The notes under the pieces were generated by a model, which did not search any database, was not told the origin of the DNA, and worked only from the letters and a program-made list of their open reading frames with translations. 64,000 nt of DNA from an uncultured Methanomicrobiales archaeon (GTDB lineage Archaea > Halobacteriota > Methanomicrobia > Methanomicrobiales > JACTUA01), in NCBI GenBank assembly GCA_964551875.1, contig CAZKEV010000002.1, positions 16,047 to 80,046 on the forward strand. The letters are read 5' to 3'. Positions 1 through 64,000 of this stretch are shown piece by piece. The number at the start of each line of letters is the position of its first letter. Position 1 is the stretch's first letter. Position numbers and translations under genes: made by a program.

Positions 1-28
1 GAAGAAGCGAGACAACCCGAGGGAAAAA

Positions 29-1120
29 GTGAGCCAGCCATCGACAAGTGAAATCGTCCCCCATGACGAGAGACGGTATTGGGGGAAGTACCGGGGGATC
101 GTGATGGACAATAACGATCCCATGCGCCTTGGCCGCGTGAAGTGTCGGGTTCCCGAGATCCTCGGCCTCATGCTCTCCACGGACTGGGCTGTCATTTCGG
201 CAGGCTCCTATGGCGGGCAGATGAACAGCGGGTTCTTCGCCCCCCCGGACATTGGCGCGGCGGTCTTTGTGGAGTTCGAGAGCGGGGACGTGAATCGCCC
301 CATGGTGACCGGGACCTGGTGGGGGCAGATGACCGGGATGCCTCCAGAAACGCCCTCCCTGGCCCGCCAGGACGGCCAATTGTGCTGGAAGACGGACCCC
401 AGCACCTTGAGCCCCAAGGGCGACGACAAATTCAAGAGCGCGTCCTGCACGGATGAGTGCCAGCCGGGCTCGCCCCTGCGGACCAAGGGGCCGCCGCAGT
501 ACCCGTTCAACAAGGTCTTCAGGACGAAGAACAACGGGATCACCGTCGAGGTGGACGACACCCCCGGTCTGGGAAGAATCCACATTTGGCATGGCCCGTC
601 GAAGTCCTGGGTGGAGATCGACTCGACGGGGGAGCTCTCGATCCGGGTTGCCGGAAAGTCCTACCGGCTCGTGGAGATGGACGACCGGCACCATGTCATA
701 ATGAACCAGCACACGTTGGTGGAAATGGATCACACGGTCAAGGTCGGGAAGGACCGTTGGCTGGAGGTCGCGGCCAAGGAAACGAGGCAACTCAAGGGGG
801 CGAGGGACACCTTCGTGACGGGGCAGGAGCAGAGGGTGAACCAAGGCGGGCTCAAGCAGTGGGCGGTCGGGGACCGAACGGATGTGATTTTCGGAAACTA
901 CACCCTCTGGGTGATGGGGAGCATGACCACGAACATCTTCGGGAGCTACTCGCGGCAGGCGATGGGAAGCATCGAGGACAAGGCATTGACGATTTCTCAC
1001 AAGATGGGAGCCCCGACCGGGTCTCCTCCGACGCAGCCGACGCCGCCCCCGTGCCCTGGACAGCTGACTTGTCCTCCTGTCCCACTCGATACGACCTGTC
1101 CCGATCCGCCAAGCCTGTAG
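29..1120 (+). CDS. Baseplate central hub/spike protein (P2 gpV / Mu gp45 / T4 gp5 OB-fold family, VgrG-like)
   Basis: 363-aa ORF, GTG 29 after GAGGGAAAAA. N-terminus YWGKYRGIVMDNNDPMRLGRVKCRVPEI...GFFAPPDIGAAVFVEFESGDVNRPMVTG is the conserved OB-fold signature of baseplate-V/VgrG proteins. PAAR-like, gp25-like and J-like genes follow. Confidence 0.8.
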   Translation: MSQPSTSEIVPHDERRYWGKYRGIVMDNNDPMRLGRVKCRVPEILGLMLSTDWAVISAGSYGGQMNSGFFAPPDIGAAVFVEFESGDVNRPMVTGTWWGQMTGMPPETPSLARQDGQLCWKTDPSTLSPKGDDKFKSASCTDECQPGSPLRTKGPPQYPFNKVFRTKNNGITVEVDDTPGLGRIHIWHGPSKSWVEIDSTGELSIRVAGKSYRLVEMDDRHHVIMNQHTLVEMDHTVKVGKDRWLEVAAKETRQLKGARDTFVTGQEQRVNQGGLKQWAVGDRTDVIFGNYTLWVMGSMTTNIFGSYSRQAMGSIEDKALTISHKMGAPTGSPPTQPTPPPCPGQLTCPPVPLDTTCPDPPSL

Positions 1121-1128
1121 GGGGGAAT

Positions 1129-1668
1129 ATGGCTTCTCACAAGATGACGGACGAGAACTCGTGGCGGAAAGCCTTTGAGGCAGATCCCGAGCTGGGGGCC
1201 TGCATCCGAAAGGCCTCCTCGATCATCTTGGAAGAGGTGACCGGGGAGAGGTTGCGCCGAGCGAAGGATATCGCTGACCAGGTGGTACTATATTTTCAAG
1301 AGCGGAGAGATCGCCTGGAGGACGTGATCCACGAGCTTGGGTGCTTGGAGGAGATTCTCAAGCGGATCGTCACCTTCTCGGGGGAGGGGCAGCTCCTGAA
1401 GGAGAACCTGGAGTCCCGGCGGAACGCCCTCATGGAAGAGAGGATGGAGATCGAGATTCGGTTGCGCCCCGAAGACCTTCCAGCCAGGGCGGAAGGATGC
1501 GTCAAGACCTACGAGGAGATGAAGATTCAGAGGGAGAACGCGGAGTTCTTCCTTGAGATCCTTGACGGAGGGACCGATGCCTCAGCCGGTGGCGTACCTG
1601 GGATCGTTGACGAGCCACGGAGCCCCGGTGATAACGGGGCCTCTCCTGACCCCCTATGTGACCTGTGA
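1129..1668 (+). CDS. Hypothetical coiled-coil protein of the baseplate module
   Basis: ATG 1129, 9 nt after the hub stop. 179 aa, E/K/R/L-rich with GC3-rich codons. The 3' end overlaps the PAAR-like ORF in another frame. Confidence 0.5.
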   Translation: MASHKMTDENSWRKAFEADPELGACIRKASSIILEEVTGERLRRAKDIADQVVLYFQERRDRLEDVIHELGCLEEILKRIVTFSGEGQLLKENLESRRNALMEERMEIEIRLRPEDLPARAEGCVKTYEEMKIQRENAEFFLEILDGGTDASAGGVPGIVDEPRSPGDNGASPDPLCDL

Positions 1669-1816
1669 CTGCGGGGTCATGGCGAAAGTGACGGACATGG
1701 TTGGGCCGCACATGCACGGCATGATCCCGCAGCCAGCGAGTCCATTCCCGTTGGGATCGCTGGTGACCACCATCGAGGGGCTGGGGGTTTTGAGGGTTGG
1801 CGACACGGCAACGTGA
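1577..1816 (+). CDS. PAAR-like spike-tip protein, ending at an in-frame TGA; possible extension to 1867
   Basis: Three PAAR-like repeats (PVAYLGSLTSHG, GVMAKVTDMVGPHMHG, GLGVLRVGDTAT) in a ~80-aa protein next to the hub gene. The start at ATG 1577 is chosen to include the first repeat. The stop at 1814-1816 lies where PAAR domains carry a conserved Cys (see finding). Confidence 0.6.
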   Translation: MPQPVAYLGSLTSHGAPVITGPLLTPYVTCDCGVMAKVTDMVGPHMHGMIPQPASPFPLGSLVTTIEGLGVLRVGDTAT

Positions 1817-1877
1817 GGGGCGGTGATCCTTCCGGGGCCGTGCGTCCCGAACACGACAAGCGATTAGGGAGGCTTCC

Positions 1878-2345
1878 ATGCCTGGTGTCTCCGAGTTCTT
1901 GGCCCGCCTCACGGACCCGCAATGGGACTCCGTCCTGATGGTCATCCAGGAGCTGCAGGACAGTGCGGCTCCCGAGAGGATGGAAAGCCTCCGGAAGTTC
2001 TTGGTCTCTTTGAACGTGGAGATCGACCAGATCAACCGCAAGCGAGACGTCCTGGGGCAGAAGGCAGACAACATCAAGGCGGTCGTCTTCATGATTGAGG
2101 GATACCTCAAGGGGAACCCCGACCTGGAGGTGGAGCTTCTCAAGAACGTCCTCGTTATGTGGGAGTCCTCCTTGCGGCTGGAGATTGCCGAACTTCGGCC
2201 CTCCGAAAAGCTGGAAAAAAAGTATGATACGGAGAGGAAGCGGAACTTTCTCATCCAGATCCAGGCTCTCGTGTCGAACCTGAACGTGGAGATGAGGCAG
2301 TCGAAGGCAAGTTCTCCGCAAAGCGTTTGCGGAAAGAAGGTCTGA
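1878..2345 (+). CDS. Hypothetical protein (baseplate module, coiled-coil)
   Basis: ATG 1878 after GGGAGG. 155 aa. Stop TGA overlaps the next start (ATGA). Confidence 0.6.
   Translation: MPGVSEFLARLTDPQWDSVLMVIQELQDSAAPERMESLRKFLVSLNVEIDQINRKRDVLGQKADNIKAVVFMIEGYLKGNPDLEVELLKNVLVMWESSLRLEIAELRPSEKLEKKYDTERKRNFLIQIQALVSNLNVEMRQSKASSPQSVCGKKV
2317..2331. repeat. Palindrome CGCAAA-GCG-TTTGCG (copy 1, intragenic)
   Basis: Direct reading. The flanking C/G extend it to a 17-bp palindrome. Confidence 0.9.
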
Positions 2346-2791
2346 TGGTCACGCGGTCGGACATCATCGGGCGGGGCTGGGCCTTCCCCTTCCGATTTTC
2401 CTCCTTGGGACGGGTGGGGAAGATGGTGGGGGTGACCCCATCCGATTCCATCGAGAAGGTCCGCATGGCCATCCGGCAGATCCTCGGGACGAATATCGGG
2501 AGCCGGATGATCGACCGCGAATTCGGATCCGATCTTCGGAACATCCTTTTCTACCCCATCGACGAGCTTTCCGCCTCTCGGGTTCGCCTCGCCACGGTGG
2601 AGGCCATCCAGCGGTGGGAGAAGCGGGTGGAGATTCTGGAATCCGAGGTGTCCATCGAGCGGGCGAAGGATGGTGTCATCGAGGTGGACGTCACCCTTCG
2701 TTTGGTTTCGACCCAGCAGGTTTTCAATCTGGTCTACCCCTACTATTTGACCCCGGAAATGATGGTTGTGGACCAGATCAACGTCATCTGA
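2345..2791 (+). CDS. Baseplate wedge protein, gp25 / gpW family (lysozyme-like fold)
   Basis: IGRGWAFPFRF...IEKVRMAIRQILGTNIGSRMIDREFGSDL...EAIQRWEKRVEI matches the GPW_gp25 signature. The ATG at 2345 overlaps the upstream stop. Confidence 0.8.
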   Translation: MVTRSDIIGRGWAFPFRFSSLGRVGKMVGVTPSDSIEKVRMAIRQILGTNIGSRMIDREFGSDLRNILFYPIDELSASRVRLATVEAIQRWEKRVEILESEVSIERAKDGVIEVDVTLRLVSTQQVFNLVYPYYLTPEMMVVDQINVI

Positions 2792-2804
2792 CGGAGGGGG
2801 CAGC

Positions 2805-4586
2805 ATGGTTGCGAATCCCATTACGCTGACGCGGGTTTCGCAGCGAATCCCGCCGATCGACTACACCAGTCGCGATTTCGAGGCAATTTCTCAAGATCTC
2901 GTGCGGGCGATTCCATTTTTTGCTCCGGAATGGACAGATCACAATTTGTCGGACTTCGGAATCGTTCTTCAGCGGCTCCTGGCGATGATGGGCGACTGCC
3001 TCCACTTCTACATCGACCGGGGGGCCAACGAGGCGTTCCTTCCTACGGCCATCACCCGGCGTTCGGTCATCTACCTCCTCCGGCTCATCAACTTCACCCT
3101 GAACAGCGCGGCCCCGGCATCCGTGGACGTCGTCTTCTCTCTTCAGAATCCCTTGGGCGGAGACCTCGTGATCCCCAAGGGAACTCTTCTCCAGACCACG
3201 GCGGACGCCACGGACAAGCCCGTCTACTTCGAGACCACGGCGGACGCGGTGATCCCAGGGGGGCAACTGGACGTGACGGTCGCGGCGGTGGAGGGACAGA
3301 CCAAGAGCGAGAATGTCGGGATCAGCAGGGGCATTCCGAGACAGCGGTTCACTCTCTCTGGGACTCCGATCATCGACGGAACCCTCGAAATCTGGATCGA
3401 CGAGGGCGTTGGAGATCAGCTCTGGCAGGAGATTGACTCCTTCGCCTACGCCGGATCGGACGACAAGGTGTTCGTTACCAATCGAGACGAGAACAATCTC
3501 GTCACCGTATTCTTCGGTGACAACGCCCAGGGCAAGATTCCTGACCAGGGGGCGATCATCCGGTCGGATTACCGGGTTGGGGGCGGGGCGAATGGGAATG
3601 TGCCGGAGAACACGATTACGGCGATCAACGCGGTCTTCACTTTCAACGGAGCCCCCGTGGGCGTGGCGGTGACGAACCCCAACGCGGCGAGCGGTGGCGA
3701 AGAAGCCATGACCATCGACGAGGCCAAGGTAGCGGGACCGAGGAGCCTCCTGGCCCTGAATCGGGCGGTCACGGCCCAGGACTTCGTCGCCTTGACCGAA
3801 GCCTACCCCGGTGTGGCGAAGGCGTTTGTGGTCGTGGGAGCGACCCCGATGGACCCGTCGAGCGGGTGCTGTTGCCTCGTGCGTCTCACCTTCGCCCCCA
3901 CGGGAGGGGGCTTGCCGTCGAGCCAGCTAAAGGCCGATATTCTGGCCTACTTCGAGACCAGGAAGATGATCGGGACTTGCCTGGAGATTGTGGATCCCGA
4001 GTACCAGCCGGTGGACGGTGCGGGGACGATCTACATGGCGAGCAACTTCTCCACGGAGCAGGGTGCCCTGGATGTTGACCAGTCGATCACCAACTTCTTC
4101 GCGCTTGGGAGTGAGTTCGTAGGATTCGGCCAGTCGCTCTACCTGTCGGATTTCTACCGCCTCCTGGATTCGATCCCGGGGGTCGACCACGCCGACCTCA
4201 CGGAGCTGACCCGGAGGCCCGTTCCCGGGTGCGGGCCGTGGAGCGGGGACTGCGAGCTCAAGAACTTCGTGGTGGGTGCGACGGCGAAGAACGAGGAATG
4301 GACGGTCACCATGACGTCCATCACCACGTTCTCGGTGATCGGGACGGTGAGCGGGATCCAGAACCCCGGAACCGTGGGGGTGAACTACACCACGAACGGC
4401 GGGGAAGTCTCGTTCAAGATCGAATGCGGAGGAGGCCCCGCGCCCGTGGTGGGGGACAGGTGCAAGTTCACGACCAGTCCAAAGGTCGCCAACGTACCCA
4501 TGAAGCCGGTCGAGATCATGACGAGGGGCAACTTCGTGTTCAACTTCATCGGCAGCGCGAGGCCGCAGAGGGTGTGCCCAGTATGA
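2805..4586 (+). CDS. Baseplate J-like protein (P2 gpJ / T4 gp6 family)
   Basis: ATG 2805 after GGAGGGGG. IDYTSRDFEAISQDLVRAIPFFAPEWTDHNLSDFGIVLQRLLAMMGDCLHFYIDRGANEAFLPTA is a typical Baseplate_J N-terminus. Its position after gp25-like is canonical. Confidence 0.85.
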   Translation: MVANPITLTRVSQRIPPIDYTSRDFEAISQDLVRAIPFFAPEWTDHNLSDFGIVLQRLLAMMGDCLHFYIDRGANEAFLPTAITRRSVIYLLRLINFTLNSAAPASVDVVFSLQNPLGGDLVIPKGTLLQTTADATDKPVYFETTADAVIPGGQLDVTVAAVEGQTKSENVGISRGIPRQRFTLSGTPIIDGTLEIWIDEGVGDQLWQEIDSFAYAGSDDKVFVTNRDENNLVTVFFGDNAQGKIPDQGAIIRSDYRVGGGANGNVPENTITAINAVFTFNGAPVGVAVTNPNAASGGEEAMTIDEAKVAGPRSLLALNRAVTAQDFVALTEAYPGVAKAFVVVGATPMDPSSGCCCLVRLTFAPTGGGLPSSQLKADILAYFETRKMIGTCLEIVDPEYQPVDGAGTIYMASNFSTEQGALDVDQSITNFFALGSEFVGFGQSLYLSDFYRLLDSIPGVDHADLTELTRRPVPGCGPWSGDCELKNFVVGATAKNEEWTVTMTSITTFSVIGTVSGIQNPGTVGVNYTTNGGEVSFKIECGGGPAPVVGDRCKFTTSPKVANVPMKPVEIMTRGNFVFNFIGSARPQRVCPV

Positions 4587-4792
4587 GCCAAGATAACATC
4601 GTCAAAAATCAATGCGCCTCGGATCAGCTTGGCTGGAGACTGAACTTGATCGAGGCCAGCGCCCGGGGCATTTTGAGCCACTTCCCCCTCCTGGGGATCG
4701 AGGAGGACGAGGCGAAGAAGTTCCGGGGCTACCTTGACGAGATCGTGAAGGTGGCCAGGGAACGGTTCATGGAAGCGACGGGGGGAAAGTGA
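4583..4792 (+). CDS. Hypothetical small protein
   Basis: 69 aa. ATGA overlap with the J stop and GTGA overlap with the next gene. Normal amino-acid composition. Confidence 0.45.
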   Translation: MSQDNIVKNQCASDQLGWRLNLIEASARGILSHFPLLGIEEDEAKKFRGYLDEIVKVARERFMEATGGK

Positions 4793-5976
4793 TCGGTCCA
4801 ACCGCTCTCGTCACTGACACGAGGCTCGTCCAGAACGCGGCCATCCGGCGCGGCCTGGAGGGGCCTCAGCTCGTCGTGGAGTGGGACGCCCCGCTGACGC
4901 CCCCCCTGGGGGGGATCGTCCGCGTCCTGCGGAAGCAGTACGAGTTTGCGAACGACCCCTACGACGTCGCTGCCGACATCGTGTACGAGGGGGACGTTGA
5001 CGGGGGGTACGTCGCGGACACGGATTTGGGGGCCTGCCACTGCTACTACTACACCATCTTCGTTTTCGACCCCCTCACTTTCCAGTGGGTCTATTCGGTG
5101 GGAACCCAGGTGAGCCTCCTGGCCATCGAGACCGGGTTCTTCACCAACAAGCTGTTCAACCTCCTCCCGAACATCTACATCCTCGGGGACAAGCTCCTTG
5201 ACGAGAACGACCCCTACGGGTCGGTCTTCCCCCTGGAACGCGTTCTCGACGTGGATGGGCACGAGTGGTTCAACATCCACGAGAATACCGATTCCACCAA
5301 GGAGCCGAAGAAGCGGGGGCCGTTGAACCGCTTCCTCAAGACCCTGGCGACCGAGCTTGACATCGTGAAGGGGCTGATCGACTGCATGTCGACCCTCTGG
5401 GACGCGGATGAAACGTGCTGCGACAACCTTCCCGCCCTGGGCGAGCTGACCGGGACGGAAGTCAATCGGGATTTTCCATGCACGAAGCAGAGGGAGGAGA
5501 TCAAGCAGCAGGTCGCCATCCTCAAGATCAAGGGGACGCCGCAGGCGATCCTGGCGCGGGCGCGACTGATTTCAGGTTTCCATGTGGAGATCCAGGAGTG
5601 GTGCCACAACATCCTGATCTCTAACCGACTCGACCGCACGAGTGTGCGGATTCCAAATCCCGAGATCACGCTGCACTACCGTCGGTGCGGGGACGACACG
5701 GACTTCACCCCCGGCCAGGAGATCACGTTCCAGTCCTTCACCCTCTGTTTTTACTTGGAGTGTGACGACTGCCTTTCCCAGCAGATCGTGGAGAAACTGG
5801 CCCGAATTCTTCCGACGGAGTATCCTGTATGTCGGAGCGGGTACTTCCACTTCGAGGATTGTCGGTTCCAGGAGATCAACCGGCCCCAGCAAGAATCCTG
5901 GTGGGACGTCGAGGAGTTCGGCCAGCAGAACCGAGTGAACATCGCCCGCGTGAACCTTGGGCGGGCGGTCGGATAG
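4789..5976 (+). CDS. Baseplate/tail protein, P2 gpI-like (tail protein I family) with extra N-terminal domain
   Basis: 395 aa. NLLPNIYILGD...GPLNRFLKTLATELDIVKGLIDCMSTLWDADETCCDNLPALGELTG...REEIKQQVAILKIKGTPQAI resembles the Phage_tail_I signature. It follows the J-like gene as in P2. Confidence 0.65.
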   Translation: MIGPTALVTDTRLVQNAAIRRGLEGPQLVVEWDAPLTPPLGGIVRVLRKQYEFANDPYDVAADIVYEGDVDGGYVADTDLGACHCYYYTIFVFDPLTFQWVYSVGTQVSLLAIETGFFTNKLFNLLPNIYILGDKLLDENDPYGSVFPLERVLDVDGHEWFNIHENTDSTKEPKKRGPLNRFLKTLATELDIVKGLIDCMSTLWDADETCCDNLPALGELTGTEVNRDFPCTKQREEIKQQVAILKIKGTPQAILARARLISGFHVEIQEWCHNILISNRLDRTSVRIPNPEITLHYRRCGDDTDFTPGQEITFQSFTLCFYLECDDCLSQQIVEKLARILPTEYPVCRSGYFHFEDCRFQEINRPQQESWWDVEEFGQQNRVNIARVNLGRAVG

Positions 5977-5985
5977 AGGTGGTCG

Positions 5986-7041
5986 ATGTCGTACGAGACG
6001 AAATGGGACGAGTGGGACAACCTCCACCTGATCCTTGACGAGCGCCTCTCCGGCTTCCTGCGCTTCATCAAGAACTTCGTGATGGGTGGGTACGGGTTGA
6101 CCGACCCGGCCCTCGGGCTGTTTGTCCAGGTGGGGCAGCTCGGCCTGAACGTCGCCTACTGCAACGGCTACGAGCTGAAGCAGATGGACGCGGTGTTCGC
6201 CCCCCTGGTGAATGCCCCTACAAATTACATCTACCTCCACTTCACGAAGACGGTGGATCCAGGCGGCGGGTATCTGGCCATCACTCTGGACATCACGGTG
6301 AACCAGACGGGGGTTGCCCCCGTCGACGGGAATTTCATCAAGCTGGGCGAGGTGGACACGGCGGCAGGAGTCATTACGGCAATCCGGGAGGATGATAATC
6401 GGTACAAGATCCACACCTCCCAGCTCGACGACGACATCGAGGGCAACCGGAGGTTTATCAACCGGCTGACCCTCCAGAGGGGGGCCGCCTTCCCAGTGAC
6501 CCCGGCCCCCATCCAGTCGGAGCTGTTTTGGAGGACGGATCTCCTCCAGCTCTACGTCTTCGACGGGGTGGTGTGGCAGCCCCTGACCCCGGGGGCACCT
6601 CCGGGCGCGGTCATTTTCACGGTGAACCCTCTGGGCTTGCCGGTCCTCATGGGGGAGATGATGTACGTGGGGCCAAACCCCCCGGCAACCCCTGGAACCG
6701 TGACGCAGGCCATCGCCCTCGCCATGGCCACGGCGGAGGTTGTGGGGGCGGCGATGGCCCCATTCACCCCCCCAGGGGCTCCCGGGCCGTTCATGACGTG
6801 GCACGGGACGACCGGGACCGCCTTCTACGAGACCGCCGCCCCGCCGGTCGTCCCCCCCATCCCGGGCCGGAAGGTGTGGCTCTCCAAGCTCACGCCGGGG
6901 GCGGTGACCACCCTGGCCCCCGCGAACCCGTGCGCGAGGAAGGTCCTCGGGGTCATCACGGACAACAGCGTGTTCGCCTGGCCGATGAATCCCTACCTCA
7001 CGGTCTTGTGGGCTCCCGAGCCCACGATTTGGGTTCCATAG
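5986..7041 (+). CDS. Putative tail fibre / baseplate-attached structural protein
   Basis: 351 aa with ATG after GAGGTGG. Sits in the fibre module. No motif recognised. Confidence 0.5.
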   Translation: MSYETKWDEWDNLHLILDERLSGFLRFIKNFVMGGYGLTDPALGLFVQVGQLGLNVAYCNGYELKQMDAVFAPLVNAPTNYIYLHFTKTVDPGGGYLAITLDITVNQTGVAPVDGNFIKLGEVDTAAGVITAIREDDNRYKIHTSQLDDDIEGNRRFINRLTLQRGAAFPVTPAPIQSELFWRTDLLQLYVFDGVVWQPLTPGAPPGAVIFTVNPLGLPVLMGEMMYVGPNPPATPGTVTQAIALAMATAEVVGAAMAPFTPPGAPGPFMTWHGTTGTAFYETAAPPVVPPIPGRKVWLSKLTPGAVTTLAPANPCARKVLGVITDNSVFAWPMNPYLTVLWAPEPTIWVP

Positions 7042-7089
7042 ACTTGAGAATTTCTTCTTGGTATACTTGGGAAAACGTGGAGAGGCGGA

Positions 7090-7521
7090 ATGACCTACCC
7101 GGCGAGAGTGCTGGCACTGACGGAGGACGGGGAGCTTGAGGCTCTCTCCCCCGACCAGTTCGAGATGCTCTCGGATGTGGAGATGCTTCAAGGGCCGACC
7201 CTTCCCGGGCTCCTCGACGCGGTGTACCTCTCCTCCTCCGGGACGGTGGACAAGACCACGGGTCGCACGACCACCAGCCCGTGCATCGGGTTCGTCGTCG
7301 GGATCCTCCTGGGCGGGAAGGTCCTGATGCGGAGGGAGGGGGAGGTTGACGGGTTGGCACTCGTGGCTGGGGACGTCTACTACGTGGACACGGTGACTCC
7401 CGGGGCGATCACGAATGCCCCGGTTCCATTGAATAGCGGAAGGGTGTTGCAGAGGGTGGGAAAGGCCGTAACGGCGAACAAGCTTCTGCTGACCCTCGAC
7501 GGGGATTTTACCGTTCTCTGA
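7090..7521 (+). CDS. Hypothetical structural protein
   Basis: 143 aa with ATG after GGAGAGGCGG. C-terminal pattern GDVYYVD...GAIT...VLQRVGKAV is common in fibre tip/adaptor proteins (weak evidence). Confidence 0.45.
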   Translation: MTYPARVLALTEDGELEALSPDQFEMLSDVEMLQGPTLPGLLDAVYLSSSGTVDKTTGRTTTSPCIGFVVGILLGGKVLMRREGEVDGLALVAGDVYYVDTVTPGAITNAPVPLNSGRVLQRVGKAVTANKLLLTLDGDFTVL

Positions 7522-7536
7522 TGAGGAGGATACGAG

Positions 7537-10533
7537 ATGGCTACCGGAAACTCCCTTTTTCTCTCCCTGAACCAGAACACGGTCTACTCGGACCTCTCCG
7601 TGGACTTCGCAACCGGCATCTTCACCATGGGCGGGGACATTACCATGGCCGGGGCGGACTCCGTCACCTACCTCGCGGACTCCATCAAGGACACGGACAT
7701 CGACTGGGCTCCTGAAGGCGCAGTTCCGGGTGCCGGACAGGTCTCCGGGGTGGATGTGCCGATTCAGGACGTCGGAAACTGGTTCGGAACAGACAACGTG
7801 GAGGCGGCCCTGCAAGAACTCGGGGCGGATGTCGATTCCCTGCAATCCGGCCTCGTCATCAAGGACAACGTCTGGACATCGGTAGGTCCGACCTTCGACG
7901 ACACGGACGGCTTGCGCCAGACCCAGGCGGTCCTCCTCACCGGGAACGTCGCGGCGGGGGAGAAGTTCTACATCGACGACAACGTGGCGTTGACCGAGAC
8001 GTACACGGCGACCGCCGGGGCACCCGGAGCGTTCCAGTTCCAGGTCGGAGCCACGATCAACGCAACGGTGGCAAACCTGGTCGCCTCGATCAACGCCAAC
8101 TCGGCCCTGGCGAAGGCCGAGTATTCGCTGGTGGACGACATCCACGCGACGACCTACCTGATCGGGATCGGGGCGCAGGACTTCCTGACGGGGATCTACA
8201 CGTGGGCTGCGACTGCCGGTGGGGCCGTCTGGACGAACGGCCAGCCCAAGTACAGCAAGGACGGAACCGACATCGCTGCACACTTCACGAACCTGGCGAA
8301 CGTCGATCCGGCGGCCACGAACTTCCAGGCGGGCGTCGCGGCAGCGGGCATCGCAACCGGATGGACTTACGTGGTCAGGGCGGGAGCCCAATCTGCCGCG
8401 TGGCTCACCTACAACCAGACCACCGATCACTGGACCGAGTCCAGCCCGCACCGGACCCCCGGGTTCCAGGCCGGGAAGGGCATCGACATCGACACGAACA
8501 CGTCGCCGTGGACCATCTCGGTGGACATCCTCGACGTCGATTCCACGGGCGGGGCGAACGGAGAAGTGCTCACGGCGGACGGGGCGGGAGGCGTGGACTG
8601 GATAGCTCCTGGCGTTCCTGCCACGCCCACCCTCCAGGAAGCCTACGACGCTTCTTCCCCTCCGACCATCACCCTCGACGCGAGCGGCGATCTCCTCATC
8701 AACCTGAACAGCGCAACGGCTGGCGATGCGTTCAAGGTAGCATCCAGTGCCGGAGGCGCGGACGGCCTCACGCTGACCTCGACCGGGGCGGACGCGATGA
8801 GCATGGTCGCCGACACGACAACCACGGCGCTCAGCTCGTCGAGCACCACGGACATCGACGCGGCGGGAACCATGTCCTTCAACGTCACGGGCGGGAATAT
8901 CCTGAACATTCAGAGCGACGCGGCTGCTGCGAGCGTCAATGTGGGCACGGGTGCGGCGGTCATCGCGCTCAACGCCGGAAGCAGCAACGGCGCGTCTTCC
9001 ACGAGCATCCACTCGGGGACAGGGGGGGCGAACTTCGCCACGGATGCGAACGCGCACACCACGACGGTCGGAAGCGGGAACACCACCTCCACCACCACCC
9101 TCGACTCCGGAACCGGGGGAACGAACATCGGCACGACAGCGAACGCCCACGAGGTCACCATCGGAAGCGCCACGGGAGCATCCGGGATCACGGCGAACAT
9201 GGGAACGGGGGGAGTGGACATCGGGACGAACGCCGTTGCCGGAACCATCACGGTGGGCAACTCCACCGGAGCGACCTCGATCGTCGCGGAAGTCGGGACC
9301 GGGAACCTGGATCTCGGCGTCAATGCGGTCGCGCACGAAGTCCGCATCGGAAGCGCCACGGGTGCCGCTGGTGTCACCGTGAACACGGGCACCGGAGGCA
9401 TCGACATCGGAACGAACGGGGTGGCCGCGACCATCATCATCGGCAACAACACAGGGGCAACCGCCCTGAATCTGGAGACGGGGTCGGGCGGGCTCAACGT
9501 GGATTCCGACGGGAACAGCGCCATGACGTTCGCCGGAACCCTGGACGTCGACACGACGGGGACGGTCAACCTCCAGACGTCGAGCGGAACAGCGAGCCTC
9601 TTCACCGACGCCGTAGCGACGACACTCACGCTCGGCAACGGCACGGGCGCGACCACGGTGACGCTCGACACGGGCACGGGCGGGGTGAACGTCGGAACCA
9701 ACGCGACGGCGCACGAGGTGTCCATCGGTAGCGGGACCGGGGCCTCCGGGGTCACGATGAACACGGGCACAGGCGGGGTCGACATCGCTACCAACGCGGT
9801 GGCTGCGAAGGTCACGATCGGAAACGCCACGGGGGCAACGGAAGTGCAGGTGGACACAGGAAGCGGCGGATTCGATGCGAACGTGGGCGGGGACACCGAC
9901 ATCAACTCCACGGGAACGACCACCATCACGAACGGGACTGGCGACCTCAAGCTGGAGAACAACGCGGCAGGGGCCGGAAGCGACATCATCTTCGAGTTGG
10001 GTGGGTCGGCAGGAGCCGAGAAGGTTCTGTTCAACGATGCCACATCGGCCACGAAAGCCTCGGTGGACTCGGACGGAAACAGCACATTCCTGGGGTCGGT
10101 GACGATCGGGGCTCTCGGGGAGTTCCGCATGACCGACAGAGGCCCCATGACGCTGGTGACGTCCACGAGCGGGTCGATCAAGGGGGAAGGGTGCAAGCTC
10201 ACGGGCAACTTCACGGTGACGAAGACCCCCGGGCAGACCGGCGAGCAGGACAAGGTGAACGGGGTCTTCCTCGCGACCGAGGCCGCAGGGCCGACCTGGA
10301 TGTACCTCTCCGGGTCCATGCCGGAGATCAAGTGGAACGACCTCGCGGCCCCGACGGTCGGGATGCCCTTCGCCCCCGACGGCCTCGGCGGGTTCGTCAA
10401 GTACACCACCTTCGGTACGGCGGGGAAGAAGCTCCAGTATTGCGGGGTCGTCGCCAGCATCGCCGGGTACGTCAACCCCGGAGACCTGGTCTCGGCCTTC
10501 TTCAACCCGGACAACATGGGAACCTTGCTGTAG
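7537..10533 (+). CDS. Tail fibre / adhesin with Gly-Thr-rich beta-helix-like tandem repeats
   Basis: 998 aa with ATG after GAGGAGGA. The central ~300 aa consist of reiterated units such as GTGG(V/I)(D/N)IGTNA-A-EV-IGSATGA-GVT-NT. Confidence 0.7.
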   Translation: MATGNSLFLSLNQNTVYSDLSVDFATGIFTMGGDITMAGADSVTYLADSIKDTDIDWAPEGAVPGAGQVSGVDVPIQDVGNWFGTDNVEAALQELGADVDSLQSGLVIKDNVWTSVGPTFDDTDGLRQTQAVLLTGNVAAGEKFYIDDNVALTETYTATAGAPGAFQFQVGATINATVANLVASINANSALAKAEYSLVDDIHATTYLIGIGAQDFLTGIYTWAATAGGAVWTNGQPKYSKDGTDIAAHFTNLANVDPAATNFQAGVAAAGIATGWTYVVRAGAQSAAWLTYNQTTDHWTESSPHRTPGFQAGKGIDIDTNTSPWTISVDILDVDSTGGANGEVLTADGAGGVDWIAPGVPATPTLQEAYDASSPPTITLDASGDLLINLNSATAGDAFKVASSAGGADGLTLTSTGADAMSMVADTTTTALSSSSTTDIDAAGTMSFNVTGGNILNIQSDAAAASVNVGTGAAVIALNAGSSNGASSTSIHSGTGGANFATDANAHTTTVGSGNTTSTTTLDSGTGGTNIGTTANAHEVTIGSATGASGITANMGTGGVDIGTNAVAGTITVGNSTGATSIVAEVGTGNLDLGVNAVAHEVRIGSATGAAGVTVNTGTGGIDIGTNGVAATIIIGNNTGATALNLETGSGGLNVDSDGNSAMTFAGTLDVDTTGTVNLQTSSGTASLFTDAVATTLTLGNGTGATTVTLDTGTGGVNVGTNATAHEVSIGSGTGASGVTMNTGTGGVDIATNAVAAKVTIGNATGATEVQVDTGSGGFDANVGGDTDINSTGTTTITNGTGDLKLENNAAGAGSDIIFELGGSAGAEKVLFNDATSATKASVDSDGNSTFLGSVTIGALGEFRMTDRGPMTLVTSTSGSIKGEGCKLTGNFTVTKTPGQTGEQDKVNGVFLATEAAGPTWMYLSGSMPEIKWNDLAAPTVGMPFAPDGLGGFVKYTTFGTAGKKLQYCGVVASIAGYVNPGDLVSAFFNPDNMGTLL
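9010..9890 (+). repeat. Coding tandem repeats (about 19-20 aa units, often paired as ~40 aa) inside the 998-aa fibre
   Basis: Translated repeats are visible from HSGTGGANFATDANAHTTTVGSGNTTS to DTGSGGFDANVGG. Repeat boundaries are approximate. Confidence 0.6.
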
Positions 10534-10553
10534 TCGAGAACGGTTCAGAGGCC

Positions 10554-10580
10554 GGGGGCTCGGTGAGCCCCCCTTTCGGA
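10554..10580 (+). terminator. Hairpin after the 998-aa fibre gene (weak terminator or RNA stability element)
   Basis: GGGGGCTC-GGT-GAGCCCCC forms an 8-bp perfect stem, followed only by CCTTTCGG. Confidence 0.35.
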
Positions 10581-10590
10581 GGACGGGTGA

Positions 10591-11133
10591 ATGTCCAAGC
10601 ACACGAAGATGGGAAGGGCGGCGGTGCCGCCGCCGCAGTCCAGGGGCGTGGGTCCGAGGCTCCTTCCTCCGGGGACGGTCTCTCCGGGGACGGTGCGCCA
10701 GGAGCTCGGGGACGTGGATGCGCTCAAGTACCGCCTCGCGATCCAGAAGGACAACAATCTCAAGGAGAAGCTGAAGTACATCGAGGGGCAGAAGGCCCTT
10801 CTCGCCAAGGACGAGGAGAACATCAAGCTGCGGATCGAACTCGTCCGCATGGAGAACCGCAGGGACATCGGGCACCTGGACATCCAACAGGGCGACAGCC
10901 TGGCCGAGGAGAACGGGAAGTTCTACATCATCCGGGCTCCGAGGCAGGGTCCGATCCCTCAGATCAAGACGCCTCCTCTCAAGGCGGGACCGGACAAGCC
11001 GAAGCCCCCGGCGGAGCCTCCTGCGGAGGTGCCCCCGGCGAATCCCGAGGGGGAGGAGGAAGAGGGGGAAGAGGACGAGGAGGAGGGGGCCACGGAGGGG
11101 AACGGAGCGGAAGCCTCCCCGGAGAAAGAGTGA
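10591..11133 (+). CDS. Hypothetical protein with coiled-coil centre and Pro-rich, highly acidic C-terminus (possible fibre assembly factor)
   Basis: 180 aa with ATG after GGAGGACGGG. C-terminus is PEGEEEEGEEDEEEG. Confidence 0.5.
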   Translation: MSKHTKMGRAAVPPPQSRGVGPRLLPPGTVSPGTVRQELGDVDALKYRLAIQKDNNLKEKLKYIEGQKALLAKDEENIKLRIELVRMENRRDIGHLDIQQGDSLAEENGKFYIIRAPRQGPIPQIKTPPLKAGPDKPKPPAEPPAEVPPANPEGEEEEGEEDEEEGATEGNGAEASPEKE

Positions 11134-11145
11134 ACGCGGCAACCA

Positions 11146-11194
11146 GACCGGCGGGCGTTCTCCATTCGGGGGGACGCCCCCGGTCTTTTCATTT
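11146..11194 (+). terminator. Rho-independent terminator
   Basis: GACCGGCGGGCGT ... ACGCCCCCGGTC gives a 12-bp stem with one bulge, followed by TTTTCATTT. Confidence 0.6.
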
Positions 11195-11206
11195 CAGGGG
11201 TGACCT

Positions 11207-12874
11207 ATGGGCGTCGCCCTAATCAACAATGCGCTCGAAGTCGAGGGGAACAATTCAGGAAACAGGTTCGCGGGCACGGAGTATTTCACCAGCCTTGACG
11301 CTTCCACCAGCGTGACGGTCGGGACTCTCGTCGTCACCAACACCAGGATCAATCCGGGGGTCCAGGGCACACTCGACATCGGCACGACGACGAAGCCCGC
11401 CGCTGGCATCAACGGGAACGACATCACCATCACATCCCAGCCGGGTAGCGACTACAGCGGAGGGCTCGGCCCTGGGCTCGGGGGGGACTCCACCCTGAAG
11501 GGCGGGACGGGCGGGCTCGGGGACGCCATCATCGTCCCGAGCGCCGACGGGGGCGACGTCTACGTCGAGGGGGGACCAGCGGGGGCGAACCTCGGCGGAG
11601 GGGTGGGGGCAGATGGAAATATCAACCTCGGGCTGAACGACACCTCGGCGATCATCATCGGCTCCATCCACATGCTCTGGAACGTGGATGGGGGTGGGAA
11701 CATCGGGTACGACGGATCCACAAACTACAGGCCCGACCGTATCCGAGCGAAGACCTCGGTCTCGGCGGGCGATTCCATTACCCTGAAGGGGGACCGCCTT
11801 TCCGTGTCGGGAGGGACGGGAGACCCCGGCACCCTGGTCGCTGGCGACCTCTGGTACAGGACGGACCTCGGGAAGTTCAAGTTCCGCAACGCCACAACCG
11901 CCGTGGAGCTGCTGGACGCCTCGACGGCAATCGCCAACCCCGGCACGAAGGCAAACAATGACATCCTCCAGTACAAGTCCGGCACGACGACGTGGGACGC
12001 GGTCGGAGGGGCGTCGGGCGACCCCGTCCTCGGTACGCTCTACACATCGGCCCTCACGATCGTCGGGACTACCAATACTGCCCCCCTCTTGTGGAATTCA
12101 GATAATCAGAATGACATCGGGGCGAGCGGGGCAACGAGGCCGAGGACGATCTACGCCGGAACGTCGATCTACCAGGGGTCGAACCAAGTCCTTGACGCTG
12201 GAACGGCCCACGCCGGAGACGTCACCGGGACCAACGGGGCGACCGTGGTCGCCAGGATTCAGGGGGACGCGGTCTCCACGACGAACCCTTCCAACAATCA
12301 GGGGCTCGTGTGGACCGGGAGCGAGTATGCCCCCAAGAGCCATGCGTGGTTCCCGGTCGCCTCGCAGGCGGTGAACGCGACATCCGTCACTGTCGACTCT
12401 CTGGCGGGTGGAACCCACTACGCCTACGAGATCATCCTCCACGGATACTGGGCTGCTACTGGCTCCCAGAAGTACGTCTACCTGACCCCTCGCACCTCGG
12501 GCGGCGACCAGACGGGGAACCAGTATTCGCACAGGCACTATGCCGGGGTGGAGCCTGGTGTCGGATCTGTCCACTCGATCACCAGCATCGCGAGTCGGCT
12601 CATCCTGCACATGAACGACTGGAACCACTCGCAGGACATCTTCGTCCACGCCCACTTCTTCGCGGCGACCGGGACTTACAACAGGCGCTTGATCTCCCAT
12701 ACTGTGAAGGAAGAGGCCGGGAAGACTGGTGCTGGGGAGCAGGGTAAGTTCCTGGAGGCCATGTACCACGGCGTGTGGCGGGATACGAGCAGCGCGATCA
12801 CCGGCCTGAAGATCGACTTCAACGGGGCGACCTTTGTTGGCTACTTGCAGATCAACGCGCTGAGGATCGCGTAG
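11207..12874 (+). CDS. Putative tail fibre / receptor-binding protein
   Basis: 555 aa. Gly-rich N-terminal part. GDLWYRTDLGKFKFRN is the kind of motif seen in fibre shafts. Located in the fibre module. Confidence 0.55.
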   Translation: MGVALINNALEVEGNNSGNRFAGTEYFTSLDASTSVTVGTLVVTNTRINPGVQGTLDIGTTTKPAAGINGNDITITSQPGSDYSGGLGPGLGGDSTLKGGTGGLGDAIIVPSADGGDVYVEGGPAGANLGGGVGADGNINLGLNDTSAIIIGSIHMLWNVDGGGNIGYDGSTNYRPDRIRAKTSVSAGDSITLKGDRLSVSGGTGDPGTLVAGDLWYRTDLGKFKFRNATTAVELLDASTAIANPGTKANNDILQYKSGTTTWDAVGGASGDPVLGTLYTSALTIVGTTNTAPLLWNSDNQNDIGASGATRPRTIYAGTSIYQGSNQVLDAGTAHAGDVTGTNGATVVARIQGDAVSTTNPSNNQGLVWTGSEYAPKSHAWFPVASQAVNATSVTVDSLAGGTHYAYEIILHGYWAATGSQKYVYLTPRTSGGDQTGNQYSHRHYAGVEPGVGSVHSITSIASRLILHMNDWNHSQDIFVHAHFFAATGTYNRRLISHTVKEEAGKTGAGEQGKFLEAMYHGVWRDTSSAITGLKIDFNGATFVGYLQINALRIA

Positions 12875-12883
12875 GAGACATCG

Positions 12884-13045
12884 ATGGCTGAGAGCGACCA
12901 GACCATGCTCCTCCCGTTCAAGATCGTCTTCTCGGAGACGGACCCCACGGCGGTCCTCTACATCCTGTTCAAGGACACGACCAACGGCAAGAAGTACAAT
13001 CTCCAGGTGACGAACGGGGCCGTCGAGGTTGTCGAGGTGGTGTAG
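12884..13045 (+). CDS. Small hypothetical protein (53 aa, below the ORF-track cut-off)
   Basis: ATG 12884 after TAGGAGA. MAESDQTMLLPFKIVFSETDPTAVLYILFKDTTNGKKYNLQVTNGAVEVVEVV. It fills the gap between two fibre genes. Confidence 0.35.
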   Translation: MAESDQTMLLPFKIVFSETDPTAVLYILFKDTTNGKKYNLQVTNGAVEVVEVV

Positions 13046-13046
13046 G

Positions 13047-13661
13047 GTGGGAGAGCCGAACCCCAAGCTGAAGCCCGTCGAGGAGAGGGTCGCAGAGATC
13101 CTCATGGGGCCTCCAAAGGATGTCTACGACGCCGCCAAGAACGTGAAGGGCCGGTGGAGGGACGTCGTCACCCGAAGGATGCCCGACGGGACAGAGGAGG
13201 TGGTCGAGGACACGGGGTGGAAGAGCAACATGATCGTCCAGGGGATGCCCAAGCTCCTGGCTGGTCTGATGCGAAACGAGTCGACGTACATCGGGGGGAT
13301 TCTCCAACACGCGATCGGCAATGGAAATCCAGCCTGGGATATTCCGGGACCCCCGACCCCGGCGTACAACTCGACACAGCTCGTGGCGGAGTACTTCCGC
13401 AAGCCTCCGACCTCGATTTCCTACCTGGATCCCCTGGGGCTTCCTTCCCCCGTCATCACGGGGTCCATCCTCATCCAGACGGTGTTCGATTACGGCGAGG
13501 CCAACGGGATGGCCGGGGAGTACATCCGGGAGCAGGGCCTTTTCGGCGGCACGGCGACTGGGGTGGGCAACTCTGGTATCATGGCGAATCTGATTTACCA
13601 CGTTGCCAAGTGGAAAGACAGCAACGTCAAGATCACAAGGTACATCAACATCATCTTTTGA
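13047..13661 (+). CDS. Hypothetical structural protein
   Basis: ORF 13029-13661. GTG 13047 is the first start after the upstream stop at 13045; TTG 13029 is the alternative. About 204 aa with non-biased composition. Confidence 0.5.
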   Translation: MGEPNPKLKPVEERVAEILMGPPKDVYDAAKNVKGRWRDVVTRRMPDGTEEVVEDTGWKSNMIVQGMPKLLAGLMRNESTYIGGILQHAIGNGNPAWDIPGPPTPAYNSTQLVAEYFRKPPTSISYLDPLGLPSPVITGSILIQTVFDYGEANGMAGEYIREQGLFGGTATGVGNSGIMANLIYHVAKWKDSNVKITRYINIIF

Positions 13662-13662
13662 C

Positions 13663-13677
13663 CGCAAACGCTTTGCG
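13663..13677. repeat. Palindrome CGCAAA-CGC-TTTGCG (copy 2, intergenic)
   Basis: Begins 2 nt after the stop at 13661. Followed by AAAAGCC and the next gene's start region. Confidence 0.9.
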
Positions 13678-13705
13678 AAAAGCCGAGTGAGTGGCGGGGG
13701 TATCG

Positions 13706-16246
13706 ATGGGCCAGAACACCGCAATCATCACCAGGGACATGTACGACGAGGCGAAACGATACGTCCTCACGGTGCTTCAGGCAGGGGTTCCCCTCGTCGA
13801 CGCCGACTACAACGACCAGATGGTGTCCCTTTTCACCCAGCTTCGCCGGGTCGTCCAGACGGGCATCGGCGACGGGGCGGTCGGGGACGCTTTCCTGATC
13901 CAGCAGTACCTCCCTAACCCGGTGAACAACTTCCGGATCACGGGCGGGATCACCCCCGTCACCGCTAACATCACCATCGACGCCACGCCGAAGGTGACGG
14001 CCCTCCCCCAGCCGGGGCCGGAGGGGCTGTTTGACAAGGGGCACAACGCCCAACTTGAGGCGGACGAGACCTTCCTGGTGGGAACGGAGACGCTTCCGAC
14101 GTCCACGGGGGCCTCGGCGACGGCCTTCCCGAACGACACCCTGAATGATTCGGCGGCCCAGTTTGTTCCCGCCTCCTTGGTGGGGCTCATCCTGGTCCCG
14201 GACATCACGGTGCCTGCGAACCAGTACCCCATCGTCGCCAACACGGGGAACACCATTCAGGCCAACGGCACGATGGTCTTCACCCCCGGCCAGAGCTACC
14301 GCGTCCTTCTGACGACGCCTGCCGTGAACCGGAAGGACTTGGTGTACCTGGACGTCTACCTGGACGAAATCAATTCGACGGAGGACACGGACCTCAAGCA
14401 TCAAATCGACTCCATGCTCATCACGGCGATGCTGAGGAAGAAAATCGTCCAGACGGTCCTCGTCCAGGAGGGGGTCGCTCTCCCCATGACGATTCCGACC
14501 GGGTGGACGGACGCGGACGGCAACCCGCATGTAATCGTCCCCCTGGCCCTCATCGACCGGCCAGCCGGGAACGCGAACATCACCGACTCGATGATCACGG
14601 ACCTCCGGAGGAAAATCTTCCGGCTGGACGAGATCGACGACCGCTTCGTGAACGTGACCGGGGACACCATGACGGGCACCCTGGTCATGCAGGCGAACAT
14701 CATCATGGCCCCGGGTCGGAAGGTGCTGGGGACGTGCGTGATCGACGCCAACGCCCTGTGCGAGGACACGGTAGGCCAGAAGCACATGAAGCGGGACTCC
14801 CACCTTCTCGGGAGTTTCGACGCGGTTCCGACGTGGAGCCAGGTGAACAATCCGCTGGACCCGAACCACTTCAAGGTCCACGACAACCGGTACTACGAGA
14901 AATCCGTCCTCGACGCGATGATCGGGGCGAACCTCATCTCCAACGGGCTGTTCGACGACGGCCTGGTGGGGTGGGAAAACCTGGCCCCGAGACCCCTCTA
15001 CGGCTACCCCGCCATCGAGGCCGAAAAGATCATCGTGGCGATCAGCCTGTGCGGGGCGACGTGCGAGGGGGGCTTCTGCTCCTGCCGGTCCCTCCAGGTC
15101 TACATCCCGGCGGGGAACCGGATCTGCACGGTCTGCGCCGTGCGGCAGGAGGTCTGCGGAGGGATCAAGTGCGGCGGGGAGTTCATGCTCATCCACACCC
15201 TCTGCGTCACCAAGGGCGAGGAGGCGGTGATCCCCTTCCTGGTGTTCGATCTCTACTCCTCCTGCCAGTACGTCGGGACGCGGCGATACCAGATGTGGAC
15301 CCCATCGCTGGACCAGCCCGACAAGCAGGGAATCGACATCTACGACGGCTTCGTGCGGATGGAAAAGAAGATCGACCTCCCGAAGTGCGTGGACAACGCG
15401 GTGGTGACCCTCTGCTTCCAGGTCATTCCGCTGAAGGTTCTGAATCCTCCCGTTCCTCCAATCACCTGCGACGAGTGCAGGCAGGGAGCTCCGTTGACCG
15501 AGGGGACGGGGGCCATCTGGTTCTGCGTCGAGGATCCGGTGCAGCTCACCCCGTTCGCCATCTGCCGGAACTTCCCGACCCCGAAGGCGGTGGTGGACGC
15601 GATTTTCTTCGATCTCCAGTCGAATCGACCGGGGGTGGCGATCGTCACGATCCTCGTGGATGCCAACGGGAGAAGGGCCGTACATGCTGACGTGGCTACC
15701 GGAGGGCTCGATTCGTTCTTGGTCACCGTGCCCTCCTTCTCGATGCCCGACGGGCAGGTGGACTGGCAGAACATCATCTCCTGGTGCCAGTATTGGCAGG
15801 ATCCCCAGCCGTACGACGACAACGCCACGGACAACTGGAAGATCGACAATGTGCTGGTCGAGGGGTGGAACGACATCGAGGCCCTGTTCGAGCAGCAACT
15901 GGCCTACTGCGGGTACCAGGGGGAGCCGGGCCAGCCTCGCTCGATGAATCGAGGGCCGACGCCGACGCCCCCGGACCCGAATCCACCCTCACCCGCGTGT
16001 GAGGTGGGGCCGAATCCCTTCGAGATTTCGGTCTGCGCGGTGCAGATGCGCCGGATCAGCGGTCCGGAGGGCGAGATTGACCCAGGGATCGGGTGCAAGA
16101 CGAACAAGATCCCGGTCATCACGACCGTGCAACTGGACGGTACGGTGAACTTCACCCCGGCATTCAACCAAGTGGCGACCGTTCTGGAAGTCCTCGAAGA
16201 GGACTGCCTGGTGCAGGAACCCGAGGAGCCGGAAGGGCCGCAGTGA
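13706..16246 (+). CDS. Large fibre/adhesin protein with Cys-rich region and C-terminal carbohydrate-binding-module-like domain
   Basis: ATG 13706 (the track gives GTG 13691). 847 aa. The C-terminal module ILVDANGRRAVHADVATGG...DWQNIISWCQYWQD...NWKIDNVLVEGW is repeated in the next gene. Confidence 0.6.
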   Translation: MGQNTAIITRDMYDEAKRYVLTVLQAGVPLVDADYNDQMVSLFTQLRRVVQTGIGDGAVGDAFLIQQYLPNPVNNFRITGGITPVTANITIDATPKVTALPQPGPEGLFDKGHNAQLEADETFLVGTETLPTSTGASATAFPNDTLNDSAAQFVPASLVGLILVPDITVPANQYPIVANTGNTIQANGTMVFTPGQSYRVLLTTPAVNRKDLVYLDVYLDEINSTEDTDLKHQIDSMLITAMLRKKIVQTVLVQEGVALPMTIPTGWTDADGNPHVIVPLALIDRPAGNANITDSMITDLRRKIFRLDEIDDRFVNVTGDTMTGTLVMQANIIMAPGRKVLGTCVIDANALCEDTVGQKHMKRDSHLLGSFDAVPTWSQVNNPLDPNHFKVHDNRYYEKSVLDAMIGANLISNGLFDDGLVGWENLAPRPLYGYPAIEAEKIIVAISLCGATCEGGFCSCRSLQVYIPAGNRICTVCAVRQEVCGGIKCGGEFMLIHTLCVTKGEEAVIPFLVFDLYSSCQYVGTRRYQMWTPSLDQPDKQGIDIYDGFVRMEKKIDLPKCVDNAVVTLCFQVIPLKVLNPPVPPITCDECRQGAPLTEGTGAIWFCVEDPVQLTPFAICRNFPTPKAVVDAIFFDLQSNRPGVAIVTILVDANGRRAVHADVATGGLDSFLVTVPSFSMPDGQVDWQNIISWCQYWQDPQPYDDNATDNWKIDNVLVEGWNDIEALFEQQLAYCGYQGEPGQPRSMNRGPTPTPPDPNPPSPACEVGPNPFEISVCAVQMRRISGPEGEIDPGIGCKTNKIPVITTVQLDGTVNFTPAFNQVATVLEVLEEDCLVQEPEEPEGPQ

Positions 16247-16256
16247 GAGGTGGACG

Positions 16257-19200
16257 ATGGGTAGGTGGCCTACGGATTTTCCGGGTCTGGTGATCGACCC
16301 GAGCCGCCAGTGCGTCGTGAATCAGGTCGAGCTGGCGCGGTTTCCTGTACGGGTCTGCGAGTGCTTCTCCGAATGCACGAACCCCGGCGCACCCTTCCCC
16401 ATGCTGACGGAGTGCTTCATCTACGGGGTGCAGCTTGGGGATTTGGACAAGGGGTGCCCGCTCATCACGGACGGGGCGCTCGGAGTGACCGTAGGATTTC
16501 TGGAAGCCCACTTTTTCGTTCGACTCCAGCTTCCGAACGAGGCGGGGGTTGACCCGGACATCAACTTCCTCCAGGGCGGAGGAGACATTACCAACACGGC
16601 CCTCCGGTTCAACCTCTACATCGGGAAGCCCGTCGGCATCTACGAGGTTTACCTCGTGGACGGAAACGGGCATAGAGCATGGATCTCCTTCGAGCCTGCC
16701 GTGGGCTCGATTCTGTGGGTGAACATCCCGCTGGAGGACTTTACCCTTCTCGATCCTCCTGACCCCCCGAATCCCGATTTCGACTGGAGCGTCGTCCGGT
16801 ACATTTACTTCGGCTTCACGAATAACTTCCAGGTGGCCGAGTGCATGATGGCCTTGGACAACGTGAGGGTCTGCACGAAGGAGCCAATCGGAGGGTTCTC
16901 GTTCAACCCCGACACGGAGCCCTACGGGACGAATCCGGATGGAGCCTCCTGCGTGATGCTGGAGACGTTCGACAGCGAAGCGTCTCTCCGGAAGGTGGAA
17001 TGCGACGCCCCGGAGCCCGGCCCCCCGACTCCCGAGGATTGCGACAAGTGCGTGGTCGGGCCGCCGCTCATCGACGGGAACGGGGCCATTCACTTCTGCG
17101 TGGACACCATTCCCGAGCCGTTCTACCCCCCGAGCATTCGGTACATCGCCGCCGCTTTCGCCCTCACCACGGACGTCACCTTCACGATCTACTCCTGGAG
17201 GCCAGGGGTGAACGTCAGGGTGATCCTGGTTGATTTCTCTGGCCGCAGGGCGATCTACAACCTCGTGGCTATCGGGGGGTCGCAGACGGTCACGGTCAGC
17301 CTTCTCGCCTTCACGTATCCCGACGGAGGTTTCGACTTTGCCAACGTGACCGGATGGTGGACGATCTTCGGAACGGCGGGGGTCAACTCCAACGACCGCT
17401 TCGCGGTGGACGAACTGAGGACGAACGGCGGGGCCATACTCATCAACGACATGAGCACCCTGGCCGACATCTACTGCGGGTACGATCCGGAGCCCCAGGA
17501 ACCGAATACGACGATGGAGTGCGAGTGGGTCGCCCTTCTCCCGGTGCTGACGCATGTCCCGGCCCCTCCGGGGAACGTGAACTTCGACGCGCTTACGTGG
17601 ACCGGGCCTCTCACCATTGCGACGGTCAGCCAGCCGTGCGACGACCCCGCCGGGTACTGGGACCTCGGGTTCGACGACCCCCAGGATCCTTTGGGCAACA
17701 ATGACGTGCAGATCGGATTCAACCTTCCGGCCCTCCCCCCGTCGCTGATGATGCGCGAGGCCATTCTGACGTTGTTCGACGAGGCGGGCCGGGAGCTGAT
17801 GATCCATGTGGCCCCTCCGCTGGTAATCGGGGCCAACGTCATCACGATTGCTCTGAGTTCAACCCTGGCGGGGCAGCCGACCCTGGAGTCGAAGGGGAAG
17901 TTCAACGCCCGCAGGGTCATGTATTGGCAGCTCGGATTCGTAGGGGTGGAGGTCGATTCCATCGTCTACCCCTTCATCATCAATTTCGAGGGGTTCCAGT
18001 TCAGGGCGAACGGGAACGTCACGAAGGCTTTCCTGTTCCAGAACTACGGCATCGACCCCGCTACGGGGAAGGTGGACTTCGAGGCCAAGGGGGGTTACTC
18101 CTGCTACGAGGACTGGAGACAGGTGAAGGTGGTGCCTGCCGGAACGCAGTTCGAGTTCCTCGCGGGAGCGGGCGTGACGGTGGACACGGACCCGAACTTC
18201 GTCGTAGACAACGTCGGGATTGACCGGGGGAAGATCCCGGTGAACGACGACAGATCGGAGCTGCGGGCGGAAGTCTGGATGCCGGGGACCGGGTTCAATC
18301 CAGGGTGGAAGGATGGGCACGGTTGGAGCCATCTTGATTTCAGCTACCGGGCGAGACCCGACTCCCCCGCTCCCGGTGTCCCGTGCGACATGTATTACGT
18401 GATCCAGACCGTGCGAGGGCAGACGGCGACGGTCAAGTTCGACAGTCACGCCGGTGGGACTCCGATTCTTCCTCTCGACCAATGGAGGCAGTTCACCACC
18501 GACAGATGGAACATGAACATGCCGATGGGAGACATCCTGTCGGACTTCTGGCGTCTCTTCCGCGTAGTGAAGGAAAAGACGCCGAACCAGCCGAGGACGG
18601 GGACTCCTCCGACGGGCAGGGACCAGTTCATGGGGGACGAACTCGACTTCCTCAGAGCAAGAACTCACGGCGATGGTAACGACCAGAGTTTCGTCGGAAA
18701 CTGTGGGAGGCCCACGGTCGAAGCGGTGAGGGACAACGGCCAGTGGGCGTCCATCGCCGCCTACGGGGACGACCAGCCCGACCACTTCAACGGGCACGTC
18801 CATCACGAAACCGACTGCGGTGTAGCGGCGGGGAACCTGACGGGCGACCCTCCTCCGGGATGGCCCTTTAGCGGTCTTGGAGAATTATCTCCCTACCACC
18901 AGGCGTTCACCGGCTGGATGAAGATCAACAAGCTGGTCGAGGGGCAGGGCGTGATGAGCGTCCAGTTCCCGAGGCCCATCAACCTGTCCGCCGAGGTCTT
19001 GAATAACCAGTCGTTTTTTCAGATCTTCGCGTACGGGACCAACTTCGGCATGGGGCTGGATCTGGAAACCATCGCAGACGTGCAGCTGATTCTTCATGAC
19101 GCCATTGGGGGCACCGCAACCATCAGTCTTGGAACGGGCGCGTTGGGCTCCGGCCTCCTGGGAGCCCCGCAGGGCTGGAACCCTGCCAACCTGTGGGTAA

Positions 19201-22200
19201 CAAACAGTTTCCATGCGACCAATAACCTCTACGCCATGCTGTTCCGGCTCATAGAAAACACGGACGGAGGCATCAACTGGCAGGCCGTTACGGGCTACGA
19301 GTTGAAGTCGAACCATGAAGATCCCGACGGCTGGAGGATGTCCAAGACGTGGTTCTTCCAGGACTGCTACGGTACGTTCATCGCCCCGACCCTCATCTAC
19401 AACTGGGACAGGTCTACATGGACGAACCTCATCGGGTTCCAGAACCCGTCGAACCAGTTCTCCGTGGGCAAGGAGATCGACCCGATGACGACTCCGGTCG
19501 TCGCCTTGAACTGCGACCGGACGAAGAAGATCGCCTACTGGGGCATGGACGAGGACTGGATCAGGACGGCAGACATCGTCCTGGTCCCCGCCAAGTACAG
19601 GGACGATTCCATCGTGGGGATCAATGGAAATCGGGGGTACGATCCCCTCGGGAACCCCCTGCCCGGCGTCCTGGAGGCCCTCGCCAGGGACACGCGGGCG
19701 TGGTACGGCAACATCGCCTTCCGGGTGCCTCCGTTTGCCGGGTGTCGGAACATCTGGATGGACTTCTGCTACATCGAGGAGGTGATTTGCCTCGGCGAGG
19801 ACCTGGAGAAGGCCATCTACGCCTTCTGGGACACGGCATGCCCGTGCTACGGCCCTCCCCAGGAGATCTCCACCCTGGTCACCCACTACAGGGGGAAAGT
19901 TCCGCTGACGAACGAGCCCCTGTCGGGGTGGATGGACCGCATCCTGCCGGATGACCGGTTCATCCTTGAGCCGGGGGCGCAGCCGCTTCCGGCGGGATAC
20001 CCGGAGTCCATCTACTTCGAGTATTGCGCCATCCCCGACTGCGACCAGACGGCGACGGACGACACCGATCCCAACTTCACGTTCGTCAGGAGAACGCCGA
20101 CGTGCTCGCGGCCCGACGACCCGCTGAACACCATGTACGGGTACTACCGCGTCGAGGTCGAGGTGACCGCCAAGACCCCGATGGTCACGGTGAACTGGGC
20201 CGACGTTCTGAACCCCGGAGAGACGCTGGTCAGTGGGGCCATGTCCGGATTGGCGATCCTTGCGGGGATCGGGGACTCGTACAAGTGGGAATACATCATC
20301 AAAACGGCCCAGCTCCAGGCGGGAACGGTGGTCATCACGGGGGCGGCTTGGGCGGTTGCGCCCCCGGTCACGCTGGTCTCTCCGGCCATCACGATGGACG
20401 TGGACTGCGACACGGTTTCCTGGCACACCTTCGGGAGCCAGAACCCCAACGTCTACGGCCAGGTGTTCTGGGCGGGAGGAGGAAGATCGGATCCGGTGGT
20501 CCCCCCGAACGTGAAGTTGTGGACGAAGGTCTACGCCGGGCCGGGATCGGCGGGCCTGAGCAAGCGGGAGCAGTACCTCTTCGGGGACGCGACCATCCCC
20601 GACACAACGGCAAGCTGGATCTTCCAGCTCGGCGGGACGGGCATCGAGGGCTTCGCCGTCGGGCTCCCTGTCTGGATCTTCAACACGAACTTTGTGGACA
20701 ACCCCGCCAGGGCGATCACCGGCCTGGATATCGAGGCCGAGGAAATGATGATCGACCCGAACGAGGAGGTCACTGGCCTCTACGGGGTGGTGAAGTCCGT
20801 TGACCCGGCTCTGATGAGGGTCGAGGTGGACTTCAACATTCCGACGAACCAGCAAGTGCGTTTCACCATGCTGGCGATGGCCTGCATCATGGTCGCTCCG
20901 GACAAGTCTCGGGGCTACTACTGGGAGGCGAGTCCGGAGCTGGTTGACATCTGCAAGATCCTTCCGTACCTCGGCGCGGGGAGGGCGGAACTGCGGTGGG
21001 GATTCCACTACTGGAACGCGACCAAGTACCCCGCCATCGAGACGCAGGGGGCCGGGTACATCTGCGACGGGGACGGGGAAAGCTACCTCTACGAGTTCCA
21101 CGGGGAGGCCGCGAAGGAGATCATCAACCCCGTGGACTGGATGGACCTTTTGTGCAGCCCGGTGCAGGAGACCAAGCTCTCGAACGACGCCCTGCCTACG
21201 CAGGACGACATCCGGGTGTGCGACTACTGCCTGTTCCAGCCGTGCTCCATCGTCCAGATCGTGGACGAGAACTGCACGGGCAAGGAGGGGGGAGGGCCGG
21301 GCTACATCGGATCGGTCGTGCTGACGACGCCCGACGACCCCGGCAAGACATGCGCCTCCCTCTACGCCGCCGAGGGGCATCTCAAGATCATTCCCGCGAT
21401 CCCGGCGGCGGTCACCGGATGCGGGCTCATCGACGGGTTCAAGACGACGCGGAGGGCCAGGGCATTCGTGAAGCCCGACGTGGCCCGGTACGCCTACAGC
21501 CCGACCACGAAGGTCGATGCCAACGGAGTCCCGGTGGAGGGGCAGAACTTCGTGGGGGTGGACTTTGCGACCGGGTTGTTCACCTTCATCCCGGACGTCG
21601 TGGTGAGTAACCCCTGCGTCTGTTACAAGGCGCTGAACTCAAGCATCAAGATCGAGCCGCTGCTTCCCGGCATCTACTTCTTGAAGGGGATCGACAAGAG
21701 CGGATGCAAGAGCCCGCCGAGCAAGCCCATCAAGGTCGCGGGGGAATCGACGGAGCCCGAGGACTGCGGCGTGGGGTTGAGCCCGACCCTCCTGTTCCAC
21801 AAGACGCTCAATGACGGGGAGCAGGAATACGTAGGGCCGCAAGGGGCGGATCTTCCCATCGTGGGATCGACCATCAACTTCACCCTCGCCTCCCCGTCGA
21901 GGGTGGAATTCCGGGTGTCCTTCTTCGGGTTCGACGTGGTCTGGGGAAGCAAGTTGGGGAAGGACATGACGGGCTGGACCGAACTCTTGGTGAAGAACCT
22001 GCAATCCGGAGCCGTCCATAAGATCATGGACAGGCTCCTCATGGTTCGCGCCCAGGAGCAGGGCGGCCAGCCGGATGCGGAGGCCGATGGTGGGGCCGGT
22101 TCCGTGGGCTCCAGGGTCGTTGACCTCCCGGCGGGGGTCTACGTGTTCGACCTCATCATCAGGAACGGTCCCCCGCCGTCCACCGGAAGGACCAGATCCC

Positions 22201-22250
22201 CCATCGACATCCAGGTCTGGCGGTATGGGGTGTGTATTCCTCCGATGTAG
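16257..22250 (+). CDS. Giant (1997 aa) fibre/adhesin protein with several CBM-like modules
   Basis: Uninterrupted ORF with GC3-rich codons; ATG after GAGAGGTGG. Contains reiterated modules (YLVDGNGHRAWISF...ALDNVRV; ILVDFSGRRAIYNL...FAVDELR; LTLFDEAGRELMIHV...). Confidence 0.65.
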   Translation: MGRWPTDFPGLVIDPSRQCVVNQVELARFPVRVCECFSECTNPGAPFPMLTECFIYGVQLGDLDKGCPLITDGALGVTVGFLEAHFFVRLQLPNEAGVDPDINFLQGGGDITNTALRFNLYIGKPVGIYEVYLVDGNGHRAWISFEPAVGSILWVNIPLEDFTLLDPPDPPNPDFDWSVVRYIYFGFTNNFQVAECMMALDNVRVCTKEPIGGFSFNPDTEPYGTNPDGASCVMLETFDSEASLRKVECDAPEPGPPTPEDCDKCVVGPPLIDGNGAIHFCVDTIPEPFYPPSIRYIAAAFALTTDVTFTIYSWRPGVNVRVILVDFSGRRAIYNLVAIGGSQTVTVSLLAFTYPDGGFDFANVTGWWTIFGTAGVNSNDRFAVDELRTNGGAILINDMSTLADIYCGYDPEPQEPNTTMECEWVALLPVLTHVPAPPGNVNFDALTWTGPLTIATVSQPCDDPAGYWDLGFDDPQDPLGNNDVQIGFNLPALPPSLMMREAILTLFDEAGRELMIHVAPPLVIGANVITIALSSTLAGQPTLESKGKFNARRVMYWQLGFVGVEVDSIVYPFIINFEGFQFRANGNVTKAFLFQNYGIDPATGKVDFEAKGGYSCYEDWRQVKVVPAGTQFEFLAGAGVTVDTDPNFVVDNVGIDRGKIPVNDDRSELRAEVWMPGTGFNPGWKDGHGWSHLDFSYRARPDSPAPGVPCDMYYVIQTVRGQTATVKFDSHAGGTPILPLDQWRQFTTDRWNMNMPMGDILSDFWRLFRVVKEKTPNQPRTGTPPTGRDQFMGDELDFLRARTHGDGNDQSFVGNCGRPTVEAVRDNGQWASIAAYGDDQPDHFNGHVHHETDCGVAAGNLTGDPPPGWPFSGLGELSPYHQAFTGWMKINKLVEGQGVMSVQFPRPINLSAEVLNNQSFFQIFAYGTNFGMGLDLETIADVQLILHDAIGGTATISLGTGALGSGLLGAPQGWNPANLWVTNSFHATNNLYAMLFRLIENTDGGINWQAVTGYELKSNHEDPDGWRMSKTWFFQDCYGTFIAPTLIYNWDRSTWTNLIGFQNPSNQFSVGKEIDPMTTPVVALNCDRTKKIAYWGMDEDWIRTADIVLVPAKYRDDSIVGINGNRGYDPLGNPLPGVLEALARDTRAWYGNIAFRVPPFAGCRNIWMDFCYIEEVICLGEDLEKAIYAFWDTACPCYGPPQEISTLVTHYRGKVPLTNEPLSGWMDRILPDDRFILEPGAQPLPAGYPESIYFEYCAIPDCDQTATDDTDPNFTFVRRTPTCSRPDDPLNTMYGYYRVEVEVTAKTPMVTVNWADVLNPGETLVSGAMSGLAILAGIGDSYKWEYIIKTAQLQAGTVVITGAAWAVAPPVTLVSPAITMDVDCDTVSWHTFGSQNPNVYGQVFWAGGGRSDPVVPPNVKLWTKVYAGPGSAGLSKREQYLFGDATIPDTTASWIFQLGGTGIEGFAVGLPVWIFNTNFVDNPARAITGLDIEAEEMMIDPNEEVTGLYGVVKSVDPALMRVEVDFNIPTNQQVRFTMLAMACIMVAPDKSRGYYWEASPELVDICKILPYLGAGRAELRWGFHYWNATKYPAIETQGAGYICDGDGESYLYEFHGEAAKEIINPVDWMDLLCSPVQETKLSNDALPTQDDIRVCDYCLFQPCSIVQIVDENCTGKEGGGPGYIGSVVLTTPDDPGKTCASLYAAEGHLKIIPAIPAAVTGCGLIDGFKTTRRARAFVKPDVARYAYSPTTKVDANGVPVEGQNFVGVDFATGLFTFIPDVVVSNPCVCYKALNSSIKIEPLLPGIYFLKGIDKSGCKSPPSKPIKVAGESTEPEDCGVGLSPTLLFHKTLNDGEQEYVGPQGADLPIVGSTINFTLASPSRVEFRVSFFGFDVVWGSKLGKDMTGWTELLVKNLQSGAVHKIMDRLLMVRAQEQGGQPDAEADGGAGSVGSRVVDLPAGVYVFDLIIRNGPPPSTGRTRSPIDIQVWRYGVCIPPM

Positions 22251-22259
22251 GAGCGGGGC

Positions 22260-22469
22260 ATGAACAAGCCGAACACACGGGTAGTCTGGGTGGTCTACAG
22301 CGAGGGATCGGGGGCGGTGCAGGCCCTCTACTTCCGCGACCCGAAGACAGTGAAGCAGGGCTACGGGATCATCAAGACAGTTTTGGATGAGAGGGCCATT
22401 CAGAAACCCCACCATCTTCGTGTGGTTGGGGAGAAGGTCGTCAGCGTTCTTGCCCTGGGAGGAATCTGA
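22260..22469 (+). CDS. Hypothetical small protein
   Basis: 69 aa. ATG lies 10 nt after the giant gene's stop. Confidence 0.45.
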   Translation: MNKPNTRVVWVVYSEGSGAVQALYFRDPKTVKQGYGIIKTVLDERAIQKPHHLRVVGEKVVSVLALGGI

Positions 22470-22475
22470 AAAGGA

Positions 22476-22504
22476 TTGAAATAAAAGAGCGGCTCTGATA
22501 CGAT
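22476..22504 (+). promoter_or_regulatory. Candidate sigma70-type promoter of a moron
   Basis: TTGAAA-N17-TACGAT within the only AT-rich intergenic stretch of the late region (22470-22552). Confidence 0.4.
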
Positions 22505-22552
22505 TTCTTGCGTCAAGCGATCTTTTTGATCGAATCGAATAGGAGGACGCTC

Positions 22553-22816
22553 ATGGCACCGCCCCTCATCACCGAAGACATCGTGTTCCAGCACATCTCC
22601 AGCCCGTTGGGCAACCCCGGCTCGCCGTTCGACAAGGCCCTGGCGATGCGGGACCAGATCGTCGTGGGCTTCATCCAGAAGATCAACCGCCTCCCCTACC
22701 GTTCCCTCGGCGGCGGCATCCTGTCCGACCTCTGGGGCAACGAGGTGAAGGCCAACAACGCCGCGATCTTCCCCGGCATGGGCAACTTCGGGCCGGGCGG
22801 CGGGCCGCTTTCGTAG
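22553..22816 (+). CDS. Hypothetical 87-aa protein (moron cargo)
   Basis: ATG 22553 after TAGGAGGA. Gly-rich C-terminus GMGNFGPGGGPLS. Bracketed by its own candidate promoter and terminator. Confidence 0.5.
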   Translation: MAPPLITEDIVFQHISSPLGNPGSPFDKALAMRDQIVVGFIQKINRLPYRSLGGGILSDLWGNEVKANNAAIFPGMGNFGPGGGPLS

Positions 22817-22847
22817 CAAGCGCTACACGTACATCCGATAAGGGAGT

Positions 22848-22876
22848 GGGCGGAGGACGGTCTCCGCCCATTTTCC
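22848..22876 (+). terminator. Rho-independent terminator
   Basis: GGGCGGAG-GACGGT-CTCCGCCC forms an 8-bp perfect stem, followed by ATTTTCC. Confidence 0.55.
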
Positions 22877-22889
22877 TATAGGGGCGATC

Positions 22890-23822
22890 ATGAAGAAAGC
22901 CCTGATCGTAGGGATCAACCGCTACCCCTCTTCGCCCCTCAAGGGGTGCGTGAACGACGTCGAGGACTGGCACAAGCTTCTCGCGTCCCTCGGGAAGTAC
23001 CCCGCCGACAACATCCGGGCGGTGTGCGACGAGCGGGCCACGACCCAGGGCATCCGGGACCGCATGGCGTGGCTCAAGGAGGGCCTGAAGGGGCCGGGCG
23101 ACGAGGTGTTCTTCGCCTTCTCAGGTCACGGTTCTCAAGTGAGAGACCGTGGTAGCCTCGATGAACTTGCCGACAACCTTGACGAGATCCTCGTGCCTGT
23201 GGACATCGATTGGAACACCAGGGTCATCACGGACGACGACATCGGGGAGTGGCTCAAGGGATTCCCGAAGGGGACCAGGATCACGGTCGTCCTCGACTGC
23301 TGCCACTCGGGCACGGGGACCAGGGAGATGAGGCCTCCCCAGGAAAACCCGCACTACAAGGCCGACCGCTACCTTCCCCCGCCCCTCGACATCTTCCTCC
23401 GTTCCGAGGGACTTGCCACGCGGAAGGGAGTGGAGATTGGAGTCAAGATCGGGCGCGGTCACGGCAAGCGGAATGGTTGGCGGGAGGCCAAGGCGAACGG
23501 CAAGAAAAAGAGCCTGTTCTGGTGGAAGAATCCCTGCTTGAAGCCCAAGCCTGCCACGATTTCCACTCCCGTCGCCACGATGAACCACGTTCTCATCTCC
23601 GGGTGCAGGAGTGACCAGACCAGCGCCGACGCCCTCATCAATGGGCGGTACAACGGGGCGCTCACCTGCTACCTGGCGACAGCCATGCGGCTGATGCAGG
23701 GGAAGTCGATCCGAGAGGTACACGCGCTGGCGCGGAAGTCGATCTTGGACGCGGGGTACACGCAGGATTCACAGTTGGAAGGCCCCGAAAGCCTTCTGAC
23801 CCATCCGGTATTCATGGTATAA
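22890..23822 (+). CDS. Caspase-like cysteine peptidase (Peptidase C14, metacaspase/orthocaspase type)
   Basis: KALIVGINRYP...LKGCVNDV at the N-terminus. Catalytic His in FAFSGHGSQ and catalytic Cys in VVLDCCHSGTG. 310 aa. Confidence 0.85.
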   Translation: MKKALIVGINRYPSSPLKGCVNDVEDWHKLLASLGKYPADNIRAVCDERATTQGIRDRMAWLKEGLKGPGDEVFFAFSGHGSQVRDRGSLDELADNLDEILVPVDIDWNTRVITDDDIGEWLKGFPKGTRITVVLDCCHSGTGTREMRPPQENPHYKADRYLPPPLDIFLRSEGLATRKGVEIGVKIGRGHGKRNGWREAKANGKKKSLFWWKNPCLKPKPATISTPVATMNHVLISGCRSDQTSADALINGRYNGALTCYLATAMRLMQGKSIREVHALARKSILDAGYTQDSQLEGPESLLTHPVFMV

Positions 23823-23825
23823 CTA

Positions 23826-23840
23826 CGCAAACGGTTTGCG
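23826..23840. repeat. Palindrome CGCAAA-CGG-TTTGCG (copy 3, intergenic)
   Basis: Begins 4 nt after the caspase-like gene's stop. Followed by AAAAGGAG (RBS of the 23855 gene). Confidence 0.9.
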
Positions 23841-23854
23841 AAAAGGAGATCTCG

Positions 23855-24718
23855 ATGAGTCGCTACTACGCCCCGACCGATAAAACCGTCCGGGGGAACC
23901 TCTTGGACGACTTGCAGGCCGACAAGGAAGCCATCGCCGCAGCGTTCGAGGGGGTCCAGGACGAAGAGAAGATGATGGACGCGGGAGGGGCGGGTGTGGG
24001 TTACATCCACTTCCTCACCCAGCCCAACGCCGAGGACGCCTTCTCCGTGGACGGGCAGATCTACCGCTTCTTCACGGGATCGCCTCCGAGGCCCCCGCGT
24101 CCGCCGTGGAGGCCGCCGTGGAGGCCGATCCCCCGACCCCGCGAGCCCTTCCTGCCGAGGGAGATCCTCCCGAGGGAGATTCCCCCGGACGAGTTCGACG
24201 TGGGGATCATCATCGGGCTCACCGTCGAGGAGACCATCGACCACGCCGCTGCCGCAATCGAGGGGAACATCTACACGGGCGTCCGGGGCATCCGGGCGGT
24301 CAACGGGGCCGGGCCGGTCCTGCTCCTGGCGGCTCGATGGGCAGGGGCCGACTCCAACTTCCCGATCGAAGAGAGCACGGCAGGGGTCCGCATGGTGGTG
24401 GGTGAGAGCGAGGCGCGGAGCGCGGCGGAGCCCCGCCAGAGGAAGGTCGTCACCTGCAACTACGCCATGAACGACCGGGACATCGCGGCCCTGGCGACGC
24501 CGTGCGAGATCCCGATCATGTGCTGCATCGCCAGCACGGCCCCGCAGTTCGGGGGGGCGATCATCCTGCGGGGAATGGGCCTCAACGTGGTCCCCTTCAC
24601 GGCGGACATCGGCTTCGGCGTCCGCCAGATCGGGGACGAGCTCTGGATCATCACGGTTCACGACCTGGGTGGGGTCATCCTGGAAGGCGACTCCATGCTC
24701 GTGACTGCGTGGACGTAG
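23855..24718 (+). CDS. Hypothetical fibre-associated protein, paralogue A (shared N-terminal module, Pro/Arg-rich linker)
   Basis: ATG after AAGGAG. The N-terminus YYAPTDKTVRGNLLDDLQADKEAIAAAFEGVQD is shared with the ORFs at 24748 and 25833. Confidence 0.55.
   Translation: MSRYYAPTDKTVRGNLLDDLQADKEAIAAAFEGVQDEEKMMDAGGAGVGYIHFLTQPNAEDAFSVDGQIYRFFTGSPPRPPRPPWRPPWRPIPRPREPFLPREILPREIPPDEFDVGIIIGLTVEETIDHAAAAIEGNIYTGVRGIRAVNGAGPVLLLAARWAGADSNFPIEESTAGVRMVVGESEARSAAEPRQRKVVTCNYAMNDRDIAALATPCEIPIMCCIASTAPQFGGAIILRGMGLNVVPFTADIGFGVRQIGDELWIITVHDLGGVILEGDSMLVTAWT
24101..24124 (+). repeat. Perfect 12-bp tandem duplication (CCGCCGTGGAGG x2) in coding sequence
   Basis: Direct reading. Encodes the repeated PPWR PPWR in the Pro/Arg-rich linker. 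Confidence 0.8.
24155..24184 (+). repeat. 15-bp tandem repeat (CCGAGGGAGATCCTC / CCGAGGGAGATTCCC)
   Basis: Direct reading, 13/15 identical. Encodes PREIL PREIP. Confidence 0.75.
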
Positions 24719-24747
24719 GCGCACACGGTGTGCGCGGAGGGGCATGA

Positions 24748-25506
24748 ATGACCGTTCAGAACTTCTATGTCCGTGGAGACAAGTCGATCATCAGCAACGT
24801 CATCGACGAGTTCGAGAGCGAGCGCAATCGTGTCCAGACCGCCTTCCAGGGGGTCCAGGACAAGTTCGACTCCGGGGGAGGAAGCGGAGGGGGGACGCGG
24901 ATCGTAGGAAACGACGTAACTCTGACGGCGGGGTACTTCCAGTTTACGGTCCCGCTGGACGCCGGAAACATCAACAGGTACTGCCGGATCGGAGGCCCTC
25001 TATCCTACGGCAGGCAACAGATCCACTTCACCGGGAACCAGAGCGTCCTGCGACTGGGGGCGTGCTCGTCCGACGGTGACGCCTTCACGGAGGACTCCGA
25101 TGGGATCGTCGTCTACAAGGAGAGCTCCAACTTCCTCGCGAGGATCAAGGCTGATCGGTTCGGACTCACCCGCTGCACGGACTCGGCGCTCTACTTCTTC
25201 CGGGTGGACCCGAGCGCCCTGTACTACAGGGCGGACCCCCCCGGAGGGGCGGTACACTTCCGGGTCGATCGCGTCACGGGCATGATGAGCCTGGGGCACG
25301 ACGCCCCTGTCTCCGGCCTGGACATCTACCCGGACGCGGGGGGCGTGGACAAGGGATTCATCACGCTCAGGGAGCTGGCGGGGGGTCTCCCGCTGGCAGC
25401 GGCGAACGCCGTGGCTCTCGGGGCGAAGGACGACGGACTGGGCAAGACCCAGTTGGTGGTCAGGTTCCAGAGCGGTGCTGAGGTGCCACTGGCGACGGAG
25501 GCGTAG
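24748..25506 (+). CDS. Hypothetical fibre-associated protein, paralogue B
   Basis: N-terminus FYVRGDKSIISNVIDEFESERNRVQTAFQGVQD aligns with paralogues A and C, followed by a Gly linker GGGSGGG. Confidence 0.55.
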   Translation: MTVQNFYVRGDKSIISNVIDEFESERNRVQTAFQGVQDKFDSGGGSGGGTRIVGNDVTLTAGYFQFTVPLDAGNINRYCRIGGPLSYGRQQIHFTGNQSVLRLGACSSDGDAFTEDSDGIVVYKESSNFLARIKADRFGLTRCTDSALYFFRVDPSALYYRADPPGGAVHFRVDRVTGMMSLGHDAPVSGLDIYPDAGGVDKGFITLRELAGGLPLAAANAVALGAKDDGLGKTQLVVRFQSGAEVPLATEA

Positions 25507-25507
25507 G

Positions 25508-25822
25508 GTGAAGGACGACAAGGTCGCTATCTCCTTGGTGAAGATCGAGGAGGGGGATCTCCAGAGGTACATGGCGAACGACGAGGCCATCTCCGACCAG
25601 GAGTGGCTCAAGTACGTCGCTAACAGGTACGAGGAGATCAAGGAGGACTACCGGGGGCTGGTGGCGCAGAGGCGGGAGGCGGAGGCCCAGGGTAGGGAAG
25701 ACCTCCTGAACCGTCTCACCTCTGTGTTCCGAGGGAACTACAAGGCCCGCGTGTGGGCGGTGAAAATCCTTCGGGAGAAGGGGTTCGTCGTAGAAGACCC
25801 CTTCGTTCCTAACGGAAAATAA
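25508..25822 (+). CDS. Hypothetical protein
   Basis: GTG 25508 lies 2 nt after the upstream TAG. 104 aa, charged/helical. Confidence 0.45.
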   Translation: MKDDKVAISLVKIEEGDLQRYMANDEAISDQEWLKYVANRYEEIKEDYRGLVAQRREAEAQGREDLLNRLTSVFRGNYKARVWAVKILREKGFVVEDPFVPNGK

Positions 25823-25832
25823 GGAGGGCAAG

Positions 25833-26270
25833 ATGCCGTACGTCAGACCGGACAAGGCGATCAGGGAGAACATCATCGTCAAGATGGAGGAGGACCGCGA
25901 CGCGATCCAGGCCGCCTTCTCCTCCAGTCTCATCGAGACCTCGGTGGACTTCATCCACGACATGCCCCCGGTGGGCGGCGACGTGCGGATCAGGACGGCG
26001 CTGGGCACGATGACCCCCATCGAGGGGTCGTGCTGCTGCATGCCGGGAAGCGGACCCGGAGGGCTGGTGGACATCAAGGTAGGCACTCCCGCAGGCCCCT
26101 CGATCCTGACGGCCCCTGCCGCCATCACCTCGACCCCCGGCGTCCCGGTGCCGCTGTCCTTCATCCCCGGCGTGTACATCCCGGCGGGCGTGCCGATCTG
26201 CTACATCCTGACGGACATCGGGGCTCCGGTCTTCTTCCCGACGATGAACGTCAAGTGGAACATGACGTAG
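25833..26270 (+). CDS. Hypothetical fibre-associated protein, paralogue C
   Basis: ATG after AAGGAGGG. N-terminus YVRPDKAIRENIIVKMEEDRDAIQAAF aligns with A and B. Contains a CCC motif. Confidence 0.55.
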   Translation: MPYVRPDKAIRENIIVKMEEDRDAIQAAFSSSLIETSVDFIHDMPPVGGDVRIRTALGTMTPIEGSCCCMPGSGPGGLVDIKVGTPAGPSILTAPAAITSTPGVPVPLSFIPGVYIPAGVPICYILTDIGAPVFFPTMNVKWNMT

Positions 26271-26313
26271 CCCTGAAGGACGGGCTTGCAAGGAATTCTG
26301 AAGGAGGTGGGGA

Positions 26314-26862
26314 GTGCGGAAGATCATCTACGCGCTCGGCGGGATTACCCTGATGATGTCGGTCGGGTGCAACGGGGATTTCCTCAAGATCGACCCAGCC
26401 TTCGCGGCCCCCCTCGTCGAGAAGGGCGCGGCGATCACGACCACGCTGGGGCTCAAGGCCCTGGTTTCGGACGCCGAGGGCTACGAGAAGGTGAAGGCGG
26501 TGGTCAAGCCGGTGCAGGAGATCATCGACACTACGGTGATCCCCATCATCAAGGGGGTGGATCTGGCCGACGTGACGCGGGCGACGGTAGACAAGGCCCT
26601 GGCCCTCTTGAACGAGAAGATCCCCCAGGAGATCAAGGGAGTGATCCAACTGGCCGTGAATGGGGCGCTGGTCCTCTTGAAGATGCCCGACAACCCCGCG
26701 ACGAAACTGGAACCAGGACAGGCCGAAATCATTCTGGCCCTGTTCCGGGGCATCGAGACGGGGGCCTCGGCGTTCGTGGCTTGGGGCGGGCCGGGTGCCA
26801 AGGCTCTCGGGGACATCCCTGTGGTGATGGAAATCACATGGGCCGGAGGAAAAGGCCCGTAG
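26314..26862 (+). CDS. Putative lipoprotein (last gene of the late operon)
   Basis: GTG after AAGGAGGTGGGGA. Signal peptide MRKIIYALGGITLMMSVGC has a lipobox-like SVGC. Confidence 0.6.
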   Translation: MRKIIYALGGITLMMSVGCNGDFLKIDPAFAAPLVEKGAAITTTLGLKALVSDAEGYEKVKAVVKPVQEIIDTTVIPIIKGVDLADVTRATVDKALALLNEKIPQEIKGVIQLAVNGALVLLKMPDNPATKLEPGQAEIILALFRGIETGASAFVAWGGPGAKALGDIPVVMEITWAGGKGP

Positions 26863-26889
26863 GATTACCGGTCTCCTTTCCTTCCCGCG

Positions 26890-26927
26890 ATCCGCCGGGG
26901 GGTTCGCGCCTCCTGGCGGATTTTTTT
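26890..26927 (+). terminator. Strong rho-independent terminator closing the late operon
   Basis: ATCCGCCGGGGGG ... CCTCCTGGCGGAT forms a stem of about 13 bp including G-U pairs, followed by T7. Confidence 0.8.
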
Positions 26928-26939
26928 ACAGAATTGCCC

Positions 26940-26967
26940 TTGACAAAATCATTGAACGATATATACT
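26940..26967 (+). promoter_or_regulatory. Consensus early/middle promoter P1
   Basis: TTGACA-N16-TATACT, preceded by CCC and followed by ATAATAGG. About 27 nt upstream of the SWIM gene start. Confidence 0.75.
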
Positions 26968-26993
26968 ATAATAGGAATTGAGGAGGATTGAAG

Positions 26994-27362
26994 ATGATGA
27001 CGCTTCCAAGATCGCGCTTGGCGGACCAGAGGGCGCAGCTTCGGGCGAAGCCGGTCGACCCCATGAAGGAGAAGATCCGGCGGAACCTGAAGACCATGCT
27101 CCTCATGGGCGACGACGACTCGGATATGAAGGCGTTCGCGGACAAGGTCTGCAAGCTCCAGCACCAGTTCCGGGACGGCAAGCTCTACGTCGGGACGGAC
27201 TTCCCCCCGAAGCACGAGGTGCGGAAGTCGGCCAAGACAGGCGATCCCTGGTGCCGCTGCCCCGACTTCGCCTTCAGGAGCCGGAAAGGCGGCGGGCTCT
27301 GCAAGCACCTGGTGTACGCCCAGGCCGCCGAGCTGGAGATCCCAACCACGGGAGACGTCTAA
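26994..27362 (+). CDS. SWIM zinc-finger protein
   Basis: ATG after GAGGAGG. CRCPDFAFRSRKGGGLCKHLV fits the CxCxnCxH SWIM signature. Confidence 0.75.
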   Translation: MMTLPRSRLADQRAQLRAKPVDPMKEKIRRNLKTMLLMGDDDSDMKAFADKVCKLQHQFRDGKLYVGTDFPPKHEVRKSAKTGDPWCRCPDFAFRSRKGGGLCKHLVYAQAAELEIPTTGDV

Positions 27363-27379
27363 AAAAGTTATTTAGCCCC

Positions 27380-27407
27380 TTGACAAATAAGGCAAGGCGT
27401 ATATACT
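27380..27407 (+). promoter_or_regulatory. Consensus promoter P2
   Basis: CCCCTTGACAAA..TATACTGTAGG with a 16-nt spacer. Confidence 0.75.
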
Positions 27408-27456
27408 GTAGGTAGATCCTGGGCAAGAAGCAAGGAAGGACGAAGGAGGACGAACC

Positions 27457-28563
27457 ATGCGGATCGGACAGGTGCCGGAAGTTCTGCGGGCGCACGAATC
27501 GGCGGGCAACGCGGTCATGCTCTGGTCGCCTCCGGGCGTGGGCAAATCGAGCCTGGTCGGGCAGATGAGCGAGGAGGACGGCGTCCTCAATGTCGACATC
27601 CGCCTCAGCCTCCTCAACCCGGTCGACCTGCGGGGCATCCCCATCGTCAAGGGGGATCGGGTCGAGTGGGTGCCGCCGGTGTTCCTGGTCAACAAGGGGC
27701 CATGCCGCTTCTTCCTCGACGAGATCAACATCGCTCCTCCCACCACCCAGGCCGCCGCCTACCAGTGGGTGCTCGACGGACGGATCGGCGAGTGGGCGAT
27801 GGACCGCACCCCGATGGTCACGAAGACGGGATGCAAGCGCCCGGCGCAGACGATCGTCGCTGCCGGGAACCGCGCTTCCGATCAGGCATTCGTCCACCAG
27901 ATGCCCGCCCCCCTGCGGAACAGGATGGCGCACATCGAGGTGGAGCCCCACCTGGACGACTGGAAGGAGTGGGCCTGGAAGTCCGGGGTCGACGGGAGGA
28001 TCATCAACTTCCTCCAGTTCACTTCGCGGGTCGGGGTCGGGCTCAACGCCGATTCTCCCTGGGGCCTCCTCTTCTTCTTCGATCCCAAGGTCCACGCGAC
28101 GGGGGCCTTCCCGACCCCGCGCTCCTGGGTCCAGGTCAGCAACTTCGTCGGGGTGAATCCCCGGTTGGCCATGAACACCGAGGCGATCGCCGGGATGGTC
28201 GGGGGCGCGGTCGCGCAGAAGTTCGTGGCCTTCCTCAAGGTCGCGGACAAGCTCCCGAACGCCGACCGGGTCCTCGACGGCGAGATCACCCTTCACCCGC
28301 CGACGGAGCCAAGCGCCCTCTACGCCTTCTGCGGTGCGCTCACCGCCGCCCTCATCCGGAGGGAGAAGGACAAGCGGGTGAAGGCCACCGAGAACGTCGC
28401 CCTCTACTGCGCCAAGCACTGGGCCGATGCGGCGGAGTTCGCCATCCTGACCATGAAGGACTTCGGCAGGACGCCCGAGTACAAGGAGGTCTACCGGAAC
28501 GTGATCGTCACCAAGGGCTGGCGCGACTTCGCAAAGTGCTTCGGCCAGCTCCTGGAGGTGTAG
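27457..28563 (+). CDS. MoxR-type AAA+ ATPase (AAA_5 / CbbQ-NorQ-like)
   Basis: Walker A in LWSPPGVGKSSL and Walker B in RFFLDEINIAPP. 368 aa. Adjacent to a vWA protein. Confidence 0.85.
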   Translation: MRIGQVPEVLRAHESAGNAVMLWSPPGVGKSSLVGQMSEEDGVLNVDIRLSLLNPVDLRGIPIVKGDRVEWVPPVFLVNKGPCRFFLDEINIAPPTTQAAAYQWVLDGRIGEWAMDRTPMVTKTGCKRPAQTIVAAGNRASDQAFVHQMPAPLRNRMAHIEVEPHLDDWKEWAWKSGVDGRIINFLQFTSRVGVGLNADSPWGLLFFFDPKVHATGAFPTPRSWVQVSNFVGVNPRLAMNTEAIAGMVGGAVAQKFVAFLKVADKLPNADRVLDGEITLHPPTEPSALYAFCGALTAALIRREKDKRVKATENVALYCAKHWADAAEFAILTMKDFGRTPEYKEVYRNVIVTKGWRDFAKCFGQLLEV

Positions 28564-28571
28564 GAATCCTC

Positions 28572-28599
28572 TTGACAAATACGGGAAATCACCTATAAT
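28572..28599 (+). promoter_or_regulatory. Consensus promoter P3
   Basis: TTGACA-N16-TATAAT followed by ATAGG. Confidence 0.8.
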
Positions 28600-28627
28600 A
28601 TAGGCAGAGTCAGGATTGAGGTGAAAG

Positions 28628-30142
28628 ATGGCCGACAACGAAAACCTCTTCGCCAAGAGCAAGGTTCAGCTGGTTCTGAACCACCCGTTCTTCGGCGTCC
28701 TGGTCTGCCACTTGCCGACCGAGCCGATGGATCCCGCGATCATGATGGCGATGGGCGCTCCGCCTACGGCGATGGTCGACGGGAAGAAGATCTACTACAA
28801 CGCCGAGTGGGTGAAGGGCCTCCCGGAAAAGCAGCGGATGGGTCTCCTCTGCCACGAGATCCTTCACCCCGCCCTTCAGCACCTTTGGCGGCGGGGGCAG
28901 CGCGAGCCCGAGACCTGGAACAGGGCTTGCGACTACGTGGTGAACGACATCATCCTCAACACGAAGAACGGAGGGGGAACCGGATTTGAGCTTCCTCCCG
29001 GCGGGTGCATCGACGGCCAGTTCTCCGGGATGTCCGTCGAGCAGGTCTACCATCTTCTGAAGGAGCAGGAACAAGGGAAGGGGAAGAAGAAGGCGAAGGA
29101 AGGCAAGGTCCTCGACGGACACCTGGAGAAGGAATACGAAAAGGGCGGGGGGAAGGGGAAGGGGAAGGCGGGGGCAGGGGACCAGGGGGCCAGCAAGAAG
29201 GACGGGAAGGGGAAGGACGGGAAGGGGAAGGGGCAGGAGAAGAAGGACGGGCAGGGCAATGGCAGCGGGGCCAAGGAAGAGGCCGAACGCCAGCGCCAGG
29301 AAGCGGAGAAGAAGGCCGCGCAGGGCCAGGGCAAATCCGAGGAGAAGGATGAGGAGAAAGACGACGAGGGGGAGAACGACCAGGACGGGGAAACGCCCAA
29401 CCAGCAGCAGGAGGGGGAAGGCGGGGACGCCGACTCCAACGAGGGAAGCCTCGACGACGTGAAGGAAGACATGACGGAGGTCTGGAAGGGCCTCCTCATC
29501 CAGGCGGCGATGGTTGCGAAGTCGAGGGGAACCCTTCCCGGCCAGCTGGAACGGCTGGTGGGGGAGGTCACGAAGCCCAAGGTGCCGTGGCAGCGGATCA
29601 TCGAGATGTACATCAACGACACGATCCGCGACGACTACGATATGTGCCGCCAGGACCGGCGGTTCATCATGCAGGGGATCTACTTTCCCGAGCTGCAAAG
29701 CAACGCGGCGAGCGTGGTGGTTGCGACCGACACCTCCGGCTCCATCGGGGGGGATGAGCTGAAGACCTTCGTCGGGGAGATCACGGGCATCCTGCGGTGC
29801 AGGGGGGTCTCGGCAATGAGGCTGATGGCCTGCGATGCCGAGATCACCATGGACGAGACGCTTCTCCCGACGGACGCCTTGCCGGAGAACTTCCCCGGCG
29901 GTGGTGGGACGGACTTCCGCCCGGTCTTCAAGCGGATCGCTGACAACATGGAGGGGATTCCTCCCGCCCTGATCGTGTACCTCACGGATGGGTACGGGAC
30001 TTTCCCGGAGCGGGACATCGGCATCCCGACGATCTGGTTGATCGCGGCGCACTCGGGAACGCCCGACGAGAGCCTTCCCAAGCCGCCCTTCGGGATCACG
30101 GTGCGGTACGACCTGGATACGGAGGTCATCGGTGTCCTTTGA
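28628..30142 (+). CDS. vWA-domain protein with N-terminal HExxH metallopeptidase-like domain (DUF2201-like architecture)
   Basis: LLCHEILHPALQH carries HExxH. A ~150-aa K/G/E/D low-complexity insert follows. VVVATDTSGSIGGDEL is the MIDAS DxSxS motif. Confidence 0.8.
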   Translation: MADNENLFAKSKVQLVLNHPFFGVLVCHLPTEPMDPAIMMAMGAPPTAMVDGKKIYYNAEWVKGLPEKQRMGLLCHEILHPALQHLWRRGQREPETWNRACDYVVNDIILNTKNGGGTGFELPPGGCIDGQFSGMSVEQVYHLLKEQEQGKGKKKAKEGKVLDGHLEKEYEKGGGKGKGKAGAGDQGASKKDGKGKDGKGKGQEKKDGQGNGSGAKEEAERQRQEAEKKAAQGQGKSEEKDEEKDDEGENDQDGETPNQQQEGEGGDADSNEGSLDDVKEDMTEVWKGLLIQAAMVAKSRGTLPGQLERLVGEVTKPKVPWQRIIEMYINDTIRDDYDMCRQDRRFIMQGIYFPELQSNAASVVVATDTSGSIGGDELKTFVGEITGILRCRGVSAMRLMACDAEITMDETLLPTDALPENFPGGGGTDFRPVFKRIADNMEGIPPALIVYLTDGYGTFPERDIGIPTIWLIAAHSGTPDESLPKPPFGITVRYDLDTEVIGVL

Positions 30143-30905
30143 AGAAGCGGAAGAGAGGGGACCCTACGAGGAGACCTACCGGACGACCGAAGTCCAGGTA
30201 GGTCTCTTCCTCATTTCCCTCGGATTCGAGTCGGTGGCCGAAGATCCTTCTCCCCTCGGATTCCGTTCCGCCCCTTCCATGTGGAAGAGGGGGATGGGGT
30301 TCGGGGCGGTCGTCAGGGCTTTTCCGAGATTCAACTCTTTCAAGATGGAAGTGAATCTCGGGGTGTATGCCGAGGAGCGGGATGAGGCGGGGGAAGACGT
30401 TTCCTACGTCTCTCCCGTCACGATTTCCATTGAGGGGGCGGATCATCACTGGAAGGACGTCCTGAACAAAAAGATCCAGTCCGCCGTCGAGCACGGGATG
30501 AAGGCGATGAATCTGACCTGCCCCCATTGCGGCGGGAAGATGAAGGAGAGGAAGATCCGGGCGGATGGAGATCACAAGGGCGAGTCATTCTACGGCTGCT
30601 CGAAGTACCCCCAGTGCCGGGGGGCGAGATTTCCGTGGAACGCGGGGGCGCAAAGCGACGAGGGCAAGTGGGCGTTTGCCAAATGCCCCGACTGCGACGC
30701 CCCCCTGGTCATCCGATACGCCAAGCAGGGGAGGAACGAAGGGAACAAGTTCTACGGGTGCAAGGCATATCCGAAGTGCAAGCGAATCGTCCAGGAAAAC
30801 GAGCTGATGGCCCTCCGGTTCATGCAGGGGGAAGACGCCAAAAACCCCTGGGAATGGACCCCCCCGGAACCCCCTCCCGATCCACCTGTTGATTTAACTT
30901 TTTAA
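30132..30905 (+). CDS. Protein with two topoisomerase-type C4 zinc ribbons
   Basis: CPHCGGKM...FYGCSKYPQCRG and CPDCDAPL...FYGCKAYPKCKR. The GTG start overlaps the vWA gene's end by 11 nt. Confidence 0.65.
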   Translation: MSFEEAEERGPYEETYRTTEVQVGLFLISLGFESVAEDPSPLGFRSAPSMWKRGMGFGAVVRAFPRFNSFKMEVNLGVYAEERDEAGEDVSYVSPVTISIEGADHHWKDVLNKKIQSAVEHGMKAMNLTCPHCGGKMKERKIRADGDHKGESFYGCSKYPQCRGARFPWNAGAQSDEGKWAFAKCPDCDAPLVIRYAKQGRNEGNKFYGCKAYPKCKRIVQENELMALRFMQGEDAKNPWEWTPPEPPPDPPVDLTF

Positions 30906-30914
30906 TTTTACCCC

Positions 30915-30942
30915 TTGACAAAATCATGAAACGATATATACT
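30915..30942 (+). promoter_or_regulatory. Consensus promoter P4
   Basis: CCCCTTGACAAAATCATGAAACGATATATACTATGATTAGG, nearly identical to P1 over about 35 nt. Confidence 0.8.
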
Positions 30943-30971
30943 ATGATTAGGATGATGGAGAAAGGGGAAAG

Positions 30972-31496
30972 GTGAACAAGAACACAACAGACTGGGAGAG
31001 GGCCTGGGAGGCTTGCAAGGACGAGATCACCGACGTCGGGGGCGGGCTCTTCCTGAGCGCGGTTCCGAGGGCAAACGACCTCCGAGACCTGGGGATCAAG
31101 AACGTCCTCAACGTGGCGCGGGAGCAGGGGGACAACCACCTGTGCTACGGCAACTTCAACGTCGCCCACTTCTTCATCGAGGACGGCGTCCCGATGAACC
31201 CGATGATGGTGCGATCGGCCTTGAAGACCCTGCGGGAGATGCACCGGAAGGGATCGACCGTGGTTCACTGCGGGATGGGGGTCAGCCGATCCCCCACGAT
31301 CATCGCCCTCTACTGGTACGCCAGGGGCGAGGTGGACTCCCTGGAAGAAGGCATCGAGATCCTTCAACGGGTGCGGCCCTGCGTTTCTCCGAATTACATC
31401 GTGGACAAGAAGGTCATGCGGGCGGTCGACGGTCTTCGCCGGATGTGGACGAAGCATGGGGCTCCCGCGACTATCAGGATTGGAGGTGCGGAATGA
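30972..31496 (+). CDS. Dual-specificity (Cys-based) protein phosphatase
   Basis: VVHCGMGVSRSPTII fits the HCx5R(S/T) P-loop. 174 aa. Confidence 0.75.
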   Translation: MNKNTTDWERAWEACKDEITDVGGGLFLSAVPRANDLRDLGIKNVLNVAREQGDNHLCYGNFNVAHFFIEDGVPMNPMMVRSALKTLREMHRKGSTVVHCGMGVSRSPTIIALYWYARGEVDSLEEGIEILQRVRPCVSPNYIVDKKVMRAVDGLRRMWTKHGAPATIRIGGAE

Positions 31497-32056
31497 CCGG
31501 ACTCGAAAACGTGGGCGTCCTTCACTACGACATCCCGGTGAGCATCAGCAGGTTCGGCATCTGGCTCCGCAAGGAGCTGCGGAAGGGCAAGGCCCTCCCG
31601 GCGTCCAAGAGCGTCTACCTGGTGAACTGGTCGGACGTCCCGCGCCTCCAGGGGGTGGTGGACGGGGCGAAGGTCGCCTACACCGAAAAGTACCCGGAGG
31701 AGGCCGCGACCCTCAACCGCCTCTCGGTCGCCTTCCTGAAGTTCGACAACGCCACGGGGGAAGAGGCCCGGCGGATGGCGGTCGAGGGCATGAACCGCCT
31801 CATCGCGGAAACCACCGACTCCCTCAAGAAGCAGATCAAGAAGGCCGACGGCGAGGGCCTGCCCCGCGCCATCCAGCGGAAGTTCATCAAGCGCATCAAG
31901 GAGTGCAAGATGCTCGCGATCGCCTTCCGGCTGATGGAGGACGTCGAGGGGCCGATGGCGGAGCTCTGGACCCTGGTCGAGGAGGAGATCGGAGCCGAGG
32001 TGGCCGCGCAGATCGCCAAGAAGGCGGAGGCCCGGCTCGCCAAGGCGGTGGCCTAA
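31493..32056 (+). CDS. Hypothetical protein
   Basis: ATGA overlap. 187 aa with a helical, charged C-terminal half. Confidence 0.55.
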   Translation: MTGLENVGVLHYDIPVSISRFGIWLRKELRKGKALPASKSVYLVNWSDVPRLQGVVDGAKVAYTEKYPEEAATLNRLSVAFLKFDNATGEEARRMAVEGMNRLIAETTDSLKKQIKKADGEGLPRAIQRKFIKRIKECKMLAIAFRLMEDVEGPMAELWTLVEEEIGAEVAAQIAKKAEARLAKAVA

Positions 32057-32131
32057 CCCTGCAAGGCGGGATCCCGGAGGCCGGAACAGACCCGCGCCTT
32101 CGGGTTCCCGTTCTACTTGGGGAGGTGAAGC

Positions 32132-32377
32132 ATGAAGTGGTATCCGAAAGGACTTCATGGGGGAGGGCGAGGGGCGGTGGTCCCCGAAGCCAAGGTTTCC
32201 GACAACCACTACACCATGGAGTGCTACACCGAACGAATGACAACGGCCCGATGGAAGGCCGTCCTTCTGGCGAAGATGGACGAAATCTTCTGCGGGGGTC
32301 ACCGCCGACGTCTCGTGGCAAAGCGGCTCGGGGCGGGGGTCGTTGAAGTGAGCAAGGCCCCGGAGAAGCAAGGATGA
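32132..32377 (+). CDS. Hypothetical small protein
   Basis: ATG after GGGGAGGTGAAGC. 81 aa. Confidence 0.4.
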   Translation: MKWYPKGLHGGGRGAVVPEAKVSDNHYTMECYTERMTTARWKAVLLAKMDEIFCGGHRRRLVAKRLGAGVVEVSKAPEKQG

Positions 32378-33102
32378 AGTGGAGGAAGTACAAGGAGAGA
32401 GGGAACCGGCTGGTCGCCCTGAAGGAGCCCCGCCTCGTCACCCGCGTGGGGTACGAGGTGGACTTCGAGGAGGCTTGCCGGATGGTGGCGAAGGAGGCCA
32501 CTTTTGTCCCGGGGGATCCCAGGATCAAGGACGCGAAGACGGAATTGGATGGTTGGCCGGTTCAACAGAACAAGGATTTCGACCTTAAAATCGTTTCTCT
32601 TCATCCTTCTCTGTGGAAGTACTGGGACGACCGGGCAAATTGGAAGAAACACCTGAGCGACAATCTTGAAGAGGCGATAGGGCACGTGGGGGTCGATTCC
32701 GTTATGGGGGCCATCGACCATGCGGTCGTGAGAAAGATGATTTTAGACCGCCTTCAGTCGGAAATTCACGGGGGGCAGGAGAGGAAAATCTGGTTTGAGG
32801 ACCCCCCTGGGACGATGATGCTACCGGACGCGAAGGAGATGTGGCGCGGGCCGTGGGAGGTTCTCGGTTGGGGAACGGCGTACACCGGGACTTACTATCC
32901 GGGAGGGGGGAACGCGGAGGATTACGAGCCCCCTCATCTCGGAAACGTCCGGGTCCATGTCCTTTTGAGAATTGTCTACGTCGGGAAAGACCCCGGGTGG
33001 GGCGAGCACATGGTATTGAATGAGAACACGTATCCTTGGGAACAGGAAGCGGTCGCGCAGAAGATGTTGACCGACGTTCAGATCGGTTCGAGGGGAGCAT
33101 GA
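32374..33102 (+). CDS. Hypothetical protein
   Basis: ATGA overlap. 242 aa with W/Y-rich, non-biased composition. Confidence 0.55.
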   Translation: MKWRKYKERGNRLVALKEPRLVTRVGYEVDFEEACRMVAKEATFVPGDPRIKDAKTELDGWPVQQNKDFDLKIVSLHPSLWKYWDDRANWKKHLSDNLEEAIGHVGVDSVMGAIDHAVVRKMILDRLQSEIHGGQERKIWFEDPPGTMMLPDAKEMWRGPWEVLGWGTAYTGTYYPGGGNAEDYEPPHLGNVRVHVLLRIVYVGKDPGWGEHMVLNENTYPWEQEAVAQKMLTDVQIGSRGA

Positions 33103-33287
33103 AACGCCCGAAGCACCTCCTGAAGGAATGGGAGGACGGATTTCCAAAGACCGAGTGTGGGAAGATCGTAGAAGAGAAGGACGCCACGCTTATCCTCGAA
33201 AAGGTGACGTGCGGAACGTGCAAGAAGGGGAAGGAGTTCAAGAAGATCCAGCGGAGCCGACCCTTCAGGTGGGCGCAGGGGAGGTAG
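33099..33287 (+). CDS. Small hypothetical protein with a three-Cys cluster
   Basis: ATGA overlap. 62 aa. Contains TECGKIV...CGTCKKG. Confidence 0.4.
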   Translation: MKRPKHLLKEWEDGFPKTECGKIVEEKDATLILEKVTCGTCKKGKEFKKIQRSRPFRWAQGR

Positions 33288-33289
33288 CG

Positions 33290-33715
33290 GTGGAAGACAG
33301 CAGAGCGATCTACTGGCAGGACGCCATCTCAAGAAATATCCCCTTGGGAAACGTGTCGAAGGAGGAGGTGGAAAGAGCCCCCGAGGAAAGGGCGGACGCT
33401 TTCTTCATCGCGGGGATGGTCCTGGCCGCACGGGGAGGGGAGGACATGAGCAACGAGCAGCTTCATTGTTCGGGGGAGGCCGTGATGGAGAACCTTATGC
33501 ACGAGGGCCTCCGCAGACGGTTTGCGAAAAATCGGCCCAAGCTGTTCTGTCTTCGTGACCTCCCCTTGCTCGAACTCGACAGGCGAATGGAAATCCCCGA
33601 GCGGGAGTTCATGCTCGGGTTGGCCTACATGATCAGGGAGAAGACGGGCAGGGAGTTGACCGCCGAGCAGGCCGCTTCGGAGATCGACTACCGATTAACA
33701 GGAGGGAACAACTGA
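33290..33715 (+). CDS. Hypothetical protein
   Basis: GTG 33290 after GGGGAGG. 141 aa. Start uncertain. Confidence 0.45.
   Translation: MEDSRAIYWQDAISRNIPLGNVSKEEVERAPEERADAFFIAGMVLAARGGEDMSNEQLHCSGEAVMENLMHEGLRRRFAKNRPKLFCLRDLPLLELDRRMEIPEREFMLGLAYMIREKTGRELTAEQAASEIDYRLTGGNN
33512..33526. repeat. Palindrome variant CGCAGA-CGG-TTTGCG (copy 4, one mismatch)
   Basis: Direct reading; intragenic. Confidence 0.7.
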
Positions 33716-33906
33716 TGAAGAAGGAAGGGACCGGGAAAGGGATGGCCTGCCCCTACTGCAAGTCGGAAATGAGGGACGGCAAGTGCCCCGACTGCGGTGC
33801 GTGGGCGGACTCCTACGGAATCGTCCACCGGGCCAAGTGCCAGGGGGGATTCCACGAGGCGTGCTCCGTGAAAGGGAGCGTGAGAGAGGAAGAGGGAGAC
33901 GATTAG
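33715..33906 (+). CDS. Small zinc-ribbon protein
   Basis: ATGA overlap. CPYCKSEMRDGKCPDCG. Confidence 0.45.
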   Translation: MKKEGTGKGMACPYCKSEMRDGKCPDCGAWADSYGIVHRAKCQGGFHEACSVKGSVREEEGDD

Positions 33907-33917
33907 TTTTTGGAGGC

Positions 33918-33945
33918 TTGACAAAAGAAACAAGTACCTTATAAT
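33918..33945 (+). promoter_or_regulatory. Consensus promoter P5
   Basis: GGCTTGACAAAA..N..TATAAT with a 16-nt spacer. Confidence 0.8.
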
Positions 33946-33971
33946 GTAAAGGTGAACTTGAGGCGCAAACG

Positions 33972-34556
33972 ATGGCGAGACGAATCGTTAAGGCGGGGGT
34001 CGTAACGCCCGACCTGATGGTCTACGACAAGAGCTTGAATCGGGAATTCTTCCCGAACGTGAAGCTCTTCGCAGAGAAGATGATCCCCGGCTGCCCCCTG
34101 GGCAAAACGGTGTATCTCACCCTCGCGTTTCACAGAAGGAGCCGGGCGCGCTTCCCCGTTTCGGTTTCGACCATCCAGTCCGGGGATGGGTGGCTTCACG
34201 TCAAGGTGCGAGTGAGCCATTTTGCTGCATTCCCCTGTGCAACCCAGGTCAAGACCAAGACGACCGCAGTAGGAGACAAGGTGGCGCAGGTTCTGATGAA
34301 CGCCAGGTTCACCTACGACTTCGACGACGTGACGTTCTCGAACGCCGAGGAGGCGGCGATCTTCGGCGCGGGGAACGGCCTATTCTGGGCTTTGCGGAAG
34401 CTCAACCGGATCGAGGGAAGGAACTCAAAGACGGCCAGGAATCTTCACGGGTTGATGTGGCTCAGCTCCTTCCGATTTTGGCTGGCGAAGGGGAGGGACG
34501 ACGCCGCCATCGTGCCCGAGAAGATCGTCGACCGGAGGGCGTTGTGTCTGAAGTGA
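33972..34556 (+). CDS. Hypothetical protein
   Basis: 194 aa, first gene after P5. Confidence 0.55.
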   Translation: MARRIVKAGVVTPDLMVYDKSLNREFFPNVKLFAEKMIPGCPLGKTVYLTLAFHRRSRARFPVSVSTIQSGDGWLHVKVRVSHFAAFPCATQVKTKTTAVGDKVAQVLMNARFTYDFDDVTFSNAEEAAIFGAGNGLFWALRKLNRIEGRNSKTARNLHGLMWLSSFRFWLAKGRDDAAIVPEKIVDRRALCLK

Positions 34557-35036
34557 CGATTGTCTTGACCCAGGAGGACTTCCGACGGCTTGTGGCCGGG
34601 CGACCCGTCGAGGTCGAGGTGAAGCTGCGTGGGGTGCAGTGGTGGATACGATTCGGCTTGAAGGACATCGACTTCAACACGATGATCGAGGCGATCCGGG
34701 ACGCAATGGAAGGAATGGCCAGTGGCCAGGTCGAAAAACTCAATCCAGCGGATCAAGGAACGGGCCAAGGTTCTCTCGGCCCGGATCCAGATTCTGGAGG
34801 AGGAAAACCAGGCCCTGAAGATGGCGGCAGCCATCGAGGGGTTCAAGATCGAGCATCAAGGGGTGTCGAACAGGATTTACAGGGGGAGGTCCAAGGAATT
34901 CAGGGTCGGCCAGCTGATCCTCCCCCTTCCGAGGGGATGGGTCATTGATTCCAGTTCGGGGTCGTTTACTGCTTTCACTACCGAGCGGCATGGGCAGAAG
35001 TACGCGGAGGTCCAGGTCATCCAATTGGAGGAGTGA
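34553..35036 (+). pseudogene. Hypothetical gene split into two overlapping ORFs (34553-34948 and 34722-35036) by a 7-bp tandem duplication
   Basis: Removing one TGGCCAG copy fuses VTIVLTQEDF...AMEGMA to RSKNSIQRIKERAKV... in a single frame. The downstream part of the first ORF is G/P/R-rich off-frame-looking sequence. Confidence 0.5.
34716..34729 (+). repeat. Perfect 7-bp tandem duplication TGGCCAG TGGCCAG
   Basis: Direct reading of aaTGGCCAGTGGCCAGgtcg. Confidence 0.9.
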
Positions 35037-35038
35037 GA

Positions 35039-35524
35039 ATGGCAAGGGTACTGACGGTTTACATCGGGAAGGAAACGATCGAACAGATCCTCAAGGGAGA
35101 GACCATCGAGATCGGAGTGGCGGATAGCGCGGGCCAGAAGTGGAAAGCCGCGCTCGCCAAGACGGGCATCACCCTGGAGGAGGGATTCGCTCTTTCCATC
35201 GGGGAAGTTCCGAAGTGGATTCTTTACATCGAGGGCCACCCGATCGGGACCGGCCAGAACGAGAACCCGGGAGATGCCCTCCGCGAAGCGTTTGCGGCGG
35301 CGGGGTTGACGTCCATGCCCGAGGCGGTGGAGGCCAAGGCAATCAACGCGGAGACGGGCGACGCCTACTCGATTTTCACGCTCGAAGGTTCCGCCTACTG
35401 CGTTCCCGTGACGCAATTCGCGGAGGAGGTCGCCAAGTCCTCGAATTGGACGACGGCGAGGCAGGCCAAGCGGCCCGAGATCGACGCCCTGATGAAGGAG
35501 CTCAAGGCGCTCCCCAGGGGGTAG
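35039..35524 (+). CDS. Hypothetical protein
   Basis: ATG after GGAGGAG. 161 aa. Confidence 0.55.
   Translation: MARVLTVYIGKETIEQILKGETIEIGVADSAGQKWKAALAKTGITLEEGFALSIGEVPKWILYIEGHPIGTGQNENPGDALREAFAAAGLTSMPEAVEAKAINAETGDAYSIFTLEGSAYCVPVTQFAEEVAKSSNWTTARQAKRPEIDALMKELKALPRG
35282..35296. repeat. Palindrome variant CGCGAA-GCG-TTTGCG (copy 5, one mismatch)
   Basis: Direct reading; intragenic. Confidence 0.7.
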
Positions 35525-35533
35525 GGGGACCAC

Positions 35534-35860
35534 ATGGAGGAGCAGGCGTTTCCCAGCGTGACCGTCAGGAAGTGGACGGCGTGCGGCGTGATGGACGTCA
35601 CCCTCGTTTTCAATTCTGGCGGCAAGGTCAGCGGGATTTTCCCCCGCCTCGGGAAGGGGTTCACCTGCAAGGGGCTCCTCTGCGGGGTTGCGGGGAACAT
35701 CGCGGGGAGGGCTATCCAGCTGGGGGTGCCCATTCCTTCCATCGTGGCGGCAATGAAGGGGACGGCATGCCCCGAGGCGAAGGACAAGAGGTCCTGCCTT
35801 GACGCGATCGCCGGGGTGCTCGATGAACACGGAGGTTCCTGTGCCTCTTCCGGTGAATGA
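35534..35860 (+). CDS. Standalone TSCPD-domain protein
   Basis: GTACPEAKDKRSCLDAIAGVLDEH resembles the TSCPD motif found at the C-terminus of B12-dependent RNRs. 108 aa. Confidence 0.55.
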   Translation: MEEQAFPSVTVRKWTACGVMDVTLVFNSGGKVSGIFPRLGKGFTCKGLLCGVAGNIAGRAIQLGVPIPSIVAAMKGTACPEAKDKRSCLDAIAGVLDEHGGSCASSGE

Positions 35861-36233
35861 TCCATCGTTCATGTTTCTCTGCCGCTTCTGCGAGTGTTTT
35901 GCCGAGGCGAAGGATGCCGGAAGAGCGTCGTGCGGGAAGGCTTGCGGGGGGCCGAAGAAGAGGATGGACTACCCCAAGTACCGGGGTCCCCTCACGATGA
36001 AGTACATCGCGGATCACTGCTTCGTTTGCGGGGAGGAGACCAGGATTTCCGTTCACGTCCACAAGGAAGACCGGGCTCTGGGCGTCTGCGAGAAGCACCT
36101 GATTTTTGCCGGGATCGGGTACGATGACATCAAGAAGGTGAAGGCGGAGAACATGGGAATCGTGTGCCGGAAGATGGTTTCCATTTCTCCCGAGGAACTA
36201 TTCGGCCTCAAGGGGCCAGAGGACAAATCATGA
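35823..36233 (+). CDS. Cys-rich hypothetical protein
   Basis: FLCRFCECF...SCGKACGG...HCFVCGEE...GVCEKH. Start uncertain: ATG 35823 or GTG 35853. Confidence 0.45.
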   Translation: MNTEVPVPLPVNDPSFMFLCRFCECFAEAKDAGRASCGKACGGPKKRMDYPKYRGPLTMKYIADHCFVCGEETRISVHVHKEDRALGVCEKHLIFAGIGYDDIKKVKAENMGIVCRKMVSISPEELFGLKGPEDKS

Positions 36234-36472
36234 TTCGATGCGATATCTGCCGGATGGAGTTCAAGGACGACAACGCGGAGAGGTTGGATCGAACGAAGCA
36301 CGGATGGCCGGTTCCAACGGGTAAAACCGACAAGGAGACGGGTGCTCCCGTCTGGAAGCTCCGCCTGTGCTCCGACGCGTCGCCCGCCGAGATCCTGACC
36401 TACCGGAAGGTAAAAGAGAATCTCAAGAAGGGGATCAGGAGCGCGGGTTTTCCCGGAGGGAACACCCCGTGA
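36230..36472 (+). CDS. Small hypothetical protein
   Basis: ATGA overlap. 80 aa. MIRCDICRMEF. Confidence 0.45.
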   Translation: MIRCDICRMEFKDDNAERLDRTKHGWPVPTGKTDKETGAPVWKLRLCSDASPAEILTYRKVKENLKKGIRSAGFPGGNTP

Positions 36473-36792
36473 ATTTAGAGAGCCTCCCCAAGGAAGCCGA
36501 GGACACGTTCTGGTTGTCCTTCGGTGCCAAGCTGCCCCCGGGGGCGAAGGTCTTCGTCTCGAAGACGGCGGAGTCCCCGAGGACCTTCTTGGACGCCAGG
36601 GGGGCGCTCCTTTCCTGCATCCCTTCCGCCATGTTGGCGCACCTGATCTTCGTGGATCTGTATCCCGAGGCAAATTGGGCGCACGACTGCCTTTACGTCT
36701 TTGCGGTGTCGGGTGGGAACCTATTCGCTGTGGCGCACGACTGGCCCCCGCTCGGGGCCGACGATTTTCTTCCCATGGAAAAGAAAGGATGA
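36469..36792 (+). CDS. Hypothetical protein
   Basis: GTGA overlap. 107 aa. Confidence 0.45.
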   Translation: MNLESLPKEAEDTFWLSFGAKLPPGAKVFVSKTAESPRTFLDARGALLSCIPSAMLAHLIFVDLYPEANWAHDCLYVFAVSGGNLFAVAHDWPPLGADDFLPMEKKG

Positions 36793-36795
36793 ACG

Positions 36796-37125
36796 GTGGA
36801 CGCGAAGCAAATGAAGTCGCTGGAGAAGATGCTCCTGGAGAAACGGGAGCGTCTCTCCAACGACATCGGGCGCATGAAGGCCGATGAGGAGGTGATTCCC
36901 AGCAAGGATCCCGAGGATTTAGACTACGAGGCAGAGATCACGCGGGGTCTAATCGAGATGGAAGAGAGGGAGATCCGGGAGATCGACGACGCCCTGGCGC
37001 GGATCGAGGACAAGACCTTCGGGATCTGCGAGTCTTGCGGGAAGGGAATCAAGCCCGTCAGGCTCAAGTCCCTTCCGAATTCCAGGCTGTGTCTTCCCTG
37101 CAAAAGGAAAGAGGAAGAGGCATGA
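36796..37125 (+). CDS. DksA/TraR-family C4 zinc-finger protein
   Basis: Coiled-coil N-terminus, then IEDKTFGICESCGKGIKPVRLKSLPNSRLCLPC (CxxC-N17-CxxC). Confidence 0.7.
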   Translation: MDAKQMKSLEKMLLEKRERLSNDIGRMKADEEVIPSKDPEDLDYEAEITRGLIEMEEREIREIDDALARIEDKTFGICESCGKGIKPVRLKSLPNSRLCLPCKRKEEEA

Positions 37126-37526
37126 AGCCCGGCGACGTCGTAGTTCTGAAGGGAACGATCATTTATGACGGGGGAATCACTATCCCCGACAAGTCTGATC
37201 GTCTCACCATCATCGAGGGGAAGGCTGACATCGGCGGGTGCATCCTGGCGAAGGATTGGCAGGGGGAGATCCACTGCATCAATCCCGACAGGTTCGATCT
37301 GGTCTGGACCGCCGAGGAGGCCGTCGCCAAGAAGATGATGGAGCCACCTATCATGCAGTTCAAGCCGGTGAGCTACGCCGAGGTGGAACAGCGGCTTCAT
37401 CAATCTATAGCGAAGGCCATGGCGATCAACCTTGACGACGCGATCATGAATGGGATGCTCGCGACGGCGGACGAAAAGGGAACAAAGCAGATAGCCACGC
37501 AGTTGGGGATGGGGGACCGAGGATGA
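37122..37526 (+). CDS. Hypothetical protein
   Basis: ATGA overlap at both ends. 134 aa. Confidence 0.5.
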   Translation: MKPGDVVVLKGTIIYDGGITIPDKSDRLTIIEGKADIGGCILAKDWQGEIHCINPDRFDLVWTAEEAVAKKMMEPPIMQFKPVSYAEVEQRLHQSIAKAMAINLDDAIMNGMLATADEKGTKQIATQLGMGDRG

Positions 37527-38740
37527 AACGCATGACGGTACTACTGGTGGTCGTTTTCATGTCCGGGTGCCCCTCTTCGGAGCTCCTTCGGGAGACCCCG
37601 GTGATGGACACGGACCTCGTGGCGGTCGAGAAGGCTCACGCCCAGGAGATCCAGACCCACCTCCTGCCCGAGGGGCTGCTGATCTACGCCAAGAGGCCCC
37701 CAGGAGACCTGAAGGCACTCTACGAACAGGGGACCGCCCAGGCGGACGGGGCGTTCCACAACGGGCTCTACCTCGCGGCCCTGTCCCTGAAGTACGCCGT
37801 GACCAAGGATCCGGCGGACCAAGTGAAGGCCCTGGCCTGCTGGAAGGCCCACCATCTCCTCGTCGCGGGTTCCGGATACTCCGGGCTGGTGGCGCGATCC
37901 TACGGGAAGCACGATCCATCGGAGACCACGCTGACCTTCAGGCGGGACGGGAGCGGGGACGGGCAGGGGGGGTGGCTGTTCGGAACGAACATCTTCGTGC
38001 GGCTGGCCGCCGACGACGCATCCAGGGCGGAGGCGGCGGTGGACGTAAAAGCCATCGCCATGCACATGAGGAAGCACCACCTGAAGGTGTACCAGGACGA
38101 GAACACGCCGACGCCCTACGGGGACTTCAACACGCCGGTCATGGGGGTCCCCATCGGGCACTACGGGGTGGCGATGATGGCTCTTGCGAACCTCGCTCTG
38201 AAGCTGAACCCGGGGGACGGGGAGTGCGAGGCGTTCCTCAACTGGCTGGTCGAGAAGGATTACCATCGGCAGGCGCAGCACTTCTACCCGTGGTTCCCCC
38301 ACTCCGCCGCGAACACGTTCATGTACGGGATGAATATGGTGACCCTCTGGATGAACGACGAGTCTCCGCACCGGAGGGAGTTCTACCTCGCAGGCGCGGA
38401 TGCCTTCTGGGAGCGGAGCCACGCTTGGCAGATGACGTTCCACGCCCTGTCCTACAAGTTCGTGGGGGGGACCCACTACAGCGGGGACATCGACGGCTCG
38501 GTCGTCAGGCTGAAGAATCTGACGCAGAGGTACAACCCCTACGCCGACCAGCATCAGAACACCAAGACCCACACGAAGGTGGTGCCGTTGGAGTGCCGAC
38601 CCGTGACCTCGACCGCGTGGTCGTCGGACGCCTACGAGGAGCTGCTGAAGGCCGAGGGAGGGGACCCGTCCCTGGACTACTCGCGGCAGGACTTCCTGCT
38701 TGCCTATTGGATGGGCCGGTACATGGGAGCCCTTGAATGA
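37523..38740 (+). CDS. Putative secreted lipoprotein, 405 aa, function unknown
   Basis: MKRMTVLLVVVFMSGC has a hydrophobic core plus lipobox-like MSGC. The mature part is rich in aromatic residues and His. Confidence 0.6.
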   Translation: MKRMTVLLVVVFMSGCPSSELLRETPVMDTDLVAVEKAHAQEIQTHLLPEGLLIYAKRPPGDLKALYEQGTAQADGAFHNGLYLAALSLKYAVTKDPADQVKALACWKAHHLLVAGSGYSGLVARSYGKHDPSETTLTFRRDGSGDGQGGWLFGTNIFVRLAADDASRAEAAVDVKAIAMHMRKHHLKVYQDENTPTPYGDFNTPVMGVPIGHYGVAMMALANLALKLNPGDGECEAFLNWLVEKDYHRQAQHFYPWFPHSAANTFMYGMNMVTLWMNDESPHRREFYLAGADAFWERSHAWQMTFHALSYKFVGGTHYSGDIDGSVVRLKNLTQRYNPYADQHQNTKTHTKVVPLECRPVTSTAWSSDAYEELLKAEGGDPSLDYSRQDFLLAYWMGRYMGALE

Positions 38741-39126
38741 TCGTCAAACTTGAAGATCATCCGTGGCTTCGGGATGAGATGCTGGAGAAGGCCAGCAAGG
38801 TAGCGGGGAAGGTCGTCGGCTCATTTTTCCTCACGAAAATAGGGATGGAAGCGGGGGTGATCAAGGCGGTTCGGAAGGGGGCGGAAGAGGCTTTGCGGCC
38901 CTACAATGTTAGGGTGTCGTGGGGGGAGGAGAATCTTGCTGAGTACCTATCTACCCACATGGACGTCACGTTCGATTTCTCGCCCGAGAGCGAGACGGAC
39001 CTCGATCACCCATGGTCCAGGCGTATTTTCATTCACACGGACCGCATGAAGAAGTTGCTTCAGAAGAACGGGCTCCTCGCCAACGCGGACGACGCGAGGG
39101 CGGTAGCGGAATCTCTCCTGAAGTAG
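38737..39126 (+). CDS. Hypothetical protein
   Basis: ATGA overlap. 129 aa. Confidence 0.5.
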   Translation: MIVKLEDHPWLRDEMLEKASKVAGKVVGSFFLTKIGMEAGVIKAVRKGAEEALRPYNVRVSWGEENLAEYLSTHMDVTFDFSPESETDLDHPWSRRIFIHTDRMKKLLQKNGLLANADDARAVAESLLK

Positions 39127-39136
39127 GAGGACGTGG

Positions 39137-39481
39137 ATGTCAGCCATTGACAGGCTTCTCGATAAGTTGGGGATCAAGGCCCCACCCATTGCCGACTTGA
39201 GCCAGATAGCCCCCTGCCTGGGGGCAGACTACTCCGTTCGGGAGTTCGCACGAGAAGCGGCCCAGCGCATCCACAGCCAGTTCGGCCTCGACGAAGACCT
39301 CGTCTTCTTCATGATCATCGACGAGAAGGATCCCGAGGAGGAAACCAAGATCGCCGAGGCCGTCGAGGCGCGGGCGTGGTCGAGGCAGGGGGCAGAGGAG
39401 GAGGACGCCTGGGAGGACGAGGAAGAGGAAGACGAGGACTGGGACGAGGACGATCCTGAAGAATCGAGGGGGGATCAATAG
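39137..39481 (+). CDS. Hypothetical protein with a strongly acidic C-terminal tail
   Basis: ATG after GTAGGAGGA. C-terminus AEEEDAWEDEEEEDEDWDEDDPEE. Confidence 0.5.
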   Translation: MSAIDRLLDKLGIKAPPIADLSQIAPCLGADYSVREFAREAAQRIHSQFGLDEDLVFFMIIDEKDPEEETKIAEAVEARAWSRQGAEEEDAWEDEEEEDEDWDEDDPEESRGDQ

Positions 39482-39511
39482 AGTTGAGTGACCTTGACGA
39501 AAGGGCCAAGC

Positions 39512-40783
39512 ATGAAAATCGGAAGCATCGAGGACCTCAATCCAGCGCCCTACAACCCGAGGCGGATCGACCAGGAATCCTTGTCGGGCTTGCAGGTCAG
39601 CATCCGGGAACTCGGCGACGTCAGCTGCATCTGTTTCAACGAGAGGACGAAGCAGATGTTTGCGGGACACCAGCGGGTGAAGGCCCTCAAGGCGGAGTTC
39701 GGATCCGACCTCAAGATTGTCGGGGACGAGGCGACGGGCTTTTCCATCCTCACCCCGAAGGGGGACCGCTTCCCCATCCGGGTCGTGGACTGGCCGGAGG
39801 ACAAGGAGCGGCTGGCGAACCTCACGGCCAACAACCACTTCATCCAGGGGGTGTGGACCGAAACCGCCGAGGACGTTCTTGGGCAGGCCGACAACGACTT
39901 CCCGGAATTGTGTGAGCAGCTCCGTCTCAACGACCTGGACCTTGAACTTCTCATTGCGAAGGGGAAGAAGGATCACGTCGGCAAGGGCAAGGACGCGGAG
40001 CCCGACCTCGACGCCGGGGAGGAGCTGAGGAAGAAGTGGGGGGTGGAGCTGGGGCAGATTTGGGAGATGGGAGATCACCGGATCCTCTGCGGAGACTGCC
40101 TCGACAAGGCCCTGGTGGATAATTTTATGGCGGGGGAGATGGCTCACATGAGCTTCACCGATCCCCCCTACGGGGTGGATTACGGAGGACACAACCACCC
40201 ATTGTGGTCTCACAAACACGCCCCAATCCAGAACGACGCCCTGCCCGCCGACCAGATGGCCGCTTTCTGGGAAGCCGCCTTCAACATGGTGGCGGACTAC
40301 GTCTCGAACGACCTCTACGTGACGGCCCCCGGAGGCCCCCTGAACAACACCATGGCCGCCGCCATCTCCAGGACCCCGTTCGAGCATCACCAGTGGCTCA
40401 TTTGGGTGAAGGACCGGCTCGTCCTCGGGCGGTCGAATTACCACTACCGGCACGAGCACATTTGGTACGGCTGGAAGAAGGGGAAGACATCTTCCTGGCA
40501 GGGATCCACGACCGAGGACAGCGTCTGGGAAATCAAGCGCCCCAGTCGATCGGATGACCACCCGACCATGAAACCGGTGGAGCTCGTTCAGAAGGCCCTG
40601 GCCAACAGCAGCATGAAGGGCGACACCGTGTTCGAGCCCTTCAGCGGCTCGGGGACAACCATCGTGGCCTGCGAGAACATGGAGAGGAAGTGCTTGGCCA
40701 TCGAAGTCGTTCCGGCCTACGTCGCCGTCGCGCTTCAGCGGTGGTCGGACGCTTTCCAGAAAACTCCGAAAAAGTTGTCGTAG
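39512..40783 (+). CDS. ParB-like nuclease domain fused to an N6-adenine/N4-cytosine DNA methyltransferase (beta class)
   Basis: N-terminus IEDLNPAPYNPRRI (ParB box). HRILCGDCLD, FTDPPYGVDY (DPPY) and VFEPFSGSGTTIVAC (FxGxG). Start is ATG 39512 or GTG 39488. Confidence 0.85.
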   Translation: MKIGSIEDLNPAPYNPRRIDQESLSGLQVSIRELGDVSCICFNERTKQMFAGHQRVKALKAEFGSDLKIVGDEATGFSILTPKGDRFPIRVVDWPEDKERLANLTANNHFIQGVWTETAEDVLGQADNDFPELCEQLRLNDLDLELLIAKGKKDHVGKGKDAEPDLDAGEELRKKWGVELGQIWEMGDHRILCGDCLDKALVDNFMAGEMAHMSFTDPPYGVDYGGHNHPLWSHKHAPIQNDALPADQMAAFWEAAFNMVADYVSNDLYVTAPGGPLNNTMAAAISRTPFEHHQWLIWVKDRLVLGRSNYHYRHEHIWYGWKKGKTSSWQGSTTEDSVWEIKRPSRSDDHPTMKPVELVQKALANSSMKGDTVFEPFSGSGTTIVACENMERKCLAIEVVPAYVAVALQRWSDAFQKTPKKLS

Positions 40784-40788
40784 GTCCC

Positions 40789-40816
40789 TTGACTCGGTGA
40801 CCCTCCCGCCTATGAT
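40789..40816 (+). promoter_or_regulatory. Promoter-like element P11 (drives candidate RNA1)
   Basis: CCCTTGACT-N16-TATGAT followed by AGGG. Same architecture as P1-P10. Confidence 0.5.
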
Positions 40817-40822
40817 AGGGAG

Positions 40823-40988
40823 TGGCAAGACCGGGGGAAGAAATGCAGCGAGGCAACGAATCTCGGATCTCAGCACCCCCTTCGCTGGGGGTTGCTGGCG
40901 GGGGGTTACGCGGGTTCTCCTGCGCTGCCCCGGTAGCCCCCTATAACCATCAGGCCGTCTTCCACCAGGAGGCGGCCTTTCTTTTTTT
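40823..40988 (+). ncRNA. Candidate structured non-coding RNA 1 (~165 nt), family unknown
   Basis: No credible ORF. Internal helices: CAGCACCCCC/GGGGGUUGCUG and CGCGGG-UUCU-CCUGCG. Ends at an 11-bp hairpin followed by UUCUUUUUUU. The 5' end is inferred from the -10 position. Confidence 0.4.
40952..40988 (+). terminator. Rho-independent terminator T1
   Basis: AGGCCGTCTTC ... GGAGGCGGCCT stem followed by TTCTTTTTTT. Confidence 0.8.
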
Positions 40989-41000
40989 GCTGGAAACCCC

Positions 41001-41030
41001 TTGACAGCTTTCAGACGGGGGAGCAAGAAT
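41001..41030 (+). promoter_or_regulatory. Promoter-like element P12 (drives candidate RNA2 / replication leader)
   Basis: CCCCTTGACA-N18-AAGAAT followed by AGGGG. Weaker -10 than P1-P10. Confidence 0.4.
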
Positions 41031-41036
41031 AGGGGT

Positions 41037-41287
41037 GTCGGGGGAGCGGTAGTGAACAAGGACAAACCCTGACAAGCGAAACAAGATGGCCGCTGGCAAC
41101 GGCCTGAGAACAGGAGAACGGAGCGGGAGTGGTAGAGACGAAGCACAACACCGGAAAAACCGGTGTCGGTTGCCAACCGACTCCGGGGGGGCGAAGTGGG
41201 GAATCGGACCACTCCTACTCGCCCTACGTAGCCCCCGAAAAAACAACCAGGCCGCGCCTCGAAAGAGGTTGCGGCCTGTTTTATTTC
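41037..41287 (+). ncRNA. Candidate structured non-coding RNA 2 / cis-regulatory leader (~250 nt), family unknown
   Basis: Nested helices: GGCCG-CUGGCAA-CGGCC, CACCGG-AAAAA-CCGGUG, UCGGUU-GCC-AACCGA, and GGGCGA..UCGCCC enclosing AGUGG..CCACU. The 5' UCGGGGG can pair with CCCCCGA at 41232. Ends at a GAAA-tetraloop terminator. Confidence 0.4.
41248..41287 (+). terminator. Rho-independent terminator T2
   Basis: CAGGCCGCGCCTC-GAAA-GAGGTTGCGGCCTG followed by TTTTATTT. Confidence 0.8.
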
Positions 41288-41372
41288 CAGGCAAGACGCC
41301 GAGTGACCGGCGAGACGCGGTGAAGAAGCCCCAGAGGTGAACGGGGCATGCTCGGGTGGAAAGGATCGAACG

Positions 41373-42791
41373 ATGGACGGCGGAGTTATCATCAAGCGCA
41401 AGAGGGCGCAGGGGCCATTCAGCATCAACTACGGTCCCTACGTCGTTGATGGGAGAATTTCGGACGGGGCGGCACGGACCCTCGATCTCCTGGACATCCT
41501 TTGCGGGGCGGACGAGGAGGGAAACCATAGCTGCGGCTTGATCGCCCGGCTGAGGCATACCACCACCAGAACCATCGAGAGGCACCTTGACGAGCTGAAA
41601 ACGGTGGGCCTCATTGCCGTCGAGTACCGCCAAGGGCAAACCAACGTGGTCACCATCCTCGACCCGGTTGAGGTGTACGGAGACGAGGCGATCCGGAACT
41701 TCTACCGGCTGTTCGTGCGGCGGGAGACCCCCGAAAAAAACTTCGGGGGTGGGACCCCCGACAAAAATGTCGGGGGTACCTACGACAAAAATGTCGGGGG
41801 GACCCCCGACAAAAATGTCGGACAGAACAGAGGGGGGGGAAACAGAGTAAAGAAAACAGAGCCCTACGGGGCGTTGTCGCCCGAGGCGACACCGCTTCTC
41901 GTGCTCAAGACAGCTGAAAAGAAGAGGGAGAAAGAAGCAGAGGATAAAGCCAAAGCCAAAGGCATCGCCTTCGAGAAAGAAATTCATTCAAACGCTGCAT
42001 CTTCTGAAATCGCTTCAGAAGCCGCTGGTTGCCCCCAGGACGCGTCGCCTCCCAAGGGCAACCCGGCCCAGCGGGGAGGGGGGGCACCCCCGGCAACGGC
42101 GGCAAGCCGTCCCGGTTCCCGCCCCGTTTCCCACGATGACGCAGATCCCATCTTCGCCCCCTTCCACCCGGAGGAAGAAATGGTTCCGCAAACGCTTTGC
42201 GCTGCTCCCTTCAAGAGCGAGAGGTCGGGGGGGCAGATCCTGATTCCAGGAAGTGACGACGAGGACGATGGTCGGATTTCCAAGAAGCCGAAGAAGAGGG
42301 GGATGTACGACCCGGAGAAGGCCCCGGCGGAGTGGAACACGAACGACGCCATCGGGTACTTCCGCAAGATGTACCAGAAGGCGTGGCCGGGGGAGGGAGC
42401 GCCGGACGTCGGGGTGAAGGACGCCGCTGCCGTGAAGGGGCGGCTCGCCTGGCTCAAGGCGGAGGGCACCGGGGCGGGCATGATGAAGCGGGCCATTGAC
42501 CACCTGTTCGCGGGGTGGAGCGATGGTTTGCCTTCTCGGATGAAGTGGACGGGGTCGCGTCCGGGGCTGGTCCTCATCGAGAGCACTCGGTGGTTCGAGT
42601 CCCTGGTGCGGGAGGTGCAGGGAGGGGTGGGGGCGAGCGGGAGGGTGGACGAGTGGTCTGGGAACACCCCGGAGGGGAAGGTGCGGGAGGAGAAGTACGC
42701 GAAGAAGGAAGAGATTGTAGCGAGGTTGATCCATGAGGGTGCCAATCTGGAAACCGCAGAGCGTGAAGCGCGCCGACTGGCTGGATGCTAA
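41373..42791 (+). CDS. Putative replication initiator / replisome organiser (N-terminal winged-HTH; iterons inside the gene)
   Basis: ATG 41373 after GGAAAGGA. LIARLRHTTTRTIERHLDELKTVGLIAVEY is HTH-like. Carries an internal 24-bp iteron array. Followed by a DnaC-like loader gene. Confidence 0.6.
   Translation: MDGGVIIKRKRAQGPFSINYGPYVVDGRISDGAARTLDLLDILCGADEEGNHSCGLIARLRHTTTRTIERHLDELKTVGLIAVEYRQGQTNVVTILDPVEVYGDEAIRNFYRLFVRRETPEKNFGGGTPDKNVGGTYDKNVGGTPDKNVGQNRGGGNRVKKTEPYGALSPEATPLLVLKTAEKKREKEAEDKAKAKGIAFEKEIHSNAASSEIASEAAGCPQDASPPKGNPAQRGGGAPPATAASRPGSRPVSHDDADPIFAPFHPEEEMVPQTLCAAPFKSERSGGQILIPGSDDEDDGRISKKPKKRGMYDPEKAPAEWNTNDAIGYFRKMYQKAWPGEGAPDVGVKDAAAVKGRLAWLKAEGTGAGMMKRAIDHLFAGWSDGLPSRMKWTGSRPGLVLIESTRWFESLVREVQGGVGASGRVDEWSGNTPEGKVREEKYAKKEEIVARLIHEGANLETAEREARRLAGC
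41727..41823 (+). repeat. Four 24-bp palindromic iterons (putative origin of replication)
   Basis: aCCCCCGAaaaaaaCTTCGGGGG, gaCCCCCGACAAAAATGTCGGGGG, taCCTACGACAAAAATGTCGGGGG, gaCCCCCGACAAAAATGTCGGAC. They translate as (G)GTPDKNV repeats. Confidence 0.65.
42187..42201. repeat. Palindrome CGCAAA-CGC-TTTGCG (copy 6)
   Basis: Direct reading; inside the replication initiator gene. Confidence 0.9.
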
Positions 42792-43326
42792 CGTCCCGGA
42801 GGGGAAGTGGGGGGCGAGCCTGGAGGCCCTTCCGGAGAACATCCCCGGAGTCGCGGCCTACCGGCTGAAGATCCAGACGTACCTTGCGGCGATGAAGGAG
42901 AACATCGAGAAGGGGAGGGGGCTCCTTCTCTTCGGCCCCTACCGTTCGGGGAAGTCCTGCCTCGCCGCTCTCTGCTGCAAGGAGGTCCTGGGCCATCGGT
43001 GCAGCGCCTACTGGCTGGAGGCGTTCGAGCTGGTGGATGGGTGGAGGCGGAAGGACGATCGCGCTGCGGGATTCCGAACCGCCCATCTGGTGGTTGTCGA
43101 CGACCTGGGAACGGAGGCGCAGACCGCCGGTGTGGATTGGCCGAGGTCGCTGGTCAAGGAAGCCATGCGGTACCGGCTGGAGAGGCTGATGCCGGTTGTC
43201 GTCACGACGAACATGATGCCCGAAGAGGTGCAGAAGGTCTACGGCGACAAGTTCGTCGCGCTGATCGACGAATACCTGACGCCGATCATGATCAAGGGTG
43301 CCGAGGGGCGCTGGAAGGCGAAGTAG
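42733..43326 (+). CDS. DnaC/IstB-like AAA+ helicase loader
   Basis: Walker A LLLFGPYRSGKSCL and Walker B HLVVVDDLGTE. 197 aa. Overlaps the initiator's 3' end by 59 nt. Confidence 0.7.
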   Translation: MRVPIWKPQSVKRADWLDANVPEGKWGASLEALPENIPGVAAYRLKIQTYLAAMKENIEKGRGLLLFGPYRSGKSCLAALCCKEVLGHRCSAYWLEAFELVDGWRRKDDRAAGFRTAHLVVVDDLGTEAQTAGVDWPRSLVKEAMRYRLERLMPVVVTTNMMPEEVQKVYGDKFVALIDEYLTPIMIKGAEGRWKAK

Positions 43327-43554
43327 ATGGGTACGACGCTAATCGGCGAGGAGGATGGGGCGTTCAAGACGGCCCACATGCCTCTTTCTCTTGCGGACAT
43401 CCAGAAGATGATCATCAAGCTGAACAACCTTCTGGAAGCCGTCGCCTTGAACCACATGAGGGGGCCGGATGGCAAGTGCCTTCCCGAGTGCTGGTCTTGC
43501 AAGGTCGAGGATTCCATGCGATCCCTCGCGGTCGCCAAGAAGATGGAGGGGTAA
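43327..43554 (+). CDS. Small CWSCK-motif protein, paralogue 1
   Basis: 75 aa. LNNLLEAVALNHMRGPDGKCLPECWSCKVEDSMRSL. Confidence 0.5.
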   Translation: MGTTLIGEEDGAFKTAHMPLSLADIQKMIIKLNNLLEAVALNHMRGPDGKCLPECWSCKVEDSMRSLAVAKKMEG

Positions 43555-43555
43555 C

Positions 43556-43828
43556 GTGGCAGAGGATTTCGATGAATCAAAGTGGGGGCATACCATGGCC
43601 CCGCCGTTCTCTTCTACCAATCCTGAACTGGAAATCGACGGGGTGGGAGTCGGGGCGATTCTTCGGGATCTTCTGGTGAAGATGGACATTCTGATCGAGG
43701 CCATCATGACGACCCACCAGGTGGGGCTGGACGGCAAGTGCAGGGAGGACTGCTGGTCTTGCAAACTGCAGGAGACCATGCGGGGGATCCGCGTGGCCAG
43801 GAAATTGGGATCCATGGACAAGGGGTAG
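43556..43828 (+). CDS. Small CWSCK-motif protein, paralogue 2
   Basis: GTG 2 nt after the upstream TAA. MDILIEAIMTTHQVGLDGKCREDCWSCKLQETMRGI aligns with paralogue 1. Confidence 0.5.
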   Translation: MAEDFDESKWGHTMAPPFSSTNPELEIDGVGVGAILRDLLVKMDILIEAIMTTHQVGLDGKCREDCWSCKLQETMRGIRVARKLGSMDKG

Positions 43829-43830
43829 CG

Positions 43831-44178
43831 ATGGCCAAGAAAAAATCCAAGGGCGAGTTCATGTTTATTCCGCCGCCTCCGGATGCTTGCCAAGAATGCG
43901 CCGTGAAGCATTCTCCGGAGCAGCCCCACAACCGGGATTCCATTTTCTATCAGATGAAATTTCAAGCCGCGCACGGACGGCCTCCGCAGTGGAGCGACGC
44001 GGTTGCTCACTGCACGTCCGAGGTGCAGGCATTCTGGAAGGAGGAACTCGAAAAGATTGGGGCCTGGTCGGAGCCGGTCGAGCGCTTGGTCCCCAAGACA
44101 AGGTGGCCCGCAAGATCGGTGGGTTCCCGGTGCATTCGGAAAAGGATCGGAAGGTTGAGGTCATGTTCGCGGGTATGA
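43831..44178 (+). CDS. Hypothetical protein; 3' end of uncertain frame
   Basis: ATG 43831. The N-terminal ~85 aa look genuine (CQECAVKH...). The last ~30 aa are Arg-rich, while the overlapping frame reads better. Confidence 0.4.
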   Translation: MAKKKSKGEFMFIPPPPDACQECAVKHSPEQPHNRDSIFYQMKFQAAHGRPPQWSDAVAHCTSEVQAFWKEELEKIGAWSEPVERLVPKTRWPARSVGSRCIRKRIGRLRSCSRV

Positions 44179-44270
44179 CCGAGATTGACCTGGGTAAAAA
44201 GCGGAAGTTCGCCAAGGGAAACGAGAAGATCGACGTCGGCGTCATGATGATAAAAAAGGAGGACAAGTGA
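44103..44270 (+). CDS. Possible small ORF or frameshifted continuation of the previous gene
   Basis: GTG 44103. VARKIGGFPVHSEKDRKVEVMFAGMTEIDLGKKRKFAKGNEKIDVGVMMIKKEDK has normal composition. Confidence 0.3.
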   Translation: MARKIGGFPVHSEKDRKVEVMFAGMTEIDLGKKRKFAKGNEKIDVGVMMIKKEDK

Positions 44271-44345
44271 CGAGAAGGATTCGGCTCGCGTCGCTTCTAT
44301 GAGGTTGGCATGAAAACCACGGTCTCGAAGTCAAGGAGTAGAACC

Positions 44346-47015
44346 ATGAGCCGCAAAGGCTTGACCATTGAACCCATTTTCTGCAAGGGAGGGGATCCCT
44401 ACGCGGACATCGAGTGGAACAAGCGCACGATCGAAACGAAGGAGGAAGACAAGGTCGTCAAGTTGGAGGTGGAGGCACCGAAGGATTGGAGCGACAACGC
44501 CGTCTCGACGATGGCGACCAAGTACTTCCGGGGGGTGATTGGGACTCCGACGAGGGAGTGCTCGTCGAAGCAGTTGTTCAATCGCGTCATGGACGAGATG
44601 GTTCGTCAGGGAATCGCGAGGGGCTTCTTCGACAAGGACAACGGAAGAAACTTCGGGAACGACATGAAGTGGCTGCTCACCCGGCGGAAGTACTCCTTCA
44701 ACAGCCCCGTCTACTTCAACGTGGGCGCGGAGAAGGATCCGCAGGGGGCGGCCTGCTTCATCCTGGTGATCCAGGACGACCTGCGGAGCATCAGCGAGGC
44801 CCAGCGCGTGATGATCGTCATCTTCTCCAACGGGTCGGGATCGGGATTCAACCTGTCGGCTCTACGCGAGGCGGGGGCCTCCTTGTCCAGGGGTGGGGTC
44901 GCCTCGGGACCGAACACCTTCCTGCGGGGCTACAATGCCTGGGGGGGCATCATCAAGTCGGGCGGGGTCCAGCGGCGGGCAGCGATGCTGGCCCGACTGG
45001 ATGACCGGCACCCGGACGTCTACAACGGGAGCGACGGGGGGGACTTCATCAGCCTGAAGGCGAAGGAGGAGAAGAAGGCCCGAGCCCTGGTGAAGAAGGG
45101 ATTCACCGTCGAGGAGGCGTACGCGACGGTGGCCTGCCAGAACGCGAATCTTTCCGTCGGCCTTTCGGACGCTTTCATGCGGGCCGCGCTGGAGGGGAAG
45201 GACTGGCCCCTGAAGTCCGTGGTTGGAGGCAGGGTCATTCGGACCGTCAAGGCGTCTGAGATGCTGGACGCCATTGCCAAGAACGCGCTCTATTGCGGGG
45301 ATCCGGGGGCGCAGTTCGATGACACCATGAACCGCTGGAACCCCCTTATCAAGATCGCCAGGATTCTCTGCACGAACCCCTGCGTCGAGTTCTGCTGCAT
45401 CGTGAACACGGCGTGCAACCTGGCCTCGCTCAACCTCGCGTCCTTCTACGACCACGTCACGGGTTTCAATGATGAGGAGTTCGAGGCAGCGGTGAGGCTT
45501 TCGATCATCGCCCAGGACATCTTGGTCGACATGTGCGGGTATCCCACGGAGGAGATCACGAAGAACAGCCGCGCCTACCGTCCGCTGGGCCTCGGGTTTT
45601 CCAACCTGGGTGGCTTGTTCATGAAGATGGGGATCCCCTACGACAGCGACGCGGCGAGGACGTGGGCCTCGTTGATTACCTCTCGCATGACGGCGACCGC
45701 CTACATCGCGTCGTCCGAGCTCGCCAAGGTGGTCGGGCCGTTCACGGGTTTCGAGGAGAACAAGAAGGGGGTCCTTTCCGTCCTGAAGCAGCACCGGACG
45801 AAGTTCGCGGGGGTGATGGATCAGTTCGGGACGCTCGTTCCCGGCCTGGACAAGGTGGAGGACCTCTGGGAGAAGGCGTACACGGCAGCAGCGAAGCACG
45901 GGGTCCGCAACTGCCAGGTGACGCTGGTGCCCCCGGCGGGGACCATTTCGCACATGATGGACTGCGCGACGACGGGCATCGAGCCCCTCCTGTACCTCAT
46001 CGCCAAGAAGAAGCTGGTGGGGGGCGGGGAGATGATCCTCCTCAACCCGGCGCTCGGGGAGATGTTCCTCGGTCTCGGCTACACCCCGCAGGAGCGGGAC
46101 ATCCTCATCGAGTACATCAAGGAGAACGGGAACCTGGACGGGTCTCCGATCAAGCCGCAGCACCTCCCGATCTTCGACCCCGTGTACCCGCTCAAATTGG
46201 AGGATCGGCACATTTCGATCCAGGGGCAGATGCTCATGCTGGCGGCAGTGCAGCCGTTCATCAGCGGGGCGATCTCGAAGACGTTCGGACTGCCCCGAAA
46301 CGCTACATCTCAGGAGGTGAGGGACATCATCATCCAGGCGTGGAAGTTGGGATTGAAGGCCGTATCCGTCTACCGCGACGGGAGCAAGATGAGCCAACCG
46401 GTCGTGAACGCCATCGCGGAGAACGGATTGTTGGAGGACGACGAACCTGCCAGGGACAGGCTGCCCAACGACACGGATGCCAAGAAGCACCGGGTCGTGA
46501 TCGGCGGGTCGAAGATGTACATCCTTCCCTCCTTCTACCCCGACGGAAGGATCGGGGAGGTATTCATCAACGGGCTTGGGAAGGATGGCTCGACCCTCAA
46601 GGGTCTGGTGGAGGGGCTGATGACATCCGTTTCCATCGGGCTCCAGTACGGCATCCCGCTGGAGGTGTTCACGGAGAAGTTCGTCGGGACCATCTTCTCG
46701 CCGAGGGGGCTCACGTCGAATCCCAAGATTCCGAGCTGCACCAGCCTCATCGACTACATCTTCAGGTTCCTCGACATGAACTACGGAGAGGGGATCTACG
46801 CCAAACTGGATGACAAGTCCAGGGACGGCGAGGACAAGGCCGAGATTCCGGTCAAGGACATCCACAAGGTCATCAGGAAGATCCGGGCCTCTTCCGGGGA
46901 GGTGTCCACGGGCGAGACCTGCGACAGGTGCGGTTCGCTCGCGGTTCGGCTCGGGCCGTGCAAATACTGCCAGAACCTCTCGTGTCCGGAATCGAAGAAC
47001 GGAATCTGTGGGTAG
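44346..47015 (+). CDS. nrdJ: Ribonucleotide reductase, class II (adenosylcobalamin-dependent)
   Basis: ATG 44346 lies 7 nt after AAGGAG. Motifs FNSPVYFNVG, AACFIL, CTNPCVEF...CNLASLNL, VPPAGTISHMMDCATTGIEP and GAISKTFGLPRNAT...KAVSVYRDGSK. Cys-rich C-terminal tail. Confidence 0.9.
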   Translation: MSRKGLTIEPIFCKGGDPYADIEWNKRTIETKEEDKVVKLEVEAPKDWSDNAVSTMATKYFRGVIGTPTRECSSKQLFNRVMDEMVRQGIARGFFDKDNGRNFGNDMKWLLTRRKYSFNSPVYFNVGAEKDPQGAACFILVIQDDLRSISEAQRVMIVIFSNGSGSGFNLSALREAGASLSRGGVASGPNTFLRGYNAWGGIIKSGGVQRRAAMLARLDDRHPDVYNGSDGGDFISLKAKEEKKARALVKKGFTVEEAYATVACQNANLSVGLSDAFMRAALEGKDWPLKSVVGGRVIRTVKASEMLDAIAKNALYCGDPGAQFDDTMNRWNPLIKIARILCTNPCVEFCCIVNTACNLASLNLASFYDHVTGFNDEEFEAAVRLSIIAQDILVDMCGYPTEEITKNSRAYRPLGLGFSNLGGLFMKMGIPYDSDAARTWASLITSRMTATAYIASSELAKVVGPFTGFEENKKGVLSVLKQHRTKFAGVMDQFGTLVPGLDKVEDLWEKAYTAAAKHGVRNCQVTLVPPAGTISHMMDCATTGIEPLLYLIAKKKLVGGGEMILLNPALGEMFLGLGYTPQERDILIEYIKENGNLDGSPIKPQHLPIFDPVYPLKLEDRHISIQGQMLMLAAVQPFISGAISKTFGLPRNATSQEVRDIIIQAWKLGLKAVSVYRDGSKMSQPVVNAIAENGLLEDDEPARDRLPNDTDAKKHRVVIGGSKMYILPSFYPDGRIGEVFINGLGKDGSTLKGLVEGLMTSVSIGLQYGIPLEVFTEKFVGTIFSPRGLTSNPKIPSCTSLIDYIFRFLDMNYGEGIYAKLDDKSRDGEDKAEIPVKDIHKVIRKIRASSGEVSTGETCDRCGSLAVRLGPCKYCQNLSCPESKNGICG

Positions 47016-47024
47016 GAGGACGCG

Positions 47025-47414
47025 ATGCAAAGGAAGGGGCCATCGAGAAACATGGTGCGGCGGCTGGCGGAGGTTGCCCCAGAGAACCTCGCCAAGGAGA
47101 ACGAGGAGCTGCGAAGGGACAGGGACGCCCTGAAGCAGGCGCTCTCGATGAAGATCGGCGAGCACGTCAGGACGTTGACCCTTGGGAAGAACGACATCTT
47201 GATCCTTAAGCCGCCCGCGACGAATCCCATGATTTCCACCGAGTCGCTCGCGGAGGTCGGGATGGCCATGGCTCAGAGCCTCCGGGCGCGGGCGGGGTGG
47301 GAGGGAACCATCCTCATCGAAGCCGGTGCATTGGTCGAGAGGATGAAGCCGGAGGAGGAGCAGAAGCTCTTCGATGTTCTGAAAAAGAAACGAGGCGACG
47401 GGAATCAGGCTTGA
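47025..47414 (+). CDS. Hypothetical protein
   Basis: ATG after GTAGGAGGA. 129 aa. Its TGA stop is embedded in the -35 of P6. Confidence 0.5.
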   Translation: MQRKGPSRNMVRRLAEVAPENLAKENEELRRDRDALKQALSMKIGEHVRTLTLGKNDILILKPPATNPMISTESLAEVGMAMAQSLRARAGWEGTILIEAGALVERMKPEEEQKLFDVLKKKRGDGNQA

Positions 47415-47438
47415 CAAAAGTAGGGAACTGCATATAGT
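47411..47438 (+). promoter_or_regulatory. Consensus promoter P6
   Basis: GGCTTGACAAAA..N..TATAGT with a 16-nt spacer. Confidence 0.75.
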
Positions 47439-47460
47439 GTAATTAAGATCGGAGGTTCCG

Positions 47461-48837
47461 ATGCCCAGTCTTGATATGTGTCTGGTGATCCATCTTGTGA
47501 GGGGTGGACACCTTCGGGCGGTGCGCGATTCGGGCTTGAAGGAAGAGGCCCTGTTCGACGAAGCGAAGGCAATCTTCCGTTATTCCATGGAGCACTTCGG
47601 GAAGTTCGGGAAGATGCCCGAGCCTGCCACGGTGGAGAACGATCTTCGGGTCACCATTCCCCTGATCTCGGATGTTCCCGAGCCAGTGGATTACTACATC
47701 AGCCGGGTGAAGGAACGGGCGCTCGACAAGATCGTCAAGGACTACACCAAGGAGCAGCTCGCCAAGTCTGATCGGTTGAACGCGAAGGGGGCCGTCCAGC
47801 AGGCCAAGGATCTTCTCTCGGAAGTCGGGAGAATGAGTCTCACGGGGGAGCCCGTCAGCGACTGGACGCTGAGGACGGACGAGCGGTGGGCGGCGTACAA
47901 GGAGGCGGCGCGGTTCAAGGGGATCCTCGGTATCCCGACGCCGTGGCCGAGCGTGAACGACGTCACCCACGGGATTCGCAAGGGAGACTTCTGGTTGATC
48001 GTTGGACGCCCCAGCACGGGGAAAACCTGGTATCTGACGAAGATGGCGATCGGGGCTTGGATCTTCCTCTTCACCGTGAAGTTCAATGAGGACGGGTCCA
48101 TCGCCGAGACGCGGCCCTGTCGGGTCCTCTTCATCTCCCTGGAGATGCTGGACGAGGACATCAAACAGCGGATGGACTCGATCCACTCCCGTTTGCCCTA
48201 TACGGGCATCACGGCGGGGACGTTGGGTATGATCATCGACGACAAGTACAGGGAGCATCTTGAAGCCCTCAAGGGGAAGAATCCCTTGCTGCTGGCTACG
48301 CGGCGGCAGATCCAGGATGTCCGTGACCTCCCCATCGTGATCGAGGAGGTCCGGCCCGACGTGGTGTTCATCGACGGGATCTACAAGCTGCGGATCGGGG
48401 CCGGGAGGTACAAGAGCAACTGGGAGAAGATCACGGACATCGCGGACGAGCTGGACATGATCGCCAAGACCAAGGGAGTACCGATCATTGGGACGACGCA
48501 GTTCAACCGGGGCGCGGTGAAGGTGGGGTCGCCGAAGAAGGGCAAGGGGAAGGCCATTCCGCTCATGGGGCTGGAGAACTTGGCCTTCGCCGATGCCCTG
48601 GGCATGAACCCCGACGTGGTGGTGGGGCTGGTTTCCACGAAGCGCACGAAGGATAACAAGGAGCTGCTGCTTCAGCTCATCAAGAATCGGCGAGGGAAGA
48701 GCGGGATCTGGGTCACGCAATTCGATCCTGACACCGGTTCCTACGACGAGGTCGCCCCCTACGAGGAGGGGGACAGCTACGGCGGGGCCGACGCGGACGA
48801 TGACGACGAAGTGGGTGATACGTCTGTGGGGTATTGA
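47461..48837 (+). CDS. dnaB: DnaB-like replicative DNA helicase
   Basis: Walker A FWLIVGRPSTGKTW, Walker B DVVFIDGIYKL, then PIIGTTQFNRG. 458 aa. Confidence 0.8.
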   Translation: MPSLDMCLVIHLVRGGHLRAVRDSGLKEEALFDEAKAIFRYSMEHFGKFGKMPEPATVENDLRVTIPLISDVPEPVDYYISRVKERALDKIVKDYTKEQLAKSDRLNAKGAVQQAKDLLSEVGRMSLTGEPVSDWTLRTDERWAAYKEAARFKGILGIPTPWPSVNDVTHGIRKGDFWLIVGRPSTGKTWYLTKMAIGAWIFLFTVKFNEDGSIAETRPCRVLFISLEMLDEDIKQRMDSIHSRLPYTGITAGTLGMIIDDKYREHLEALKGKNPLLLATRRQIQDVRDLPIVIEEVRPDVVFIDGIYKLRIGAGRYKSNWEKITDIADELDMIAKTKGVPIIGTTQFNRGAVKVGSPKKGKGKAIPLMGLENLAFADALGMNPDVVVGLVSTKRTKDNKELLLQLIKNRRGKSGIWVTQFDPDTGSYDEVAPYEEGDSYGGADADDDDEVGDTSVGY

Positions 48838-48855
48838 CTGAGGTGATGGCCTTCA

Positions 48856-49080
48856 ATGAACGCGAGCAAACACGAGCCGCCCCCGAAGCCTGGCGAGAAG
48901 CGCGTCCTTGACCTCGTCCTCGCGGATCTAAAGGCGAGGGCCGAGGTGGGGAAGATCAAGTACGGCACCTATCTCATGACGAAGAATGGCAGGGACTCCC
49001 TGATGGATGCTTACCAGGAGGCTCTGGACCTTGTGATGTACCTGCGCCAGGCAATCGAAGAGGCGAAGAAAGGGGATTGA
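48856..49080 (+). CDS. Small hypothetical protein
   Basis: 74 aa. The ARAEVGKIKYGTYL...DSLMDAYQEALDLVMYLRQ pattern is seen in small phage nucleotide-metabolism-associated proteins (weak evidence). Confidence 0.45.
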   Translation: MNASKHEPPPKPGEKRVLDLVLADLKARAEVGKIKYGTYLMTKNGRDSLMDAYQEALDLVMYLRQAIEEAKKGD

Positions 49081-49082
49081 CC

Positions 49083-50105
49083 GTGAGAGCCGAAGCGATT
49101 GTTGAACTGGCGGGGATGATGGGTTCGGACACGAAGGCGCGGAAGACCTATGTCGCCATGCAGTGCCCCTTCGCCCCGTTCTATCACGAGAAGGGGACGG
49201 ACAACACCCCGAGCCTGAACGTGTTCGTGGCGGATGGGGGGCTCTCTGGGTGGAAGTGCTGGTCCTGCAACCAGCACGGGACGCTCTCCGGCATGGTCAT
49301 CCGGTGGGCGATCTTGACGAAAAAGGACGCGGGGCCTCTTCTGGATCTGGTCAACAAGGAGGAGAACTCCGTCGATGCCATTTGCGGCAGGCTGGATCGG
49401 AAGTGGGATGAGAAGTGGGGGGAACGGGACGCTGCTGCCGTCAAGGACAAGGAGTTTGACATCTTCAGCGAGGAGGAGCTGGCTCCGTTCCTGGGGAGGG
49501 TTCCGAAGTACATCGTCGACCGGGGGTACAGCATCGAGACGTGCAAGGCGTGGCAGCTGGGGTACGACAAGGAGTGGAGGGCCGATGGGGTCACGCGCCC
49601 CAGAGTTACGATTCCCATTCGTCGTCGGGACGGGAAACTGGTGGGCCTGACCGGCAGAGCGATCGACGACCTCAAGGAGGGGAAGTATTGGAACTACTGG
49701 AACTTCCCCAAAAGCCGCTACCTGTTCGGGGAGAACATGGTTCTGGCGCGGGAGGCCGCGATCAAGGCGGCGGAAGGGGACAAGTACGAGCCCTTGTCAG
49801 GCCTCTCCATGGTGGAGGGCTACCTCGACGCGATCAAGTGGTGGGAGTACGAGATCCCCACGGTCGCCATCATGGGGTCCGCCCCGAGCAAGGAGCAGTA
49901 CGAGATGCTCAAGGAGTACGGGCGGATCTACATCGCCCTGGACGCGGATGCCGGGGGCGAGTCGGGGGTATCGGACATCCTCAAGACGCTGCGGGATCGC
50001 CTTCCCCTGTTCCGGGTCAGGTTCCCTGGAGGCAAGACCGATCCGAAGCAATGCACGAGGGAGGAGGCGTGGGCGTCGCTCGAAATGGCTAAAAGAATCT
50101 CTTGA
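49083..50105 (+). CDS. dnaG: DnaG-like DNA primase (CHC2 zinc finger + Toprim)
   Basis: CPFAPFYHEKGTDNTPSLNVF...WKCWSCNQHG. Toprim motifs MVEGYLDAI and YIALDADAGGESG. Start is GTG 49083 or TTG 49077. Confidence 0.8.
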   Translation: MRAEAIVELAGMMGSDTKARKTYVAMQCPFAPFYHEKGTDNTPSLNVFVADGGLSGWKCWSCNQHGTLSGMVIRWAILTKKDAGPLLDLVNKEENSVDAICGRLDRKWDEKWGERDAAAVKDKEFDIFSEEELAPFLGRVPKYIVDRGYSIETCKAWQLGYDKEWRADGVTRPRVTIPIRRRDGKLVGLTGRAIDDLKEGKYWNYWNFPKSRYLFGENMVLAREAAIKAAEGDKYEPLSGLSMVEGYLDAIKWWEYEIPTVAIMGSAPSKEQYEMLKEYGRIYIALDADAGGESGVSDILKTLRDRLPLFRVRFPGGKTDPKQCTREEAWASLEMAKRIS

Positions 50106-50122
50106 AAAAACCAGAAAAGCCC

Positions 50123-50150
50123 TTGACAAAATCTATAAACGATTTATAGC
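50123..50150 (+). promoter_or_regulatory. Consensus promoter P7
   Basis: CCCTTGACAAAATCTATAAACGATTTATAGC with a 16-nt spacer. Confidence 0.7.
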
Positions 50151-50260
50151 ATAGAGTAGGAAAACAAGAGGGAAAGGAGGTGCCATGGCGTAAGGCGAAA
50201 AAGAAACCGGGCATGAGAAGTTCTGAAGAAATTCTGAAGGTTTTGTGAAGGGTTGTACCA

Positions 50261-51028
50261 ATGGCAGAGCCAAGCTGGTTTGACACCGGGAAGGGCGCGG
50301 TGGACCGCGCCAATCAGAAGAGCTCCGGGTTCGCGGCCTCTCGCCGGTTCTACATGAAGACGGGTTCCGAGGCGGCGATCATCTTTCTCGACGGGGACAA
50401 CACCGACGCCGAGCCCATCGGGTCCTTCCGGGAGCACGCCTACGTGACGAAGGACGGCAAGTGGCCGAACTTCTGCACCTGCCCCGGCCCCAAGGACTGC
50501 ACCACCTTCTGCAAGGGGGGCATCCGGCCCTACGACGGCTGGCCGTTCACCATCATCCAGGTCAGCCCCGTGTACAAGGACCGGGACGGCAAGGAGCACT
50601 TCAACGAGAGGAAGCTCCTGATCTCCAAGAAGGAGGCCATGCAGAAGATCCTCCGGCACCTGTCCCACCGGAAGGGGCTGGTCGGGACGGTCTGGAACAT
50701 CTTCCGTTCCAGTGATCGCTCCTACACCATCGGGGACGACTGGCAGTTCGACCGGAAGATCGGCGGGGACGTCCAGATGCCCCCGCAGGCGAGGCGCGAG
50801 CTGATTTCCAAGGAGCTCAGCCTTCCCCCGGAGGGGGTCCTGCCTCTCGTCTACCGCGAGATCCTGAAGCCCAAGGACGAGAACGACCTGGTGTTCGAGG
50901 GGGTCGACATCGAGGCCACGAAGAGGAAGAATTCCTGGACGAGCGACCGCAACGGGCAGGGCGGCGGGCAGGCCGCACGCGGCGGCCCCGCGAAGGGATC
51001 CGACGCCGGTGCCGAGGTGAAGTATTAA
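50261..51028 (+). CDS. Hypothetical protein (function unknown)
   Basis: 255 aa. Cys cluster FCTCPGPKDCTTFC and a Gly-rich tail. Preceded by a ~100-nt leader with mini-ORFs. Confidence 0.5.
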   Translation: MAEPSWFDTGKGAVDRANQKSSGFAASRRFYMKTGSEAAIIFLDGDNTDAEPIGSFREHAYVTKDGKWPNFCTCPGPKDCTTFCKGGIRPYDGWPFTIIQVSPVYKDRDGKEHFNERKLLISKKEAMQKILRHLSHRKGLVGTVWNIFRSSDRSYTIGDDWQFDRKIGGDVQMPPQARRELISKELSLPPEGVLPLVYREILKPKDENDLVFEGVDIEATKRKNSWTSDRNGQGGGQAARGGPAKGSDAGAEVKY

Positions 51029-51042
51029 GGAGAAGGTCGGGT

Positions 51043-51076
51043 GGGGAGGGGTCTGGATCGGCCCCTCCCCATTTCT
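51043..51076 (+). other. Stable hairpin between the 50261 gene and the tRNA cluster (processing site or weak terminator)
   Basis: GGGGAGGGG-N10-CCCCTCCCC forms a 9-bp perfect stem, followed by ATTTCT. Confidence 0.4.
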
Positions 51077-51153
51077 GGGCGTGTAGCTCAGCTGGTTAGA
51101 GCGCTTGCCTGATAAGCAAGAGGTCGGCGGTTCGAGTCCGCCTTCGCCCACCA
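51077..51153 (+). tRNA. tRNA-Ile (anticodon GAU), CCA encoded
   Basis: Hand-folded cloverleaf: GGGCGTG/TA/GCTC-AGCTGGTTA-GAGC/G/CTTGC-CTGATAA-GCAAG/AGGTC/GGCGG-TTCGAGT-CCGCC/TTCGCCC/A/CCA. Confidence 0.85.
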
Positions 51154-51285
51154 GGGAGAGGAAGTGGGTGCCCCTGGTGCCTCCACCCCGCATCCCGGCG
51201 ATACGCGATCGACCGTGGGTGAGCAGAAAAATCAGGCGGCGAGGCTGGTAACAGCTCCGTCGAGGGCTTGGGTGGCCTCTCTTTG

Positions 51286-51361
51286 GCGGGAGTAGCTCAG
51301 TTGGTAGAGCGCGATCTTTCCAAGCTCGATGTCGTGGGTTCGACTCCCATCTCCCGTTCCA
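51286..51361 (+). tRNA. tRNA-Gly (anticodon UCC), CCA encoded
   Basis: GCGGGAG/TA/GCTC-AGTTGGTA-GAGC/G/CGATC-TTTCCAA-GCTCG/ATGTC/GTGGG-TTCGACT-CCCAT/CTCCCGT/T/CCA. One mismatch in the anticodon stem. Confidence 0.8.
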
Positions 51362-51425
51362 CTGGGAGGAGATGCTGCCGGGCAACGTGATGGTTCGCCA
51401 TCCCGGCCCGGAGAGCGCCTCCCGC

Positions 51426-51500
51426 GCCACCCTGGCTCAACGGTAGAGCGACGCTTTCGTAAAGCGTAGGTTGTCGGTTCGATTCCGGCGGGTGGCTCCA
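51426..51500 (+). tRNA. tRNA-Thr (anticodon CGU), CCA encoded
   Basis: GCCACCC/TG/GCTC-AACGGTA-GAGC/G/ACGCT-TTCGTAA-AGCGT/AGGTT/GTCGG-TTCGATT-CCGGC/GGGTGGC/T/CCA. Confidence 0.85.
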
Positions 51501-51572
51501 GCCGCCTTAGCTCAAAGGCAGAGCGACGGTTTTGTAAACCGTAGGTTGTCGGTTCAAGTCCGACAGGTGGCT
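51501..51572 (+). tRNA. tRNA-Thr (anticodon UGU), no encoded CCA
   Basis: GCCGCCT/TA/GCTC-AAAGGCA-GAGC/G/ACGGT-TTTGTAA-ACCGT/AGGTT/GTCGG-TTCAAGT-CCGAC/AGGTGGC/T. Starts immediately after the previous tRNA's CCA. Confidence 0.85.
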
Positions 51573-51581
51573 TCAAAGTGT

Positions 51582-51657
51582 GGCGGGGTAGTTCAGCTGG
51601 TAGAATGCCGGGCTCATAACCCGGAGATCGCGAGTTCGAGTCTCGCCCCCGCTCCCA
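51582..51657 (+). tRNA. tRNA-Met (anticodon CAU), initiator-like anticodon stem, CCA encoded
   Basis: GGCGGGG/TA/GTTC-AGCTGGTA-GAAT/G/CCGGG-CTCATAA-CCCGG/AGATC/GCGAG-TTCGAGT-CTCGC/CCCCGCT/C/CCA. Three consecutive G:C pairs next to the anticodon loop and a weak 1:72 pair (G:U) resemble initiator tRNA. An elongator or lysidine-modified Ile2 tRNA cannot be excluded. Confidence 0.8.
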
Positions 51658-51658
51658 C

Positions 51659-53827
51659 ATGCCCAAGACTGACAAGAAGATCAAGGCCGAGGCGCGGCTC
51701 TACAACCTGTTCCGGGGGGCTCAGGAGGGCCTTACGGACCAGGAGAAGACGATCCTGTCGACGTTGGAAAGCATCCAGGGGGTGAAGACGGCGGCGGATG
51801 CCCCCAAGGGGAATGGCGTGAAGAGAGCGGACCTCGATGCAGCGGTGGCCGCGCTCAAGGGGACGGATACCTTCGCTCTTGACCTTGAGACCCAGAGCAC
51901 GACGACCGAGCAGGACGACGCGACGAACCCCAGGAAGAACCGGCTCGAAGGGGTGTCTCTCGCGGTGGGGATGAGGCCGAACGAGTCCTGGTGGTTCCCG
52001 TTCATGAACGTGGCCCCCGAGGAAACCTTCTCCCAGGTCCAGGTCTTCCGCGCCCTCGAACCCATCCTCCTCGATCCCACCAAGATCTTCGTCGGGTCTA
52101 ATACCAAGTTTGACCTGGAGTGCTTGCGGGTTCAGGGCATCGAGGTCAAGAACAAGATCGTCGACACGGTCGTTTCCGACTGGCTTCTTGACGAGAACCA
52201 GAAGCGGCACGGCCTGAAGGAGATTGTGGAGAGGGACCTTGGGATCAAGCTGGAGAAGTACGGTTCGGCCAAGGCGGCGCAGGGGGGGATCTCGGACGAA
52301 GGGCGCAAACGGTTTGCGGAATATGCGACCAACGACGCCCGCTACGTCCTCAAGGTGTGGAAGGACCTCCACCTGAAGGAGCTCAGCAAGGATCCCAAGT
52401 GCAAGGACAACCCCAAGATGGTCCCCCGTCTTCTTCGGCTCTTCCACGACGTCGAAATGGAAATCGTTGAGATCCTGGTGGAAGCGGAGTTGACGGGTGT
52501 CCGGATCGACATGGTGTACCTCGACGCCCTGGAAAAGCGCATGACCGATGAGGCAGATCAGGCGAAGCAGGCCGCGATCAAGATCTACGGGCAGGAATTC
52601 GACATCGGGAGCCCCACGGTGGTTTCCGAGATTCTATTCGGCATTCCTTCCGACGAGGCCCTCGCCGAGGTCGTCGCCGACAAGGCAGCCAAGACGGGGA
52701 AGTCGGCAAAGGACATCCTGGTGAAGATGACGGACCGGGGGAACCTTTTCGGAGGCCCCCCGAAGGGTCTTCTTCTTCCCCCGGTCGACATGAAGGGGAT
52801 GCCTCTGTCCCCTGGCAAGAACGGGCTCTACTCGACGGACGACGAGATTCTCGGCAAGTTGAAGGGGGCGCATCCGATCGTCGAGAAGATCCTTGATTAC
52901 CGATGGGCGACCAAGACCATCAACACCTATGTGGATTCGTACAGGGTGCTCATCGAGGATGATGGACGGGTCCATCCCGACTTCAAGCAGGCTGGAACCA
53001 TAGCCTTTAGATTCGCGTGTAAGAAGCCCAATCTCCAGCAGATCCCCAAGGAGAAGGGGCTCGTCAAGCCGATGTTCATTCCTGCCGATGGGCACTCCTT
53101 CGTGTGCGGCGACTTCAACCAGCTCCAGTTTCGTTTGATCGGCCACTTCGCCAAGCGGGTTCTCAAGAAGTCGGTGATCCACGAGGCGTACCTGGCGGGG
53201 AAGGATCTTCACACCAAGACCAAGGATGACATGAAACTCCCTGATCGCACGGCGGCGAAGGTTGTGAATTTCGCTTTTCTCTTCGGGCGCGGGGCGGATT
53301 CCCTTTCCGAGAAGGACAACATCCCCTTCCCCATGGCGAAGGGGTACTACGAGGGGTTTCACAAGAATTATCCCGAGGTCAAGAAGATGGCTACGTGGGC
53401 CAGGCAGTGCATCTGCGATCAGGGGTACATCGAATCCCTGACCGGCAGGCGCAGAAGGTTCATGCAGCACAAGGGGAAGGATCAATTCCTCCGAAGGAAG
53501 AAGGGGGAAAAGGACGACGGCCTGTGGTGGGACGGCTGGAAGGCGTGGAATTCCGTTATCCAGATGGCCGAGTCCGACCTGGTGCGGATTTCCATGAGGA
53601 ACATCTTCAGGGAGATCAAGGAGCGGAGGAAGACCGACCCCCGGTGGAACACGGTCAAGATTTTGATTCAGATCCACGACGAGCTGGTGATCGAGACCCC
53701 GACCGAGATCGTCGAGGAGGTCGCCAAGATGGCAAAGGAGAAGGCGGAGACCGCGCTCACCCTGGAAGTGCCGATTATTTTCGAGATTGGAATCAGTTCC
53801 AAGAACTGGGAAGAAGCCAAGAAATGA
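51659..53827 (+). CDS. polA: Family A DNA polymerase (Pol I-like) with 3'-5' exonuclease domain
   Basis: Exo motifs FALDLETQ, NTKFDLECL and YATNDARY. Polymerase motifs VCGDFNQLQFRL (A), RTAAKVVNFAFLFG (B) and LIQIHDELVIE (C). ATG 51659 lies 2 nt after the tRNA-Met CCA, and codons are GC3-rich from the first codon. Confidence 0.9.
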   Translation: MPKTDKKIKAEARLYNLFRGAQEGLTDQEKTILSTLESIQGVKTAADAPKGNGVKRADLDAAVAALKGTDTFALDLETQSTTTEQDDATNPRKNRLEGVSLAVGMRPNESWWFPFMNVAPEETFSQVQVFRALEPILLDPTKIFVGSNTKFDLECLRVQGIEVKNKIVDTVVSDWLLDENQKRHGLKEIVERDLGIKLEKYGSAKAAQGGISDEGRKRFAEYATNDARYVLKVWKDLHLKELSKDPKCKDNPKMVPRLLRLFHDVEMEIVEILVEAELTGVRIDMVYLDALEKRMTDEADQAKQAAIKIYGQEFDIGSPTVVSEILFGIPSDEALAEVVADKAAKTGKSAKDILVKMTDRGNLFGGPPKGLLLPPVDMKGMPLSPGKNGLYSTDDEILGKLKGAHPIVEKILDYRWATKTINTYVDSYRVLIEDDGRVHPDFKQAGTIAFRFACKKPNLQQIPKEKGLVKPMFIPADGHSFVCGDFNQLQFRLIGHFAKRVLKKSVIHEAYLAGKDLHTKTKDDMKLPDRTAAKVVNFAFLFGRGADSLSEKDNIPFPMAKGYYEGFHKNYPEVKKMATWARQCICDQGYIESLTGRRRRFMQHKGKDQFLRRKKGEKDDGLWWDGWKAWNSVIQMAESDLVRISMRNIFREIKERRKTDPRWNTVKILIQIHDELVIETPTEIVEEVAKMAKEKAETALTLEVPIIFEIGISSKNWEEAKK
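52304..52318. repeat. Palindrome CGCAAA-CGG-TTTGCG (copy 7)
   Basis: Direct reading; inside polA. Confidence 0.9.
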
Positions 53828-54402
53828 GCGAGCCCCAAGTAAACCCGGAACACGACCCGAAGAACCCGGTCCAGGCGGCGGCGAACCTGGGCATGATTCC
53901 CGAGCCTTCCGAGGAGTTCCTCGATGCCTTCCGGGAAGGCAGCTCGGGGATGATTGTCGAGTGCGACTTCTGCGGGCGGGTGTACTTCGCAACGCAGGAC
54001 AGCGGCGACTACGGAGAGGGGGAGCTGGAGAACCTTCGAGCGCAGGCAGAAAAGGAGCCCGACAAGTACATCGAGGTGGACTACTTCACGACCAGAATCA
54101 TCGTCGACGGGAAGGGCTACGCCGAGGATTGCAAGTGCCATAAGATCCGCCGGTACGAGGATTGGATCTGGGCGAATCGCGGGTCGATCATGAAGTACCT
54201 TCGGGCCAGGATCGAGAAGCGATTCAAGGAAGCGGAGGAAGAGATCAAGGCGATGCGGGTTCACATGGCGATCATCAAGGGGGCGGAAGGGGCGGAGGAG
54301 TCGGAGCGCGAGATCCTTCGGAAGCTTCTGAACAAGTACCCAGATGAGAATGGGGTCTACAGCCTTCACGATCATTCCAGCGGGAAAGATGAATTCGGGT
54401 AG
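53824..54402 (+). CDS. Hypothetical protein (Cys/His cluster)
   Basis: ATGA overlap. 192 aa. CDFCGRVYF...DCKCHKIRRY. Confidence 0.5.
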   Translation: MSEPQVNPEHDPKNPVQAAANLGMIPEPSEEFLDAFREGSSGMIVECDFCGRVYFATQDSGDYGEGELENLRAQAEKEPDKYIEVDYFTTRIIVDGKGYAEDCKCHKIRRYEDWIWANRGSIMKYLRARIEKRFKEAEEEIKAMRVHMAIIKGAEGAEESEREILRKLLNKYPDENGVYSLHDHSSGKDEFG

Positions 54403-54410
54403 AATCCTCC

Positions 54411-54438
54411 TTGACAAAATCAAGGAAGCACATATACT
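54411..54438 (+). promoter_or_regulatory. Consensus promoter P8
   Basis: CCTTGACAAAATCAAGGAAGCACATATACTATAGG. Confidence 0.8.
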
Positions 54439-54466
54439 ATAGGATAGGCTTTTGGAAGGAGAAGGC

Positions 54467-55906
54467 GTGGAACTGGGATCGATGTTCCGTCTCTCGCTGT
54501 CCGACTTGGAACCGGCCCTGCTGAGGGGGATCAAGAAGGACCTGACCGTCCGCCAGCGGGGAGGGGAGAAGTACGGGTTCGGGAAGGGGCAAACGGTCAC
54601 TCTCTTTCACGAGCACGACGGGATGATCGAGATCCCCCGTTGGTACGCCCTCCGGGAGATTTCGCCCAGAGGCTTCGAGGACACGACCTCGGAAGGTCAA
54701 CCTGCTCTGTTCGATTTCATCCGGCCTTTGCGCCCCAACCAGGAGCCCGTCATCAGGGACTTCTTTTCCAAGATCGGGAAGCGGGGTTCCGAGAACGGAG
54801 GGATCGTCTCCGCGCCGTGCGGATCGGGCAAGACCGTGATGGCGCTCAAGATCCTTTCGGAGATGAAGCGGACGGCCATCGTTCTCGTCCATGCCGAGTT
54901 CCTGGTGAAGCAGTGGAAGGAAGCCATTCTGGGCAGCACCGGCGTTACCCCTCCCCTCCTTCCGTTCACGAATCTCAAGCCGGAGGATGTGGGGATCATC
55001 CAGCAGGACGACTGCGAGTGGCAGGGGAAGAAGATCGTCCTGGCGATGGTGGAGACGCTGATCAACCGGGAGTACGCCCCCGACTTCTACCGCTACTTCG
55101 GGGTTGCCGTCCTCGACGAGGTCCACCGGCATTCTGCGGCCAAGTGGCATCAGGCTATGACGAAGTTCCCCGCCAAGTTCAGGGTGGGGCTCTCTGCAAC
55201 TCCTTCTCGAAGCGACGGGCTTTGGAACGTGGTCAGGTATCACGTCGGGAACGTCATCGCGCAGGGGGACGAGTCGGAGAAGGCCACGGTTTGGGTGGTC
55301 CCCACGGGGGTTCATGTCCACGATGAGTTCTACAAGAAAACCGATGCGAACGGGGAGGAGACGGACAACATCATGCTGGCCCGTCTTCTCAAGGTGCTGT
55401 GCAAGAGCGACTTCCGAAACCGCTTGATCGCGGACGAAGTGTTCAAGGCGGTACAGGCCGGGCGCAGGGTCCTGGTCCTCTCGGACCGGCTGGCTCACCT
55501 TGACGAGATCGAGAATCTCTACAAGGAGCACCTGCCCGCCGAGGAGAGGATGGCGGCGGAGATGGCAGGGGATACAGAGATTCTCAAGATCGGGAGGTAC
55601 GTCGGCGGGATCTCCGGCGAGGAATTGGAAAGGGCCAAGAACTGCGTCCTCCTGTTCGGGACGTATCAGTACGCCAAGGAAGGTCTCGACGATCCGATGC
55701 TGGACACGCTGTTCTTGACGACCCCGAAGGGCGACGTGACCCAAGCGGTGGGCCGCATCCTTCGCGTGGCCGAGGGTAAGAAGCCCCCGCTCGTCGTGGA
55801 CTTCCTGGATGAGAAGACGGATGCCTGCAACGAGTTCTTCGAGAGAAGGATGCGGCGGTATTCCTCGAAGAATTACGACGTGAAAAAAATCGAGAAAAGG
55901 GCTTGA
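54467..55906 (+). CDS. Superfamily 2 DNA helicase (DEAH box, type III restriction res-subunit / XPB-like)
   Basis: IVSAPCGSGKTVMAL (motif I), AVLDEVHRH (II), GLSATPSR (III), LVLSDRLAHLDEI and QAVGRILR (VI). Start is GTG 54467 after GGAAGGAGAAGG; ATG 54482 is the alternative. Confidence 0.8.
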   Translation: MELGSMFRLSLSDLEPALLRGIKKDLTVRQRGGEKYGFGKGQTVTLFHEHDGMIEIPRWYALREISPRGFEDTTSEGQPALFDFIRPLRPNQEPVIRDFFSKIGKRGSENGGIVSAPCGSGKTVMALKILSEMKRTAIVLVHAEFLVKQWKEAILGSTGVTPPLLPFTNLKPEDVGIIQQDDCEWQGKKIVLAMVETLINREYAPDFYRYFGVAVLDEVHRHSAAKWHQAMTKFPAKFRVGLSATPSRSDGLWNVVRYHVGNVIAQGDESEKATVWVVPTGVHVHDEFYKKTDANGEETDNIMLARLLKVLCKSDFRNRLIADEVFKAVQAGRRVLVLSDRLAHLDEIENLYKEHLPAEERMAAEMAGDTEILKIGRYVGGISGEELERAKNCVLLFGTYQYAKEGLDDPMLDTLFLTTPKGDVTQAVGRILRVAEGKKPPLVVDFLDEKTDACNEFFERRMRRYSSKNYDVKKIEKRA

Positions 55907-55930
55907 CAAAAGGGCGAAATACAATATAGT
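55903..55930 (+). promoter_or_regulatory. Consensus promoter P9
   Basis: GGCTTGACAAAA..N..TATAGT. The helicase TGA stop (55904-55906) lies inside the -35 hexamer. Confidence 0.75.
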
Positions 55931-55969
55931 GGAAATAGGAATAGACAGCGCAGGGGATGGAGGAAAACG

Positions 55970-56440
55970 ATGGGGGATTCTGAGAACAAGGTCGGGGTGT
56001 ACAACCAGATGTACTACGTCACCCACAAGGAGGATCTCAGCAAGAAGCGGGCGAAGCTCTACGCCGAGAACTTGGATTACCGCAAGAAGGCTCGGGAACG
56101 AGCCATGGCGCGGTATCGCCAGGAGCGGGAGAATCGGCCTGGGAAGGCCGGTCGTGGCTACAACATCCCGAAGGTGGTTCCCATCGACGGGGAGGATGTC
56201 CGCGTCCACTGCGTGAAGGAGTTCGCGGATCAAATCGGGCGCAGGGTTCAGACGATTCGTTCCTGGGAGGCCAAGGGGGTCATCCCTCCTCCTACGGTCG
56301 TGGACGATAGGGGCCGCCGGTGGTACAGCGAGAAGCACATGGCCGCCGTGGAAAAGGCCCAGGACAAATTTATCGAGAAGAACGCCGTGAGCCTTGAGGA
56401 TTTCAAGGCGATGGTGGAGAAGGAGTTCGGAAGGAAGTAA
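55970..56440 (+). CDS. MerR/excisionase-type HTH DNA-binding protein
   Basis: VKEFADQIGRRVQTIRSWEAKGVIPPPTVVDDRGRRWYSEKHM resembles a MerR-family HTH. Confidence 0.55.
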   Translation: MGDSENKVGVYNQMYYVTHKEDLSKKRAKLYAENLDYRKKARERAMARYRQERENRPGKAGRGYNIPKVVPIDGEDVRVHCVKEFADQIGRRVQTIRSWEAKGVIPPPTVVDDRGRRWYSEKHMAAVEKAQDKFIEKNAVSLEDFKAMVEKEFGRK

Positions 56441-56450
56441 GGAGCAGCGC

Positions 56451-56885
56451 ATGGCCGGAAAACCGAATGGGCACGAGAAAAAGGTCGGGGAGATGATGGA
56501 GAAGGCGGGAGGGGCCGGAACCGACAACGGGTTCGTTTGGGTCGTCTCCACGAAGGATCGGCTCCTGGGCGGAGGGGAACGGGAAACCGTTTCCGAGAAG
56601 ACCGACGAGAAGATGATTCGCGTCGGCGTGTTCCAGACGGCCCCGGCTCGGGTGAACATCAACAAGGGGTTGACGCTCAACCTGGGGAACTACGAGAGCG
56701 CCAGGGTTTCGGTGGGCTTCGAGATGCCCTGTTACGTCGAAGAGGTCAAGGAGGTCACCGAGGTCGTGAACCAGATGGTCGAGGACCGTCTCCAGGCCGA
56801 GGTCGTCGAGGTGCGAGGCAAGGACATCAGGCCGGGCTTCGAGGCCAAGCGGCTGGGAGCCCAGGATGCGGGAGGCCCGAAGTGA
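56451..56885 (+). CDS. Hypothetical protein
   Basis: ATG after TAAGGAG. 144 aa. Confidence 0.5.
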   Translation: MAGKPNGHEKKVGEMMEKAGGAGTDNGFVWVVSTKDRLLGGGERETVSEKTDEKMIRVGVFQTAPARVNINKGLTLNLGNYESARVSVGFEMPCYVEEVKEVTEVVNQMVEDRLQAEVVEVRGKDIRPGFEAKRLGAQDAGGPK

Positions 56886-58141
56886 ACCTGAACCCGAAGC
56901 TTCTCGACCTCATGAAGAAGATGCAGAAGGATCACGGCGAGGGGTCCATCAAGATCGCTTCAGACACGAATCCTTACTGCCACCGCATCCCGACCGGGAT
57001 CTTCACCCTGGACTACGCGACCGGAGGGGGGATTCCCATTGGGCGGACCAGCATGGTCTTCGGGAAGAAGTCGGCGGGGAAGTCCGGCCTCTGCGCCAAG
57101 ACGACGGCCAGCGCCCAGAGGCTGTGCCGCAAGTGCTACAAGAGGGTGATCCTCGAAGAGCGCGAGATCGAAGCGGACGTCAAGCGGTTCAACGTCCAGA
57201 CGGGGAAGCTGGCGGTCCTCAAGGAAAAGGTCAAGAAGCTGGTCCCCGTGGACTGCGTGAACAAGTGTCGCGTCACGGTGGACGGGAAGAAGGTGTTCCC
57301 CGGCAGGATGAAGGTGGTGTGGGTGGACGCCGAGGGATCGTTCACCCCCGACTTCTACACGCAGTTCGGTGTGGACTGCGACGACGTGCTTCTCTGCACC
57401 CCGGACTACGGCGAGTCCGCTATCGACATCGCCGATTCCGTCATTCGGCTCGGGGAGGTGGATCTTCTGATCGTGGATTCCATCGCGCACCTCATCCCGA
57501 TGAAGGAACGGGAGGCCAGCACGGAGGACAACCAGATGGGTCTTCAGGCGCGGCTCGTCAACAAGGCCATGCGCCTCTGGACGGCTTCCCTGAACGAGGT
57601 CTCCTCGCAGGGAGTGAACGACTGCGCCATCCTCCTCGTGAACCAGCTCCGGCAGAAGATTTCGTTCTTCCCCCAGGACGTCCGCCCTGGCGGCGTCGGG
57701 CAGGAGTACGCGACCAGCTTGGACATCCACCTCTGGCAGAAGGAATTCAAGAGCGACACCACGGGGAGGCCCCTCTGGATGGAGTCCAAGTTCGCCATCT
57801 CGAAGAATCGGGTCGGGGTTCCGCAGATGGAGGGCCTTTACCGGATGTGCCTTCTGGATCATCCTGGGAGGAAGCAGGGGGACACCTGGGACGACGAGGC
57901 CGTGGCGGACGCCGTCCTCAACACCGGGTTGGCGACCATCGCGGAGACGGGCGACGAGGTGACCGTCTTGGGGAGGAAGTTCTCCAGCGCCGACGAGTTC
58001 AGGGGGGAAATCGCCAAGCGCGACGAGTTCTATCTTTCGGCGCGGGACGCCGTTCTGGATTTCATGATCAACCTTCCCAGCGACGGGAAGGTGGCCGAGA
58101 AGAAGAAGCGGGGAGAGAAGAAGGACGACAAGGAGGAGTAA
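56882..58141 (+). CDS. RecA-like recombinase with a Cys4 insertion after the Walker A motif
   Basis: IPTGIFTLDYATGGGIPIGRTSMVFGKKSAGKSGL (Walker A), DLLIVDSIAHL (Walker B) and LLVNQLRQKI. Insertion is CRKCYKRV...CVNKC. Confidence 0.7.
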   Translation: MNLNPKLLDLMKKMQKDHGEGSIKIASDTNPYCHRIPTGIFTLDYATGGGIPIGRTSMVFGKKSAGKSGLCAKTTASAQRLCRKCYKRVILEEREIEADVKRFNVQTGKLAVLKEKVKKLVPVDCVNKCRVTVDGKKVFPGRMKVVWVDAEGSFTPDFYTQFGVDCDDVLLCTPDYGESAIDIADSVIRLGEVDLLIVDSIAHLIPMKEREASTEDNQMGLQARLVNKAMRLWTASLNEVSSQGVNDCAILLVNQLRQKISFFPQDVRPGGVGQEYATSLDIHLWQKEFKSDTTGRPLWMESKFAISKNRVGVPQMEGLYRMCLLDHPGRKQGDTWDDEAVADAVLNTGLATIAETGDEVTVLGRKFSSADEFRGEIAKRDEFYLSARDAVLDFMINLPSDGKVAEKKKRGEKKDDKEE

Positions 58142-58144
58142 GCC

Positions 58145-58381
58145 ATGCCGGAAAAACGCGTCTCCACCGAGGAGATCGAGAAGTACAAGCGGTGGGCGAT
58201 GATGAAATTCCGCGAGATGCTTCGTGGAATCAGGGTCACCGATCAGATCACGCGCTGGGCCTCCGGCGAGATGGGTGACGAGTACCGATTTCGCCTCGAC
58301 ATCGCCATGAACGACGAGGCGAGAAAGTTCATCGAGGACCCGGCGAACGCGGAGAAGCTGGGCCAGGAGCGGCTGGTGTGA
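58145..58381 (+). CDS. Small hypothetical protein
   Basis: 78 aa. ATG 4 nt after the upstream stop. Confidence 0.45.
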   Translation: MPEKRVSTEEIEKYKRWAMMKFREMLRGIRVTDQITRWASGEMGDEYRFRLDIAMNDEARKFIEDPANAEKLGQERLV

Positions 58382-58887
58382 GCGCAGCACCCAAGGTTCC
58401 GCCGAAGGGGGCCGAGAACGCTCGTGTCGTGGTCTGGTTCGACTATCCCTTGGACTGCATCTGCTTCGGGACGAGGGACGGCTTGGAACCAGGGGAAGTC
58501 ATGCCTCCCGAGAAGATCATCAAGATCCCCCTTCTCCACGCGGAGGGCTTCGTCGAGACCGTGATGAACGCCGCCATGGCAGAGGGGTTCCGGGCTGACC
58601 CGATGGACTTCGACAAGATCATGTACGGGGTCCAGAAGCTCCTTGATAGCAGGGCGGCGGACGCCTACACCCTGGCGGAGCGGTTGAGGTTGGAACGGGG
58701 CAAGGCGGCGGGGGGAGGGGTCATCAATTCCATGAGCAAGGAGATGATCGTCCACGCCGACGAGTTCGGGAAGCTGAAGGAACTTCTTCGGCAGGCCAGG
58801 GCTTGCGTCTTCAAGACACCCCTCTCCGCTCCGGCCTACGCCTTGCGGGGATGGATGGAAGAGAACGGGCTCATGGAGGACGCATGA
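58378..58887 (+). CDS. Hypothetical protein
   Basis: GTGTGA overlap. 169 aa. Confidence 0.5.
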   Translation: MSAAPKVPPKGAENARVVVWFDYPLDCICFGTRDGLEPGEVMPPEKIIKIPLLHAEGFVETVMNAAMAEGFRADPMDFDKIMYGVQKLLDSRAADAYTLAERLRLERGKAAGGGVINSMSKEMIVHADEFGKLKELLRQARACVFKTPLSAPAYALRGWMEENGLMEDA

Positions 58888-59312
58888 ACCCCAGCAAGTT
58901 CATGGAACGTGAGCCACGGAGGCCGGTGAAGGGGATGGGGGAGCTCCCCGAGAACATCAAGGTCAGCCGGGGGCAGGAGAATCGTGTGGCGGGGAGGCTC
59001 GGCGGGACCAGGGTTTTCAGGAGCGGGGCGGGCAGGATCGAGGCCGGGGTCTCCGGGAGCAGGTTGCTAAAGTTTGCGGGGGGCAAGGGGGACGTTTCTT
59101 CGGACATCCTTCTGGTCGAGTGCAAGACCATCGTCAAGGGCGCGTCGATTTCCGTAAAGCAATCCCACCTCATCAAAATCACCCGGGAGGCCCGGCTCGT
59201 GGGGAAGTCCCCGGCGGAGGTCATCTCTTTCCCTGTGATGCCGGAAGACACGGATCAGGACTGGATCCTGGTTCCTCTCGGCGTCTGGGAAAAGGTTAGA
59301 GAGAAAAAGTGA
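58884..59312 (+). CDS. Putative PD-(D/E)xK Holliday-junction resolvase (Hjc-like)
   Basis: ATGA overlap. RGQENRVAGRLGG...FRSGAG...GKGDVSSDILLVECKT resembles the Hjc pattern E...G...S..GD(V/I)...ExK. Confidence 0.5.
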   Translation: MNPSKFMEREPRRPVKGMGELPENIKVSRGQENRVAGRLGGTRVFRSGAGRIEAGVSGSRLLKFAGGKGDVSSDILLVECKTIVKGASISVKQSHLIKITREARLVGKSPAEVISFPVMPEDTDQDWILVPLGVWEKVREKK

Positions 59313-59674
59313 GCGAGCAGGTGGTAGACCTGATTCTTCCGCGTGAGTGCGTTCTCACCGTCAAGGAGCGGGACATCGTCTACAACACCCTGCTTCCAGA
59401 TGAAATCCCGTGCGCGGGGTGCTTCAAGGCCAGGGAGTGCCGGGCGGGGTTGGACGCGGGGATTTCCATTGCGAAGGCTATGGGCATCGCTCCCGAGAGC
59501 GTCGGTGTGAAGTGCGGAAGGTGCGGGGCGACCGCGCTCGGCTGGTTCGTCTCCGGATCGTTCAGGGTTTGGAAGTGTACGAACATCATCGAGAACGAGG
59601 TACGCGGGGCCTCCATCAAGTTCAAGGCCAGGTGCGATTGGGAAAAGTCGGAATTGGGTGCGCCCATCGAATAA
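59309..59674 (+). CDS. Cys-rich hypothetical protein
   Basis: GTGA overlap. PCAGCFKARECRAG...KCGRCGA...WKCTN. Confidence 0.45.
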   Translation: MSEQVVDLILPRECVLTVKERDIVYNTLLPDEIPCAGCFKARECRAGLDAGISIAKAMGIAPESVGVKCGRCGATALGWFVSGSFRVWKCTNIIENEVRGASIKFKARCDWEKSELGAPIE

Positions 59675-59691
59675 AAAGATGAAATAAGCCC

Positions 59692-59719
59692 TTGACAAAA
59701 AAGCCAAACGGAATATACT
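59692..59719 (+). promoter_or_regulatory. Consensus promoter P10
   Basis: CCCTTGACAAAAAAGCCAAACGGAATATACTGTAGTAGG. Confidence 0.8.
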
Positions 59720-59742
59720 GTAGTAGGAATTGGAGGAGTGGC

Positions 59743-60723
59743 GTGAGTCTCAAGGACGTGATGAACAAGGTGAAGGCGACGGACGCCCCGCCTGTGGCGA
59801 CCTTCGATGTCGGCGCGGCGGTGTGGGCGTACTACGCTTCGCTGAACGAAGCCGTCGATGAGGCAAGGGATGACGGCTATCACCCGTCCCAGATGTACGG
59901 GTTCTGCCCGAGGCAGGAAATCCTTCGGTACTTTTTCCCGAAGCCAGACGCGAACATCATCACGCCCGAGCTCCAGACGGCTTTCGATTGGGGGACGGCG
60001 TGGCACTGGCTTCTTCAGAATCGGGTCTTCGGCCCGATGGGGCACCTCTGGGGGGACTGGAGGTGCAACCGGTGCGGGAAGGTCATGAAGGATACCTTCA
60101 TGCCCCCGCCCGACCTGTTCTGCACCCCGAGCACGGGCATGCGCCCCGACGCCGAGATGGAACACCTCGTCAAGGTGGAGGACGAGATCGCGGCTGGCAA
60201 GCGCCCGAGGCGCGGCGGGTACTGGACGTACATGGAACCGAAGCTCCATTCGCGGGAGTGGAACATCTTCGGGCAGGGGGACGGGATCTTCTACCCGAAG
60301 CCCTGGAGCATGACGGAGAGCGATCCCGTCCTTCTCGAAATCAAGACGAGCAACGACAACGGGTTCCAGCGGCTGTATAAGCCTGACCCGAGGTACGTTT
60401 TTCAGATCAGCCTCTATCTTCGCCTTCTGGAGCTCAAGCGGTGCCTCCTGACCTACTGGTCGAAGGGCGACCCCCAGAAACCCAAGTCGTTCTGGGTGGA
60501 CGAGGACAAGACGGCGTGGAGCGAGACGACTTCGAGGATCATCCTGCATCGCCGATCCTGGCCCGAGAAACGCCTCTGTTCGGGGATTTGCAAGGACGCG
60601 GGTTCGGATCAGGGCAGGTGGTGTGGTTGGTCGCGGGAGTGCTTCCAGAAGGACATCGAGGAACAGGTGGAGAAGGCGCGGAGCGCAAACGCTTTGCGGG
60701 GAGGCCCGACCGATGCCGGATAG
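59743..60723 (+). CDS. Cas4/RecB-like PD-(D/E)xK nuclease with putative Fe-S cysteines
   Basis: GTG 59743 after GGAGGAG. N-terminal FCPRQ. GQGDGIF...LLEIKTS...YVFQISLY (D, ExK, QxxxY). C-terminal CSGIC...WCGWSREC. Confidence 0.7.
   Translation: MSLKDVMNKVKATDAPPVATFDVGAAVWAYYASLNEAVDEARDDGYHPSQMYGFCPRQEILRYFFPKPDANIITPELQTAFDWGTAWHWLLQNRVFGPMGHLWGDWRCNRCGKVMKDTFMPPPDLFCTPSTGMRPDAEMEHLVKVEDEIAAGKRPRRGGYWTYMEPKLHSREWNIFGQGDGIFYPKPWSMTESDPVLLEIKTSNDNGFQRLYKPDPRYVFQISLYLRLLELKRCLLTYWSKGDPQKPKSFWVDEDKTAWSETTSRIILHRRSWPEKRLCSGICKDAGSDQGRWCGWSRECFQKDIEEQVEKARSANALRGGPTDAG
60684..60698. repeat. Palindrome CGCAAA-CGC-TTTGCG (copy 8)
   Basis: Direct reading; near the 3' end of the Cas4-like gene. Confidence 0.9.
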
Positions 60724-61429
60724 CCCGTGGAAGAAGTTCGAGCGGCTGGTCGCCGAGCGGTTCTCGAAGTGGATGGCGCAGGGGGCGAAGGGGGTGGACG
60801 CCGAGCGGATCCTCTCCCGTCAAGCCCTCATGGGCCGGATGATCGAGCGGACCTATGGAGACCTCACCGTCCACCCGAAGTGCTCCTCCCGCTTCCTGCC
60901 GATGGCGAAGTGGTTCATGGAGAAGTTCCAGGTGGACGCGAAGAACAGAAAGGCGTTCCGTCTTCCCGGTCTTCTCACGGGGGCGGAGCATCCCTTCTGG
61001 GGCTGGTGGGAGAAGCTGACGGAGGAGACGCCGAGGTGGAGCCGGATCATGACGCGGGACGGGTCGAGCGGCAAGGTCAGCACCGAGGAAAAGGGCAAGG
61101 TTCGCCTCATGGTCATCATGAACGCCCCCTCGAAGGAGCATCTTCTGGTGCTCGGATACGGGGACACGGAGTTTCTCGATAGCGCCATGGGCCTGATGGA
61201 CAGGGAGATTCCCACGATCAGGATTCGCCGCGTGAAAACGGCGGATGCGGTCAAGATCGTTGTCCTGGAGGATTTTTTGAATTGGGCTGACCCGGTTTCG
61301 ATGGGGTGCCCGAAGATCGAGGAGGGATCCAATGCCGCCGAAAAAGAAATCGCGCCTTCAAACCATCCTGTCCAAACTGGCGGAGAAGGGAATTCCGCTG
61401 GAGGAGATGGCGAAAGAGGTCGGCCTTGA
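60713..61429 (+). CDS. Hypothetical protein (possible nuclease fold); last ~30 codons overlap the next gene
   Basis: ATG 60713. The YGDLTVHP...FQVDAKNRK pattern is D...(D/E)xK-like (weak). The C-terminal 98 nt overlap the ORF at 61332. Confidence 0.45.
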   Translation: MPDSPWKKFERLVAERFSKWMAQGAKGVDAERILSRQALMGRMIERTYGDLTVHPKCSSRFLPMAKWFMEKFQVDAKNRKAFRLPGLLTGAEHPFWGWWEKLTEETPRWSRIMTRDGSSGKVSTEEKGKVRLMVIMNAPSKEHLLVLGYGDTEFLDSAMGLMDREIPTIRIRRVKTADAVKIVVLEDFLNWADPVSMGCPKIEEGSNAAEKEIAPSNHPVQTGGEGNSAGGDGERGRP

Positions 61430-61652
61430 AAGCAGGGCCGTTCTTTTCTGGCTCGACGCCTTCGGGCTGAAGACGAAGGACCTTCCTCCTCAGATCGTCG
61501 CCAAGGCAAGGGAGAAGGGATTCGACAGCCTTGCCTCCTACTTCAGGGAGAACGGATCCAAGACCTTTCAGACGATGTCCGAGGATCTTGGAGTGTCTCA
61601 TTGCACGATCGAGGTGTACTACCGGATCTTTTCGGTAGGAGTCGGAGGATAG
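61332..61652 (+). CDS. Small HTH-like DNA-binding protein
   Basis: ATG after GAGGAGGG. LEEMAKEVGLESRAVLFWLDAFGL and MSEDLGVSHCTIEVYYRIF are HTH-like segments. Confidence 0.5.
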   Translation: MPPKKKSRLQTILSKLAEKGIPLEEMAKEVGLESRAVLFWLDAFGLKTKDLPPQIVAKAREKGFDSLASYFRENGSKTFQTMSEDLGVSHCTIEVYYRIFSVGVGG

Positions 61653-61654
61653 TC

Positions 61655-62431
61655 ATGCCCAACGAAATCGTTCCGGTGGTGAAGGCGACCATCGTCGATC
61701 CTGGCCGCCCGAAGTGGGTTCTGAACCGGGTCGATGCCTTGGCGAAGATCGTGAAGGAGTCCTACGTGGAGATGACCGAGCTCCTGTTCGAGGTGAAGGA
61801 GCAGGGGCACTTCCGGCTCTTGAAGGACGATGACGGGGAGTCGTTCGATCACTTCGAGGACTACGTCGAAAAGCATCTGGGCTGGAAAGATCGGAAGGCG
61901 CAGTACTTCGTCTCGATCTACGAGAAGGTCGTCCTGGCGGCGAACGTCACGAAGGCGGTGCTGGCTGAAATCGAGTGGTCGAAGGCGAGCCAACTCGCCA
62001 TGCTTCCAGCGGAGGAGCGGACGCCGAGCAAGATGGGAGGGTGGATTGACAAAGCGAAGGGGATGACCTTCACCGACCTGAAGTCCGAAGTCGCCAAGAA
62101 GCGGAACGAGGTCGCGGGGGAGAAGAAGTACGAGGAGGAGATCAGTTACCACGCGAGTTTCAACCTCACGGCCAAGCAGGCGGCAAACTTCCAGCTCGCC
62201 ATGGCGACGTCCAGCAAAATCAGCGGGAGCGACTGGAAGGGCAACAACATGGATCTCATTTGCACGGAGTTCCTGACGAATCGGCTGGAGGAATCCAAGG
62301 TCAAGATGCATCGCATCCTTGCGTCCGTCGAGAGGATCTTCGGCGTGGATATCGTGGCCGCCAAGGTGAAGGGGTCCGAGGTCGAGATCCTCTACGGGCA
62401 GAAGTTTGCGAAGAAGTACGGCGTCGAGTAG
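61655..62431 (+). CDS. Hypothetical protein
   Basis: ATG after GGAGTCGGAGGA. 258 aa. Confidence 0.5.
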   Translation: MPNEIVPVVKATIVDPGRPKWVLNRVDALAKIVKESYVEMTELLFEVKEQGHFRLLKDDDGESFDHFEDYVEKHLGWKDRKAQYFVSIYEKVVLAANVTKAVLAEIEWSKASQLAMLPAEERTPSKMGGWIDKAKGMTFTDLKSEVAKKRNEVAGEKKYEEEISYHASFNLTAKQAANFQLAMATSSKISGSDWKGNNMDLICTEFLTNRLEESKVKMHRILASVERIFGVDIVAAKVKGSEVEILYGQKFAKKYGVE

Positions 62432-62441
62432 GGAGGCCGGG

Positions 62442-62873
62442 ATGGCGAACACCGTGTCGGGAATCGAGCCTGCCTACATCGTCCAGGAGGACGGGGAGGG
62501 CAGGTGGAAGGTCTACAAGGTGGACCTGGACGCGATGTCCGTCCTCGCCAAGCACGTCGTGTCGAGCGGGCGGTGCGACTGCGAGGGGTGGAAGCACAAC
62601 ATGAAGTGCCGACACCTTCAGATGGTGTTCTCCCTTTACCCGACCACGGACAGGAAGACGGCCCGGAAGGCGGCAAGCGAGGTTATCCATTCCTGGGAGG
62701 ATAAGTTCAGCCGGATCATCTTCGACGACTACGTGTTCGTGGACGCCGAGGAGGAAGAGGTTCGGACGATTCGCCTCAAGGCCAGGGGGGAACCGATCAG
62801 CCTGGAAGGAAAGATTTCCAAACGTCTCTTCGCGGTGCGGAGGGGCGTGTTCATCGAGGTCAGCATCGAGTGA
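62442..62873 (+). CDS. Second SWIM zinc-finger protein
   Basis: ATG after GGGAGG. GRCDCEGWKHNMKCRHLQMV fits CxCxnCxH. Confidence 0.65.
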   Translation: MANTVSGIEPAYIVQEDGEGRWKVYKVDLDAMSVLAKHVVSSGRCDCEGWKHNMKCRHLQMVFSLYPTTDRKTARKAASEVIHSWEDKFSRIIFDDYVFVDAEEEEVRTIRLKARGEPISLEGKISKRLFAVRRGVFIEVSIE

Positions 62874-62884
62874 GGAGGTGCGCG

Positions 62885-63286
62885 ATGCCGAAAGGCAAGA
62901 AGAAGAAGGAAGTCCGGGATCCCAGCAAGCCCGCCATCCATCGGTGGTCGGCGAAGAAGTGGGCGAGCGAGCACGGCGAGAAGTGGACGCGGGCGCTGGA
63001 AGCCGCCGGTCCCGACTTCACGTTCAGGCTCATGCAGGCCCACTCCATGCTCGTGATGGAGCGGCAGCTTGAAAAGCGGATCAAGCGGCTGGAGGAATCC
63101 CTGGAAGATCTGAAGGTCAAGGCCACGGCGGATCCCGACTTTGGCAGGGGAATCGTCGAGATGGATGCGTGCGAGAAGATCCTCGCGGGCATCGTCCAGG
63201 CCCTGCCGAACGTCACTGTCAAGGAGAAGCCGAAGGCGGAGGAGCCGAGGGGCGAGCCCGTCGAGGTTAGCGCGGCCCAGGGATAG
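62885..63286 (+). CDS. Hypothetical protein (basic N-terminus, coiled coil)
   Basis: ATG after GAGGAGG. 133 aa. Confidence 0.5.
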   Translation: MPKGKKKKEVRDPSKPAIHRWSAKKWASEHGEKWTRALEAAGPDFTFRLMQAHSMLVMERQLEKRIKRLEESLEDLKVKATADPDFGRGIVEMDACEKILAGIVQALPNVTVKEKPKAEEPRGEPVEVSAAQG

Positions 63287-63358
63287 CCCTGGCGATGCGC
63301 GGGGTGCAGGCTTCCGCAGTGCCCGTAGACGCTGTTTTCAAGACGGCTGCCGAGGACC

Positions 63359-63383
63359 GGGCCAGGGGGCCTGCCCCTTTTTT
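63359..63383 (+). terminator. Rho-independent terminator
   Basis: GGGCCAGG-GGG-CCTGCCCC (7 of 8 positions paired) followed by TTTTTT. Confidence 0.6.
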
Positions 63384-63396
63384 GATGAGGTGAACC

Positions 63397-63789
63397 GTGG
63401 GCGAGGGAATTCCCAATCCGGAACAGGCCCTGCCGAAACCCCCGGCCCCGAAGCCGGAGGAGAACATCGCGTTGTATTCGGCGGTGTGCTCGATCTTCCA
63501 CCTTCTCGATGCAACCCAGGTCTGCATCTCCCTGGATTATCCAAAGCTGGTGCAGTGGTACAGGGACCGGATCGGGGTTCCCATCACGCTCGCGTCCTGG
63601 GAGGAGGTGGAGAGAACGATTCTGTTCCGGCTTGACGAGGTGAAGCCGATTCTCATGAAGAAGGGGAAGCCGATCCATGTGAGGATCATCGGTCCCGTCG
63701 CGGCATGGGAGGGGATGAGGCTCTACCGGATGTTCTACCCTCACGCGGACAAGGTTTACCTGGTGGAAAGCGCGGTCATCGAGATCTGA
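63397..63789 (+). CDS. Hypothetical protein
   Basis: GTG after TGAGGTGAA. 130 aa. Confidence 0.5.
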   Translation: MGEGIPNPEQALPKPPAPKPEENIALYSAVCSIFHLLDATQVCISLDYPKLVQWYRDRIGVPITLASWEEVERTILFRLDEVKPILMKKGKPIHVRIIGPVAAWEGMRLYRMFYPHADKVYLVESAVIEI

Positions 63790-63797
63790 GGTGAGTC

Positions 63798-64000
63798 GTG
63801 GAAGACGAATACAGGGGGGTCGAGGGTTTCGTCAAGGAACTTGGGACGACCGTCCGTGAGTGCATCGACTGTGGGTGCCTCGTCGCCGGGGGCCTCGTTG
63901 CCGGGGGACCGACGCGGTGCAAGCGATGCGCCAAGGAGTGGGACGACAAGAACGCCGGGAAGGGGATCGGGACCTCCCCGGAGGCGATGGAATTGAGGCG
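63798..64000 (+). CDS. Partial ORF running off the window (Cys-rich)
   Basis: GTG 63798 after GAGGTGAG. VEDEYRGVEGFVKELGTTVRECIDCGC...RCKRCAKEW. No stop before position 64000. Confidence 0.35.
   Translation, partial: MEDEYRGVEGFVKELGTTVRECIDCGCLVAGGLVAGGPTRCKRCAKEWDDKNAGKGIGTSPEAMELR

Follow-up and report, generated by a model that had tools for sequence, protein, structure and literature searches.

A conserved pseudoknotted RNA and its shorter paralogue at the head of a phage replication operon

Two units in a noncoding island

Positions 40784 to 41372 of the 64,000-nucleotide stretch of DNA that we analyzed (the window) lie between a methyltransferase gene and a replication initiator gene, and they raise the question of what a phage keeps in such a gap at the head of its replication genes. 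The initiator gene is followed by a DnaC/IstB-like loader gene, small open reading frames (ORFs), and NrdJ, and the phage also has genes for a DnaB-type helicase and a family A polymerase. A preliminary description had seen two self-contained units in the gap, each with a promoter, a structured RNA, and a terminator, and our scans and the comparison with homologous loci agree with it. Judged by its sequence and that of its relatives, the segment from 40784 to 41372 is a noncoding island with two promoter/structured-RNA/terminator units, arranged as follows.

40789-40816, + strand: P1, a sigma-70-type promoter for RNA1 (TTGACT-16-TATGAT), from the promoter scan
40823-40988, + strand: RNA1, about 165 nt, with a 5' end deduced from the -10 box and a 3' end at the T1 U-tract
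40952-40988, + strand: T1, an intrinsic terminator with an 11-bp stem (40952-40978) and then the U-tract UUUCUUUUUUU; -18.2 kcal/mol
41001-41030, + strand: P2, a sigma-70-type promoter for RNA2 (TTGACA-18-AAGAAT), from the promoter scan
About 41037-41286, + strand: RNA2, about 250 nt, of which about 200 nt form the conserved core
41248-41286, + strand: T2, an intrinsic terminator with a 13-bp bulged stem (41248-41278), a GAAA loop, and UUUUAUUU; -24.6 kcal/mol
41297-41312 and 41328-41347, + strand: two 5'-untranslated-region (5'-UTR) hairpins with AGUGA-type loops, upstream of the initiator gene
41373-42791, + strand: the replication initiator gene (homologues P0002 to P0010)

The island might instead encode protein, either in an 84-amino-acid ORF (41086 to 41340) or in a small ORF starting at the conserved ATGCAGCG of RNA1. 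One ORF does stay open in the window, and the conserved ATG in RNA1 stands behind a purine-rich, Shine-Dalgarno-like tract in four of six homologues. However, the 84-amino-acid frame carries two or three in-frame stop codons in loci L001, L035, and L038, no frame is open across all 13 RNA2 homologues (L042 has stops in all six frames), and the lengths of the RNA2 core, 196 to 213 nt, do not differ by multiples of 3; there is thus no conserved ORF. The conserved RNA1 block GCGGGTT..CCTGCGCTGCCCCG falls in different frames in L034 and L043, the RNA1 ORF of the window runs through T1 with no stop codon ahead of the terminator, and the ATG motif is accounted for by its complementarity with the invariant loop CCUGCGCU. 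We dropped coding potential on the basis of the stops and the core lengths and regard a protein-coding island as extremely improbable; the preliminary description had likewise seen no credible ORF here.

P1, P2, and T1, as placed in that description, were all recovered by our scan, and T2 was recovered by a separate terminator scan. The number of promoters is by itself not above chance (3 found versus 1.9 +/- 1.4 expected), but P1- and P2-type promoters recur at fixed positions in the homologous loci. P1 begins 6 nt past the methyltransferase stop codon and is identical in L001, and L034, L035, L043, and L057 have TTGACT-16-TATAAT or TATAGT at the equivalent place. A promoter lies 82 to 87 nt upstream of hairpin H1 of RNA2 in 10 of 12 loci. 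In the window as a whole, 12 promoters come near the consensus; every one is on the + strand, and none falls between the one at 41001 and position 47411. The preliminary description had noted no promoter of the usual type between T2 and the initiator ATG. We likewise found no consensus promoter there in the window, and in none of the 12 loci did a sigma-70-type promoter scoring at least 10/12 occur within 3.5 kb after RNA2; the scoring uses the sigma-70-type consensus, which a phage-specific promoter of another type would escape. P2 probably also serves the replication operon.

Across the 64 kb of the window, the terminator scan returned 19 terminator-like sites on the + strand, and T1 and T2 are among the five most stable (-18 kcal/mol or lower). 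In relatives the T1 stem changes in sequence, yet a hairpin and U-tract are still present. T2 is preceded by a conserved A-rich tract, and its outer stem is conserved with G-U variants. On the opposite strand these pairs would give C-A mismatches, which makes the structure specific to the + strand. The U-tract of T2 is imperfect or weaker in several relatives, and most relatives have a second hairpin and U-tract (T3) 3' of T2. The 5'-UTR hairpins are kept 25 to 75 nt upstream of the initiator ATG at every locus examined, including those with ORFs between RNA2 and the initiator gene, and their stems covary (GACC/GGUC, GCCG/CGGC, and CCCUG/CAGGG). In the window the first of them stands 11 nt past the T2 U-tract; the next ORF after T2 begins after 13 nt in L042 and after about 40 nt in L034.

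The RNA2 family and its fold

The view that both RNAs lie outside known families was upheld by strict and permissive searches. Rfam 15 at gathering scores identified only five tRNAs at 51 kb in the whole window, and at E values up to 10 all matches within 40700 to 41450 (isrK, suhB, and others) were far under their thresholds, so that the region from 40780 to 41380, which the preliminary description had singled out for this check, holds no family at or near its gathering score. The cobalamin riboswitch models, which would be plausible ahead of NrdJ, gave no match even at E values up to 10, and ARAGORN found no tRNA or tmRNA in the island. Comparison with its homologues indicates that RNA2 is a member of an undescribed conserved RNA family.

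We found 13 distinct copies of RNA2, several of them close relatives, all on phage-like metagenome contigs. All 13 lie upstream of a homologous initiator gene and on the same strand, with incomplete downstream sequence in L046 and L057. The copies share about 75 to 87% nucleotide identity, versus 37 to 63% for the flanking proteins, and across these loci the upstream genes differ, the iterons differ, and the initiators carry two types of N-terminal domain. The distant initiator homologues of L041 and L084 are without RNA2, and the element is therefore not obligatory for the replication module. Searches of GenBank phages (blastn and tblastn) and PLSDB plasmids (blastn) gave no relative, which points to a clade without cultured or plasmid relatives. 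A two-anchor pattern gave 26 matches among the bacterial and archaeal genomes of GTDB; none was confirmed by BLAST or the covariance model, and we discarded them as chance matches in GC-rich genomes, as we did the metagenome matches L050 and L053. Single-anchor scans of IMG/VR with a 16-mer and a 17-mer gave almost solely chance matches, and looser RNA1 and RNA2 patterns added no further members from IMG/VR.

RNA2 is far more stable than shuffled sequence (z = -4.6), and its predicted fold has the following parts.

41037-41073, + strand: H0, a hairpin at the 5' end (GUCGGGG ... CCCUGAC) whose loop varies; it belongs to the minimum-free-energy fold
41088-41104, + strand: H1, hairpin GGCCG-CUGGCAA-CGGCC, invariant in all 13 copies
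41121-41133, + strand: strand a, GAGCGGGAGUGGU, the long-range helix partner of 41208-41220
41149-41165, + strand: an optional hairpin, CACCGG-AAAAA-CCGGUG, in 8 of 13 copies
41160-41186, + strand: H3, UCGG-UUGCCAA-CCGA flanked by a CCGG/CCGG helix, in the invariant block AAACCGGUGUCGG; from RNAalifold and pair counts
41187-41201, + strand: the 5' strand of the G-run hairpin (GGGGGC, GAA, GUGGGG), which pairs with 41222-41236
41208-41220, + strand: strand a', ACCACUCCUACUC, inside the loop of the G-run hairpin, which pairs with strand a
41222-41236, + strand: the 3' strand of the G-run hairpin (CCCUAC, GUA, GCCCCC), in which CGUAGCCCCCGAAA is invariant

The long-range helix between a and a' is wholly different in sequence between loci, yet its complementarity is always kept. 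Since a' lies in the loop of the G-run hairpin, its pairing with a makes an H-type pseudoknot. In an alignment of these strands that was fitted by hand, both sides change at 13 of 14 aligned pairs, 98.2% of cells are paired (87.3% in shuffles), and 74 cells are changed on both sides (23 in shuffles). Cognate a/a' duplexes have a mean energy of -20.7 kcal/mol versus -12.9 for noncognate ones.

RNAalifold on the unfitted alignment recovered the other helices, all but one of which lie mostly on invariant sequence. It independently predicted the G-run/C-run pairing, which is interrupted by a conserved GAA/GUA internal loop and has two variable pairs that are never broken (U-G, U-A, or C-G at one and G-U, G-C, or A-U at the other). 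A possible alternative partner for the CCCYRC segment, the G-rich J1, pairs with it less consistently among loci than GYRGGG does. In the UCGGUU/AACCGA helix, the fifth pair alternates between U-A and A-U among copies. The optional hairpin has variants (CAUUGG and UACCGG) that still pair, and it competes with the CCGG/CCGG helix. The H1 loop is complementary to the H3 loop. H0 occurs only in window-type loci, of which L001, L034, and L035 keep the stem and vary the loop, with no covariation. As a separate observation, H1, with its 5-bp stem and 7-nt loop CUGGCAA, resembles an anticodon stem-loop, but H3 loops vary from 6 to 8 nt, and we set aside the idea that H1 and H3 mimic such stem-loops.

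Of the helices first drawn for RNA2, the invariant H1, UCGGUU/AACCGA, and the optional CACCGG/CCGGUG hairpin stand. The local 3' domain of GGGCGA...UCGCCC around AGUGG...CCACU does not: in most of the 13 sequences it was at chance (z of about 0 versus a shuffled partner), and its CCACU segment pairs with 41121 to 41133 instead. Likewise, the 5' end TGTCGGGGG had been paired with CCCCCGAAAAAA near the 3' end, whereas we find it paired with CCCTGAC (41067 to 41073) in the 5' hairpin.

These two ends had also been read as half-sites of the iteron in the initiator gene, where we find four iterons (41721 to 41821). The iterons are locus specific (CCCCCGACAAAAATGTCGGGGG, CCCCGGACAAAAATGTCC, TGCAAGATATTGCA, GGGCCAAATCGGCCC, and others), but GUAGCCCCCGAAA is invariant among RNA2 loci with differing iterons. 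CCCCCGAAA stays the same among loci with very dissimilar iterons and is therefore no functional half-site of the iteron; we rejected that reading.

This bears on the idea that the transcripts serve replication directly, as origin-activating or priming RNAs that form an R-loop through their G-rich segments beside the iteron origin, on the model of ColE1 RNA II and the T4 and T7 origin transcripts. Strong and sometimes tandem promoters about 0.7 kb upstream of the iterons, very G-rich RNA segments, the phage's own family A polymerase and DnaB-type helicase, and the iteron-like half-sites at the 5' end of RNA2 in the window would all suit it. However, the RNAs terminate about 450 bp ahead of the iterons, and what is conserved is RNA helices with G-U pairs and covariation rather than DNA motifs. 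The RNA sequence is invariant though the iterons and the initiator DNA-binding domains are unrelated, and the 5' extension bearing TGTCGGGGG is missing in 8 of 13 copies. We consider a direct role in replication highly unlikely.

RNA1, a diverged second copy

The RNA2 covariance model matches positions 40812 to 40987, across RNA1, with 26.5 bits (E = 4.5e-7), and it matches the RNA1 homologues of L001, L057, and L035 with 28, 20, and 13 bits, respectively. From these matches and the common layout, RNA1 is a shorter, diverged paralogue of RNA2 on the same plan. It is conserved in L001, L034, L035/L046, L043, and L057, and its stability relative to shuffled sequence is weak (z = -1.8). The best Rfam match to RNA1 is SorY (RF02651), which has a similar outline of hairpin, short hairpin, and terminator within about 85 nt; membership was rejected at 25.9 bits versus a gathering score of 111. 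The MAFFT/RNAalifold alignment of RNA1 was too poor to use, and we argue the following helices directly from the sequences.

40846-40853, + strand: CAGCGAGG (relatives have AGCGCAG(G)), an upstream strand that is complementary to CCUGCGCUG, an invariant loop at 40919-40927
40872-40898, + strand: hairpin CAGCACCCCC-UUCGCU-GGGGGUUGCUG
40900-40941, + strand: 3' domain, with a G-run/C-run outer helix (GGGGGGUUAC/GUAGCCCCCU) around GCGGG and the invariant CCUGCGCUGCCCCG

The helix of CAGCACCCCC and GGGGGUUGCUG, seen in the preliminary description, was confirmed, as relatives swap in wholly different complementary sequences: CGGCGUCACCUU...AAGGUACGCCG in L001 and GCGGUGUCGC...GCGGCUACCGC in L034. 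The outer helix of the 3' domain also covaries (CUGGGGG/CCCCCAG in L034 and UUGGGGGA/UCCCCCAA in L043), and the covariance model aligns this domain with the 3' domain of RNA2. The CGCGGG/CCUGCG helix is one of two possible pairings. By analogy with RNA2, we propose that CAGCGAGG and CCUGCGCUG form a pseudoknot pairing; as the two are each conserved, they show no covariation.

A candidate leader of the replication operon and its known counterparts

The roles suggested at the outset (an attenuator or antitermination leader, trans-acting small RNAs, and origin transcripts) all stand as candidates, and the evidence tilts toward a cis-acting leader. We tentatively favor, at somewhat less than an even chance, the reading that RNA2 is a cis-acting leader governing terminator read-through into the replication operon. 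P2 would be the promoter of that operon, from the initiator and loader genes through the small ORFs to NrdJ, and RNA2 would be its leader. Most P2 transcripts would end at T2 and accumulate as a small RNA, and the replication genes would be expressed only by polymerases that pass T2 and, in relatives, a further terminator. The folded leader, unaided or joined by a factor from the phage or host, would act on the polymerase during elongation through processive antitermination like that of HK022 put or lambda nut; we favor action on the polymerase because there is no conserved antiterminator hairpin. Alternatively within this model, a fixed leak at T2 would keep initiator levels low. RNA1 and T1 would form a second module of the same kind, which would also close the upstream early operon.

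A leader role is suggested by the fixed position and strand of RNA2 despite varying upstream genes, initiator domains, and iterons; by the lack of a near-consensus promoter in the 3.5 kb after RNA2 at 12 loci; by the short distances from T2 to the 5'-UTR hairpins in the window and to the next ORF in L042 and L034; and by the imperfect T2 U-tract in several loci with a second terminator in most relatives. The earlier suggestion that the operon is reached by read-through is strengthened by the promoter survey and by the spacing in the window and L042, but the part of it that envisaged a riboswitch-type switch between terminator and antiterminator lacks a conserved partner for T2. Against a leader, T2 in the window looks like an efficient terminator, a phage promoter of a non-sigma-70 type could sit downstream of T2 in most loci, and RNA2 is about three times the size of put with an unlike fold. 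Moreover, two tandem paralogues that each have a promoter of their own, then a structured body, an A-rich linker, and a terminator have just the look of sibling trans-acting small RNAs.

That look is the basis of the main rival, which we hold to be possible but doubtful: RNA1 and RNA2 would act in trans on targets or proteins of the host or phage, either as independent sibling small RNAs or as the RNA components of a ribonucleoprotein, and T1 and T2 would merely terminate them and insulate an operon with its own non-sigma-70 promoter. Besides the strong promoter and terminator of each RNA and the tandem paralogy, it would account for the 5'-terminal hairpin H0, the A-rich single-stranded tract ahead of the terminator, the missing antiterminator structure, and the many invariant loop and junction nucleotides, which would suit a conserved binding partner; GTGACCGG-type motifs, which recur between T2 and the ATG (L001 family D2), could be an activator site. 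However, the place and strand of RNA2 relative to the replication module are constant while upstream genes, initiator DNA-binding domains, and iterons vary. The gap between T2 and the ORF in L042 leaves no room for a promoter, the 5'-UTR hairpins of the window follow T2 at only 11 nt, and the weak U-tracts of several loci are unusual for Hfq-type small RNAs.

A riboswitch is an unlikely alternative reading, in which the pseudoknot domain of RNA2 (with RNA1 in tandem) would bind some metabolite or ion, perhaps one tied to the nucleotide supply, and so set termination at T2 and expression of the initiator, loader, and NrdJ. A complex conserved pseudoknot with invariant junctions does stand directly before an intrinsic terminator of an operon that ends in a ribonucleotide reductase gene. 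Tandem homologous units are known for riboswitches, and RNA1 and RNA2 would match this habit. However, neither half of the T2 stem has a conserved alternative pairing: the best partner of the T2 5' half is locus specific and weaker than the terminator, and strand a' has no selected alternative local pairing. Each unit has its own promoter, no known model matches, cobalamin included, and the second terminator past T2 in many loci goes beyond a single-terminator switch.

Returning to the leader, a more specific version of it is that RNA2 and its second copy, RNA1, represent a novel type of cis-acting leader that licenses phage DNA replication. The pseudoknot of the nascent transcript would reprogram the elongating polymerase of the host, by itself or aided by a factor or ligand, so that it passes T2 and later terminators. 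We advance this version as a speculative one that is rather improbable as it stands; such a leader would be comparable in function to HK022 put or a riboswitch, but its fold would be unrelated and about three times as large. To our knowledge, few RNA elements that control transcription elongation by themselves have been described (put, EAR, and a handful more), and the phage examples are all from coliphages that have been studied closely. In the present clade of uncultivated phages, which measure at least 100 kb, a large RNA with covariation support heads the replication operon, in a compact element of about 250 nt that includes the promoter-proximal and terminator signals. If RNA2 acts in cis, it would be a new way of timing phage replication and a new fold addressing RNA polymerase or a ligand. 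Even as a pair of trans-acting small RNAs, RNA1 and RNA2 would make a clean new Rfam family with a structure, a paralogue, and a clear genomic context.

Among known systems, riboswitches share with RNA2 a conserved pseudoknot domain followed by an intrinsic terminator in a 5' leader, and tandem units occur. The covariation-backed fold of RNA2 does lie in the 5' leader of the operon and on its strand. RNA2 differs from riboswitches in having no terminator/antiterminator alternative and no matching family. Tandem sibling small RNAs, such as PrrF1/PrrF2, OmrA/OmrB, and AbcR1/2, are a common arrangement. The island resembles them in its two head-to-tail paralogues, each with a sigma-70 promoter and a Rho-independent terminator at the sequence level, and in that read-through of the first RNA would yield a longer chimeric transcript. 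Those RNAs, however, consist of a few hairpins and a conserved single-stranded seed, whereas RNA2 is a complex pseudoknot with invariant loops and junctions that is fixed at the head of one operon across diverged phages.

In lambda and HK022, the replication genes O and P lie behind the terminator tR1, which is overridden through nutR or putR. Both nutR-tR1 and pR'-6S RNA-tR' of lambda present the same order of a promoter, a short terminated leader, and a terminator before an operon that depends on read-through, and lambda O and P are likewise an initiator with iterons inside its own gene and then a helicase loader. The 6S leader of lambda, unlike RNA2, is not known as a conserved structured RNA. 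The island differs from nut in having no boxA-like sequence (for boxA, CGCUCUUA or UGCUCUUUAACAA, no GCTCTTTA match with at most one mismatch occurs within 40784 to 41372) and no universally conserved boxB-type hairpin, as the A-rich-loop candidate CACCGG-AAAAA-CCGGUG is missing in 5 of 13 copies. No N-like or Q-like protein was identified here.

The comparison with put of HK022 (putL and putR) was made by described features. The put RNA has about 70 nt in two long stem-loops and acts in cis, free of protein, via the beta' zinc-binding domain of the polymerase (PMC9378689), whereas the RNA2 core runs to about 200 nt and comprises a pseudoknot and at least five helices. The put copies also stand on divergent operons, whereas RNA1 and RNA2 stand in tandem on one strand. 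In both systems there are two related copies per genome, and sequence conservation is high, as expected of an RNA that fits the host polymerase (PMC9378689). In both, a nascent structured RNA lies past an early sigma-70 promoter and ahead of terminators before the delayed-early genes, which in lambdoid phages include the replication genes. Early genes preceded by terminators have been described as a general arrangement (PMC9378689), and the order found here, P2, RNA2, T2 (with T3 in relatives), and then the replication genes, places RNA2 as put is placed.

Homologs of RNA2 at the head of the replication operon

RNA2 and its tandem paralog RNA1 form a conserved RNA family that is new, specific to one strand, and folded as a pseudoknot, and that stands at the start of the replication operon in a clade of uncultivated phages. 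The window is from a tailed phage (G+C content, 61.7%). Its baseplate and tail genes extend to ~26 kb; beyond them lies a DNA-metabolism region that includes DnaB, five tRNAs, a family A polymerase, a helicase, and a UvsX-like recombinase. The island (40784-41372) contains two promoter/structured-RNA/terminator units, P1/RNA1/T1 and P2/RNA2/T2, and the initiator gene beyond it is followed by genes for a DnaC/IstB-like loader and a class II ribonucleotide reductase. The tRNA cluster (51077-51657; Ile-GAT, Gly-TCC, Thr-CGT, Thr-TGT, Met-CAT) is flanked by a promoter (50123) and the gene for the family A DNA polymerase.

Features of the island and its neighbors (window coordinates, forward strand)
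39488-40783, ParB-N/N6-N4 methyltransferase gene (Pfam PF01555), upstream neighbor
40789-40816, P1 (promoter/terminator scan)
40952-40988, T1 (promoter/terminator scan)
41001-41030, P2 (promoter/terminator scan)
41037-41073, H0 (GUCGGGG/CCCUGAC), extra 5' hairpin of window-type loci
41088-41104, hairpin H1
41121-41133, strand a of the long-range helix
41166-41180, hairpin H3
41208-41220, strand a'
41248-41286, T2 (-24.6 kcal/mol; separate hairpin-plus-U-tract scan)
41297-41312, AGUGA-type-loop hairpin (CGCCG-AGUGAC-CGGCG)
41328-41347, AGUGA-type-loop hairpin (GCCCC-AGAGGUGAAC-GGGGC)
41373-42791, replication initiator gene, downstream neighbor
41721-41821, four iterons (GACCCCCGACAAAAATGTCGGGGG, 24- to 27-nt spacing) inside the initiator gene

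An IMG/VR contig, L001, carries the entire island at 82% nucleotide identity, with a methyltransferase 63% identical in protein. We reached further loci through initiator homologs and then with two-anchor DNA patterns in IMG/VR and JGI metagenomes, for a total of 13 distinct RNA2 copies (window, L001, L034, L035, L046, L038, L039, L042, L044, L045, L051, L055, and L057). All 13 are on phage-like contigs, on the same strand as and 5' of an initiator homolog; the downstream sequence of L046 and L057 is too short to see beyond the initiator gene start. At the five loci with called genes, the loader comes next and NrdJ lies within ~3 to 4 kb. The upstream genes vary, the initiators join one of two unrelated N-terminal domain types to a common C-terminal domain, and the iterons differ widely. 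Pattern matches in GTDB genomes were all chance matches and were rejected, nothing similar was found in GenBank phages or PLSDB plasmids, and RNA2 is absent at two more distant initiator homologs, L041 and L084. In L041, an opposite-strand HNH-type ORF (3075-3650) occupies the place expected for RNA2. Intein or Hint domains occur in the relatives' DNA methylase and ribonucleotide reductase (L038, 298-2478 and 7379-9302; L044, 4052-6489; L035, 1-325).

The preliminary description had called the island non-coding and could place neither RNA in a known family, and both statements held. The 84-amino-acid ORF of the window was rejected as a gene because it is interrupted in homologs, no reading frame is open throughout across the 13 RNA2 copies, and in L042 all six frames contain stops; we regard a protein-coding island as wholly improbable. 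Rfam 15 at gathering scores returned five tRNAs and nothing else from the window, a permissive Rfam search of the island gave nothing near threshold (best, SorY, 25.9 bits versus 111), and ARAGORN found nothing there. The family is not in Rfam 15, and full-text literature searches found nothing resembling it. A ligand-sensing riboswitch would suit a structured RNA in this position and, with no Rfam match in the island, seems improbable.

Folds of RNA2 and RNA1

RNA2 folded much better than shuffled sequence (z = -4.6). Its invariant blocks are GGCCGCUGGCAACGGCC (H1), AAACCGGUGUCGG, the core of H3, CCGGGGGGGC, CGUAGCCCCCGAAA, and CGGCCUG (the 3' strand of T2). RNAalifold on a plain MAFFT alignment predicted H1, H3, a CCGG/CCGG helix around H3, the terminator, GGGGGC/GCCCCC, and GYRGGG/CCCYRC, the last with two pairs that vary (U-G, U-A, C-G; G-U, G-C, A-U) and always remain paired.

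The most important new element is a long-range helix between strand a, a variable segment 14 to 22 nt after H1, and strand a', its complement between GYRGGG and CCCYRC. The sequence of this helix is wholly different from lineage to lineage.

Strands of the long-range helix (a; a')
Window: GGGAGUGGU; ACCACUCCU
L001: GGAUAGUGGGAG; UUCCCACUAUCC
L035: AGCGUUGUGGCGAA; UUCGCCACAACGCU
L042: AAGCAGUGAC; GUCACUGCUU
L057: AGCGUGGUCAU; AUGACCACGCU

In a hand-made structural alignment (A4), 13 of 14 a/a' pairs change on both sides, and 98.2% of cells over the whole structure are paired, versus 87.3% for shuffled sequences and 33 to 48% with partners slid by 1 to 3 columns. Since A4 was fitted to a/a', independent support for the helix comes from mean duplex energies, which were -20.7 kcal/mol for cognate strands and -12.9 kcal/mol (SD, 3.6) for non-cognate strands. 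Strand a' lies within the loop of the G-run/C-run hairpin, and the RNA2 fold is therefore a pseudoknot. The preliminary description had instead drawn a local helix (GGGCGA...UCGCCC enclosing AGUGG...CCACU); it gains no stability over a shuffled a' segment (z ~0 in most of the 13 sequences), and composition explains it. The pairing it proposed between the 5' and 3' segments of RNA2 was also lost, as TGTCGGGGG is part of H0 and CCCCCGAAAAAA part of the invariant C-run strand; the 5' extension is missing from 8 of 13 copies.

The loops of H1 (UGGCAA) and H3 (UUGCCA and variants) are complementary, which allows a possible kissing contact; both loops are nearly invariant and offer no covariation to draw on. 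H1 has anticodon stem-loop geometry (a 5-bp stem closing the 7-nt loop CUGGCAA, whose second position is U and whose sixth is A), and the window H3 loop, UUGCCAA, has the same sequence as the E. coli tRNA-Gly(GCC) anticodon loop.

RNA1 folded marginally better than shuffled sequence (z = -1.8). A covariance model built from RNA2 (R1) matched RNA1 in the window (26.5 bits; E = 4.5e-7), L001 (28.1 bits; E = 8.5e-7), L057 (20.3 bits; E = 2e-4), and L035 (13.3 bits; E = 0.03), the match spanning the G-run/C-run domain, linker, and terminator. RNA1 homologs are present in L001, L034, L035/L046, L043, and L057. Their central hairpins differ in sequence yet stay complementary, and covariation is seen in the outer G-run/C-run helix (CUGGGGG/CCCCCAG; UUGGGGGA/UCCCCCAA). 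A peptide is made less likely by the most conserved block, which falls in one frame in L034 and in another in L043. The conserved motif AUGCAGCGCAG was considered as a start codon and rejected, as it is the complement of the invariant 3'-hairpin loop, CCUGCGCU; this pairing, neither strand of which varies, would repeat the RNA2 pseudoknot logic.

Promoters, terminators, and access to the replication genes

A stricter scan found 12 near-consensus sigma-70 promoters between 26940 and 59692, all on the + strand. Ten have the extended form TTGACAAA-N-TATA(A/C)T (TTGACAAA..TATAMT) in this 62% G+C genome (26940, 27380, 28572, 30915, 33918, 47411, 50123, 54411, 55903, and 59692); P1 and P2 lack the AAA extension. 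A promoter scoring at least 10/12 lies 82 to 87 nt upstream of H1 in 10 of 12 loci, and the L042-type loci (L043 and L057 in the scan) have a 9/12 promoter at -52, read by eye. As the preliminary description had stated, no promoter of the usual type lies between T2 and the initiator ATG: the stricter scan gave none from P2 to 47411 in the window, and none scoring at least 10/12 lies within 3.5 kb downstream of RNA2 in any of the 12 loci scanned. An inverted repeat, CTCCC-GCCTATGATA-GGGAG (40795-40825), spans the P1 spacer and -10 region and could be an operator; it is only partially conserved in L001. Six loci (L038, L039, L044, L045, L051, and L055) keep a ACGGTAGTCCTTGAAAAACATCGAGTTACGTCG-T-run ~60 to 120 nt upstream of the RNA2 promoter; these lack RNA1, and in them a further promoter-like site, TTGACT-17-CATAAT, precedes H1 by 41 nt.

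The hairpin-plus-U-tract scan of the 64 kb gave 19 terminator-like sites on the + strand. T1 and T2 are among the five most stable, each at -18 kcal/mol or lower (the others are at 11146, 22847, and 26891); a site at 61421 is weaker (-12.9). Several loci have an imperfect T2 U-tract (UUCUAUCU, CUUCUUUA). Most relatives have an extra GC-rich hairpin with a U-rich tract, T3, 25 to 40 nt past T2 (L038, ~3866-3915; L045, ~4185-4225; L051; L055; L034/L035, ~3530-3575; L044, ~620-665), which is absent from the window and L001. T2 is symmetric (41237-41286), with a conserved A-rich tract 5' of the stem, so that a hairpin and then UUGUUUUUU are likewise seen on the minus strand. The covariance model matched this minus strand at 17 bits, and no minus-strand genes are evident nearby.

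All loci share two AGUGA-type-loop hairpins 25 to 75 nt upstream of the initiator ATG (L034, ~3946-3990; L042, ~725-790; L044, ~1040-1100), which are kept even with ORFs between RNA2 and the initiator and whose stems covary (GACC/GGUC, CCCUG/CAGGG). The pair looks like an RNA operator in its own right, which may control translation of the initiator. In the window, 11 nt lie between the T2 U-tract and the start of this pair, and the initiator mRNA must therefore start no later than T2; the gap from T2 to the next ORF is 13 nt in L042. We infer that P2 is the promoter of the replication operon and that its genes are reached by T2 read-through.

We tentatively favor a cis-acting leader as the overall model. 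More speculatively, T2 read-through would be promoted by the folded leader itself, either unaided or together with a factor; alternatively, T2 may simply leak. No conserved antiterminator partner was found for T2, and a search of the island for boxA found none. The main rival, which we consider less probable, treats RNA1 and RNA2 as sibling small RNAs acting in trans, or as RNP components; each has a strong promoter and a terminator of its own, and the operon would then need an unrecognized phage-specific promoter. An origin or priming transcript is slightly less probable than a riboswitch. The window iterons encode a repeated TPDKNVGG peptide and are followed by a purine-rich tract, and the resemblance of RNA2 segments to iteron half-sites, proposed earlier, is real in the window; the RNA motif is unchanged, however, where the iterons are TGCAAGATATTGCA or GGGCCAAATCGGCCC.

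RNA2 is a well-supported new structured RNA; its function is a proposal, and its position makes the mechanistic hypothesis directly testable. Structured leaders and small RNAs with an intrinsic terminator are of a kind already known. For the cis-acting leader, we propose a likeness to HK022 put (features from PMC9378689), as a leader RNA promoting read-through, and to lambda nut, in leader-promoted terminator read-through.
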